This document shows positions 1 through 47,616 of a DNA stretch of 47,616 bases, one piece after another. The notes beneath the pieces were generated by a model. The model was not told the DNA's origin. It was given only the letters and a program-made list of their open reading frames with translations, and searched no databases. A program made the translations under genes and the position numbers. The DNA is from Spizellomyces punctatus DAOM BR117. Its lineage: Eukaryota. The stretch is from assembly GCA_000182565.2 (NCBI GenBank), contig KQ257463.1; one strand, written 5' to 3'. How positions within the stretch are numbered: the first letter of the stretch is position 1; each line of letters opens with the position of its first letter.

Positions 1-742
1 CCCAACGGGGATCCAAGCGCGAAATGTCGCCTTTTTTTTATTGGGGGTCAATTTAGACGTCATGAAGCTTTTTGGGTTTGCGTACTGCTGGGCTGAAGGG
101 GCACCACGTGGCGATGGTCGCTTTGAGGTTTTTATGCCACCCTCGTGCACCACACGGTACTGTACGCATTTGCAAGTCCAAAGCATGCGATGCCCAGAGT
201 TTCTTGCATTGGGACGGATATGCAGTGCCCACCAGGTAGGTTTGGATCACCACCATCCTTCTGATTCACCATACCCATTACCACTCTACCACTGCAAAAA
301 GTCATGTACTCATTGGACTATAAAGTATCAATCTAAATGAAAACTCTATGCATCCCCGCGTGGAATCTCTCGAAAGGCATCGGACCAACTCTTGGCAGTA
401 AGGAAGGGGGATGATAACCTGTGAGGGCCCCTTGCACGTGAAGCCGCGCCTAAATGACGTGATTTCAAAGTTAAGGTTTTTGACGAGTACCTCACGGGTT
501 ACAAGTTTTTTTCTTCTGTTTTTTTTTTGTATTTTTCTTTTTGGGGGAGATTGGCGGGACGGAAATTGGGGAATATTGGGGTGGATTTTTGGACATGGCG
601 TGATGTTCTGTTGTGTTTTGGTTTCGTGGTGTGCTTTGATGCAGCTTTGGACACTTGGAAGAAACCTCATCGATAGGCTCCTCTTCGCCTGTCGCAGGTA
701 CCTCATACAAACCTAGAGAAAACGGCGTTGTCAGAATCCTCA

Positions 743-2590
743 ATGGTCGTCATTTGCGAGGACATTCCAATGGCTGTTGCTAGGAGTGCAGGTGAGTACC
801 CATCCTGTCGGCCTCTGTGTGTTTTGCTGAGAACTCAAACTGTTGAACAGCGACTCGGATGAGTGATGAGATGCGGTTGGGAGGTAGCCCCGTGCGCCGG
901 TCATCTTTTGTTCTTGTTGGAGGTGAGCGACGTGTTAGAACACGTTAACTTTTTGTTGCACTTGCTTATTACAGCACTCCAGAGGCACAAGATCCGATTC
1001 AAGAACTCGTAGCAGAATCTACCAAGCCCGCTTGCACGCCTCCGCCCATCGACACCATTCAACTTCTCATCGACTTGAACGATGCACTGTTGGCGTACGG
1101 CACGCCCACCCATCGCATGGAAGCCCTCGTCGACGCCCTTGGAGAAAGCCTTCACATACCTGTTAAAGTGTACTACCTCCCAACGTACACCCTCCTCCAT
1201 TTCCTGGGTCCGCTACCACCCGGAAAGAGAGAGCAGCACATTGTGAAGACACGGGGTGGATGGGATTTTGACAAGCTCCAAGTTCTCCATGCCCTATGCA
1301 AGGATCTTATTCGAGGAAGAACGAATCCTGCTGGAGCCAAAAAGAAACTACAAGATATTCGAAACATGAGGGATGCGTGGAGTGAGTTGTGGATCGTCGC
1401 TGGGTACCCTGTGTCGGCTGCAACGAGTGCCATCATGTTTTTCAATGGGAACGGGTGGGATGCGCTTGCGAGTGGGTTGTTGGCGTCTATACCAGGTGGG
1501 ATGAGGTTGATTGCGAATCGATTTCCATCGCTGTGGGTACGTGTTAATATCTGCTGTTGGTAATCTTTGTGAATCTTTCTTGCACCTACTCACCGGTGAA
1601 ATCCTCCATAGTGGACATACGAAATCATATGCTGTGCCCTCATCAGCGTCATCGCAGCCTCCATTTCATCAACACGATGCTACCCTTCCCTGCTACTCTC
1701 CTCAGTCGTGACCTTACTTCCAGGGTACACTGTCACAGCCTCCGTGGTCGAAATCCTGACCAAGAACGTCATATCGGGTGCAGTGCGTTTGTGCTATACG
1801 GTAGTGTACTTGGCGGCTATGGCATACGGTTTGACACTTGCGCCCTTATTCTATAATGTGGCGGTTGGGAATGGGTTCCTGCGACGACCGCCAGGAGTGG
1901 AAAATGCATGTACGGCGGAACAGACGATTGCAGTCAGTCATTTATGGTTGATTTTATGTGTGCCGCTTTATATTGCTTCCTACAATATTTACCTCAAGGT
2001 GTGTGCGTATGCTTTGCTCTGGGGCTCTCGCTTTTTCGCTTTTTGTTCGACACTAAATTTTTGTCTTCTACCGGGTTCACAGTCTCCTCTTCGACAATGG
2101 CCCGTTATGACCCTCATCGGCGCCCTCGGATACGGCATTTCCTACCTCAGCAAACGCATCTGGCACGCTCCTCCCGAGATCAATGCGTTCACTTCTGCCC
2201 TCGGTATCGGGCTAGCTTCCAACATCTACGCTCGTGCCACCGATGACCTCTCCTTTCATGCTATTACGGCGGGCGTGTTCATACAAGTTCCTGGAAGTTG
2301 GGGGTTGCGAGGTATGCTTGCCCTTGCGTATCAGGTGAGGAATGGCGTCGAGTGCATGTACCATTGTATTAGTATTAAGCATGTTGACAGGAGTACGACC
2401 GATCACTCTATTGGAATTATTCAATGCTTGTCATTTGTGTGGGAATTGGAGGGGCTCTGTAAGTGAAAAGTGTTTAGTTGTCCATTGCGTTTTGATGAGT
2501 ATTGACTCTATATTGTTTAGACTCATGAGCAACTATATGGTCTGGGGATTTCGATTGAAGAATCGACGTGTTCCTTTGACAGACTTTTAG
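743..2590 (+). CDS. PRM10: ThrE/DUF1212-family multi-pass membrane protein (PRM10-like), multi-exon
   Basis: ORFs 1075-1563, 1708-2466 and the tail ending at 2590 contain LLAYGTPTHRME, LLPGYTVTASVVEILTKNVISGAVRL and IQVPGSWG, typical of ThrE/PRM10, with many hydrophobic helices. The start at 743 is inferred by splicing (introns 792-850, 923-982) and is less certain. Confidence 0.85.
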
Positions 2591-2821
2591 AGAGCGAATA
2601 TCTATATACATCTTACGAAAGAGGCAGCGTATAATCGATGTTTGGGACGGTTGGGGTGGATACATGGGTCGCTTGCTCGCCGAACGTACCGGTTCTGTTT
2701 AGGAGAGAAAAGTGTCCCGGTTACGGGCATATGCACCATGGAAATATAGGGACTTTTGGGTATACAAGTCCTATTTTTAAATACTTCTCTTCAGAGTCCT
2801 CCCGTGAAAGTCCCATCACTA

Positions 2822-3852
2822 TCATAGGGTATTCTCATCCATTACCACCACGATATCATTCACTCCATCCATTCTAACTCCCTGCCTCCTCGCAACAGCG
2901 ATCAGACAGGCATCCCATATACCCCACAACAAGCTTATCCCGCCCAAAACATGCCAAACAGAGTGCAAACAAGCCCATCCCTTTCTATCTATCACGAAAC
3001 ATAATATCCCGGCCAACCCCGCTGCGAGTCCCACGTACGATTCCAGAGCATAGAATCCAAAGACCGCGGAGGGTATACATGCTACAACGAGGGTGACGGA
3101 GATATGATGCGTACGTTCCCAGTGATACACAAAGAGACCAATGATGCAAAGAGTTGTAAGAAGCCATGTCAGTTCCAGTTGCCAGACTGGGTGGGAGGAC
3201 GGTGCATGGCGGTTTAGGCTGATTGCATTCTAAAGAGAGTATAAACTTTGGTGAAACTCATGAGATACACCTTATCTTTCAGATGACCATACCAGGTAAA
3301 ATGCCCACGTCGCAACGGCTGCATCTGCTGAGGAAAAAATCTTCCATAATGTGCAATGATAGAGCGTCGAGACGACGCCTGCCATGACAGATCCTAATAT
3401 GCACACATGTTGAAGGAGGGGAATAGAGGAGAATGGGACAGAAGTGTAGATGAGGAGCGGAAGTGCAAAGCAGGGCGATGTGAGCGTGCAATAGAATTCC
3501 GCTTGCAGATCAAAACAAAAGAGTGTGATTTCAGTCAACGCTTTCGCAGTGGCGCACTGTAAAACATACGATACGAACCTATGAACGTACTCACCGTATA
3601 CTTCCCCTCCATGGTCGTCACCGTCGCCGGCTGGAACAATCGCTCATAAAGCGGTACAACAGGCCCACAACACAGCGCGACATCACGCGACTTGGAATGA
3701 CTATGTCGTCTTTTGAAGGAGCCGCGGCGGGAAGAGGGAACATGGTCAGCGACCATCTGCGGGTCCGACGCGGGAATCGATGTTGGTATCTCGGGCTTGA
3801 GTAGATCAATGTATCCCGCGCGTTGCGGCCCCATTGCCGCTGTTTGGCCCAT
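2822..3852 (-). CDS. CREST-superfamily (alkaline ceramidase-like) membrane hydrolase, multi-exon
   Basis: Exons encode AEFYCTLTS (cf. ceramidase AEFWNTLSN), STLYH (SxxxH), a downstream Asp (SSADAA) and LHSVWH (HxxxH), with several TM segments. ATG at 3852. Confidence 0.7.
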
Positions 3853-6031
3853 CTTTTGCTGGGCGAATCGTGCGTTTGCCCGTATGCCAAAGTTACAGGC
3901 CAGACGAGAGTGCAATGCGGACGCAGGACATTATGGTTTTTAAGGATGCGATTTGGGGGCAAACGAGGGGGGTTTTCACGCGGGGAGGTCGGAGGGTCGG
4001 AAAGGATTACGAGTGCACGTGGCTTTGGCGGTACGCGATGGACGCGGTCGACGCACAGAATGAAACGACGACGACGGTTTTTGTTTGCGACCTCTGCACC
4101 ATTTGATTGTGGAGGTAACTGGGCATAATGCAATCATTGAAGGGCCATGGGTGGTCAGCGACTGGCAGGAATATATCTTTTGTTTACGTTACATTGAAGC
4201 TTGCGATTGAAAGATACTATTTGATTTACAACTCATCATGCAATCAGCCGCAATTTTCATTTCCTCCCTGGAACAAGCATATGTCTCCATTTCCATCCCC
4301 TAAAGTGTTCTGTAACCAGGCAATTGGGCCTACAACCGTTGTATTATTTGTTCAAACATGACAGAAACCTTGCAGTGCGTGCGTTAACCAGGTTGCTGAT
4401 ATGGCCTACTGGAATAGTTGAATGACGGCAACCACAATACGCCAGTTCAAACCCGCTGCTATGCGTGAGCGGTAAACACTTTGATACGAGTTGTATGTCA
4501 GCATCTCCTCTCATCTCATCCAACATGCTATATTTTTAGCATGTTGCACAATTGATCCTGAGTAGAGGAACCAAGATGTTAGATTGCAGTAGTTTCGATG
4601 GTATGAGGGAGAATACGAACTTCCTGTACTCCCAAGTATTATTCTTTCTTCAAAATCAATTGCAACAAAGTATCCGGTGGTACAATTTGAGACAGTGTAT
4701 CTTGAAGCGTTGAGAGTAGCAGTGGTAAGGTCGGGGAATACGTGTCGTCAAAGTCGATTCCTGGCCTTTGAGTGAAGTACAGCCATTCGAGTTAATGTTG
4801 CATCGGTACAGTGCTCACAAACAAGCTTGTATATAGGCTCCTGGTCACGAAAGTTGGGCGCATTATCCCCGTTGAAAGACTGGCTTCCAGACAAAGCTGT
4901 GAGGGTGCTTTCACCATTGCGAACGGATAAGTTGCTTATGACCGCACACCAAGAATGTGGGAGGGCGCGATGGGAGCCTTTTGGGGTGCAACGTGTATTC
5001 GATATTGCCCAAACGTTGAGGATTAACACAAGGCCAACAATCCTGATGGATGGATGCACGCAAGTCTGGAGGAACACTGTCAAGTGTTCATGTGTATATT
5101 GCAAGATGAAGTCTGGGGAAACCTCCTAAAAACCATAATAACAAGGACTACAGTACTGTAGATTTCTTTTGCGCCCCTATGTAGTATATTCAATGGTGAC
5201 TTCTTACACACAATAGACTAGCATCTATACTTACAGTTCACTCTGTTCCTCTCTTACTGAATCATTCCCTATAGGAATATCCTCCATAGCTAACATTGAC
5301 AAGGCTTCAGGTAGTGGACCCCGGTGTTCATCCAGCTGACTGTAAGATTCTGCGTGTCGCTAGTCAGATGAAGGCACGTCCATACTGGGCCTCGACGGCT
5401 GCCACAAATCAGTTGCGGTTGCCGATGTAGTCATTAGCGTAGAGATTGGCCGAGACATCCTGTATATATAAGAACAAGTCTAACAGAGTAAATCGCGAGG
5501 CAGAGCGACGATACAACCCCATAACTAGCTTCTCAACTCTAACTCTAGGCCCAACGGAGCATTTCATCGCACTGATCACCCGCACGGAAGCCTCCAAATC
5601 CTGCTCGGTTCACACTAACCAAATCCCCAATTGCCTATCGCCCCCAACGCCGCTACCGAAACCCACAAAAGGGATTCGCAGACCAGTTACCCTAGTACCT
5701 TACTAATTAGCTGGATACATTTTTGCAATTTTCTTAAGTTCCAGAGAGACCCTAGCAAACCCTTTTTGCTCCTGCAGTACTGCTATGCCTTGATGACCTT
5801 AGTTAAAGTTGTTTATAGTACTATAAAACAGCTAACCCCAATAGTGTAAGAAGCTACTAGGTACAGTCGATCCGCTGCTACAAGTTCGAATCCATATCTC
5901 CAACCCTTTGATGCCAGACCCGGCGGCCGCCCTGGACGCTTGGTTATCAGACTCAATTGCGAGTGGAACGAGATGCCTGTCCATTGCAGTAGGGAAGCAA
6001 CATCGTGTACGATTCTGTAGAGTGTGTAAGA

Positions 6032-6298
6032 TTCTGTAGAGGCAAAAACCAAACCGTGACTTGCGGGTCGGGGACTTACTTGGGGACTCACACTTGGAAG
6101 TACGGACTCGAGAAGCGGATTTGGCTCGAGGATTCCATCGAGTTGGGCGAGGTTATTGGGTGTGAGGAGGTCAAAGGGGAAGTTGGCAAAACTTCGAATC
6201 TATTGGAAGAAAGATAGTAATGGAATGGCCGCTGTTATTGGTTTCTGTAGAGGTAAAAACCAAACCGTGACTTGCATCGGGTCGGAGACTTACTTGGG
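6032..6298. repeat. Diverged ~55-bp direct repeat, 2 copies
   Basis: TTCTGTAGAGG(C/T)AAAAACCAAACCGTGACTTGC(AT)..GGGTCGG(G/A)GACTTACTTGGG at 6032-6084 and 6243-6298. Confidence 0.9.
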
Positions 6299-6360
6299 TG
6301 GTCAGGGATATCTGAACTGCCAGTGTGTAGATACCAGAGATGCTTGACAAGGCTTCAGGT

Positions 6361-7683
6361 AGCAGCAGGAAGAGGCTACACGGTTTACTGTGTTGCTGGG
6401 CAGCAAAGGCGTTGGAAGCCTGTTAGCTAGTGAGGATATTTCTAAACGGAATGATTCAGTAAGAAAGAATAGGAACAGAGTGAGCTATTCTCTAGTATGG
6501 ATGGTGGTCTATTGTATTCCCGGCGGTTTAATTTCAATTTCTTCATTGGGCGGCTTCCCTCCGTCGATTCGTTGAGCAAAATCCGCATATGCTCAAAAGG
6601 AACCGCTCCGCCCAAGACTCTCTCTGGGAACTAGAATAGTGATGGAGTAGAGCAGTCGAATGAGAACAGCTTCCTTCGTGACTTGAGCCGTCGCTTCTGC
6701 TTGTGTGGCCGGACGATTCGTCATATACGGAAAGACAATAAATCTCTGGCTATATCAAGAGGACTTTGCTGTTCTGTGAAAAGAGAAATTCGCCAACTTG
6801 AGGCAGGGAAAACCGCCAACGGGTGGTCATTGCGGCGCTTTTTGAAATGATGTTTTCGGCGGCGCAGAAGTTTAACATGTATTGTTTAAAGGACAAGAGC
6901 AGCGTAATACTCGGACGGTAGAGCGCTAAATATCTCTAGCAGGCTCTTCAAGCAAGAATTGCATATCCTTAAAGTACTCCCCCAGTGCCTCGATGTACTT
7001 CTTTTTCTCCTCCGGACCGTGACATTCAAGGTCGCTTAGCGTTTCCATCCAGTACTCTTCTGATGTTACACATAGCGTCCCCTCATGTCTAAGTAATGCA
7101 AGTATGTTTCCTTACTGAGGCCGCTAATACTAGCATGATGGGTGCCAGCTTGGGCGTAAAATATATCGTCTGTTCCGTTTTTTTTCGCTTCATCCAAGAT
7201 GTCAGCAGTGCACCACAGTTTATCGGCAGCGTTCTTGAGATCCTTTGACCATGATCGTAGAGCGTTGGAGACGTCGTCATCGTGTTCGTGCAAATAGTCA
7301 GCAAAGTCGTCCCCTTTTTTAAAATATGGTAAGGCGAGCTCTACCATTCCAGGGGTAGGGAACAGCCCATCTTCTCGGACAAAATAGGGACGTTCGATAC
7401 TTTCATCCCAATTTGGATACATGCGGTAAGTGGTGCGCATTTGCTTTTAGCGGTACGTATCTGGAGTGGACCGGGGTGGATACGAAAGATGGGTGCGAGT
7501 GACAGGCGTTTTGGCAAACAAAGACCGCGAGCCGAACAGAATAACATTTTGAACGAGGGATTCGATAGTTGGTGGGCAAATATCACAAAAGGGGTAGAGA
7601 CAAAGTGCTCCTTTTATACGCCAGCAGATAGAAAGAGGCGCAAGGTTGACTGTGCTACTGGGCAGCAAAAGGCGTTGGAAGCC
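6361..7683. repeat. Diverged ~60-bp direct repeat flanking the 6926-7547 gene relic
   Basis: Core ACTGTG(T/C)T(G/A)CTGGGCAGCAAA(A)GGCGTTGGAAGCC at 6387-6420 and 7649-7683, with weaker similarity about 25 bp further 5'. Confidence 0.8.
6926..7547 (-). pseudogene. Intronless orphan gene interrupted by one or two frameshifts
   Basis: ORF 7066-7440 (...LPYFKKGDDFADYL...) continues in another frame as ALLRHEGTLCVTSEEYWMETLSDLECHGPEEKKKYIEALGEYFKDMQFLLEEPARDI* (stop 6926-6928). An out-of-frame upstream leader starts at 7547 (MLFCSARGL...), with TATAAAAG at 7618-7611. Confidence 0.5.
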
Positions 7684-8442
7684 CCGCAGAAGCAACTTGA
7701 CAGCTGTGACGTTCCGAGTGGCTTAGTCCCGCGATTGGCCAAGGTCCAACGCATGATACGCTCTACAAGGATGTTGCCTTTTTGAATGCCTTGCAGAACA
7801 CTAGGCAGTCAGAGGGAATCCCTAAGAATATGGCAGAAATAAGATATCGCCCGTAGCTATTGTATGACAGTCGAGAGCAAGGCGTAGCAAGCATGTTCAA
7901 TAATATTCTTAAACTCTGCGTCATTGGACGGATACTACAAGTCTGTTGGGCCCGCTCATTTCAAACATATAATATAATCTATAGATGCCAGATGAACAAT
8001 ACCTAGATGCAAAAAGACCAGCTGGTGTATAGTTTCGGCCTGCTAGCTTGGGGGAAGGGCTGGTTTAGAGGGCGGGTCGCGCTTTCAAGCATCGGCCAGT
8101 AAAGCTGGATCACCATATCTCTATCGCTCCACGATTCCATCCTTTTTGCAGGTTTTTCGAACAAAGGCAGCCAAAAGTTGATGATCATTGACCTGTTGCG
8201 CATTAGCCCCATAATGGACCTGGATTTTGTGAAATTCCGTCGCTCTCGCGATAAATCAGAATTGGTTATCATGGCAAGAGATGAGGCGAAGAGTCTCCAT
8301 CGTCATCCAATCGAAAAGAGGTAAGAATGGGTTCAACACAGCAAGATGTTCTCAAGTGCGTAGGGCCAATGTTAGACAAGCACTTAACATGATGTAGTGT
8401 GATTTCGGTCATTCCATAAACTTTGAACAATGATTGATGATT

Positions 8443-9124
8443 TTACACCGGCGGCTCTCTTCTGCCTCTTTGCTCCTCAAGTTTTATTTTCTTCTCTCTT
8501 CTTCGGCGCAATATCAAGACCAGCTTGAATCCGATTGCACCTATTATTGCCCCTCCCACAACGGCTCCACCCGCAATGAATGCCGCTTGGATGTTGACAC
8601 GAGGTATCGGAGTATTTACCCTAGAAGATGCTGTAGTCTCCACCAGAGGTTTCACGGGGGTGTCAGACTGCGATACAGGAGTACCAGACTGCGAATCTGT
8701 GCCATTATCAATGACATTGATAGCGAAGCGCATATCGCGATCACAGTGGTCGTCCATGTTGCATGCAAACCAGCGGATACCCGGAGTGATGAATCTTACA
8801 GCCATTCGTCCGCCTCTCTTGAGCTTTCCAGAGTCAATCCCGTTGATTAACATATCGCAGTTGTCACCACTGGTTTGCGTCACGCTATGTGGTCCGTCTT
8901 CAACATGGAAAGTGACCATGTCGCCAAGATTTATATTCTAGAAGACCGTGTTCACATCAGATCAACAGGACCCATCCTTGGAAGGCCATGATATGGCTCA
9001 CCAATATACTTGGCATATACACTGGTCGACCTCCAGCGCCGACCAAGACAAGGTGATCAGTTTCCGCCGAAATGATCCAAGGCGCGGCGATGGCAATCAG
9101 AGCGATGCACAATAGCGAACGCAT
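8443..9124 (-). CDS. Membrane-anchored cupredoxin-domain protein
   Basis: Signal peptide MRSLLCIALIAIAAPWIISA; intron 8938-9001 gives in-frame MPSIL|NINLGDMVTF. HSV...C-NMDD-H-CDRD-M matches type-1 copper ligand spacing, followed by an S/T-rich stalk, a TM helix and RRRREKK. The 3' end may extend by splicing. Confidence 0.8.
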
Positions 9125-10022
9125 TGCCGGTATGCATGAAACTGTCAGTATGCTTGTATGTGCGAAGAAAAGCTGCAAAAGGCCATTTGACAAGGTCAAC
9201 TACCAGAAATGTGAGGGGAGCCCGCGACTGTACACCGTGGACTCAGCATCACTCCTGCACCCCTCCCTCAGGCACCGCCCGCGGGCGGTCACCTATTCCC
9301 GTCAACCCAGATATTCTTATATAATTGCCCGTGGGGAGCATGAGAGACTGTCATATACTCTGATGGATAGACACAACAATAATCGGTCTATAAGCTCCCG
9401 CAATAGACCAAGGCCGGGCGCCATTCTGTGTCGTATGGAGGAGCTGAGTAGGCAGATTGATATCCCATTTCAGAGAAGAAATACTTTTACACATTTAGTA
9501 AAGTCCGCTATTTGTTGATATTGTAAAGGGCAAAGAGGGCACGCCCGCAGGGATGTGGGCTTGCCAACCAACGTTCTCCACGGTTGCTGGTTCCTGCTGA
9601 CTAACATTTTGGGGCGATTTGCATATGCTGTCCATGGCGACTAAAGTGTTACTTTTATAGCCTTCTAAAGGAAAGTATTATACAGCTTGCTGAATATGCA
9701 GAAAGTGTGTATGGAGAAGATTAGCGTAGGAGTTTCAATACCACCACTGACAGCACAAAACCTATATCCTCGTAGAGTCGGTTAGGTTGCTGTCAAGAGA
9801 GCAATGGGATGCTGATTGGTGGTCAGTGTACTGCGAACTATGGAGCTAGATATGTAGACGAGAGACCTTTTGAACCTCTAAATTTCAAATGTCGTCGGTC
9901 CGTCGGAGCAACGGAGGGTCGAAAGCTTTTTGTCCGAAAAGCTCGGACCGCGTCGAGGTTGGATGCGGCGTATCCAGCCCTCAGCGCACATTTGCTTTAT
10001 CAGCATAACAGCTGCTCCAACC

Positions 10023-11079
10023 ATGCTAGGCTTTGCCGACAACACAACAGAATACGAGCGAAAGCGACAGGAGAGGATTGCTGCCAACCAGGCACTTCTT
10101 CAAAGCTTAGGGATTGAAAGACCGCCCGCTGCACAACCGTTCAGCAAGGCCAAACGCAAAGCCAATAGTGAAGACGCTAGCACACCTGTGGTAAAGAAGA
10201 AGAAAGTAAAGGTCGTCAAGGAGGAGGCTGTAATTGAGGATGATAGCGATCAAACCCTAGTCAGACGGTCTCGGCGGTTGCGGGATAAACCTACGCCCAG
10301 TTTGAAAGACGAGAACATGTACGAAGAAGTGAAGGAGGAGGACGATGGCTTGGTTTCGGTGCCAGTGAAAGAGAAACTCCGGACCAGATTGAGTAGAACG
10401 AGTAGCAAGAAAGTCCCTCGGTATGTTTTGCCACCAATATGCCATACGATGGGATCTTGTCTGAGCTTCTCGTTTTCACAGTGAAAACACATTTGGACAC
10501 ATCCCAGGCGTCCCAGTAGGAAGGAGATGGGCAATGCGAATGGATTGTAGCCACGATGGAGTGCATCGACCTCCTGTTTCAGGCATCCACGGAGGCCCAG
10601 ACGGATGTTATTCCGTGGCACTTAGTGGAGGATACGAAGACGACGTTGATTTTGGTGAAGCCTTTACATACACTGGTGAGGGCGGTCGCGATCTGTCGGG
10701 AACTAAAACAAACCCAAAGAACCTGCGCACAGCTCCACAGTCGAAGGACCAGGTTCTCGACAGAGGGAATCTTGCGCTATGGAAGAGTGCGCAAAACGGC
10801 CTGCCAGTTCGGGTTGTGCGGGGATACAAATTGCCTAGCCCTTACGCTCCGGAAGAAGGGTACAGATACGACGGGCTATACAAGGTGGAAAAGGCATGGA
10901 GCGAAACGGGACTAGCGGGATTTCTGGTCTACAAGTTTGCATTGAAACGGTTGCCGGGCCAGCCCCCTTTACCACGCAATGACGAACAAGACGCAAGTTT
11001 TTGTTCAGAGGACGAGACCAAAAACGTTAAACAGGTGCCTGATTCTGATCAGGATGTTAAATCACAAGAGAACGAATAG
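10023..11079 (+). CDS. SRA/YDG (UHRF1-type SRA) domain protein, 2 exons
   Basis: Intron 10421-10481 joins to [13 protein letters not shown]...[12 protein letters not shown]...[28 protein letters not shown]...VRVVRG...GYRYDGLY, a canonical SRA domain. Confidence 0.95.
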
Positions 11080-11780
11080 GTGGCGATGGGAACCCGATGC
11101 GTTGGATGTACTTTGACAGATCGCTATCGAGTCAGATTAAAATCTATGCTCAGCACAGTATCCTAGACAATCTCCACCGAGGTCACGATGGTCACAGGCT
11201 CAAGAAAGTCAATCAAATTGTTGTGCCAAACGGATAGGCGTGGTCTTGAATAACCGTGTAGATGGTCTGTCGCGAAGGTGACAAAGGAAAATAGTTTAAA
11301 CGTCCTGCCATATTTCAGGGGACTTGTATATTATGACTAGTATATATGTTGACAAAAGTGAATTTTCTTGAATACCATCTTGATTGATGTTGGTTGTCGC
11401 TGTCCATTTAACCTGTCATCGGCAGCTGTTAAATGTTGGCAGGGACCCAGGAAGGAGAAACAGTCTTTTGGCGCTGCTCTGCAGGGGATCGCGGGACTAA
11501 GCCACTTAATTTGCTTCGCGATTTCTTTGTCGCACTTTAGTGGTACGCGCAGAGAAAGGAGAAAGGGCGAGAGACATTGCGTCAAGCGCATCCGTCGGTT
11601 TTTCACTCAGCATTGCACGGCACCAAACCTTGTTCTTGCAAGGACAGCTTCGCTCTATGCGCAATACGTCGACGTCACTGGAGTGGCCATGACCGTACCC
11701 GGTCTTTATGAAAGTCTTGGCCACACGGCGTTGGCACTTGAGCTGTTGCTGAACCAAAAGATATTTGCTCCAGAGCTTCT

Positions 11781-11842
11781 TATTCGCAAGTTTGGCTTTT
11801 GGATGATATTCGCAAGTTTGGCTTTTGGATAATGTTCGCAAA
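11781..11842. repeat. 26-bp tandem repeat, about 2.4 copies
   Basis: TATTCGCAAGTTTGGCTTTTGGAT(G/A)A at 11781-11806 and 11807-11832, plus a partial third copy. Confidence 0.9.
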
Positions 11843-12210
11843 TAGAGACAAGAGAGTACTTTTATTGCCCAGACCAAATATATTTACAAGACTCTTTCTA
11901 TAAAGTACAAGAACGTCGACGTAGAGAGAGATAATTTGTTATGGCGTTCTCGAGGGACTTGCAGACAAGCAGCTTAATCGCTCGTTGGGATCTTGCACAG
12001 GAAGGGTTTTCCTAGGAAGGCAAAGAGGTTGCCGTGGTCGGTTCGCACTTGTGGAGAAGGTGGAGGTCATCGCGGCCGCTTCGCACTTGTGGAGTAAAGG
12101 TCGAGGTTGCCGTGGTCGCTTGGCACTAGTGGCGTAAATGTCGAGGTCACCGTGGCCGATTCGCGCTTGTAAAGTGAGAGACTGTGATTGAGGACCGGTG
12201 CTTCGCACTG

Positions 12211-13691
12211 GAAAGGCAAAGAGCGTGAAGCATGGGAAGAGTAGAAGCCCAAGTCGAATGCGCCAACTCACCTCAACCTGGTGCCACCCTGCACTTTACT
12301 TCTTTGACGACACGCATTACCAGGCCTCCCGCGCCGAGCCGTAACGCGGCCAACCGAGCCATTTCAGTTCTTCTTTGACGGCGCGGACCAACAAGCCGAG
12401 TCGTGTCGTGAACCATCCGGGCCATTTCACTTCTTTGACGGCGCGGACCAACTAGCCGAGTCCTTTTCTCAACTTGCTTGACGACATGGACCAACAGGCC
12501 GGGCCGTGTCGTGGAACCTACGTGCCGGTCGGTGGAAGCGGACATCGTGGTGGATGTTTCTGAAATGTAGAAAGATGAAGCTGATGCACCAGTGCAAGTA
12601 GAATCAAATAGACTTACTTGTAATTGTCTCCAAGGAGCAGAAGGAAGGTCGAGGTCGCCGTGATCGCTTCGCAGGGGCCGTGGTCGAGATTGCCGTAGTC
12701 GCTTGCCGTGGTCGAGATCGCCGTGGTCGCTTCGCACTAGTGGAGTGAAAGACCGTGATCGAGGACTGAAAGGCAAAGAGGGTGAAGCATGGGAAGAGTA
12801 GAAGCAAAAGTCGAATGCTCGCCAACTCACCTCAGGCTAGCCTGGTGCCACCCTGCACTTTACTTGTTTGACGGCACGTATTACCAGGCCCACCGCGCCG
12901 GGCTGTTTACTTGTTTGACGACGGGCCATCCGCCGGGCAGTAACGTCGGGAACCACGGGCCATAACGCGTTCCTACGAGCCTTTTACTTCTTTGACGACA
13001 TGGACCAACGCCGGAGGTAGAGATTGCCCGTGGCCGCTTCGCACTTGTGGGTGAGAGACCGTGATCGAGTGTTAGACTCGGTTGAAAGCCAAAGAAGATG
13101 ATGCAGAATACTTACTTCATTCGCCAACCTTCAGCGCCTCCGCCTAGCGCGTTGGACTCGGTACGAGCCGACGTCCGACGCCGACTCGTCGGCAGCCTCT
13201 CTATAGTCGGGGGTTCGCTTCGCACTTGTGTGGTCGCTTGCCGTGGTCGCTTCGCACTTGTGCCGTGGTCGCTTGCCGTGTTCGCTTCGCACTTGTGCCG
13301 TGGTCGAGATCGTCGTGGCCGCTTCGTACTTGTGGAGTGAGAGACCGTGGTCGAGTCTGAAAGGCAAAGAGCGTGAAGCATGGGAAGAGTAGAAGCCCAA
13401 GTCGAATGCACCAACTCACCTCAGCCTGGAGCCACCCTTCACTTTACTTCTTTGACGACACGCATTACCAGGCCACCCGCGCCGAGCCGTAACGCGGCCA
13501 ACCGAGCCATTTCAGTTCTTCTTTGACGGCGCGGACCAACAAGCCGAGTCGTGTCGTGAACCATCCGGGCCATTTCACTTCTTTGACGGCGCGGACCAAC
13601 TAGCCGAGTCCTTTTCTCAACTTGCTTGACGACATGGACCAACAGGCCGGGCCGTGTCGTGGAACCTACGTGCCGGTCGGTGGAAGCGGAC
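12211..13691. repeat. 333-bp near-identical duplication with a third partial copy and short GCCGTGGTCGCTTCGCACTTGT-type repeats
   Basis: 12211-12543 and 13359-13691 differ at about five positions by eye. A more diverged partial copy lies at 12768-12900. Short motif clusters at ~12030-12210, 12650-12760, 13020-13060 and 13215-13350. Confidence 0.95.
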
Positions 13692-13737
13692 GTCGAGGAG
13701 CCGATGGTCGATAGTGCCGGACGTTGAGGAGCCGAAG

Positions 13738-13887
13738 GACCGATGCTTGAAGACTGAAGGGGCGACCGATGCTTGAAGACTTGAAGACCGAGAGGCGACC
13801 GATGCTTGAAGACTTGAAGACCGAGAGGCGACCGATGCTTGAAGACTTGAAGACCGAGAGGCGACCGATGCTTGAAGACTGAGAGGC
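13738..13887. repeat. 33-bp minisatellite
   Basis: GACCGATGCTTGAAGACTTGAAGACCGAGAGGC is perfect at 13764, 13797 and 13830, with shortened units at 13738 and 13863. Confidence 0.95.
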
Positions 13888-13930
13888 GGAAGACGAGGAT
13901 AACTGACTGGGGGAAGGCGAGAAAGGGTGC

Positions 13931-13939
13931 CTTTTTATA
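13931..13939 (-). promoter_or_regulatory. TATA box
   Basis: TATAAAAAG on the minus strand upstream of the repeat-built unit. Confidence 0.5.
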
Positions 13940-14037
13940 ACTTTTCAGAGGCCCCCCGGATGCGGAGAAAAAAAAACCCCCAATGCCCCATTTTTTCGTT
14001 TTTTCTTCTCGAAAGAATTCCGTGTTCAGAAGATGAA

Positions 14038-14104
14038 GTCATATGGCATGCCAATATACGCAAAGATCAGGAAGATAAGGTCATATGGCATGCCAATATA
14101 CGCA
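14038..14104. repeat. 25-bp exact direct repeat containing palindrome TGGCATGCCA
   Basis: GTCATATGGCATGCCAATATACGCA at 14038-14062 and 14080-14104 (42-bp period). Confidence 0.9.
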
Positions 14105-14986
14105 GAGAGAAGGTCAGGGGTAGGAGATGGCGCGCGATTCGCGTAGAAAATTGGCCCAGGAGGAAGGGACGCGAAGGACGTCGAGATGGATTGGATAATC
14201 GACTGCTCTTTGATATGAATCTCCAGAGGACGACGAGGACGACGAGGACGATGCGCTTGCTCATATTAGTGGTTGCTGTCGTCTTTTAACGGGTTTTCCT
14301 GCTTTTTTTCTGCATTTCAACGAGCAAAAAAGTGTGAAATCCGGACGAAATTCGGACGAAATTCCAGCAAAATCAGTCGCGCGTGCGTGCATTACGTACG
14401 CGAGGAAGTGTTCAAAAGATCCGCCAGGAGAAGAAGGAGGCCATCGATGGAAGACCAATATTGGGGCGAATGCAACACAAACGAACGTCATCCTCATTTC
14501 AAATCGTTAATTAGCAAAGGGATTGGAAGAAAGAAGAACGATGGGGAGAGATGTGACGAAGAGAAGCTGCGGGCAATGAGTCAGTTGGAGGGGGGTAAAG
14601 CAGACGAGGAAGTCCCCCCGCAAAGAAACTCACCCAAATGGTCCTTCCAATATGTCTTTGCAGTAGTCTTTGTGTTGGAGTAAAGTGCGGGGGCGAACCA
14701 GAGCATGCTTTGTGCAGACCGCACAGACAAGGCGTAGACCGCTCACAGCGAAAAGAGAAACGAGGCAAACTGTTTACAGCGTCATGTATGCTCGCTCGAA
14801 TATCCTTGAATTCCTTCAGAATTCCTTCCAAAATAAAAGACAACACACTATTCTCAAAGTTCATCCTTGAACGGAAAACGACCTGCGTTGGAAGGGTTGG
14901 GAGGAAAAAAAAACGGGTCCATCACTCGGTCGGATGACGCGTTCGGACACCCGTCACTCTGTGCAAAAAGCTGTTTTCAAACAAGG

Positions 14987-15258
14987 GCGAGCTGCTCAAG
15001 AAAGAAGGACTTTCGAGGTGAACAAGGCTTTCTACAATAACGAATCTGTCTAGCCCGAGTACTAAAGAGTGCTCTAACCCTAACCCTGTAGGGAGGATCG
15101 CCGCCTATACGTAAAGTTTCCGCAAGACCCAAACCAACAAAGCGCTGCAGCGTTCTCGGCGACTCCAGTTGTGAACCCAAGTTTTCCCAACGGTTGAACG
15201 TATAGACGCTTGACGGGAGCATTCGGGAGCTTTCTGTTCACTTGTGAAGCCAGCTCGC
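14987..15258 (+). ncRNA. Structured RNA; candidate telomerase RNA template/pseudoknot core
   Basis: Nested helices 14987-14994/15251-15258, 15016-15032/15226-15243 and 15041-15050/15212-15225 enclose hairpin 15057-15074, then TAACCCTAACCCT (15075-15087), then crossing stems 15092-15103/15157-15166 and 15105-15112/15198-15205. G-U pairs mostly favour the + strand. Confidence 0.5.
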
Positions 15259-15480
15259 AATCGCCATACCTTTATTCCCACGAGCCACCAGAAACAGTCG
15301 TTTTAAAAACACATAAATACAAGTCCATTTCTCAAGAATAAATATCCTCAAGTTCCATCGGCCATTTGCCGAGTCCCTACAACCGTTCGCCTGCCTAAGC
15401 TAGTCCACCGATCCTCCCTCTTTGCGCGCTTTTCCACAGCCGAATTTCCTACTCTACTACTCTACTCTGTTGTCCACCTC

Positions 15481-18400
15481 TCAGTTCGATCCTCCATGAA
15501 CAGCTCCAAATCCATTGGATTTCGCTTCCTGATCATGTTGTCTCTGTCGCTGTCGGAACGCTGCGTGCGCATCTTGGATCTCTTGGATGTACTTGTGAAG
15601 TTTTCGCATGCTTACTGGCTTCATGGTGTGGGACAGTGATTTGAGTACTCAGAAAACCGTATGAGAATCGAAATGAGCCCACCTTTGTCAAAAACAGATC
15701 CGCACCAGCCGCCAAAGCAGCTCTCTCATCCTCTGGGTTATCCAATCCAGTCATAACGACAATATTGGTTCGCGGGTGTGGCGTAACGTTTGAACTGCTC
15801 CCTCTCTCGGCAAGGTTGGCTTCTATGGACTCTTTATCGAGAGCGCGAATAGAGGACGTTGCGACGATGCCATTCATTACGGGCATCTGAACATCCATAA
15901 GGATCTGATCAAAGAATGGCATTCATTTTCTTTATGCAAATATGGGCAAATCGCACCAAACACTTACCAATCGGTGCTGCCTCTCACGCCAAGCATCCAC
16001 CGCTAGCTGACCGTTTTCAACAATATCATGTGGGAGGTTCTTGCGGGTGAGAAAGGTGGATAGAATTCGCTGATTGACTGGCACAGTACATGATATTAGC
16101 TTTTTAGATTAGATATAGTAGGCTATTCACTATGCCACTTACTGGCATTGTCCTGGTAATAATAAACGACATCCACAGTCAATGAGAACTGTTAATTGAG
16201 CCAAGGATCATGAATGGATGAACCGCTCCTACCTCTGCGATCAAAATCCTAAATTCATCGATGGCCTCTTCACTGCTGCCCTCACTCCGGTCAGTTATGC
16301 TATTGTTGTCCGATGCACTATCTCCATTTTCTCGAACTGTTATACAACTGTCCGTCCGTTCCCTCGTCAATCCATTCATCTCATACTGCTGCTTCATCTG
16401 GTCCATTTCCAATTCTGCGTCGAGTTTCCCGCGAGTTGCAATCAGATCTCTAAGCGTCGCATCAGAAACGTGCGCCGCTGCTCCAGGTGAATTCATCAAG
16501 ATGTCCCACAAGATGGGCAGAATCTTTGCGGGACCTGCAGGCTTTACCGCAAAACGGATCTAGCAAGAAGAAAACATCATTCTGAGAATGGCTGTCGATC
16601 TTTTCAATTCGTCACAGTCTATTGCATTTACCTGACCGTGCCAAGGAGCGGCCGCTTGGCAGACTTCTTGAAAGTTTTGGAGTGCCGTGAAATAGATGAT
16701 GACGGGCCGCTACAAGAGTTATATGTGAAAACGAACTTCAGTCTGTGCGTAAACTGATAAGTACTTACGTCTTTGGTGTGCGAGATCCTATCTAGCCACC
16801 GCAACTGCCCAACTTCATCGTCTAGGACGAGGATATCGAAAGCTTTCCATTTCTTGCACTCGGCCCCGATATCGACATTATCGACGTCTGAATAGTCCCA
16901 TCGTGCCTCTATCGTCTCAAAAGGAACACCCCATCTCGTTAAATACATGCCCAACCGAGTTCTACCCAGGGAATCGCCTTCCGATTTCCATACTCCAAGT
17001 TTAACGCTGTCAATACGCTCTATAAATTTTTTGCGTTCTGAAACCGGACAGGAAAAGAATTCGCCATCTAAGCGTTGCAGATCTGCATCCACCCAGCTAG
17101 TGTCGGATGGGTAAAACAGATCGATGGTAATTGTTATCGTTGTGCCTGGAGGAGGGACATTGACCTAGTTAAAAAGACATGATGACATAAAGTTCATTTC
17201 ATCCATTCAACCTTGACCCACGACACTATCCACTTCGATTGTTCCACCCATCTCATCCAATAATGTCTTGACGATAGACCTTGAGATAAACAAAAACGGT
17301 TGATGGTACGCCGGTAGGGACTTGTTAAGTTGAACACTCACATTCCCAATCCTGTCCCTTCCACTGCCTTGATCAAACGATCCTTGTTCGTAGCTTCCTG
17401 CTCAAATGGCGCAAACATCTTTTCCAAAAAGCTCTCCGCCATTCCGCATCCACTGTCCGAAATTCGAAATGTCACACGTCGTTTGTGATGGTAATCAGTT
17501 TCAGGCTCATCGTCAACTGAACAGGGACGCAAGTCTGCTGTTTTTATTTCTTCCAACGATGATTTGTCAGACTCTTGATCGTCTGCATCAGAAAATGACT
17601 CTTCATTTGCGTCCGATGGCTTGTTCTCTTTGGAACACCCATTGCTGCATGTTGGCCGCAATTGTCTCGGGCGGTCGCATGCACATGAATTGCAAGCTGC
17701 TTTAGGGGCGGCCTCCTTGAGGGGATTACTTTCTGGAGGAGCCTCTGTATCGGTGATGATGAGGTCAACCGCACCGACCTGCGTAAACTTGATGCTGTTG
17801 CCCAATAGCTACAAGACAACTTTGTTAGTACTACGTTCGTGTGCCTTGTCAACAATGCTTACATTCACGAGAATCTGTCGTAGGCATCCTTCAGAACTAA
17901 TGGTTCGCCTAAAATATGGTGAGAGGGACTCTAACCAGTTCACATTTCAGTAATTGGGCTAAGGCTAAAGTCGTTAATAAAAGACACGAACTCACCGAGA
18001 AAGAAGCTCATTGTAATACCCTTTTTAAATCCCACCGGACCCAAACTAGATAGGACCTCTTCAATGAGCTTGAACTGGTAAAATGACATGGAAATTGTTA
18101 ACAATAAATAAACGCTCGTTAACATATTCTTCTTACCAAATCAAACTCGTAGACATTCTCACATTGTTTTGCACCACTTTCTGCTTTGCTGTAGACCAAG
18201 ACTGTGCCCATGGCTTTAGCGATACCTTTTGCAATGTAGACAAAGTGTGTGCCTACCTTGGTTTATAATCCCCAGCAAGTTCTGACCGGAGCACTCTTGG
18301 AGGGTTCACGAGTCAGTTGGGCGGCAAAATAGATGCAAACTCACAATCGCAAGTTCACCTATGGTACTTAATAAGGTCCGTTGCGAATCATTTGTACATA

Positions 18401-19940
18401 AGTCGTTCAAGAGCTCTACGTTTGCGAGTATCCCGTGCAATGGTCTATCGAGGCAAACCGAGGGTCAAAAAAGAGCCCGTCATATGCAATGACAACGAAA
18501 TATACGATACGTTACGTCCTAAGTTCATGGGACATTGAAGAGATAAACTGAATTACAGTCAAAAGAAACTTCAGCAAGAAAATTCAATCACACATTGAAA
18601 GCAAGTGCAAACGTAACGCACCCTGCTTTTGGCTTGATTCGCCTCCCGCTCGTGTTGAACGTCGTCTTGTAATCTTTTTTGGCACTTCATGAGCTGGTCA
18701 AAGGACCCCAGGACGTAAAATCCGCAAGTGATGACATATATGTCCCCCAGCACCCAGTACCACTGATGTGATTCCAGAGGTGGGAGTTGCCGACCTGAAA
18801 ATGGCGACACTGTGTGAGTGCCGCTTAATCATCTTTGTGAATTGCTTGCAATATCCCACCAAGGCTCCAGTAAAAAGACCACATATACAGCAAGACGGTG
18901 ATGTATCCGACATGGGTTCCAAACTTGCGATCGACCAGAAAGTATCCAAACGGCGGGCCAATCAGGAATCCAGAATGCCTGTGACATTAAATTGCAATAT
19001 GTGTGATGATCTGGCTGAAATCAATGAAGGAAATTGTCAGCTACGCACCCCAGTTTCCAAAACGCATCCGATACCATGCAAATGAAGGTAAACAAAGCTG
19101 TGACGGAGGTTAATCTTCCTTTTCGCGATCATCGGCGCCACGCAAGCAATTACCAAGAATAAAGAAAATAGCGATCTTGGCACACAGTCGAATATCTATC
19201 TAAATGCCATTCTGCGTAAGACACATAAGGTCTTACAAGTGTTGATACAGGCGATGGTATCATACTTTATCGGAACGGACACCCGCCAAGCAAGCAGAGA
19301 AAATGATTGTTCCCGAAAATGTCAGCGGGTCCATAATCTGAGAAGGTCTGAGTTGATCGCGTCTGAAAGCGGGAGAGGTATAATGCTTACAGATAGGTAT
19401 GCTGGTGGAACACTGTATCCTATTGATGTCGCAGCATTTTAGAAAAATCCGAATAAGGCAACGGCCACAGTAAATGGGAATTTACGACGTACCACTCTTG
19501 GCTTTCATTATCACAAGGACCAAGTCCTGTACGGTGAAGAAGGCCTTCCAAGAGATCACCGATTATTATCCACAATGAAGTAGGATACAGATGTGTGCGC
19601 TTATGGAATTGTACCATTGTAACAAGGGTTGTAAGCAGCAGGCACACTGTGATGCGTGTCTGCAGCAGCTGGCGCATCGCTTCAAAGTCATCTCCAGATC
19701 CAACACGTTTGCGCTTTATTCGCTTTGGTATGAAGAAATCGATGCCATAGATGATGACCCCCAAGACCTTAAACCGTACGCTAGTTTCGACAATCATTGA
19801 TATTTGAGAGGGTATATGTGCACATTGCCTAGCACCTGTAAGGTAGTGTACCTGTCTGCGCCTGAACCCTGGTTTCCTCGGGGAAGTACAGGCTCATAAC
19901 TTGACCTTTTGCGCATGTTCTTTGGAGACCAGATGGACAT
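15481..19940 (-). CDS. Membrane-bound hybrid histidine kinase (TM region, HisKA, HATPase_c, degenerate receiver-like region, receiver)
   Basis: Spliced H-box ANQAKSR|FISSMSHELRT; N-box GNSIKFT; G1 DSGCGM; F-box FAPFEQ; G2 GTGLG; receiver ILIAE|DNAI|NQRIL...ILMDVQMPVMNG...MTG...FLTK|PV. Stop at 15481-15483. Start 19940 inferred by splicing. Confidence 0.93.
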
Positions 19941-20448
19941 CAATTAAAAAGATCGAACTCGAATGGGCAGTTTGATTGCTGATGGTAAGAAAACCCTTTG
20001 AGTCCCCTCCAATATGAAGCGGGAAGAGCCCCATTTCACACTCATTATAAAATCACCATTCGTCGTGAGGTCGGAGCAATCCAATCGAGGCTCTAATAAT
20101 CATGACGTCGGCTTATGTAAGCACCTGCGCCACACATTCCGATCCTGATGCGAAGCTATCGTTATTTACCAGTAGGGCTTTTAATGTCGCCCCCGCTGTT
20201 CGCCAACCCTTCCGGCCAAGCTAAATATAGCGGACAATTGAGGATCATCTCCTTTTGTCTCCCGCCATCTATATATAGCATGATATTGCTGGCCATGGAA
20301 AGCAGCCTCAGCGGTTGGATGCCCTTTTTGGGTGTTGCTGGGCGACTTATCGCCTTCGTAGGGGAACGTTTGGGTTCTACATTGCTCGGGCTGGTTCCCT
20401 GCTGTCTTTTTCTAACATCATCTTGCTCCCCATCAACATCTCCTAGAA

Positions 20449-22877
20449 ATGGTGCTTCTTCCGTACGCAAATTCTACAGCTTTTGGTATGCTCGAACTTT
20501 CCATGACACATGTCTGATAAACAGGATCACTGATCGGGAATCATTATTGATTATTAGAAGAGACATGGCCGACATGTTACAAGATTGTTCTGTCCATCTT
20601 GACACTGTTTTGGGCTGTGACAACAGGACTTTTCATCATACGACGAAAGTCTCAGTTTATGGCGGGTAGGGAAGTAGGCTGGACCCTCGTTCAGGTAAAT
20701 TGACCCCAGCTGTCAACGAACATTTAGCCATAATATAATGAACTCAGTACATGTCTTCCCTTCCAGGCAGCAGCAGGGTGGCTGGCGGTAGCTACATCTT
20801 GCTTGACAAAGATCTACTTTAGTCAGCCCTGTTTCATACAGCTATGGGCTTACAATTTGACGGGAATGGTGTGGTGTCTAGCGATGCTTGTAAGAGGGTA
20901 AGATGTTTGCGCATTGCTGATTATTCCTCCATCCTCCCATTGATATCTTGTTATAGCATAAAGTTCTACTTCCAAGTACAGCTGAATCATGTCAGACTGT
21001 TTGGGACAGGCAGTCTTGAAAAAATACCCACCTCCTTAAGCGAAGAACCTTCTTCCACGTCTACCCGAGTCAGGACTGCTAGCCTTCGTGACAAGCCCAC
21101 CATAATGCGAGGATTGTACCTACCGTCGTCAATACCACCGTCGCCAGTATCTAACTCGAGTGATTATGGAGTCATAGATCCGTCAATTGCCTCTGTTTCT
21201 CGCATGGGCCGGCGGTTTGAAGGCTCTTACAATTTTGAAGCCAGAGATACCCTAAGAGGGATGCGAAGCAACTGGTGGTGGACCAATCGAGAGAGGTCCA
21301 CAGATAGATACCTGCTTTTTTGGTTTGGAGTGATTATGGGAGTGGACGTGGTGGGAATGGTGTTGGTTCAGGTACGGAGTACATTGGGTTCATACTTTCT
21401 GCCATATATGTGTCTGATTGATATAAATCATCTTACTTAGATATTCACGAAGACGTTCCAGATATGGCCGACAGTCGCGATTTCTCCCGGGTGTGTATCC
21501 CAATGGGAGGTAAGAGGACCTGCCTGGGAGACGCATTTGTAACTCATCATTAGCTTAATTGCCCATCTTCGGTACCACTAGTACTTGCCACAATTTCTAG
21601 GCACGTTTCTCTATTATACCATAGCGTGTCCAATAGTGTTATGGAGGTTGCGGTCTGTTAGAGATAATTATGGTGTTCGCAATGACTTGCTCATTAGCGT
21701 GCTTACCACCCTGCCGCTGTTTACGGTGAGTCCGCGCACCGCAAGTGCTTCTGGATTTCTAAAATAACGCAAGTTAAGTAGATGTTCCTGGCATGGCGTT
21801 ACATTCCGCGGACCGCATACCTTTCGTGGCATCCACACAATTGGTACATACTTGGGTTGATGGTGGCCCATACAATATCCGTTCTATATCCGGTCATTCA
21901 GTCCTATCGAGACGAACGAATCCGTGCCAAAATGGTTTTACTTCACAATATGACGAGCTTCGCACAAGTTTTAAGCGACAAGGCAATATGGGACCAATTT
22001 AAAACTTATATGGCAGCAGGTAGAGCTGAACAACCTTTAGGATCGTATAGGTGATCCCGCTTCTCACAACAGCCCGTTTGATTCGCAGATTTCTGTGTCG
22101 AGAACGCTCTCTTTTTCGAAGCATACCAGGAGCTTCTTGTCATCGCGGCAGCAGCGTTTGCACGTGCCAACATTGTTATTCCCGGAATGCCCCATCATGG
22201 ATCAGCTCTCGCCACATCGACCATCCGTAGCGGGAAGATTTTCAACGATCTTCTCCGTCGCCGGGCGTCGATGAGCGGAGGAGGATACCCGCAAATTTGT
22301 TCCTTGACCCGCAATCGCGCTCCAAGTACCACCCCAAGTTCACGACTTTCCAGCACTAACAGTAGCTCATCACCGCAAATTGAGACCACTGCTCCCGCAT
22401 CCAAGCCTTGCACTTCCCACGAGAATGAGCAAGTTGGCGGGCCCCTTCCCGTCTTTGTTGACATGCCCGTTCCAGAATCAGCTCGTGCGCTGTATAAAGC
22501 ATTTTATGAAAATTACTTGGAACCTGGTGCGCCGTATGAAGTCAATCTGCCTTCAAACATTCGGGACCAAGTCCAGCATGCGTTGAGCGAAGATAAGATA
22601 ACTGTAGGGATGTATGATGCCGCAAAGGACGAGGTGGTCCAGATTATGGTAAATACAGTCGTTCAAGTCTGTAAACCGATCATGTTACTCAAGAATTGGA
22701 ATCTAGTTTCTCAATAGCTTTCCCACGTTCCTGCATGCAATCCGCAACCAGGGACAGTACACGGTAGACATTGCAGGCTCTGTTGACATTAAGGACATAC
22801 ATGAACCAGACATCGGTGTGGACAGTGGAATGGAAAAGGGGACCGCTCAAGTGTCCATGGGATCCGGGGAACCGTAA
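20449..22877 (+). CDS. 7TM-RGS receptor (GprK/AtRGS1-like architecture)
   Basis: Spliced N-terminus ...LFIIRRKSQFMAGRE...QPCFIQLWAY...RDNYGVRNDL with multiple TM helices. RGS domain: FAQVLSDKAIWDQFKTY..DFCVENALF...YENYLEPGAPYEVNLPS...YDAAKDEVVQIM|FLNSFPTFL. Confidence 0.88.
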
Positions 22878-24224
22878 ATGGTCTACAGGCACCCATATTC
22901 AGTAGCATGATATCACTGCTCTCTGATTCACCGCAATTACATGTATTTATTTCTGTAAATATGATAAAAACCAAGGTTCCTCAGATATCTCTACCGTACT
23001 GCATAACTTTGCCGTATATCCGTAGATCAGGTGTATACACCTGCCGACCGTCTCCAAAAAAGCTCTATTTTACTCGGTAATCTACTGGGAAATTTGGGAT
23101 GTTCGGATCTCAATCTCGGCACGCGTAGTAAATGAACATCAACCATTCCTATTCCCGATGGTAACGCTTGCAGCCAGCTGGTTTGTCGCCAATTGCCCAT
23201 TGCCTGCCCGATTGCAAATGGTATTCCTAGCATTTTAATTGACAGATTTGTAAAAAGTGACGAGGATGAGTTCTATCGTCAGGTAGGTTTTCGGAAATCC
23301 AACGCCCAAGTTCATCAGACGACGACAAGTTCCCCGGATCCACAATCGATCACGTATGACTTGTACAAGTATTTTAAACCTGGACAAAGCGCCGACGTGT
23401 AAACTCTCTGAAAGATCCCTGTACCATTCCAGCTGATGCCCTATGACTTGGAGGAAGGCTAATAAGGAGGATCCGAGTGATGAACTTCCTTCTTGGCAAA
23501 ATGTAGTCTCGATACGATGTCCAGCTGCCAAGTTGCCAACAACATGCAAGAGATGCTTATATCTCGATTTGTGAAGCTCTAGTCCTTTTGCTTCTACATC
23601 TTGACAACGCTGTGCCCAGTAAGTGCTTTAAAACATGATGCTGATACTCTCCAGGCTGCGCAGAGGTCGAGTCCTTTTAGACGAGGCAGCGATTAATAGT
23701 TGGTGCTAATTGGTCGAAGAGACCGTTCAGAGACACGCCTGCCTGCATCTTTGCACATGTCCCTTGGATATCTGCTTGCACTGTGTATGACGTAATTCTC
23801 AAATATTGGAAACGCTGCAAGATGGCTCGGGCATTATCCTTTGCTATTATACAGTTGGCCAATCTGAGAGATTTGTTTGATCCATCTGGCCAGGTTCGCT
23901 TGTAATAGCTTGCAGCCGAAATCAAAGCCCGACGTGTTGAGCTTGTCACAATGCAGCAAGATAATTGCTGTTTCTACAGATACATTCGGAGATACAAGTC
24001 CACAGCATCCACTACCAATTGTGTTTGATAACAGGGAACAGCAGGTTCTTACGTCCAGCGTCGCAGCATCAAAAGAAACAAGTAATGTCCTGGTAAGATC
24101 CTGTTCAAAAGTTGTCCGAAGCCCGACGAACTGAGTCCGAATGGCTCCGTGTGCTGTGCCACTCATCTCCGTGCCTTTGAGCCTTGAGCCTCAAACGACT
24201 TTGAGATCTCCCATTGGCGCACAC

Positions 24225-25100
24225 ATGTCCTTCTTTCGGGTTCCTCGATGGTCTGGGCAAAGATGGGGAGCTCTTATATCCAATCAGCGACTCTCTGGCT
24301 CCAAGTGCCCTTGCGCCCCGTCCTCCCATCCTTGTCCACCATCGACGTCTCATTCCCAAGTCCGTCACGCAGGTCACAACAAGTGGTCAAAGATCAAGCG
24401 AGCAAAAGGTGCTAACGATCTGCAGAGGGCTAATCAGACATCTAAAATTACTCGACAAATCATCTCTGCGGTCAAAGCCGGAGGTGGCGAGACTGATCCA
24501 TCTCATAATCTGTATTTGGCCTCCGCCCTCCAACTTGCCCGTTCACATCAATTGCCCAAGGCAACACTGGAAAACGCTCTTAAAAAGGCCTCTGGTGCTA
24601 CTGCAGGAGGAGCTGAAGAATTGTACTCAACCGTTTACGAGGGTTTAGGTCCCGCTGGCGTGGCGTGTATTGTCGAGGCGCTGACGGATAATAGGAACCG
24701 GACATTTGCAGAAGTGCGGCATGCATTTACAAAGCGAGGAGGCAGCATGACGCCCGTGGCCTACCTTTTCACCAAAACGGGGCGTATCGTGTTTAGTGCA
24801 GGGACATCGGGTCATTCGATTTCGCAGATGGAAGATTGTGCGATTGAGTGCGAAGTAGAGGATATCGTTGAAGCAGACGAGGCGGAAGGTACTCTAGAGG
24901 TACACTGTGCCGTGAAGGATCTTCTTGCAGTCAAAAAGGGACTTGAGGCCAAAGGATATGAAATCAAGGAATTTGAAACGGCATATGTGAGTGAAGAGAA
25001 GGTCGCTGTGTCGGATGCTGAATCGAAAAATTTTGAAAGTTTGTTAGAGCAATTGGATGGAATGGAAGATGTGGTCAAGGTACATCATAACGCTACCTGA
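24225..25100 (+). CDS. TACO1: YebC/PmpR family, mitochondrial TACO1-like translational activator
   Basis: AGHNKWSKIK, YEGLGPAGVACIVEALTDNRNRT and C-terminal EDVVKVHHN, preceded by an Arg/Ser-rich presequence-like N-terminus. Alternative ATG at 24141. Confidence 0.93.
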   Translation: MSFFRVPRWSGQRWGALISNQRLSGSKCPCAPSSHPCPPSTSHSQVRHAGHNKWSKIKRAKGANDLQRANQTSKITRQIISAVKAGGGETDPSHNLYLASALQLARSHQLPKATLENALKKASGATAGGAEELYSTVYEGLGPAGVACIVEALTDNRNRTFAEVRHAFTKRGGSMTPVAYLFTKTGRIVFSAGTSGHSISQMEDCAIECEVEDIVEADEAEGTLEVHCAVKDLLAVKKGLEAKGYEIKEFETAYVSEEKVAVSDAESKNFESLLEQLDGMEDVVKVHHNAT

Positions 25101-25268
25101 GGGATGGAGACCATTGCGTTATAAACAGAGAAGTGACGATGGATATGTGAAATGGGTTTCATATGAAGCCAAGAGATATCAATTATTAGGAAGATTTTGA
25201 CTTAGATGGCATAGAAGTGGGCTTCATCCTTCAACACCATGTAGATAGCTAAAAAAAAAGTACACAAT

Positions 25269-28121
25269 TTATTTTCTTCTTCCAGTGCCCATACTCCACG
25301 ACGACCTGGTTGCCGCCCCCCTGGCTAATACTGCACTACTCCTCAGGTCCGCACTCGATCGTGCGGCCAGGACCTTACCCTTTTTAGCTGCTGCCGCTTT
25401 CATGAGCGCCTGGAATGTTTTCTCCCCTGGGTCTGATGGGCTCGTCATTTCGCGTGCAGGGGGCAGATGCGGCATCGACTGTGTCTGTGATAACTTTTGT
25501 GGGGTAGCGCTACTTGGGCGATAATTGACCTGAGGCGTTGTGGCACCCTTCTCGCCAGATCCTCCGCGTTGGATGATTGAAAGCTTTGCAAGGAGTTCCA
25601 TCCGCTCCTCACATTCCAATCGAACCGTTTCCTTTAGGAATTTAATTTCGGCTTCTCTTTTGGCCAGTGTTGATTTCAAATCTGCGAGCTCCTTGGGATC
25701 AGTACATGGTTGCGAGGATGGACGAGCGGATGTCAGTGCCAATTGTTCCTCGAGGGCCCGAATACGCGCTTGGTAGTGAGCGAAGTCTGCGGCATTGGAT
25801 GACTGCATAGTATTCGCTTAATGCGAGCAGCTGAGGCACTGAACGAACGAACCAATTTCTCACCTGCAACTTGCTGAGCTGCTCATTCAATACGGCGTAC
25901 TTTCGCTCCCAATTTTCTTCAGCGTGCGTCACTTGGCGAGCCGCCCGAAGATCTGCTTCATCTTTCGCGAGCCGCAATGCATCAATTTGTCGCTGCAGAC
26001 GATCCCGCGCAACATTCATTTCCTGTTGCCCGAATATGACCATCAATTACCGGGTGATCGCTCAACATTTTGCGAGAACCTGATCTTACCGTATTCAAAG
26101 TCTCTCTGAGATGTCGAAGTGCTTCCTCTTTATCAGCTGTCAAGGTTCGGCGAAGTTCTGCTTCACGTTTGTCGGCCTGCAAACATAGAACCGTATATCG
26201 TCAAGATCCACCTTGCATTTGGTATACGATTTAAGTCTACCTCCGTTCGTCCGGCTTCTTTGATGTCTTCCAGGAACTTATCTTGAAGCTGTTTTATCCT
26301 ACTTTGATGCGCTTCGATGGTTTTTTGCCTAAACTTCTAGGTAAGAATACAACAGATCGAAAACATTTGTATTGTGAACAGCTACCTTTCCGCGCGTAAG
26401 CCTTGCATTGTCGAATGAAGATCCCGGACAGTGCGCTCCAAAACGTGGACTTGTTCCTGCGCAACATTTAAGTGGGTTCAGTAAATTCCACTCAGGCTGT
26501 GAGAACAGGTATGTACACACATCTTTTTGCGCCATGGCTCTGTGAGCATTGGCGAGAGCAGTGCCTCCTTCCTCCAGAGACCTCCGCTCTTCCTTGAACC
26601 TGTCCAATGCTTCTTTCAATTCTCTCTGTCGGTTGGGTTCCTTTACTCTTCATGACATCCTGACCAACTATTGAGACATTATAGCGTCATACCTCCTTGA
26701 GTGCAACTTTCCCATCCAACACGGCGATCCTGTTCTCGAGAGCACATATGTCTTTCTGATGAAGATCTTTTTCTTGAGAAAAGCGGCTCTCTAGCTCATG
26801 CATTCGGGTGCGGAGCTTATCACGTTCATGCGTCAAGTCCTGGAAGCGTCATGTTGCCTGGTTTAGCATAAATTCTTCGTCAAGGGACTTGTGAATACGA
26901 TGCGTACCGCAACCAGGGTATTTGCGGCATGCAGCTGGTCCTCCAATTTCAAGCAAGTCGCTTGTAAACCTTGGGCGTAATCTACGAAAAGGAATTAGCC
27001 GAGTACCCACCGTTGTGATTACGGACCATTGCATTCTAACTTTTTTGCGTATTTATATGCTCGGATGCTTCCAGTTTCTGGATGTTTATATCATGCATAA
27101 GGCGATCATTTCGGTCTTGGCTGTTGTTCAAGGAAAATCAGTTCGGTAAATTCATCAACGGGTTGTTCCTTTCTATCCCTCACCTGTCCTGCAATTCCCC
27201 TCGTAGGTTATCCAACTCCTTTTGCAGAATCCCCATATCCCCCTGAGCTTTCAGCTGCGTTGCCTTTCGAACCGCTTCACACTGTTTACGCAGATAGGAA
27301 TTAAACTGGCCGGTCAACCCCTGCTGAACGGTTGGCAGGATCTCTCGGAGGTTGCGCGAATACCTAAACAATCGTTCGAGTGATATGAGCGTCATCGAAA
27401 ACGTTCCCCTTAAAAGTCTGTAGCTTACGTCTGTCGCACATCTGCCTTCACTATATTGACTTGCTTTCGTTGATCTAAAAGTTCCGCGCGTATACTCGTG
27501 AGAATTTGGACAAGCTCGTGTATTTGCCGTCGCTGATCTTCCTTTGCTTTTGAATATTTCTGTCGCGATACTTCCTAACATTCGTATCTTGTTTTAAAAT
27601 GCATGAGGTTTGGGGCAGAATACACAGATCCACATACTAGGTCATTGGTAACCCTTTGATTCTCGGCCTGCGCATCTTCTAAAGCCATTCGAGATTTCTG
27701 TGCATCTTCCTGCACCTTCTTCAACTGTTCCTCTAATGCCTCATTTTTCCGAGCGGCTTTTTGTTGTGCGTCGCTTAATGAATCCATTCGAGCTAGTAAT
27801 TCAGGCCTCTCACGAGCATAATCCTGGATAAACCGAGAAGGACAGGAAAAGGTATTAGAACAAGTTTCACAAATGCCCAAGTTGCAACCAACCCACCTCT
27901 CACCCCACCTGCATGCTGCGCAAGTCCTTTTCCAATCCCTTGACATGTTCTTGCATACGCTCATACTTTGTCAGAAGAAGGTATGATATTCCACAGTACT
28001 GACATGCTGTCTCAGCTTCGGACATTTGAAGGATTTCCTCTGGCAATGGATGATAGGGGGTCAAATCGGTAGATGGAAGATATAGCGAGCTTGCGCTCTC
28101 GTAAGGTGCTTGGCTCGCCAT
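25269..28121 (-). CDS. LEKR1: LEKR1-like coiled-coil protein, multi-exon
   Basis: N-terminal PYHPLPEEILQMSEAETACQYCGISYLLL and C-terminal LKETVRLECEERMELL resemble the conserved LEKR1 blocks. Intervening exons are E/K/L-rich coiled coil. Confidence 0.8.
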
Positions 28122-28314
28122 TTTGAGAAAGTGAGCTCAAACAAACTAGATCGCCCTGGTGAACTGCCAAAGATCCAAAAAGACTCCGCACCAACGATTC
28201 GCGTGACTAACCATGTGCTTATCTCATCACCCTCATCATGATCAGACTGGATTGGCAAAACGAGTCACTTTTCACACAACGTCCAGATAACCTATACTCG
28301 ACGAAGAGCAAAGG

Positions 28315-29983
28315 ATGAGCAAAAAGCCGCCAGCAGCGAGTACTTCCCGAGTGTCATCAGCAGTGACATCAAAACTGACCAAATCCTCCACAAACTCGAC
28401 AACCCGCCTCTCAACCACATCTAAACGCAGGCCTGGATCGGGAAAATCAACCAGCCAGACTTCACTCGCAAATTCCGGTTCACGGGCCAATCTCGGTTCT
28501 CGGTCCGTCAGTAGGGCTTCTGTCCGGCCTGGTTCCGCTGGTGAGAACAAGTCCAGGGGAAGGACACCTCAAGAGGGGACCGTTGCGTCGGTGGAGGATG
28601 AGGTGTTGAAAGAGGATCAAGCTGTACCAGATGTTGAAGAGATTCCAGCAGTAAATGAAGAAGCAGAGTATCGTAAAAGAGTTGAGGCGCTGCCAGTACC
28701 TTTTGAAGTGTTGAAGCGAGGATTATCAAATTTGGGAAGATCACCTGAAGAGCTAAAGCAAGTTTACACCAAGTTATCGATACCGGTTAGGACAACCTGT
28801 CGGATTTGGACGCTAATTATTCCAGTCAATGCCAGTCAATGTCACTCATACATTGATATTTCTCACTAATTAGAATGCAAACATTTCCCAAATCTCTTTC
28901 CTCCAAAACTATCGGTACCTGCAAATTCTCGAACTGCCCGGAAATAGCATCTCGGGTTGGGACGAAAAGTGCTTTTTCATGCCATAGCATTGTACCTTTC
29001 TGATTACTTGCACTGCGCTAGATACCTCCACACTATCCCACTTGCGCTATCTGACACACCTTGATCTATCGGGCAACAAACTGACCAAAGCCCTCGATTT
29101 CGATCCCCCGTACAATCTCCAACACGTTGATCTTTCCAAAAACCAAATTACAGAGATTGGACAGATGGGACGGCACAGATTCCTGGCAAGATTGTGTTTG
29201 GATCGTAAGTGCCCAACCACATTGGTTTCGTTGTGGATAGGAATACCCTGATAACTATTGTAGTTGATAGGGAATCTGATCCGAACAATTAGTGGGCTGG
29301 AGGATTGTAGATATTTGACTCACCTCAGTTTAAGGAATAATGGTATTTTGATGATTGAGGGATTGGAGGGCCTACCTATTCGGTATTTGGACCTGGTAAG
29401 TCAGAATGTTGGTTGATCTATTGAGACAGAGAGGTTTGTGCTCATCTTTTGCGAAACATCCATAAAGAGATATAACCGTATTGCCAGTCTGGAAGGCCTT
29501 GCAACACTTGGAGACCTTGAAGACCTCTACATTGGACACAACTGTATAACAAGTCTAACACCACTCCCCAGTCTCCCATCCCTTCGTCTCATCGATCTAT
29601 CCTTCAACAATCTAAACAGTATTGACTCATTGGCTCAGTTACAAGTCCTCATACATTTACGGGACCTCTACCTATCCGATAATCCATTAACAAATTCACC
29701 ATCCTATCGATTGCGGACTGTATTTCTCCTTTCTCAACTCACGGTCCTGGATGCTCTGCCCGTGTCACCCGAAGAAAAAGTTGCGGCGATCAACAAGTAT
29801 GATCCACCGCCTAGTGTGGTTGCGAGTGTGCATCATGCAGCGATGCTAAAGCGGCAGATTAGAAGGGAGGCGAGGATTAATAAAGTGGATATTATGGAAG
29901 GAGATGGATCTGGAGGTGAAGAGCTTGAACTGGAAGCCTTGGTGGAGGTTGTTCATCCAGGGGAGCGCTGTTCATCCGTTTGA
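28315..29983 (+). CDS. LRGUK: LRGUK-like leucine-rich-repeat protein (LRR region only)
   Basis: LSNLGRSPEELKQVY, SDS22-like LRRs, LRRcap NPL...YRL, and EEKVAAINKYDPPPSVVA matching the LRGUK post-LRR motif. No guanylate kinase P-loop follows. Confidence 0.75.
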
Positions 29984-30184
29984 TTCCATAAAGGGCCAAC
30001 GCAACGATATCTCATAGATTTGTTTTTGACATTTGTGGAATCTCTTTGGGATGTGGTTACGCATCAGTCGCTCTAATATACATGTTTATACAGTCGTGCA
30101 GGATATATGTTGCATGAAAATTTGTAAATTCGGTTCGGTTCCTTCCCAATATTCCACTCAATAAAATCTTTGCTATATACATGT

Positions 30185-33165
30185 TCAAAGATACTTGGGT
30201 CGTTTGCGTGGAGTCACAGTATCGTTCGATACACTCTGTTGATCATTTGAATCGACCATGAATCGCCACGACAAGCGTCGTCCTTTACGTGACAAGCTTG
30301 TCGATTGATCGTAAGAGAACGTCCTGCTTACTCGCTCAGTAGAGCCATCTAAATTGCTATCGGTACTTGATTCTTCTGATTCAGCATCACTGTCGATATC
30401 AATCACAGTTGATTCAGGCTGGACGGACGGGGACGTTGATGCGGGGCAATCGCCGAGAGTTTGCAAATGATAGTCTGACAGTTTAGCCGGATTGGGGCGC
30501 TTATCGCGGAATCGATGATACAGGTCGAATGCAGGCTCATATTCCGATTCTGATTCTGATAGAAGGGATATAGGCTCCTTCGCTCCATGATACTCCCGGG
30601 TATGTCTCACTAAGCTACGTTTGGAGTTATATGCTGTACCGCAAGGTTGACAATAATGCTTTCTTGGACTGCGAGTGGGTCTGTTGAACTGGGCAGCTGC
30701 TGAGCGATGGCTCATAGATTCATAATGTTCCAAGAGTGAAGACGGCCTGCTGAGAGTCACATCACACACTTGGCAATATTGTTCCGACTGTGCGCTCTTG
30801 GGTCGGGCGGGACTGTTCCTCTCGCGAGTCGGCGTGTTTAATTGTGCAACTGCTGCACGATGCCTCATCGTTTCAAGGTGGCTCAAAAGTGAAGACGGCC
30901 TGGTGAAAGTCACGTCACACACTTGACAATATCGATCCGACTGATTGCTCTTGCGATAGGTGGGACTCGTCTGATCGGCTTGAGCTGGACTTTCCCTACG
31001 ATGCTGCGGGATGGTCTCCTTGACCTTTCTTTGATGCGTTGCGGAACGCTTTTTATGAACCTCGAGTGATTCCAAAGTATCGAAATGCAATGAACAAATT
31101 TCACACATGTAGGTTATAGGGATTGTTCGGACGGAGGGTGGGGTTGGATAAGGGGACTAAGAAGAGTCAGTTAACGAGATTGCGGTGCCAGAATATCAGA
31201 TTGCATGATGAGAGGTTTTACCGTATTAGTAGTGGACAGCATATCGGACTCCTCTGCCTCCGACGACCATTCGAAAGAATGATCACTATAGTGCTGATCA
31301 GGCTCTTCGAACGGAGATGGGGGCCTGATGGCCGGTGCGGTGGTTCGTCTCAACAACCCTTCGATGTCTCGCTTCTCCTCGTAATTTGGCGTCACCAATG
31401 TGTCATTGACCAGGAAATCGCGGATTGTGAATTTTCCTTGCAGTCGATGCGGTTTGTTTATCTTGATCGTATCTCGACCTCCCCGTGTCTCGCGAACATA
31501 GTCAGACGTGAATTCACCCATCACGTTTGCTTCCTCTTCCGTAAAAGGATCACCGCCTTTGACGACTTCAAATGCTCGTTCAATCCCAAAATATGCTTTT
31601 GCCTTCCAAAATCGCCAAGCGTAATCAAAGTGGGCAATGGCGGGCGTGAGTACCACGTACCATTTCTGCGAAGTTTCTTCTCGAGAGGATCCTCGGCCCC
31701 ACGTTTGCACTACTTCATGGGCTGCGAGACTCAAGTCCGCGACCGAAACCAAACCGATGAGTGGGTCGTGAAACGCCACTGTGAGCATCCTCACTAATAT
31801 CACGATCTGAAGTTCTGGGTCTTTGGTATGGAGGTCTTTGATGACCTTTTCGGTGCCACACGACCTGTATGTCTCGCTCGTGATGACTCGCACTGCCTTT
31901 ACGCCCAGCAGCTCAGTAAAGAGTTTCTCGTAAGCTTTTGCGGTTGCGATATCTGCACATCTATGGATTGCATACAGCGCGGGATGTATCGTCGCGCGGA
32001 GATGCCCGATGAGAACTGCAATGCTTTTCGCATACGTTCTTTGAACGACAGGTTCTTCCAACAATGCCCGGCAAAATGCTTTGGACGTGCAAGATTCGTG
32101 TTCTATTTGTCGTTTGCTTAATGTAGAAGAGTTCCAGGTAAGGCCGACTTCGTCTAGGTTCATTTCTACTTCAACAAAGACTGGATTTTTGTTCGTTTGT
32201 TGTCCAGTCTCCATGCCAGTTTTGATCGCATCTGCATCTCTGAGCTCGAACAGTATTTTATCTTGTGACTGTGGGGTGGCTGTCAAGCAAATAACATGAG
32301 CATGAGGGAATCTCGTTTCAACACTGTTAACCATTTCAGACGACAAATGGGACTCATCAATGATGATGAGAGTCGGATCAATCAGCTTGTCCATTTGCCT
32401 CTTCTTTTCAATCAACCGATCTGCTTCTCCTGAAATGGATGAACAACGTTGCTCGATATGGTCAACCGCCGCCTTGCATTTTTCGGTAAATGTTTGAAAA
32501 GTAGAAAACAGTACGGTTGGTGCGTGGGATTTCTTCCACCACGGTCGACGACGGGAAGATTTGTGCTCAGAGCTAGCAATGACCGTGAATGTCTGACTAT
32601 AAAAGTCCCGAAAGGTGAACATTTTATCGCAATCAAAGGGAAGCCTCGAGCAAAGGAAGTCTGCAACTTGGGCGTTATGTTGATTCGTGTTCCCGCACAG
32701 CACGACATGGAGTGAAGACGTGGGATGGATATATGCGGAAAGGAAAATGACAGGTGTCGTTCTAGGTCGGAGGTAGAACTGAGCCAAAAGGGCTACCAGC
32801 GCCTTTCCGGATCCAGTGGGCATTACAACGGTTCCCCGCACAGGTCCATTCCTCGGAGCGCTGCCCGTTCCCAACCTCTTCAGTGTCCTGAGCGCCTCTA
32901 TCTGACCAGGTCTCAATTTCCGCTCAAATATACACACGTCGTGAATTGCGTCCAGAAACTCTTGCTGCACTCGTCTATGCACCGCTTGGTTTCGACGCAG
33001 TTCATTGTCCGTACTCCTTGTTTGGAATTTCAGCTTTTGCTCCAAACCTTCAACCTTGAGCTTGAGTGCCGCTATCTCGCCGTCCTTGTCTTGAAGTGAC
33101 TGAATCAGGTATGTGCAATTCGAACAGCTTGGTGCGGTGTGAGTATGGTTGGCTGCTAAGGGCAT
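30185..33165 (-). CDS. SF2 (ResIII-like) helicase fused to four C2H2 zinc fingers, 2 exons, ~971 aa
   Basis: Exon 1 33165-31222: LRPGQ, MPTGSGKA, IIIDESH, LTATP, QTWGRG. Phase-0 intron 31221-31157 (GTAAAA...CTGAC...TTAG) reads in frame as STTNT|SPYPTPPSVRTIPITYMCEIC into ORF 30185-31108. Confidence 0.8.
30735..30945. repeat. Intragenic 153-bp (51-codon) zinc-finger duplication
   Basis: YCQVCDVTFTRPSSLLSHLETMRHRAAVAQ vs YCQVCDVTLSRPSSLLEHYESMSHRSAAAQ; DNA anchors AGTGAAGACGGCCTG at 30735 and 30888. Confidence 0.9.
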
Positions 33166-35022
33166 TTTGAAAAAGGTTGCAACAACTCATGCGCGAGACA
33201 TGTCGAGGGATGGAAAGGGGGGACGTTAAAAAGCATGGCGGAAGTGGCCAAGAAACACGCCAGCAAGCTTTTTGACGGGGAAATCGCGATTTGACAGCTG
33301 TGACCTTTTGATGGGCGACCCCCGTCTTTCAGAATAGTTGCATTGACGTCTTCCAGACCCCTCCTTCATAAGGCTCACAAGGCAAGATGAATTGTGCGTT
33401 CAGTTCAGCCTTCATTCATTTGTCGTGCATTACAAGATTTGCACAAATTTAATGATGATAGCATGTGAATAACATGGATTGCTGGCTCTGCAAGGGAATG
33501 ATTGTCGTGCTAAAAATGACCAAATGTGACATTTGAGATACATGCATCCCGGTATTCTGAAGTGTGTTCCATCTTGTAATATAAACCTGTTTGCATCCTC
33601 CGGGCGCAACATCAACTAAATTACCATCAAGACCGTTGGTCTGAAAAGACTAGGAGACTGTTAGTCAGAAAAGATGGACGATCAGTGAGCACTGTTGACA
33701 AGAATCATGGATTTCCGACATATCATGTGCGGATAGACTTGAGAATTTTACCTTGTCCACCGTACGGAGGAGTGTGAAAAAAAACCCACTCATCTCGCGC
33801 ATTCTGTACGAGGTACAAGTGGTCTAAATCTAGCATTCGTTTTCAGGTCGGTCCGCAATATCGCTTTGGACGGACAGTTTCGCAGTACCTCCACCTGCAC
33901 ACAATTGGATTTGGACAATGGAACCTGGCCAAAATGTCCATTGGATACGGACAGGAGTTGTGCTATCCTCTGAAGCCTGTACAATCGGCTTTGACAATAC
34001 CTTCGTCTTCTGGCACATGCGAGTTGCGGAAAATGAGAAAAGATCCAATTAACCTCTGTTACCTTTGCTAAGGCATACCTCTTGTCATTGATTCCAATAA
34101 CGAGTCATTGTGGAAAAGGTACACTGTATCACGGCAATGTCGCCATCTAGACAGATAGCGGAGCCGTCCGAGGTTTAGGTCCACCTCGAGTATCTGCACA
34201 TCCTCCATCTTGCATTAACCATGTGATCTGTACATTTGAGTTATGGTTATGCCGGCGCTCTATAAACAAATCTAGAGACATTGTACAGGAAATGGTTTTC
34301 AAAAGGATTACACGATAGAATCTTACAATGGCGCATCAGTTATAGATAGCCAACAAAAGAAACGAGTTCCGGTATACAGGACTCTCTTGGAAAGAAAACA
34401 CAACCTTGTGCAAATCATTGAACAATTGGATATGGGTTGTTTTGAGGGCTCCTGTTAGAGGATGACACAGGTCACGATCTCGTCGCCAATAACCATCATC
34501 TTTGAGGCCTTATTTAAAAGGATGACAATGAGTTGTAAGTTTCGTATACTGTTGGTTTTGGAGCACAAGGACCGTCGAGGAGGAGCCAAGTATGTGACAG
34601 TTTTGGCCCATAGTGTACGAAAGCAAACTGTATTTGTGGTTTCATTCAAGACGAATGTTCATACATATCCTACTAACGTTCAAGGATTTACAAACGGAAA
34701 AGATGAGAGAGATGCATGGAATGTTCAGTAGGTTAGTTGATGCATACCGCTCATGTTGCGCTCCTCATCAATAGTACTTTAAAAAGATACAATTCCATCT
34801 GCATAAAAGTCCGAATGCAAGTCACGTGGCTATTTTTCTGTCCAAAAGTCTCAACTCTCCAACATGTCTTTTTCAAACAATAATTTATTAACAAGAAATA
34901 TAAAGTTATAATACAAGAAACAAGCAAAAAAAGATATTCGCAATCAATGCAAGAATAAACGGCAAATGTCAAAGAAACCGCCACAGATGGGTATTAAGCG
35001 GTTCGTTCAATGTCGGTCCATT

Positions 35023-36966
35023 TTAAACGGTCAACTCTCGAACAATCTTGACCTTTCCCCCAATGTGAACCTTTTTCCACATTTCCCTCTTGGCTTCTGT
35101 GCTGGCGACGCGTTTGACACTCGCCGGTAATGCAGGCGTCGCCTCCAACAAGGTCTCAATAGCAGCCTCGAGTCCCATGCGGTGAATGGCAAACAGCGAC
35201 CAGGAAAATGTGCGGACAAAGGCGTCCACGTCTGCGAGGCGGTTGAAGCGCTGTTCATTGAGCGTCGATGCGAGGGAGCGGAGGAGGCCGCGTGTAGCAT
35301 CCATGGGGAGGTGGGTGGCTTCTTTGGGGCAAGCAACGAGGTGACCCATGGCGGTCGTGTAAATGGGGTGAACCTTGTGATACTCGGCGTCATCGGCTTC
35401 AAATTGGACGCCCGATTCGTTGGTCCGAGAAAGGTTGAGGAGCCAGACAGCCATGGTGAAGGCAGGCACGCGAATCACGTCAGTTTTGTTGCCAGTGGCG
35501 GCCATGGCGCGCTCGACCGAAGACAACAATCGGTCAGAGATTTTGCTGGTTGCTCGGGCACCGACGCGGCGAACAGTGTCGTTGAGACTAGCATCTGAAA
35601 ACCGGTTTCGGATGCATTCCGTGTACTTTTTGAGTTCAGCAGGCTTGCCGCTGAGGAAGGTGCACCATTCGTTTTGTGCCTTGGTGAGGAGTCGAGCAAT
35701 GGTTGGCTTGTGCATTGTGTCGTGAATGTACTTGCAGCCAAGCCGGTGGCCGCAGGTAGCAACGATGAGATGACCAGCATTAAGGCAGTAGAATTTACGC
35801 TGCCAGTACTCGGCGCAAGAATCGACAACTTGCACGCCAACCTTTTCCCAGCCGGGAGTCGTCTCGGGGAATCGTCCGCGCTCAACAACCAGTTGGCGGA
35901 AGGATTCGCAACCAATGGTCAGAGTCGAGTCGAATCCCATTTCCTTGTGTGCGTCCTTGCGGAACGCCTCGGTAGGCTCGGGTGTGATGCGGTCGACGAG
36001 CGTAACGGGAAAGTCGACATTGTCGTCAACCCAAGAGACCAGCTCAGGGTCGACAAGCTTGAGAAACTCGACAAACACTTTTTTCATCGTGCTACTGTTT
36101 TGCTCGATATTGTCGAGAGACATGATCGTCATGGGAGTCTTGATGGTCTGGGCACGAAGTCTGAGACCGGCTGCAAGGTAACCGTAAATAGATTTGGGTC
36201 GGTCGGGTTGTGCCAAGTCGTGAATAATGTCGGGATGCAACACATCGAGTTTGCCGCCTTCGGCAAGGTAGTATCCCTTGTTGGTGACTGTGACGGTAAC
36301 CATCTTGATGTTTTCCTCGCCCATTCTACTAATGAGAGCACGAGGATCTTTTGGACCAAACATGGTGTCTACCACGGGAGCGAGTACCGAGGAGCTGCGG
36401 TTCTGGTTCTCACGGACGACGAGGACGTACATGCCGTCTTGCTTGCGAAGAGCAGAGATGGTCTTGTTGCTTCGGATGGATGTGGCGACAATACCCCATC
36501 GCTGGTCGTGCTCGAGCATGTCGTTGACGTACGATGCCATGTGAGCAAGGGCAAAGTTTCCGGTACCAATGTGGAGGATACCGGGCGTCACAGTAGCCGG
36601 GTTGTAAGCGGGGCGCTTGACCGTGGCGGGCAGCTGATGCAGAGTGCTACGACAGAGCTGGTAGCAAGGCTTTTTGGGAACAAGATCTTCGGCACTGCCT
36701 GTCTTGATGCGGTTGGCATTGGGTCTTGAAGCGAGTTCGGTCAAAATGGCACGAGCTGCATCGAGCTTGGTCCGTACGAAATCCTTTTGCAAGGTTGGGT
36801 CGACCTGGGATTTGCGCTCATAGTGCTTCTCAGTGTCGCCAGCGGCACGATGAAGCTTCTTGTCTTGAACGCGGTATGCAGGAGCCTTTTAATTTTAAAA
36901 GGGGGGCATTTGTGAGTAAAGACTGAAATCAACAAAAGTAAAAGACATGTCCTTGAAACTCACCAT
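35023..36966 (-). CDS. Long-chain mannitol dehydrogenase family oxidoreductase
   Basis: GILHIGTGNF, TVTNKGY, MSLDN, LVDRITP and catalytic K-x4-N-x2-H (KFYCLNAGH). ATG-only first exon 36966-36964 and intron 36963-36886 (GTGAGT...AAG) give in-frame MAPAYRVQDKK...LQKDFV. Confidence 0.9.
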
Positions 36967-37167
36967 TGTTTTTAAAAGTAGGTGGAATTAAACTATCAAG
37001 GACAATCGATTCGACAATGAAAGTAAATCTGACGATCGACTTTATGGCAATTAAAATAAACAAAACTCAAATCCTAGCTAGAAGAATAATAAAATAAAAA
37101 ACACTATCCGAATGCGTGTTTTTAGAGATGAGTTTTGGTGGAAGGAGGGGGAAGAAAGATGATTGTC

Positions 37168-37176
37168 CTTTTTATA
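37168..37176 (-). promoter_or_regulatory. TATA box of the dehydrogenase gene
   Basis: TATAAAAAG about 200 bp upstream of ATG 36966. Confidence 0.5.
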
Positions 37177-38509
37177 ACCTTTTCCATATCGACAGCAAAG
37201 ACCCCCCATCAAAAGTCAAGTCGGGTGGTGGAGGAGAAGGAAACGTATCCAATGGCTTAGTATCGATTTGACTAAGCAAAGGGCCCGAATGAGATTGCAA
37301 TGTGGGATACATTGATCAAGGGCAGTGGGAATATTCCTAATTAATTAGAATGCATTGTAATTCCTGAATCCATCCATAACATTAGCACACGTGAAACATG
37401 CAAAGGACCCGAGTTATTCTTTTGTTGTAAAACGGGGCCTTCTTCAAGGCTGAAGGTGTGCAAAGATTTGGGATGAAAAAATGGATGGCAGAGGAAGGGC
37501 TGAGTCCCCAAGGACTTGGCGTAGATACCCGGAAATAGCGATAATGCTGGGCACTTTCGAGCAACGTGTTACTCCCTTTTTCGTTTGCCAAGTCTGAGCC
37601 AACTGTTAACACACTTTGGCCAATGCACCGTGCAAGGGTTCTAGGACGGGTTCCCTCCTCAAGAGTCCAATGTGCGGATACAAGATCATTTTAATTGACG
37701 TAAGAACAGAGCAGGTACCTTGATATCAACACGCAATGTCGTTACCGCCTCCCAAGTGCCTTTTGGAATACTCGTCCCTTTCCTCCTTTCCTTTCATATG
37801 CCAATATTATTGCTTGCAGATCATTCCAAGGAATTTGGGCAAATAACCTTTGGTCATCATCGGCATGCTTGTTTTCTGAAAGTTTATTCGCTGCTGCCAT
37901 TGTTCCCTACTTCCTGCATAGTCACAAACGCTCCTTCTGGAACATGTCATCATAAATCAGTTCAAGTAGATTGCAAGAGTGTTATCTTTTATTATAATGC
38001 TTGCTGATTTCATACAGCGTGGCGCCCTTTCCAACATAAATAGGTTAAGGTTTCTGACGCGGCAAACGAATATTCCCCAATCGAAATTTCGCTTATAGAG
38101 CGGTTCTCGCATCCGACACTCCGGCATGACTGCGCCCAACTGACCGCTCATTTGAAGAAGGTAACACAAGTCAAAGTTTTTCAGTTGCGGCGTCGGGGGC
38201 CCGTCGCCTTCCCATGGAAAAATCGAAAATCCGCCACCCAGTTGTATCCATAGCAAATAGACGTCATTTCTGTAGCCACATATCGATGAGATAACGCATG
38301 CTGGATCCGGATGCAGTGAACAAGCAGCCACCACCGAAACCCATCCGCCCCGGCGTTCGTGGAAGGCTCCCCGCGCCCCGGCGTCAGCCCTGGCAACTAA
38401 GCCCCCGCCCCCGTCCCCCGACGATCAGCGCTCTTGGTCCGGGGGTTTCTTTAAAAGCAGCGGCCCCATTCTTACTCTGGACACTTTTGAACCCAAACGA
38501 CCAACGATC

Positions 38510-39235
38510 ATGACTGTCACCATCAACCACATTCTCTTTGACTGCGACAATACGCTCGTCCTGTCAGAGCATCTTGCCTTTGAAGCCTGTTGCGGACTCA
38601 TCAACGAAATCCTTGCCCAACATAATGTCTCCGTCCAGTTTACACCACAGGAGCTCATTTCCGAGTTTGTTGGAATGAACTTTCGCGGAATGGTCGTTGC
38701 ACTGCAGAAAAAGTATGGATTTCCCATACCCGAAGACGAACTCACACGACTGGTGCGGGAAGAAGAGGACAGAGTGATTGCAAAGTTGTCTGCGATGGTG
38801 GAGCCATGTGTCGGCGTTAACGAGGTTCTGGATAAGCTCTACAAGGAGAAGCAATATGGACTGGCTGTAGTGTCTTCCTCTGCTGAGCGGCGGGTCCGCG
38901 CATCCCTGGTCAAGGCGGGTCAAGACGCATATTTCCCTGAAAACCACATCTTTAGTGCCGCTACGTCTCTTCCTACTCCCACATCCAAACCGGATCCAGC
39001 AGTGTATACCTTTGCCTGCAAAGTCATTGGCAAGCAGCCTGAGCAATGCGTGGCCGTGGAAGACAGCAAATCGGGAACACTGAGTGCTGTGCGAGCGGGC
39101 ATCCCGGTCGTTGGCTATGTGGGAAGTTATGAGCCTGAGCGTCAGGAGGAGATGACAAAGGTCCTGCAGGAGGCTGGAGCCAAGATTGTCATGAGAGATT
39201 GGAAAGAGTTTGAGGGTATCCTTGATAGAATGTAA
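38510..39235 (+). CDS. HAD-IA family phosphatase, intronless
   Basis: Motif I FDCDNTL, motif II VVSSS, motif III KPDP, motif IV VEDSKSG. Confidence 0.93.
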   Translation: MTVTINHILFDCDNTLVLSEHLAFEACCGLINEILAQHNVSVQFTPQELISEFVGMNFRGMVVALQKKYGFPIPEDELTRLVREEEDRVIAKLSAMVEPCVGVNEVLDKLYKEKQYGLAVVSSSAERRVRASLVKAGQDAYFPENHIFSAATSLPTPTSKPDPAVYTFACKVIGKQPEQCVAVEDSKSGTLSAVRAGIPVVGYVGSYEPERQEEMTKVLQEAGAKIVMRDWKEFEGILDRM

Positions 39236-39700
39236 TTTAATATATATGATACATTTATACGAGATGCTTTCCGTTTTCACAAAATGTACAAGGTTTGTAA
39301 GAATATGGAGAAGGGTGTTTAGCGAACAGATGCCTAGCAGGAGGATGATCGACCTGCCATCGACCTGCCTGCTTGCTCAACTGCTCTAAAGCACCCTTCC
39401 ACAAGTCGCTGGGCCCACGGGAACCCTTTGGTCCAGCCGTCGTGGTGCAGAAAGGATCCCACAATTTCATTCTCGTCGCCACGCGGCCATACTACGACTG
39501 TGCCACAATATCTATATGACTGTGCCTCTACAATGTTCCCCTGCAAAAGTCCAGAACGTTTGTCTTTTTGAGTCTTTTTTCTCTCGTTGTCGAATTTTTG
39601 TAGAGAAAGGTTCTATGAAAAGGTGGGAATTGCGTTTAGGCTTGATTGCTCCATCTCGGGATTTTGTTTTTCTAACACGACGCATCTTCATCGCTGGACA

Positions 39701-42129
39701 ATGCAGGCGCTGGTCATTTGGGTTCTAGTCATCGTCGTCGTCGCGTCTCTCACCAACGTCCGAGCTCAGCAAGCCGCCGCGCTCGTGGATATCAACCCAC
39801 CCAGCCCCGTGTACGCACAAGCAACTTTTACCCTCAACAACCGCCTGTTTGTTCTCGGCGGAGTCGACGAGAACGTTGCCCGTTCTTCGGGACCTGGATC
39901 TACACAGGTTCGTGAGTTTTGCTGCGAGTGTATTGGAAGGGCGGGAGTTGCAAGGTTGCTGCTTTTGCGCCAACGCTAGACACCATGAACGATCGCTTAA
40001 AAGCTTGCATCGATCTCGCCTTTGATGCATTTCATTCGTTTGTAAACAGGTCGCTGCATTTGACTATGGAGGAACAGAATTTGTCTGGAAGAGATACGAT
40101 GACATCCAGTTTCCTCCTACGACCGGCGTCGTCGCAGTGACTGTCGGGTCGAGGGTGTTGCTCACGTTTGGCGCCGTCTCGTATTCCCCAGAAGCGTACA
40201 TTCGGGACCGCGCCGTCTCGTGGTTCGATCCTCTCACAGGACAGATTGAGCCTTTGGTCACGCAGCCAGCCCCAGGATCGACATTTGTATGTGCATGCTA
40301 GTGTTCCTTGTCATCAGCGCATAGCAGCTCACATTTTTCACGTTCTCATTAGGGACCTGCCTTGCGATATGGGCATTCAGCTGCGTATGTTGCTTCCAGG
40401 AATGCCGTCTACATATATGGTGGATACGCAGCAGGAACCAGTGAACCTTTTAATAAGGAACTCTGGAGGTTAGATCTGACTACAAACACGTAAGTCCAAG
40501 GGCGTATGTGTCTGAGATACATTTGGCATGCTTATCAATACATCTACAATCCCAGCTGGCTGCAAATAACACCTCTGAACCAGACGGGCGCGCCTCCTGT
40601 GACAGTAGGAACTTGTTCCGTTGCGGTCGGAAAATGGTAGGTCCTCATCTGACTTCTCTTTCAAGCGACAGATTCTCATGTACGCGTCCTGCAGGCTCGT
40701 CATCTGCTTTGGCGCAATTAGTGGCCAAGGACCTTCTGTGAACACTTGCGAGGTATTTGATACTAGCATTGGTCCGAATGGACAGGTAGGGATTCATTTG
40801 TCAGAATCTAGTACTTCAGGCCAAACTTGCTAATATTCACGCAATTCTTTTAGTGGGTCTTGGCCAATGTTACAGGTCCAGACGGCTTTCCAGGGCCTCG
40901 ATCAGCATCTCGCCTTGTAGTGGACAATGCAAATCGTGTGTACGTTTTTGGCGGCGGTACCTTTGGTAGTAACGACGCGTCCTACGATGATATCTGGACG
41001 TTCGATGGCAATAATCTGCCCAACATCACCTGGAAACGATTCAAACCTTTGGCACCGGCTGGACTAACTCCTAGTGCTCGACGAGACCACAGTATGGTTG
41101 TCAGCACCGCTGATCCCAGCAAAATAATTATCTGGGGCGGCCACGACAAGGCTAATGACGCACCAATGGACAAGAAAATCTACGTGCTAGACACCAAGGC
41201 AGAGACGTTTTTGCAATGGGTTCCAAAGTCAGTAGACGAAGGAAACACAATGTTGAAAACCAAGATAGGAGTCGGATGCGCCGGTGCAGTACTCGTTGTG
41301 GGTGCGATTGTCGGCACGCTCTTGTGGCGTCGGCGCGCGAGAAACAAGTCGTCAAAAAATAAGGATGTAAAGGTTCTCAGTGCCAACAAATCGGAATCCA
41401 AAAAGTCTACCGATATGCATCACACAACTATCCATGTGCACGATATTTCCCGAGTGAATAACCCTCCTTCCATATCCAACATTCCAGTCGGTCACTTGGT
41501 TGCTCCCCATGTTCCGCCCTCGTGGACCATGCCTGATCTGACAATTCCGACGGTGGCAAAATCCAACGACCGAACCGCGTCCATCGGAGCGGGTCCTTTG
41601 AGTGCCCAAGCTGCTCAAATGCTAGCTGGAGACCCGACGTCTCCACCCTTGTATGAGCAACTGGATCAATTTGCCTGCTGTACATTTTCTTTTACACCAA
41701 ACTTGCCTGATGAACTGCTATTGAGGAAGGGAGATGTTGTGGCTATTTCGTAAGTATATGGTGTGCCGTTGTTGACTCTCATTATGTCACTAAAAACGCA
41801 TTCTGGGTGTTTGCAGACAAAAATTCAACGACGGATGGGCGTACGGTACCAACATTGTGAGTCTCTCTTGCATGTAATTCAAAGCGTACATGTTGTGAAA
41901 GTACCTTACCCTATTCTTGTAGAACACAAAACAAGCTGGAACGTTTCCCATGAATGCTGTCAACCTTCTGGGTAGCGCATCTTTTGCTAGTGATGGCACC
42001 CGACCCGATCAAGATCTGAGTCCTGAAGCCCTGCTTGCTCGTGGAGCTATTTCGGAAATAACCTATATCCGGTTGAAAGAGCTGGAACTCGAGATGGAAA
42101 AGCACAGAACTGGAAGTCCTTCCGCGTAG
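39701..42129 (+). CDS. Type-I membrane protein: signal peptide, Kelch repeats, TM, SH3, short C-terminal helix
   Basis: MQALVIWVLVIVVVASL signal; Kelch motifs LFVLGG, VYIYGG, VYVFGG, IIIWGG; TM IGVGCAGAVLVVGAIVGTLLWRRR; SH3 FTPNLPDELLLRKGDVV...DGWAYG...GTFPMNAV; stop 42127-42129. Confidence 0.85.
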
Positions 42130-42340
42130 ATCGCGTAGGATTCTAGGTAGAAAGATACCATACGTCGTTATTATTTTGCATTTTGGAATGAAGTTAGACA
42201 GCTGTCGTTGTTAATTGCGTTTAGTTGCGTCTATTATCGTATATATAGTATATCCCGTAGAGTCTTAATATGTAAAGCACAGCGTTCAAACGCTCAACTT
42301 TGACCGTTCAAGCACTTCAAACGTGTGTGCTGTCCTGCTA

Positions 42341-43093
42341 TCATGCACTATTGGCTTGTCTCAGTCTATCTAGCTCTCTTGCAGCTGCTACGAAATGATG
42401 ACCATGTGGATGCTGTTGTTGATCATCCTCTGGCTGATCCCCAAACACTTCTTTGTCTCGCAGCCAGTCTTGCAATCTATTCTGCAAAAAATCTTCAAAG
42501 TCCCATTCCTCCTTGGACAGCAGATTGTCCCCAGAAGCCCAAACATAGACATCCACCTCTACCATCTCACCGGCAAGTTGGACGCGAACTGTTTGACGTT
42601 CATAATCCTGGCAATGAGAAAACAAAAGTTAGATCAAGATGAAAAAGTCATGCATGTCCATCCCCGCTCACATCACTCTCAAACAGATCCAACAAGCGCA
42701 CTTGGTCGTGTGTTTCAACGTGTACTACCAGTCCTTCAACTTTATCATCGGCTGTGGCGGGTGTTATCGCTGGATACGTTGCACCACGGACCTGGCGTCG
42801 GCGGTAACCCTAACAGAAAAAGCGCAATCAGATCCTGATAGTTTGGCAACTTGCAGAATGCCCAACACGGACTGTGAGTGTTGCTGGTTTGGATAAAGGA
42901 GCGGATGCGGTGCCGACCTGTTGAGGTGTGAATAACTCTGATTGGAACTGCGTGATTCGAAAAGCAAGTTTATACGCACTACTTTACAGTACACTGCTGC
43001 GGACATGAGAGTTCCATAGCAGAAAATGGGACGTGGAGGACTGTCGAAGGAGACAGGTTTGGCGTATACTTTTGCTGGTGCGATAATGGCCAT
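42341..43093 (-). CDS. AIG2-like / gamma-glutamylcyclotransferase-fold protein, multi-exon
   Basis: PIFCYGTLMS, DYERQTVRV, VDVYVW and EWDFEDF are typical of fungal AIG2-like proteins. Confidence 0.85.
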
Positions 43094-44140
43094 GGTCGGA
43101 TGAAGTGTGTCGTCCGTTAAAACGCTGAGGATATGTCACGACACAAGACACCTGGCTACCCCTTTGAACACGGACGCTACAATGATTTGTTCGATTCTCG
43201 AGCGTTCGTATCGAAAGATGGTCGCTGACCAAGTTGAACGAGAGAACACCCAACTGATAAGCGCTGGCTCACGTGCCATTGGGGACGCGCGAGACCAAAA
43301 CGTCCTCTCCACAGGTTTCCCCGCCGGCGACACAACAACATTTGCCGCCATCGTCACCCCGCCGAACATATTCGTTTGTACCTCCATACGACGGGCATCT
43401 GCAATTTGTGAGGTCCTCAACCAAAAAAAAGACGTTTGTCAAATCCAAATTGTTCCATCAAAACGCGCCAGAAGAGCATGCTTAGTCATCTGCATTTCGT
43501 CGGAGTTTTTGAATTGCTCGTCGTCGGGCCCCCCCGCGACGGCACCCATTTTTCTATTGTTCGCGCTGACTGGATTTTTAGCGTTCAATAAACATCCCTT
43601 GGCCCGAAGCGTGTGGGGGTTCAATTCGGTTGCGCATACCGAAATCCCGAAAGATTTAGAAAACAAACAAGACTTTTTAACCGTCGCGTGTCTAAGCAAG
43701 CTGAAAAAGCTGAGAGCTGACCTCGATCACGTAAGACTGAGGCCGACGCGCGGAATCAGGATTAGGACCAAATTGCTAGTAGTAAGCAGTTGTTTTGAGC
43801 GTACATAAAAAGGACTTTTTGTCGTGCTCATTCCGAGCTACTCTCTCCCCAGCCTTTCACTGCAGGATTCGGGTCAGTTTCACAGTGGCCCTGAAACCTG
43901 TTGTGAGAGTAAAAAAGAATAAACTGATCCCCACACATCGACTTGCTCCTCGTCGCGCGTGAAAAGGAAATCGTTCCTTGGTTAGACCTCTTGTTTGTGA
44001 GATCTTTCCTTCAAGAGTGTGGATTGAAAAGAGTGCCAGCCTCGCGTACGTGTGGCAGGATTGCAACATCCATGGTCATCAAAAACATTGTATTGGATGC
44101 TCGACATTAACCCTGATGCAACTCCGATCCCATTATCTAG

Positions 44141-47100
44141 ATGTCACTCGTTTCAATGATTATGACCGATTATCACTCAGCAAAAGACATCTTTGCAGCT
44201 ATGGAGCAGGATTCGGCGAGTCATGGGCGACCGAGGCAAGAAACTGGGGATTTTGACGTCATTCGGTATACCCTCTCCTCTCTCCAATTGGATGATTACT
44301 CTACAACCTGGACTCCACCCAATCTCGGCGGTCTCACTGGTTCGGCTCATGCGTCAAACGGCTCTTTGGCAGCTCGTGGTGCCTCTGAGGGGGCCATCAA
44401 TGGCAATGGCACGGCGCAGAGAAAGGATGCATCCAATGCGGGTCAGCCAGAGATGGTTTGTACCTGGTGATGTCCTTGAAGGAGCGTGCAACCATATCCT
44501 TATTTGCCTGTTGGCTCCTTTAGAGTGAATGTCCCTTTCCGATAAATGATCCAAGGATGATGCGCGCTGTTCTTACGATTCAAAGAGCATTTCGGAACAG
44601 CAAGCGTCGACGCAACGCGCTGCCTGCGGGGACGGTCACCGCTGCCACAAAGATTCAGGCTGCATTCCGCGGCTTCAAGTCGCGAAAGGAGGTAAGCAGC
44701 AGTGTGGGCCCAGCTCTTCTGTTTTTCGCCCAAGGAAATAACCTGTAGAGTGTCGTATGTAGACATTGCTCCGTCTTCAAACTCATAATACCTTTCTGCA
44801 AAACGAGTTGTGCAACCGTGATGCATGCCTAGCCCGAAGCACCGCCGAGCTTCAATTGCGAGCGGGCATGATTGACCAATTTGGAAAGGTACGTACTATG
44901 TGGGTTTGATTGTGTTTCTCCATGCAACATCATTCTAACCTCTATATTTCAGTCCATCACTTCCTTGCGGAGACAGGTGGCGGATAGCACCGCTTCGTAT
45001 GAAATGAAGTTGGAGGTGAAGGACAAGCAGATCGAGCAGCTAGACAGTGAGCTGAGAGCAGCACTGAGGACTACGAGCGATCTCAAATATCGGTTGGAGA
45101 GCAACGCTGTTGAGTATGCAAAGATGGCCTGGGATCTAAAAGAAAAGGATTCGGATAGCGGTCATGTAAGTCGTCATGTACACAGCTTTGTCCGCGCCAT
45201 TTTGTAAACATTGACAGATCCCAACGTTTTGGCGCAGCAGTATATCCTCTCCCTTCAGCGGGAACTTGAGAACTGTCGCTCCCAACTCTCTGAAATGCGT
45301 TCCACCAAGGAAGCTGACAGCATCCGGCTTTCATTAAAGGATAAAGAAATTCAAGAACTCCGCTTGCAAATGCAAGAAGCGAGACGGTCCCTCGAGTCCG
45401 AACTTGCGACACGCAACGCAGAAATTGATGAGCTTAGAGGGCTGGTGGCGAGATTTCCACCAGACGCCTTCGCAAAAGCAGACGCCAACTCCAATTGAGA
45501 ACAATGAGCTTCCCTCGCGAGAACACCCTCCTCGCGCGCCTTCGGCCAGCAGCATGCAAAACGCTCCCGCCAACCCGGTCAAATCCATCTGGAGCAGTGC
45601 AGAGAACACCATGAGCCCTTTTGGTTTCTTTTCGCACGAGGTAACGCGTGAGGTACCACTTGTCTTCGCCGAATTAACATCATGGTAAACGCTGACACAA
45701 AATTTATCTCAAAGGGTTCGTCTGATACACTCTACAGTAACGGCAGCAGCAAGAGCAGCACTCCATCCATTGAGCAGGTGCCTGTACCTTTCAATGCTCA
45801 TGGTAACGGAGATGGATTGTCCAATGGGAAATCCATCTGGAATCCAATCACTTGCGACTTGGATTTCCTAAACATGTCACCTACCATGATGCCCTTGTCA
45901 GCCGAGGTACGACCAATTAAAAGTTGCTTTCACTCAATAAACAAACTCATTCGCGGTTCTTGCATCAAGCCTATTCTGGACCCATACGGTGATGCCAGCA
46001 TGCTGAGGAATACCTCGATGGATCACCAGCTGATGGGTGACGATGACTTGTCGTACGGCAGGAACGGGAGGCTTCTGCCTGCAGCCCAGGAAAAGAACAC
46101 TGCGGCCAATCTTTTCGTGAGTAGCAGGCATACTCTTGCCATAATGTACCACCATCTCACGTCATTGTTTCTACCTACGACGTTACTAGTTTTTGGTGGA
46201 CAAGATTGTCCGGACCAATGACCAGCCTGCGTCTCTTCTTTTACAGCAAAAACTAAAGACGGGGAACGCAGAGGTCAAGGCTATGATCTTTGATGCTATC
46301 CTTGGTCAAGCCCTCAGCTTGATGAAGAACCGGTTTGGAAATTTTTTGATGCAGAGGGCCCTTGAATTTGGTAAGTGTGAGGTGTACCATCTCTACTCGT
46401 CTTTTGACCATTGACTTAACGTCGATCCCGCCTCCAGGAACTCCTCAGCAAGTTCGTATCCTGGGACAAACCATGCGAGGCAACGTCTTGAACCTCGCTT
46501 GTGACCGATTCGGATGCCACGTTGTTCAGAAAGCCCTCGACACAGTCGAAGAGGACCTGAAAGCCTCGCTTATTTCCGAGCTTTTCCGCTGCATTCGCGA
46601 GACCATAACCCACCGGTTTGCCTGCCACGTTTGGCAGCGTATCTTTCAGATCAAGTGGAGCGCCGAGCCACCTGCTGTCATGCATTACCTGGATTCATCC
46701 CTCAAAGGGCAGTGGCACACCATTGCCAATGATGAAAATGGCAGTTTAGTCGTACAATGCATTTTTGAGAACTGCTCCCAAAAGGAAAAGGGCCCCATCT
46801 TGTGTGAAGTTCTCGCGAGAACGGTTGAGGTTGCGAGAGGTAATGAGTTCATGTGCCATTTGATTTCGGGCCAAGTCTTTAACATTTACAATTAGGGCAA
46901 TGGGGCAACTGGGTCATTCAGCATATACTCGAGCACGGGGCACCGGTCGATAAGAATTATGTCATGAAGGTCTTGATTCAAAACTTTTATCCAATGGCTA
47001 TCGACCAATACGCCAGCAAAGTCGTCGAGAAAGGTCTTAAATTGGCCCCAAAGCGTGAGATGTACGAAATGATCGAGACCGTCCTCACTCCAAGTGTCCG

Positions 47101-47446
47101 CGATGGGTAAGTTTCGACTTGAGACATCTATAGGAACTTTGAATACTAAAGAACCTGTTCCTATAGCCGCCCAGCCATTCTTGAAATGATGAACAATCAA
47201 TTCGCCAATTATGTCGTCCAGCACATTCTCAGTCTTGCCGACCCGCTACAGAAAGACATGTGCATCCGTCTCCTTCTTCCCCATATATCGACGCTTCGCA
47301 ACTCAAAATACGGCCAGCGTGTTGCGGCTATTGTCGAGAAACACTTGAGAAACAGTCATCACAAATACGGAGTTACTGCTACGGGACTTTTGCCCTCCAT
47401 GCCAATTGGTCTTGGTACCGCTCACGCCCTTGGGCTGCGCGGATAA
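44141..47446 (+). CDS. Pumilio/PUF RNA-binding protein with N-terminal coiled coil and probable IQ motifs
   Basis: VDKIVRTNDQPASLLLQQKLK, then PUF repeats RFGNFLMQ, RFGCHVVQ, FACHVWQ, NGSLVVQ, WGNWVIQ, YASKVVE, FANYVVQ, KYGQRV. Coiled-coil exons 44952-45490. N-terminal exon structure is less certain. Confidence 0.9.
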
Positions 47447-47616
47447 GGAAACGTATATCGCAAAACTTTTTCACGCTCGGATAAACCATAACACGCTTTC
47501 CACGCAAAGTCGGCAAGAAGATGATGAACGACGACCAGCTTTACCAATGCTTCTCAATGTAGAGACGATTGGTCTCTCTTATGTGTTTATCTGTGCTACG
47601 CTCCCCCTTCCCCTCC

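What the first reader, a model, noticed from the sequence alone, without database searches (positions are those of the whole stretch)
14987..15258. Candidate telomerase RNA core in an intergenic gap
Seen: GAGUACU-AAAG-AGUGCUC (7-bp hairpin) ends at the base before UAACCCUAACCCU. Then GGAG(GA)UCGCCG pairs with CGGCGACUCC and CUAUACGU pairs with ACGUAUAG in crossing order. Three stacked helices close the whole (CGAAU-CUGUC/GACGG..AUUCG; GUGAACA/UGUUCAC with extension; GCGAGCUG/CAGCUCGC). Known: telomerase RNAs share the order core-enclosing helix, template boundary element, template, pseudoknot, and this tract would template TTAGGG. Inference: a telomerase RNA or a paralogue of one. Caveats: pseudoknot loop lengths are atypical, I see no clear U-rich/A-rich triple-helix strands, and I could not identify CR4/5 (P6.1) or H/ACA domains. 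It could be another structured RNA.
Basis: partly seen in the sequence, partly recalled or inferred. Interest (0 to 1): 0.85.

Follow-up and report, generated by a model that had tools for sequence, protein, structure and literature searches.

The report
Candidate chytrid telomerase RNA, unproven
A gene-free gap in a chytrid fungus carries two perfect copies of the telomere template next to a stable hairpin on a weakly transcribed strand, so it is a serious but unproven candidate for the unknown telomerase RNA of this fungal group.

Summary
UAACCCUAACCCU (15075-15087, +) occurs once in the window.

A flanking protein is 100% identical to a Spizellomyces punctatus entry, so the window is from a chytrid fungus. 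Two other chytrids have TTAGGG telomeres.

Only part of the structure beats chance:
- The 7-bp hairpin abutting the tract is rare: 0.41% of window positions.
- The crossing helices are mildly unusual: 5.5% of random segments.
- The three closing helices are ordinary: 37%.
- Folding energy is ordinary: z = -1.40.

One RNA-seq run shows a weak + strand signal over the locus. There is no AUG on that strand for 562 nt.

Against a canonical telomerase RNA:
- No Rfam match.
- No P6.1 hairpin.
- No triple-helix pseudoknot signature.
- No splice-type 3' end signals.

No homologue could be fetched, so covariation is untested.

Odds: telomerase RNA about 0.42; a regulatory or neutral telomere-like tract with chance helices about 0.35; another non-coding RNA about 0.15.

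The parts
14987..14994 (+). 5' arm of the outer closing helix (GCGAGCUG); pairs with 15251-15258
   Evidence: Read. Pair probability 0.52-1.0. Nested closing helices are at chance level.
15018..15024 (+). 5' arm of the second closing helix (GUGAACA); pairs with 15235-15241
   Evidence: Pair probability 0.76-0.97.
15041..15050 (+). 5' arm of the third closing helix (CGAAUCUGUC); pairs with 15212-15216 and 15221-15225 across a 4-nt bulge
   Evidence: Pair probability only 0.2-0.5.
15057..15074 (+). 7-bp hairpin with a 4-nt loop; candidate template boundary element that ends at the base before the tract
   Evidence: -7.2 kcal/mol, probability 0.89-0.98. Such a hairpin abuts only 0.41% of window positions.
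15075..15087 (+). UAACCCUAACCCU, a candidate template of two full repeats that would specify TTAGGG
   Evidence: unique in the window.
15089..15093 (+). UAGGG, an inverted copy of the repeat core; predicted to pair with CCCUA 15078-15082
15092..15103 (+). 5' arm of crossing helix 1 (GGAG-GA-UCGCCG); pairs with 15157-15166
   Evidence: The 6-bp part has probability about 0.64.
15105..15112 (+). 5' arm of crossing helix 2 (CUAUACGU); pairs with 15198-15205
   Evidence: A crossing pair totalling 18 bp is found in 5.5% of random segments.
15157..15166 (+). 3' arm of crossing helix 1 (CGGCGACUCC)
15198..15205 (+). 3' arm of crossing helix 2 (ACGUAUAG)
15212..15225 (+). 3' arm of the third closing helix (GACGG..AUUCG)
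15235..15241 (+). 3' arm of the second closing helix (UGUUCAC)
15251..15258 (+). 3' arm of the outer closing helix (CAGCUCGC)
15337..15342 (+). AAUAAA on the + strand; likely poly(A) signal of the weak + strand RNA that covers the candidate
   Evidence: Motif. The + strand read depth pattern fits it (inference).
15016..15317 (+). Stretch with + strand RNA-seq signal (mean depth 1.07 and 2.46 in its two bins, against 0 in the two + strand bins upstream)
   Evidence: run X7, about 6% of the run read.
15272..15277 (-). AATAAA on the minus strand; likely poly(A) signal of the convergent histidine kinase mRNA, which would then end near 15250
   Evidence: Sequence. Minus-strand reads peak at 15318-15468. 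Inference.
15484..19940 (-). Hybrid histidine kinase gene (the source names it SPPG_07171); the last coding base of its CDS maps to 15484

Best explanation
The locus encodes the template core of the telomerase RNA of the chytrid fungus Spizellomyces punctatus. It would be a compact, non-canonical one.

Proposed working (inferred, not shown):
- A short + strand transcript starts between about 14915 and 15000. It has no AUG. A polyadenylated form ends near 15360.
- It presents UAACCCUAACCCU (15075-15087) to the reverse transcriptase. The 3' half aligns the chromosome end and the 5' half is copied into GGTTAG-phase repeats.
- The 7-bp hairpin at 15057-15074 stops copying at U15075, acting as a template-adjacent boundary element.
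- The helices 14987-94/15251-58 and 15018-24/15235-41 would close the domain.
- The two crossing helices would take the place of the pseudoknot.

Shown: the sequence elements, the rarity of the abutting hairpin, and weak + strand RNA.
Inferred: the transcript ends, template use, and any role of the closing and crossing helices.
For: - The tract is a perfect 13-nt stretch of two repeats, unique in the window. It holds the core CCCUAA found in all 13 Aspergilli templates, and the exact human template string given in PMC3603654 (read).
- The organism is a chytrid: the kinase exon is 100% identical to an S. punctatus entry. The chytrids B. dendrobatidis and B. salamandrivorans have (TTAGGG)n telomeres (passages).
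- A stable local hairpin ends exactly at the tract. This is true of 383 of 94,432 positions. Hairpin and crossing helices together occur at 18 of 94,432 positions, 6 loci.
- The locus lies outside coding sequence. The kinase CDS ends at 15484 and its mRNA probably ends near 15250.
- + strand RNA is present: depth 1.07 and 2.46 at 15016-15317, against 0 at 14714-15015. Strand assignment rests on three things in the same call: a GT..AG intron read on the minus strand, poly(A) tails, and the kinase 3' UTR peak.
- There is no ATG on the + strand from 14937 to 15496.
- DNA contig depth equals that of the flanks (2.5), so the locus is not high-copy.
- The N. crassa core has the same order of parts, and its minimal active core is 295 nt (passages of PMC3592445).
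- No chytrid telomerase RNA turned up in the held library.
Against: - No match to any of the 4227 Rfam families, even at E up to 10 on 331 nt.
- No P6.1-type hairpin (4 bp plus an NUNGN loop) on the + strand at 14700-16400. No AGAGNUNGNCUCU near the locus. P6.1 is conserved in vertebrates, Ascomycota and Basidiomycota.
- No U-rich/A-rich triple-helix pseudoknot signature at 15040-16400. My heuristic gave 0 hits, against a background of 0.73 per 1360-nt chunk.
- Loop 1 of the proposed pseudoknot is 1 nt and loop 2 is 44 nt. Both are atypical.
- No AUAAGU plus branch-point module.
- Closing helices, stem counts and folding energies are at chance level.
- Half of the tract is predicted to pair with an inverted UAGGG just downstream. 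That suits a DNA motif cluster as well as it suits an RNA.
- A 13-nt perfect tract is longer than most known templates (8-11 nt).
- The RNA evidence is about 9 reads (my estimate from depths) in one run that looks 3'-tag-like. It cannot show whether the tract lies inside the RNA.
- No homologue was examined, and S. punctatus telomeres were not checked here.
Confidence: 0.42

Rival explanations
1. The tract is a DNA-level telomere-like element and not an RNA template. It would be either a binding site for a TTAGGG-binding Myb factor (Teb1/Tbf1/TRF-like), acting as a promoter or boundary element for the weak + strand transcript or for the strongly expressed minus-strand gene to its left, or a neutral interstitial telomere-like tract. 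On this reading the surrounding helices are coincidence.
For: - TTAGGG motifs serve as promoter elements in fungi. Teb1 binds many promoters with the motif, including the 17-bp AACCCT box of all fission-yeast core histone genes (passages of PMC5128866). S. cerevisiae Tbf1 acts upstream of snoRNA genes (passage of PMC7952879).
- The tract is followed after 1 nt by an inverted UAGGG (15089-15093). This gives three motif cores in both orientations within 19 bp.
- The + strand reads are given in 151-nt bins, so the RNA could begin downstream of the tract.
- Closing helices and folding energy are at chance level.
- All canonical telomerase RNA domains other than template and boundary hairpin are missing.
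- By my arithmetic, a 13-nt tract in any phase is expected a few times by chance in a genome of about 24 Mb.
Against: - A stable hairpin ending exactly at the tract has a chance rate of 0.41%. Hairpin and crossing helices together have a rate of 0.02% of positions.
- The window shows no enrichment of the motif: 9 CCCTAA against 15 expected.
- No obvious target gene starts downstream on the + strand. There is no ATG for 562 nt.
- The minus-strand gene starts about 1 kb away.
- Whether chytrids have a Teb1-like factor was not tested. The Tay1 family is reported as confined to Dikarya, though TRF/Tbf1-like proteins are older.
Confidence: 0.35
2. The locus gives a non-coding + strand RNA of another kind. 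It could be a short polyadenylated lncRNA, or the 5' part of the longer RNA antisense to the kinase that ends near 16200. The telomere-like tract would be incidental, or one strand of a local stem, and would not be copied by telomerase.
For: - + strand RNA is present over 15016-15317. A stronger + strand poly(A) signal (depth 8.7-9.7) lies at 15922-16223, antisense to kinase exons, with AAUAAA at 16161.
- There is no ATG for 562 nt.
- Half of the tract is predicted to be paired.
- An earlier finding of this scan (e1-5313171) records a telomere-like motif that proved to be a covarying stem strand in an unrelated RNA.
Against: - No excess structure on the + strand: z = -1.40, -0.14, +0.51 and -0.49.
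- No Rfam family matches.
- It does not explain why a perfect two-repeat tract sits directly after a stable hairpin.
Confidence: 0.15

Closest known systems
Template-pseudoknot core of Pezizomycotina telomerase RNA (Neurospora crassa TER; Qi et al. 2013, PMC3592445; Aspergillus TERs, Kuprys et al. 2013, PMC3603654)
   Same: - The order of parts matches: enclosing helices, boundary helix, template for TTAGGG, crossing helices.
- The domain size is similar: 272 nt here against a 295-nt minimal active core.
- The boundary helix lies 0-2 nt from the template.
   Different: - Those RNAs are 1.6-2.1 kb.
[quoted passage not shown]
- None of these was found here, and there is no sequence or model similarity.
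Template-adjacent stem-loop boundary elements of ciliate, flagellate and echinoderm telomerase RNAs (P1.1; review PMC4993307)
   Same: A short local stem-loop lies immediately 5' of the template.
   Different: Those RNAs have further defined protein-binding elements (helix II/IV, eCR4/5). Nothing equivalent was identified here.
Degenerate small telomerase RNA of lepidopteran insects (PMC11892584; only the search listing and start of the abstract were seen)
   Same: It is a precedent for a small telomerase RNA that lacks key canonical domains.
   Different: It is from an unrelated lineage. No structural comparison was made here.
TTAGGG-type promoter elements (fission-yeast AACCCT box bound by Teb1; Tbf1 sites)
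   Same: Tandem AACCCT repeats lie in non-coding DNA near a transcription unit.
   Different: Those sit upstream of defined genes (histones, snoRNAs) and need no RNA hairpin. Here no target gene or factor was shown.

Membership tests
Telomerase RNA (opisthokont type) | Template of more than one telomere repeat on the transcribed strand | tested here: met
   UAACCCUAACCCU at 15075-15087 on the + strand. The telomere repeat of this species was not verified. TTAGGG is reported for two other chytrids.
Telomerase RNA (opisthokont type) | [quoted passage not shown] | tested here: met
   A 7-bp hairpin at 15057-15074 ends at the base before the tract. Chance rate 0.41%.
Telomerase RNA (opisthokont type) | Pseudoknot with U-A.U triple helix (two U-rich strands and one A-rich strand) | tested here: not met
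   Crossing helices of 10 and 8 bp exist (p about 0.055). They have no U-rich or A-rich strands, and loops of 1, 44 and 31 nt. A heuristic scan of 15040-16400 gave 0 hits.
Telomerase RNA (opisthokont type) | Core-enclosing helix | tested here: inconclusive
   Helices are present, but 37% of random positions show three or more nested enclosing stems.
Telomerase RNA (opisthokont type) | Template-distal CR4/5 or three-way junction with a P6.1 stem-loop (4 bp, loop NUNGN) | tested here: not met
   None on the + strand at 14700-16400. The only window match to AGAGNUNGNCUCU (1 mismatch allowed) is at 36034, on the other strand and inside a coding ORF.
Telomerase RNA (opisthokont type) | [quoted passage not shown] | tested here: not met
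   No AUAAGU..GCURAC in the window. 15259-15560 is essentially unstructured, z = +0.51. By eye I saw no Sm-like AU4-6G site.
Telomerase RNA (opisthokont type) | Stable transcript from the template strand that contains the template | tested here: inconclusive
   + strand reads at 15016-15317 (depth 1.07 and 2.46) in one run, about 6% of it read. The bins do not show whether the tract is inside the RNA.
Telomerase RNA (opisthokont type) | Conservation of the template, with covariation of helices, in related species | not testable with these tools
   No genome is held. The metagenome scan returned only generic receiver domains at about 40% identity. No look-alikes in earlier findings.
Telomerase RNA (opisthokont type) | Binds TERT and directs repeat synthesis | not testable with these tools
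   This needs bench work.
Rfam telomerase RNA families | Score against a curated covariance model | tested here: not met
   0 matches at gathering score in the window. Nothing telomerase-like at E up to 10 in 13500-17000. 0 matches in 14960-15290.
TTAGGG-motif promoter element (Teb1/Tbf1 type) | Motif within a few hundred bp upstream of a transcription start, bound by a Myb factor | tested here: inconclusive
   The + strand RNA signal begins in the bin that holds the tract. The start site is unresolved. The factor was not searched for.

The most novel reading that the evidence does not exclude
This is the first telomerase RNA from Chytridiomycota. It would be a compact RNA of roughly 300-400 nt with a two-repeat template, a ciliate- or echinoderm-like local boundary hairpin, and a pseudoknot without a triple helix. 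It would lack the P6.1 element shared by animals and Dikarya. That would mean the canonical opisthokont two-domain design was either lost in chytrids or is less ancestral than assumed.
Probability: 0.35. Interest if true: 0.8.

Novelty: new variant of a known kind. Interest (0 to 1): 0.55.

Why it matters
Telomerase RNAs are known for vertebrates and other animals, Ascomycota and Basidiomycota. My searches of the held library found none for chytrids or other early-diverging fungi, apart from one unconfirmed proposal in Lichtheimia.

A chytrid telomerase RNA would sit near the base of the fungi. It would show which RNA domains the common ancestor of fungi and animals had.

S. punctatus can be transformed genetically (title and abstract of PMC7213984). 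The candidate can therefore be tested directly. If it is instead a telomere-like promoter element, the finding is ordinary.

Tried and rejected
- Whole genome: none is held. So I could not count telomere-like tracts, check telomeres, or look for another candidate.
- Runs: the index listed no RNA holder. The two RNA-labelled contig runs X8 and X9 laid nothing on the 4.5-kb stretch, not even on its highly expressed genes, so they say nothing.
- Metagenome scan with the last large kinase exon: 80 loci, all about 40% identical generic receiver domains and no orthologue. An orthologue-specific exon or a DNA pattern would have been the better query.
- Protein search with the open minus-strand frame across the candidate, hoping for translated homologous DNA: nothing.
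- Earlier findings by place, sequence and words: nothing on this genome or on look-alikes.
- Rfam at three stringencies: nothing relevant.
- Motif searches for P6.1, for a 5' splice site with branch point, and for a triplex pseudoknot: nothing. The pseudoknot scan is my own crude heuristic and can miss bulged or interrupted triplexes.
- Protein atlas for taxonomy: uninformative, giving only bacterial mannitol dehydrogenase clusters.
- I first read run X7 as a first-mate-antisense library. I rejected this after the intron orientation and the poly(A) tails showed that the first mate is sense.
- Pol III reading (A/B boxes, T-run terminator), by eye: no convincing boxes. The first T4 run lies 43 nt past the closing helix.
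- H/ACA or C/D snoRNA downstream of the tract, by eye and by Rfam: not supported.
- The ATG-free stretch is only the second longest on the + strand, so it is weak evidence.
- Supplementary alignments of PMC3592445 and PMC3603654 were not seen. They may hold core consensus sequences that would allow a direct comparison.

Full report
**What is there.**
- A 7-bp hairpin, GAGUACU-AAAG-AGUGCUC (15057-15074), ends at the base before UAACCCUAACCCU (15075-15087).
- Downstream, GGAG(GA)UCGCCG (15092-15103) can pair with CGGCGACUCC (15157-15166).
- CUAUACGU (15105-15112) can pair with ACGUAUAG (15198-15205), crossing the previous helix.
- Three helices enclose everything: 15041-50 with 15212-25, 15018-24 with 15235-41, and 14987-94 with 15251-58.
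- The 13-nt tract is the only match in the 47.6-kb window, even with one mismatch allowed; 2 of 100 shuffles gave a match.
- The single hexamer CCCTAA is not enriched: 9 found against 15 expected.

**Where it is.**
- The window is eukaryotic. The ORF at 16628-17164 (minus strand) is 100% identical to part of a 986-aa protein that NCBI names as an uncharacterized protein of Spizellomyces punctatus DAOM BR117. It is 85% identical to a protein of Spizellomyces sp. 'palustris'.
- That protein is a hybrid histidine kinase. Mapped back on the window, it runs on the minus strand through short introns, and its last coding base is at 15484.
- An AATAAA on the minus strand lies at 15272-15277. Minus-strand reads peak at 15318-15468. 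The kinase mRNA therefore most likely ends near 15250, just where the candidate ends (inference).
- To the left, 12000-14400 is rich in tandem repeats and holds two related, strongly expressed minus-strand transcription units.
- The candidate thus lies in a gap between the kinase 3' end and the upstream region of the next minus-strand gene.

**Is the structure more than chance?** I used every position of the window on both strands, or 3000 random ones, as mock template starts.
- A hairpin of at least 7 bp (at most one G.U, loop 3-8) ending 0-2 nt upstream occurs at 383 of 94,432 positions, 0.41%. With at least 6 bp it occurs at 1354 positions, 1.4%.
- A crossing pair of helices totalling at least 18 bp (each at least 8 bp, small bulge allowed) occurs in 5.5% of 3000 random 150-nt segments.
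- Hairpin and crossing pair together occur at 18 of 94,432 positions, which is six loci including this one.
- Three or more nested enclosing stems occur at 37% of random positions. The region has no more stems of 7 bp or longer than 95% of random segments.
- Folding energy is unremarkable:

| Stretch | z-score |
|---|---|
| 14987-15258, + strand | -1.40 |
| 14987-15258, minus strand | +0.22 |
| 15040-15230, + strand | -0.14 |
| 15259-15560, + strand | +0.51 |
| 15771-16200, + strand | -0.49 |

- In the ensemble the hairpin and the two outer helices are well populated. The 6-bp part of crossing helix 1 has probability about 0.64, crossing helix 2 about 0.19, and the 4-bp GGAG/CUCC extension of helix 1 about 0.
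- CCCUA (15078-82) mostly pairs with an inverted UAGGG at 15089-93.

So the abutting hairpin is the one strong structural signal. The crossing helices are a weak one, and the 'three stacked closing helices' carry no weight.

**Transcription.** No run in the index is on record as an RNA holder. One RNA-seq run with the same species label (X7) was laid, with about 6% of it read. Its first mates are sense to the RNA. Three observations in that call show this:
- A 72-nt intron at 13044-13115 has CT..AC on the + strand, which is GT..AG on the minus strand, in reads whose first mate lies on the minus strand.
- Poly(T) loose ends lie before 13429 on such reads, which are poly(A) tails of a minus-strand RNA.
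- The minus-strand signal peaks in the kinase 3' UTR.

Coverage piles up within about 300 nt of poly(A) sites, as in a 3'-tag library (inference). + strand depth by bin is:

| Bin | + strand depth |
|---|---|
| 14714-14864 | 0 |
| 14865-15015 | 0 |
| 15016-15166 | 1.07 |
| 15167-15317 | 2.46 |
| 15318-15468 | 0.54 |
| 15469-15619 | 0.28 |
| 15620-15770 | 0.38 |
| 15771-15921 | 1.5 |
| 15922-16072 | 8.74 |
| 16073-16223 | 9.74 |
| 16224-16374 | 0 |

- AAUAAA lies at 15337 and 16161 on the + strand.
- I read this as a weak polyadenylated + strand RNA ending near 15360 that covers at least part of the candidate. From the depths I estimate about nine 60-nt reads. A stronger + strand RNA, antisense to kinase exons, ends near 16200.
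- No + strand reads lie upstream of the A9 run at 14905, which hints at a start after about 14915 (weak inference).
- The bins cannot tell whether the tract is inside the RNA.
- The + strand has no ATG from 14937 to 15496. This is the second-longest such gap on that strand.
- DNA contigs cover 14825-16279 at the same depth as the flanks, with no differences. The locus is therefore not a high-copy repeat.

**Comparison with known telomerase RNAs.**
- In Results parts 1-2 of PMC3603654, Aspergillus RNAs are 1.6-2.1 kb. They have a boundary helix about 2 nt from the template, a pseudoknot with U-A.U triples, a compact three-way junction with a P6.1-like stem, an Sm-like site, a 5' splice site AUAAGU and a branch point.
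- Passages of PMC3592445 describe the N. crassa core as template, boundary element, pseudoknot helices PK1, PK2 and PK2.1, and two core-enclosing helices. Its minimal active core is 295 nt, and it has an essential P6.1 (4 bp, loop NUNGN).
- Passages of PMC9564094 show the same two domains in a basidiomycete.
- Here the order of parts and the size of the domain fit, but the rest does not:
  - No Rfam family matches at any threshold tried.
  - No P6.1-type hairpin lies on the + strand at 14700-16400. The only window match to the vertebrate-type consensus is far away, on the other strand and inside a coding ORF.
  - There is no AUAAGU with a branch point.
  - A heuristic scan for a triplex-type pseudoknot at 15040-16400 found nothing, against a background of 0.73 per chunk.
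- The proposed pseudoknot has loops of 1, 44 and 31 nt and no U or A runs in the right places.
- Small telomerase RNAs that lack canonical domains do exist in insects (listing and start of abstract of PMC11892584). Echinoderm and flagellate RNAs lack P6.1. These misses therefore lower the claim but do not exclude it.

**Rival reading.** Tandem TTAGGG motifs are promoter elements in fungi.
- Teb1 binds many promoters through the motif, including the 17-bp AACCCT box of fission-yeast histone genes (passages).
- Tbf1 acts upstream of yeast snoRNA genes (passage).
- The inverted UAGGG one base after the tract gives a cluster of three motif cores in both orientations. This suits a protein-binding site.
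- Against this reading: no target gene is evident, the window shows no enrichment of the motif, and a DNA site does not predict an RNA hairpin ending exactly at its edge.

**Weighing.** A 13-nt tract in any phase is expected only a few times by chance in a genome of this size.
- In favour of telomerase RNA: the tract is intergenic, on a transcribed strand, and abutted by a hairpin with a 0.4% chance rate.
- Pulling the other way: the missing triple helix and P6.1, the ordinary folding energy, the unusually long perfect tract, the inverted motif, and the unknown genome-wide frequency of such tracts.
- My odds: telomerase RNA 0.42; a regulatory or neutral tract with chance helices 0.35; another non-coding RNA 0.15.

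**Novelty.**
- Searches of the held library for telomerase RNA with Spizellomyces, Chytridiomycota, chytrid, or early-diverging fungal phyla found no description of a chytrid telomerase RNA.
- The one early-diverging proposal found is an unconfirmed ciliate-like candidate in Lichtheimia (passage).
- Subscription journals and supplements were not searched.
- TTAGGG telomeres are reported for B. salamandrivorans and B. dendrobatidis (passages), not for S. punctatus itself (one search found nothing relevant).

**What remains open.** No genome is held. The single metagenome scan returned only generic receiver domains. Other routes gave nothing.

Noticed in passing
window 15771-16223 (+): A polyadenylated + strand RNA lies antisense to the last exons of the histidine kinase. 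Its depth is 8.7-9.7 and it stops abruptly after 16223; AAUAAA lies at 16161. In run X7 it is about ten times stronger than the kinase sense signal over the same bins.
   Followed up: partly
window 12273-14038 (-): Two tandem, related, repeat-rich minus-strand transcription units share a stretch of about 80 aa in their ORFs and have no Pfam match. They are highly expressed in X7 (depth up to 265). They show a 72-nt GT..AG intron at 13044-13115, a poly(A) site at about 13429, and many variant letters that suggest further paralogues or alleles.
   Followed up: partly
window 13746-13880: A 33-nt tandem repeat has 4.1 copies at 97% identity. Further 26-42-nt repeats lie between 12025 and 14108.
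   Followed up: no
window 14937-15496 (+): No ATG and no TGG occur for about 560 nt on the + strand, which is G-poor here (19% G). This is the second-longest ATG-free gap on that strand.
   Followed up: partly
window 35023-36888 (-): A long intron-free ORF encodes a mannitol dehydrogenase. Its nearest protein-atlas clusters are all bacterial (Actinomycetota). This could be worth a check for horizontal origin, though the atlas output itself warns that such rows are no proof of transfer.
   Followed up: no
window 10465-11079 (+): An ORF carries a strong SAD/SRA (methyl-cytosine-binding) domain, E = 2e-50.
   Followed up: no

Follow-up and report, generated by a model that had tools for sequence, protein, structure and literature searches.

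The window, the whole 47,616-nt stretch of Spizellomyces punctatus DAOM BR117 contig KQ257463.1 analyzed here, carried on its minus strand a two-exon gene encoding a 971-aa product (exon 1, 33165-31222; intron, 31221-31157; exon 2, 31156-30185). The features assigned to this locus are as follows, with residue numbers referring to the full product.

31222..33165, minus strand: exon 1, coding, 1944 nt, 648 aa, N-terminal coiled coil and entire SF2 helicase core; equal to residues 1-648 of the public protein SPPG_07176.
32944..33123, minus strand: predicted long helix or coiled coil at the N-terminus (residues 15-74), from a low-confidence full-length model; helix at model residues 2-17 in the core model.
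32269..32919, minus strand: RecA-like lobe 1, Pfam ResIII (PF04851), residues 83-299; E 2.8e-13, 50.5 bits against a cut-off of 22.5.
32800..32820, minus strand: motif I/Walker A PTGSGKA, residues 116-122, with Ala where P-loop NTPases have Ser/Thr (alignment).
32347..32358, minus strand: motif II DESH, residues 270-273 (alignment).
31366..32118, minus strand: RecA-like lobe 2, followed by a C-terminal subdomain that is specific to the family and carries W..WK.....G; roughly residues 350-600 (alignment, core model and structure matches).
31681..31707, minus strand: motif VI QTWGRGSSR, residues 487-495, with the second Arg one place later than in the usual GRxxR.
31157..31221, minus strand: spliceosomal intron, 65 nt, phase 0 (ACG/TCC), GT..AG, used by the public gene model.
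30185..31156, minus strand: exon 2, coding, 323 aa and stop; linker, four C2H2 fingers and an acidic Ser-rich tail ending in RKRPKYL (translation, Pfam and motif positions).
31034..31105, minus strand: finger 1, C-x2-C-x12-H-x6-H, residues 666-689 (Pfam, motif positions).
30860..30928, minus strand: finger 2, C-x2-C-x12-H-x5-H, residues 725-747, the best zf-C2H2_jaz/zf-met match (Pfam, motif positions).
30707..30775, minus strand: finger 3, C-x2-C-x12-H-x5-H, residues 776-798, a copy of finger 2 (repeat comparison, motif positions).
30587..30652, minus strand: finger 4, C-x2-C-x12-H-x4-H, residues 817-838 (motif positions).
30671..30967, minus strand: internal duplication behind fingers 2 and 3 (30671-30814 and 30824-30967, 77% identical, 153 nt apart; repeat search).
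30019..30184, minus strand: 3' UTR, ending at a probable poly(A) site near 30019 (depth and loose-end reads of RNA run X7).

The minus strand displays two open reading frames, 31171..33165 (664 aa) and 30185..31108 (307 aa), which an earlier note on this DNA had proposed to be one gene joined by a 65-bp phase-0 intron. The joined exons were identical, letter for letter, to SPPG_07176, confirming the proposal at the level of the gene model, with no RNA read across the intron. The uninterrupted helicase exon described in that note also held, as exon 1 contains the whole SF2 core, and its length of about 1.9 kb was corrected to 1944 nt. A scan of splice sites covering 12 GT donors, in which GT-AG pairs of 36-400 nt keeping the frame open were counted, gave 73 such pairs; 31221-31157 was the sole pair shorter than 160 nt and, of all pairs, retained the most coding sequence. 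The intron begins with GTAAAA and has CTGAC 10 nt ahead of its terminal TAG, and its retention would bring in an in-frame TAA (31173-31171). The orthologue of S. 'palustris' (88% identical) aligned unbroken through the exon junction.

It is extremely improbable that the locus instead holds two separate genes, one for a helicase and one for a finger protein, with the intron being an annotation artefact. The second frame does have a start codon of its own (ATG at 31108), position +5 of the donor GTAAAA is not the usual G, and the RNA run contained no read over the junction. However, the stop of the first frame lies just 62 nt from this ATG, the 16 codons ahead of it are open with 11 of them conserved in S. 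'palustris', and the acceptor is preceded by the branch-point-like CTGAC and a pyrimidine run. The fusion of helicase and fingers also recurs in Phlyctochytrium arcticum (three fingers) and in family member P0008 (two fingers, 31% identity).

Transcription of the gene was seen in RNA run X7, which was sampled at about 6 in 100 reads and was 3'-biased, so that its coverage represents the 3' end of the gene with the intron lying outside it. Reads in the direction of the gene extended over 30134-30484, with minus-direction depths of 34.6 (30134-30250) and 11.4 (30251-30367), and four reads carried a loose T-run ahead of 30019. The contig runs X1-X3 look like DNA, because they crossed both the intron and intergenic DNA without a gap. 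The GC content at the gene (0.47-0.48) was like that of the rest of the window, and the adjoining genes were ordinary eukaryotic genes. A mobile element was considered and rejected, as the repeat search found neither inverted nor flanking repeats around the gene. The Rfam search of 28000-35500 detected no RNA family, and the tRNA search of the window detected none. One S. punctatus protein of this family was present in the protein databases searched. SPPG_07176 is a transcribed, two-exon nuclear gene in single copy, the copy number being judged from those databases.

The Pfam score of lobe 1 bears out the claim of a ResIII-like SF2 core, and the same domain scored above its gathering threshold in family members P0005-P0010 as well. 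Pfam Helicase_C (PF00271) gave no match to the S. punctatus protein at E <= 1 and reached only 19.1 bits in P0009, below the cut-off of 23.5; structure comparison showed the lobe-2 fold to be present in the S. punctatus model despite the missing match. The full-length model, built from three sequences, had a pLDDT of 36.9 and was set aside for a core model with a pLDDT of 81.8 and a pTM of 0.81. The core model aligned over both RecA-like lobes with RadD, FANCM and XPB at Z scores of 17-21. The best structural matches were RadD (Z 21.4, 322 aa, rmsd 4.1), FANCM (19.7), Ino80 (17.5), Ssl2/XPB (17.5), RecG (17.2) and Mfd (16.4), and Foldseek likewise placed RadD first (E 2.2e-12). DRH-1 (Z 16.8) and LGP2 (Z 14.7) fell in the generic SF2 range, and a profile match to Dicer-2 had an E value of 0.13 over 20 residues. 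The PDB search with the single sequence returned nothing relevant, and the viral structure library gave generic SF2 helicases only (TM about 0.5). As modelled, the core is a two-lobed SF2 motor of the ResIII/XPB-RadD-like type, and very divergent.

The N-terminus had been described as a CxxC plus a coiled coil. The coiled coil stood, and is much longer in the members from Rhizophlyctis. The CxxC (CSNC) did not, and is probably meaningless in view of its absence from Phlyctochytrium.

The catalytic motifs of the core combined strict conservation with unusual substitutions. K121, D270, E271, T295, T297, Q487, G490 and R491 were invariant in all eight members of the family alignment, so that the Walker B Asp-Glu and the TAT of motif III (D270, E271, T295 and T297) were kept throughout. 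Walker A read GKA in five of the eight members and GKT in the remaining three, whereas all 12 outgroup helicases had GK[ST]. In motif II, the D and E were invariant and the H was replaced by Q (DExQ), again in five members. Motif VI was GRxxxR or worse in every member, the second R being K in P0009 and absent in P0010, both from Rhizophlyctis. Because of the GKA of Walker A, the frequent DExQ and the shifted second Arg of motif VI, ATP turnover would probably be slow or switch-like, and the S. punctatus protein may be poor at ATP hydrolysis.

These substitutions could be taken further, as signs of a pseudo-helicase that has lost efficient catalysis and whose core is a nucleotide-gated scaffold presenting the fingers and the coiled coil. 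The contrast between family and outgroup in Walker A (GKA in none of the 12), the DExQ, the shifted or missing second Arg and the replacement of the Glu-Gly of motif V in the alignment with P0011 all point that way. The invariance of Lys121, Asp270, Glu271, motif III and the first Arg of motif VI over 21-88% identity nevertheless argues for continued nucleotide chemistry, and three members retain GKT; we therefore regard a loss of catalysis as unlikely, and an ATP-driven but slow motor is preferred.

The C-terminal part, following a disordered linker behind the motor, scored highly for zf-C2H2_jaz (55.5 bits, cut-off 22.6, E 5.8e-15) and zf-met (54 bits, cut-off 21.2, E 1.7e-14), and the finger part of the family profile matched PDB chains of REI1/REH1, ZMAT2 and ZFa. 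The earlier note had counted three H-x5-H fingers and one classical C2H2; four fingers of JAZ/zf-met type are indeed present, but the spacings are H-x6-H, H-x5-H, H-x5-H and H-x4-H. The number of fingers was unstable in the family: one finger of S. 'palustris' was missing its Cys pair, P0006 had a single finger and P0007 had none. Over the family the motor was constant, and the C-terminal module consisted of one to four long-spaced fingers, of none, or, in Rhizophlyctis, of a different conserved motif. This Rhizophlyctis motif had no PDB sequence match, all its structure-atlas rows were under the threshold, and its score against Clr2_transil was 17.4 bits, below the cut-off of 27. JAZ/ZNF346, ZFa, ZMAT2 and REI1/REH1, which are U1/matrin-type binders of dsRNA or structured RNA, resemble the S. 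punctatus protein in finger type and in the long H-x5/6-H spacing. They have no helicase domain, whereas the fingers of SPPG_07176 follow an SF2 motor. The number of fingers here changes between close species.

The sequence search found six relatives at E <= 0.001 among 1.84 billion representatives, and the named members came from Spizellomyces, Phlyctochytrium and Rhizophlyctis, all of them chytrids. So far, this very small family is known from no organisms other than chytrids of the Spizellomycetales-Rhizophlyctidales group. This agrees with the view that the architecture is rare, carried by only a handful of chytrid proteins, and the same six matches speak against a known conserved fungal helicase such as Irc3, which was set apart by family distribution. 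A tree (LG+G4, quick search, SH-aLRT only) was constructed from eight family and eight outgroup rows, leaving out P0014, P0017, P0018 and P0021 as long multi-domain proteins. The family formed a single clade (SH-aLRT 100), in which the Rhizophlyctis pair was the outermost branch, outside the Spizellomycetales members. The topology is compatible with vertical inheritance at least since the common ancestor of both orders.

The earlier reading was that the helicase had come from a prokaryote or a large DNA virus by horizontal transfer and had then been domesticated to sense nucleic acids or to act in defence. In favor of such a horizontal origin, the family has a patchy and narrow distribution, the nearest sequences outside it were ResIII helicases from metagenomes that carry the Pfam set usual for prokaryotes, the PHROGs search hit the phage family phrog_16 (E 4.6e-13), and the language-model neighbours were viral and bacterial ResIII clusters. 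A near relative is nevertheless absent: the viral and metagenome scans and the sequence searches found no close viral, prokaryotic or metagenomic sequence, and the best match outside the family had about 24% identity over 230 columns. The viral and metagenome DNA scans yielded motif-level matches only, in 1 and 19 of 597 candidate stretches, respectively, each at most about 250 residues long. The gene also has an intron, host-like GC and ordinary eukaryotic neighbours, and the tree fits vertical descent, although its outgroup of eight rows cannot polarise the origin either way. PADLOC gave nothing significant, only sub-threshold generic matches to Cas3 and type I restriction. Because no close viral, prokaryotic or metagenomic relative was found and the tree fits vertical descent, both the acquisition and the defence role were left unsupported, and we consider this scenario quite improbable.

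Several known systems share parts of the architecture. RadD (YejH), the SF2 DNA repair helicase of Escherichia coli and the best structural match (Z 21.4 over 322 residues at 20% identity), has a ResIII-type first lobe in common with the S. punctatus protein. The latter differs in being eukaryotic, in its additional coiled coil and C2H2 fingers, and in its altered motifs I, II and VI; it gave no match to the NCBIfam RadD model NF053632 (cut-off 720 bits) at E <= 0.1, and P0009 scored 20.5 bits. Among the sequence-profile matches to the PDB, archaeal XPBII came first (E 2.3e-6), but it covered about 38 residues around motif I only, and this short span led us to reject an XPB orthologue. XPB/Ssl2/Rad25 matched structurally at Z 17.5, and the NCBIfam XPB model NF045503 (cut-off 610 bits) did not match the S. 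punctatus protein and gave 19.7 and 21.1 bits with P0007 and P0009. HsdR, LlaBIII and EcoP15I aligned through the C-terminal subdomain (Z 15-16). The ResIII domain is common to the S. punctatus protein, the restriction motors (HsdR, Res) and the phage ResIII helicases (phrog_16), at an identity of at most about 24%. Unlike the type I/III restriction subunits, SPPG_07176 is a spliced eukaryotic gene with no nuclease or methylase partner domain by Pfam. The comparison with type III Res likewise found no Pfam nuclease domain, a missing Pfam match being no proof of absence, and ordinary eukaryotic genes as neighbours.

We are highly confident of the anatomy and distribution: a coiled coil, an SF2 motor, a disordered linker, four U1/JAZ/zf-met fingers and an acidic, Ser-rich tail whose end is basic, in a family found in chytrids only. 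On mechanism, our tentative proposal, which we hold with less than even confidence, is a lineage-specific remodeller associated with R-loops, dsRNA or chromatin, and not a classical RNA helicase. Taken jointly, the two stand at about even confidence, a blend of the high confidence in the anatomy and distribution with the lower one in the mechanism. In this mechanism, the fingers are predicted to anchor the protein, inside the nucleus, to dsRNA, structured RNA or RNA:DNA hybrids, the ATP-driven motor would then translocate on or remodel the attached duplex, and the coiled coil probably serves for pairing or partner binding. The nuclear location is suggested solely by the basic C-terminal end. 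Because the nearest folds are those of DNA translocases and not of RNA helicases, the case for an RNA-directed role comes only from the finger type.

The same folds raise the alternative of a remodeller in DNA repair or at replication forks, whose motor would act on branched or double-stranded DNA in the manner of RadD, FANCM, RecG and XPB while the fingers contact DNA or protein. The top structural matches given above, from RadD to Mfd, are all DNA translocases, and both Foldseek and the archaeal XPBII profile match agree with it. On the other hand, these matches are of the generic two-lobe SF2 kind, with 11-20% identity, the NCBIfam RadD and XPB models were far below cut-off or absent, and the fingers are of the RNA-duplex type. 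A core repair factor would also hardly be restricted to a few chytrids. We judge a DNA-directed role to be a minority possibility, less probable than the finger-guided remodeller but more so than a core that has lost catalysis.

A bolder and rather unlikely extension of the finger-guided remodeller is that these SF2 motors form a chytrid-specific family whose C-terminal 'reader' modules can be exchanged, namely dsRNA/hybrid-type fingers in Spizellomycetales and, in Rhizophlyctis, the motif faintly like the silencing factor Clr2. Such a motor might be a lineage-specific machine for silencing the genome or resolving R-loops, with duplex RNA or chromatin marks as its guide, in which the rewired ATP site (GKA, DExQ and GRxxxR) would make the motor slow and switch-like.

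The literature searches found nothing on SPPG_07176 or on a ResIII plus zf-C2H2_jaz architecture, and broader searches, judged from their listings, contained no relevant papers. The literature searched thus contained no description of RNA-duplex-type fingers joined to a ResIII-type SF2 motor, an arrangement confined to a small branch of early-diverging fungi. Should the fingers indeed recognise RNA duplexes or R-loops, nature would here offer a compact protein in which RNA-reading fingers redirect a motor of the DNA-translocase-like type. The conserved Ala of Walker A is an unusual natural variant of an otherwise nearly universal motif. Apart from these points, SPPG_07176 is an ordinary uncharacterised lineage-specific gene already in public annotation. 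ZNFX1 and similar helicase-plus-zinc-finger RNA sensors, which no search here linked to SPPG_07176, likewise attach zinc fingers to a motor, but ZNFX1 is an SF1 Upf1-like helicase with NFX1-type fingers.

Two minus-strand ORFs separated by a gap of 62 nt were found to form one gene through a 65-nt phase-0 intron, as the earlier note had proposed.

31171..33165, minus strand: ORF 1, 664 aa
30185..31108, minus strand: ORF 2, 307 aa
31221-31157, minus strand: intron, 65 nt, GT..AG, phase 0

Once translated and joined, exon 1 (648 aa) and exon 2 (323 aa) gave 971 aa identical letter for letter to the public 'uncharacterized protein SPPG_07176 [Spizellomyces punctatus DAOM BR117]', so that the proposed model was a rediscovery of the deposited one. 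The protein joins accessory zinc fingers to an SF2 motor and stands in the public record as hypothetical; no mention of it was found in literature searches. The minus-strand junction reads ...ACT AAT ACG in exon 1, GTAAAACC...GTTAACTGACTCTTCTTAG in the intron and TCC CCT TAT... in exon 2, and a branch-point-like CTGAC and then a pyrimidine run precede the acceptor, the CTGAC by 10 nt. A scan of 12 GT donors, counting GT-AG pairs of 36-400 nt that kept the frame open, returned 73 pairs, among which 31221-31157 was the sole one shorter than 160 nt and also retained the most coding sequence.

Transcription was followed in X7, one raw RNA-seq run with the same species label, of which about 6 in 100 was sampled. 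The coverage of the gene was strongly 3'-biased, with '-' direction depths of 34.6 at 30134-30250, 11.4 at 30251-30367 and 3.2 at 30368-30484, stray reads deeper in the gene body, and a loose T-run before 30019 in four reads. This pattern fitted an mRNA from the minus strand with its poly(A) site about 165 nt past the stop codon. None of these 3'-biased, sampled reads extended to the intron, and the contig runs X1-X3 resembled DNA and were uninformative on splicing because they were ungapped across the intron and on into intergenic DNA. As the RNA reads stopped short of the intron, splicing rests on the sequence signals, on 16 open codons upstream of the ORF 2 ATG (11/16 identical in S. 'palustris') and on the helicase-finger fusion, which recurs in more distant relatives. 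Retention of the intron would bring an in-frame stop (TAA at 31173-31171). Two unspliced genes are the rival reading; the conserved codons and the recurring fusion argue for one spliced gene.

The gene converges at window 29900-30250 with a plus-strand LRR gene (ORF 29417-29983). The '+' RNA reads extended to about 30133-30250 and the '-' reads began at about 30017, and as these ends cross, the two 3' UTRs seem to share roughly 100-200 nt, a possible source of natural antisense RNA.

The domains of the spliced product were as follows; Helicase_C gave no Pfam match at E <= 1.

Residues 83-299: ResIII, Pfam E 2.8e-13, 50.5 bits (cut-off 22.5)
DEAD: Pfam 27.9 bits
Exon 2: zf-C2H2_jaz, Pfam E 5.8e-15, 55.5 bits
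Exon 2: zf-met, Pfam E 1.7e-14, 54 bits
Starts at residues 666, 725, 776 and 817: four fingers, each built as C-x2-C-x12-H; their His pairs are spaced by 6, 5, 5 and 4 residues

Fingers 2 and 3 arose by internal duplication (153-nt spacing, copies 77% identical in DNA). This duplication was recent and tandem, window 30824-30967 being the finger 2 copy; in the S. 'palustris' orthologue, the copy matching finger 2 (residues about 715-745) has lost its CxxC pair, and finger number is therefore changing on a short time scale. The C-terminal 133 residues hold 24 Ser, 13 Asp and 10 Glu and end in RKRPKYL. This tail (window 30188-30586, residues 839-971) contains TVIDIDSDAESEESS, in which an acidic Ser-rich run comes after a hydrophobic core, with DVFDIDSDAESEKSS as its S. 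'palustris' counterpart; we take it to be a possible SUMO-interacting motif. A long N-terminal helix is common to the family and much extended in the Rhizophlyctis members, and the N-terminal CxxC that had been listed as a feature is missing from the Phlyctochytrium protein.

Among 5.8 billion proteins, a word-indexed search matched three at E <= 0.001: the protein itself, one of S. 'palustris' (966 aa, 88% identical) and one of Phlyctochytrium arcticum (930 aa, 37% identical). Exhaustive phmmer against 1.84 billion representatives matched six, namely P0004 of S. 'palustris' (88% identity) and P0006-P0010 (39-26%). P0006 is close to the Phlyctochytrium protein (632/871 aligned positions identical), and Rhizophlyctis rosea has two members, the hypothetical proteins P0009 and P0010, mutually 36% identical. 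By this narrow distribution (6 relatives/1.84 billion), the protein is not one of the broadly conserved fungal helicases, of which Irc3 is an example.

Long-spaced fingers after the motor in the family members
S. punctatus: 4
S. 'palustris': 3, plus 1 with the Cys pair lost
P. arcticum: 3
P0006: 1
P0008: 2
P0007, P0009 and P0010: none

The two fingerless Rhizophlyctis proteins share, and both end on, another C-terminal motif of about 60 residues (GDPSK...MW.KLG..FP..Y...GR.DAYLYGHP). It is faintly like Clr2, with a weak match to Pfam Clr2_transil (17.4 bits, cut-off 27) and one row, a Clr2 cluster, under the bar in an atlas structure search; the P0009 and P0010 gene models may be truncated. 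In SPPG_07176, a motor of the SF2 kind is fused to fingers of the RNA-duplex type; the gene is transcribed and restricted to its lineage, and we hold this anatomy and distribution with high confidence.

The earlier note had regarded the helicase as acquired and domesticated as a sensor or defence factor. Language-model neighbours of the protein were indeed viral and bacterial ResIII clusters, a result that by the method's own warning is no sign of transfer. The closest profile matches outside the family were metagenomic ResIII helicases (E 1.7e-13 and weaker), the best aligning by hhalign at 24% identity over 230 columns. Scans of viral and metagenome contigs confirmed 1/597 and 19/597 candidate stretches, respectively, all short motif-level matches; the PHROGs match was the catch-all phrog_16, and NCBIfam and PADLOC gave HsdR, Cas3, XPB and RadD matches, all sub-threshold. 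Judged from sequence, similarity beyond the family is generic only. The gene GC (0.47-0.48) matches the window, no flanking repeats were found around the gene, and the window neighbours are mannitol dehydrogenase, LRR, TACO1, HAD, Kelch, RGS, SRA and PUF genes. Generic outside matches, host-like GC, a spliceosomal intron and the absence of flanking repeats thus leave acquisition unsupported, and a transferred defence factor, the reading of the earlier note, counts among the rivals. A quick maximum-likelihood tree was built on 8 rows from the family and 8 from outgroups; a further 4 outgroup proteins, long and multi-domain, were omitted. In it the family was monophyletic (SH-aLRT 100), branching from outside in as the Rhizophlyctis pair, P0008, P0007 and (Spizellomyces, Phlyctochytrium). 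This order would be expected under vertical descent within the Spizellomycetales-Rhizophlyctidales group, given the relationship between the two orders. Transfer, if any, would be older than the divergence of these chytrid orders, with no identifiable donor left.

The core (residues 60-600, 15-row alignment) was modelled at pLDDT 81.8 and pTM 0.81; the full-length model from 3 sequences reached pLDDT 36.9. A structural search of all against representatives placed RadD first (Z 21.4, 322 aa, rmsd 4.1, 20% identity), followed by FANCM (19.7), Ino80 (17.5), Ssl2/XPB (17.5), RecG (17.2), DRH-1 (16.8) and Mfd (16.4); the Foldseek order was RadD, then SNF2, RecQ, HsdR and XPB. In this model, the nearest folds are double-strand DNA translocases and fork remodellers. 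As 231 chains reached Z >= 8, the fold says only 'SF2 of the ResIII/XPB-RadD sort'. No curated cut-off places the protein in the families of RadD, XPB, restriction Res/HsdR or RIG-I-like helicases. The rival reading on the side of these folds is a factor for DNA repair or fork remodelling whose fingers have no RNA-reading role. On the other side, the family profile matched REI1/REH1, ZMAT2 and ZFa in the PDB, and from these matches and Pfam's description of the JAZ finger we infer RNA docking. The fingers would anchor the protein on dsRNA, an RNA:DNA hybrid or a structured RNA, the motor would then translocate on, or remodel, the attached duplex in the nucleus, and the coiled coil would mediate pairing; this mechanism is proposed tentatively and is somewhat doubtful.

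Eight family members were compared with 12 outgroup helicases at the catalytic motifs. K121, D270, E271, T295, T297, Q487, G490 and R491 were kept in 8/8 members. Walker A was GKA in five (S. punctatus, S. 'palustris', P. arcticum, P0006 and P0008), unlike the GK[ST] of 12/12 outgroup helicases, and motif II was DE[VP]Q in 5/8 members as against DExH in 12/12. Motif VI departed from all 12, being GRxxxR with the second Arg one place late in 6/8; in P0009 a Lys takes the place of this Arg, and P0010 lacks it. In a usual P-loop, the Mg ion is held by the Ser/Thr that comes after the Lys, and a conserved Ala at this position suggests slow or switch-like ATP use. A catalytically impaired scaffold is the rival reading of these departures, and the residues kept in all members stand against it.

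Elsewhere in the window, a mannitol dehydrogenase-family ORF (35023-36888, minus strand, 621 aa, Mannitol_dh E 1.1e-37) is the upstream neighbour and, like the helicase exon, a long intron-free stretch. GC peaks at 0.568 at 12001-14000 (0.44-0.51 elsewhere), where the minus-strand ORFs 12273-12836 and 13439-14038 had no Pfam match. A strong SAD/SRA (methyl-cytosine-reading) domain ORF lies at 10465-11079 on the plus strand (E 2.2e-50); ORF 9882-10484 overlaps it in a different frame, which suggests that an intron separates the two.
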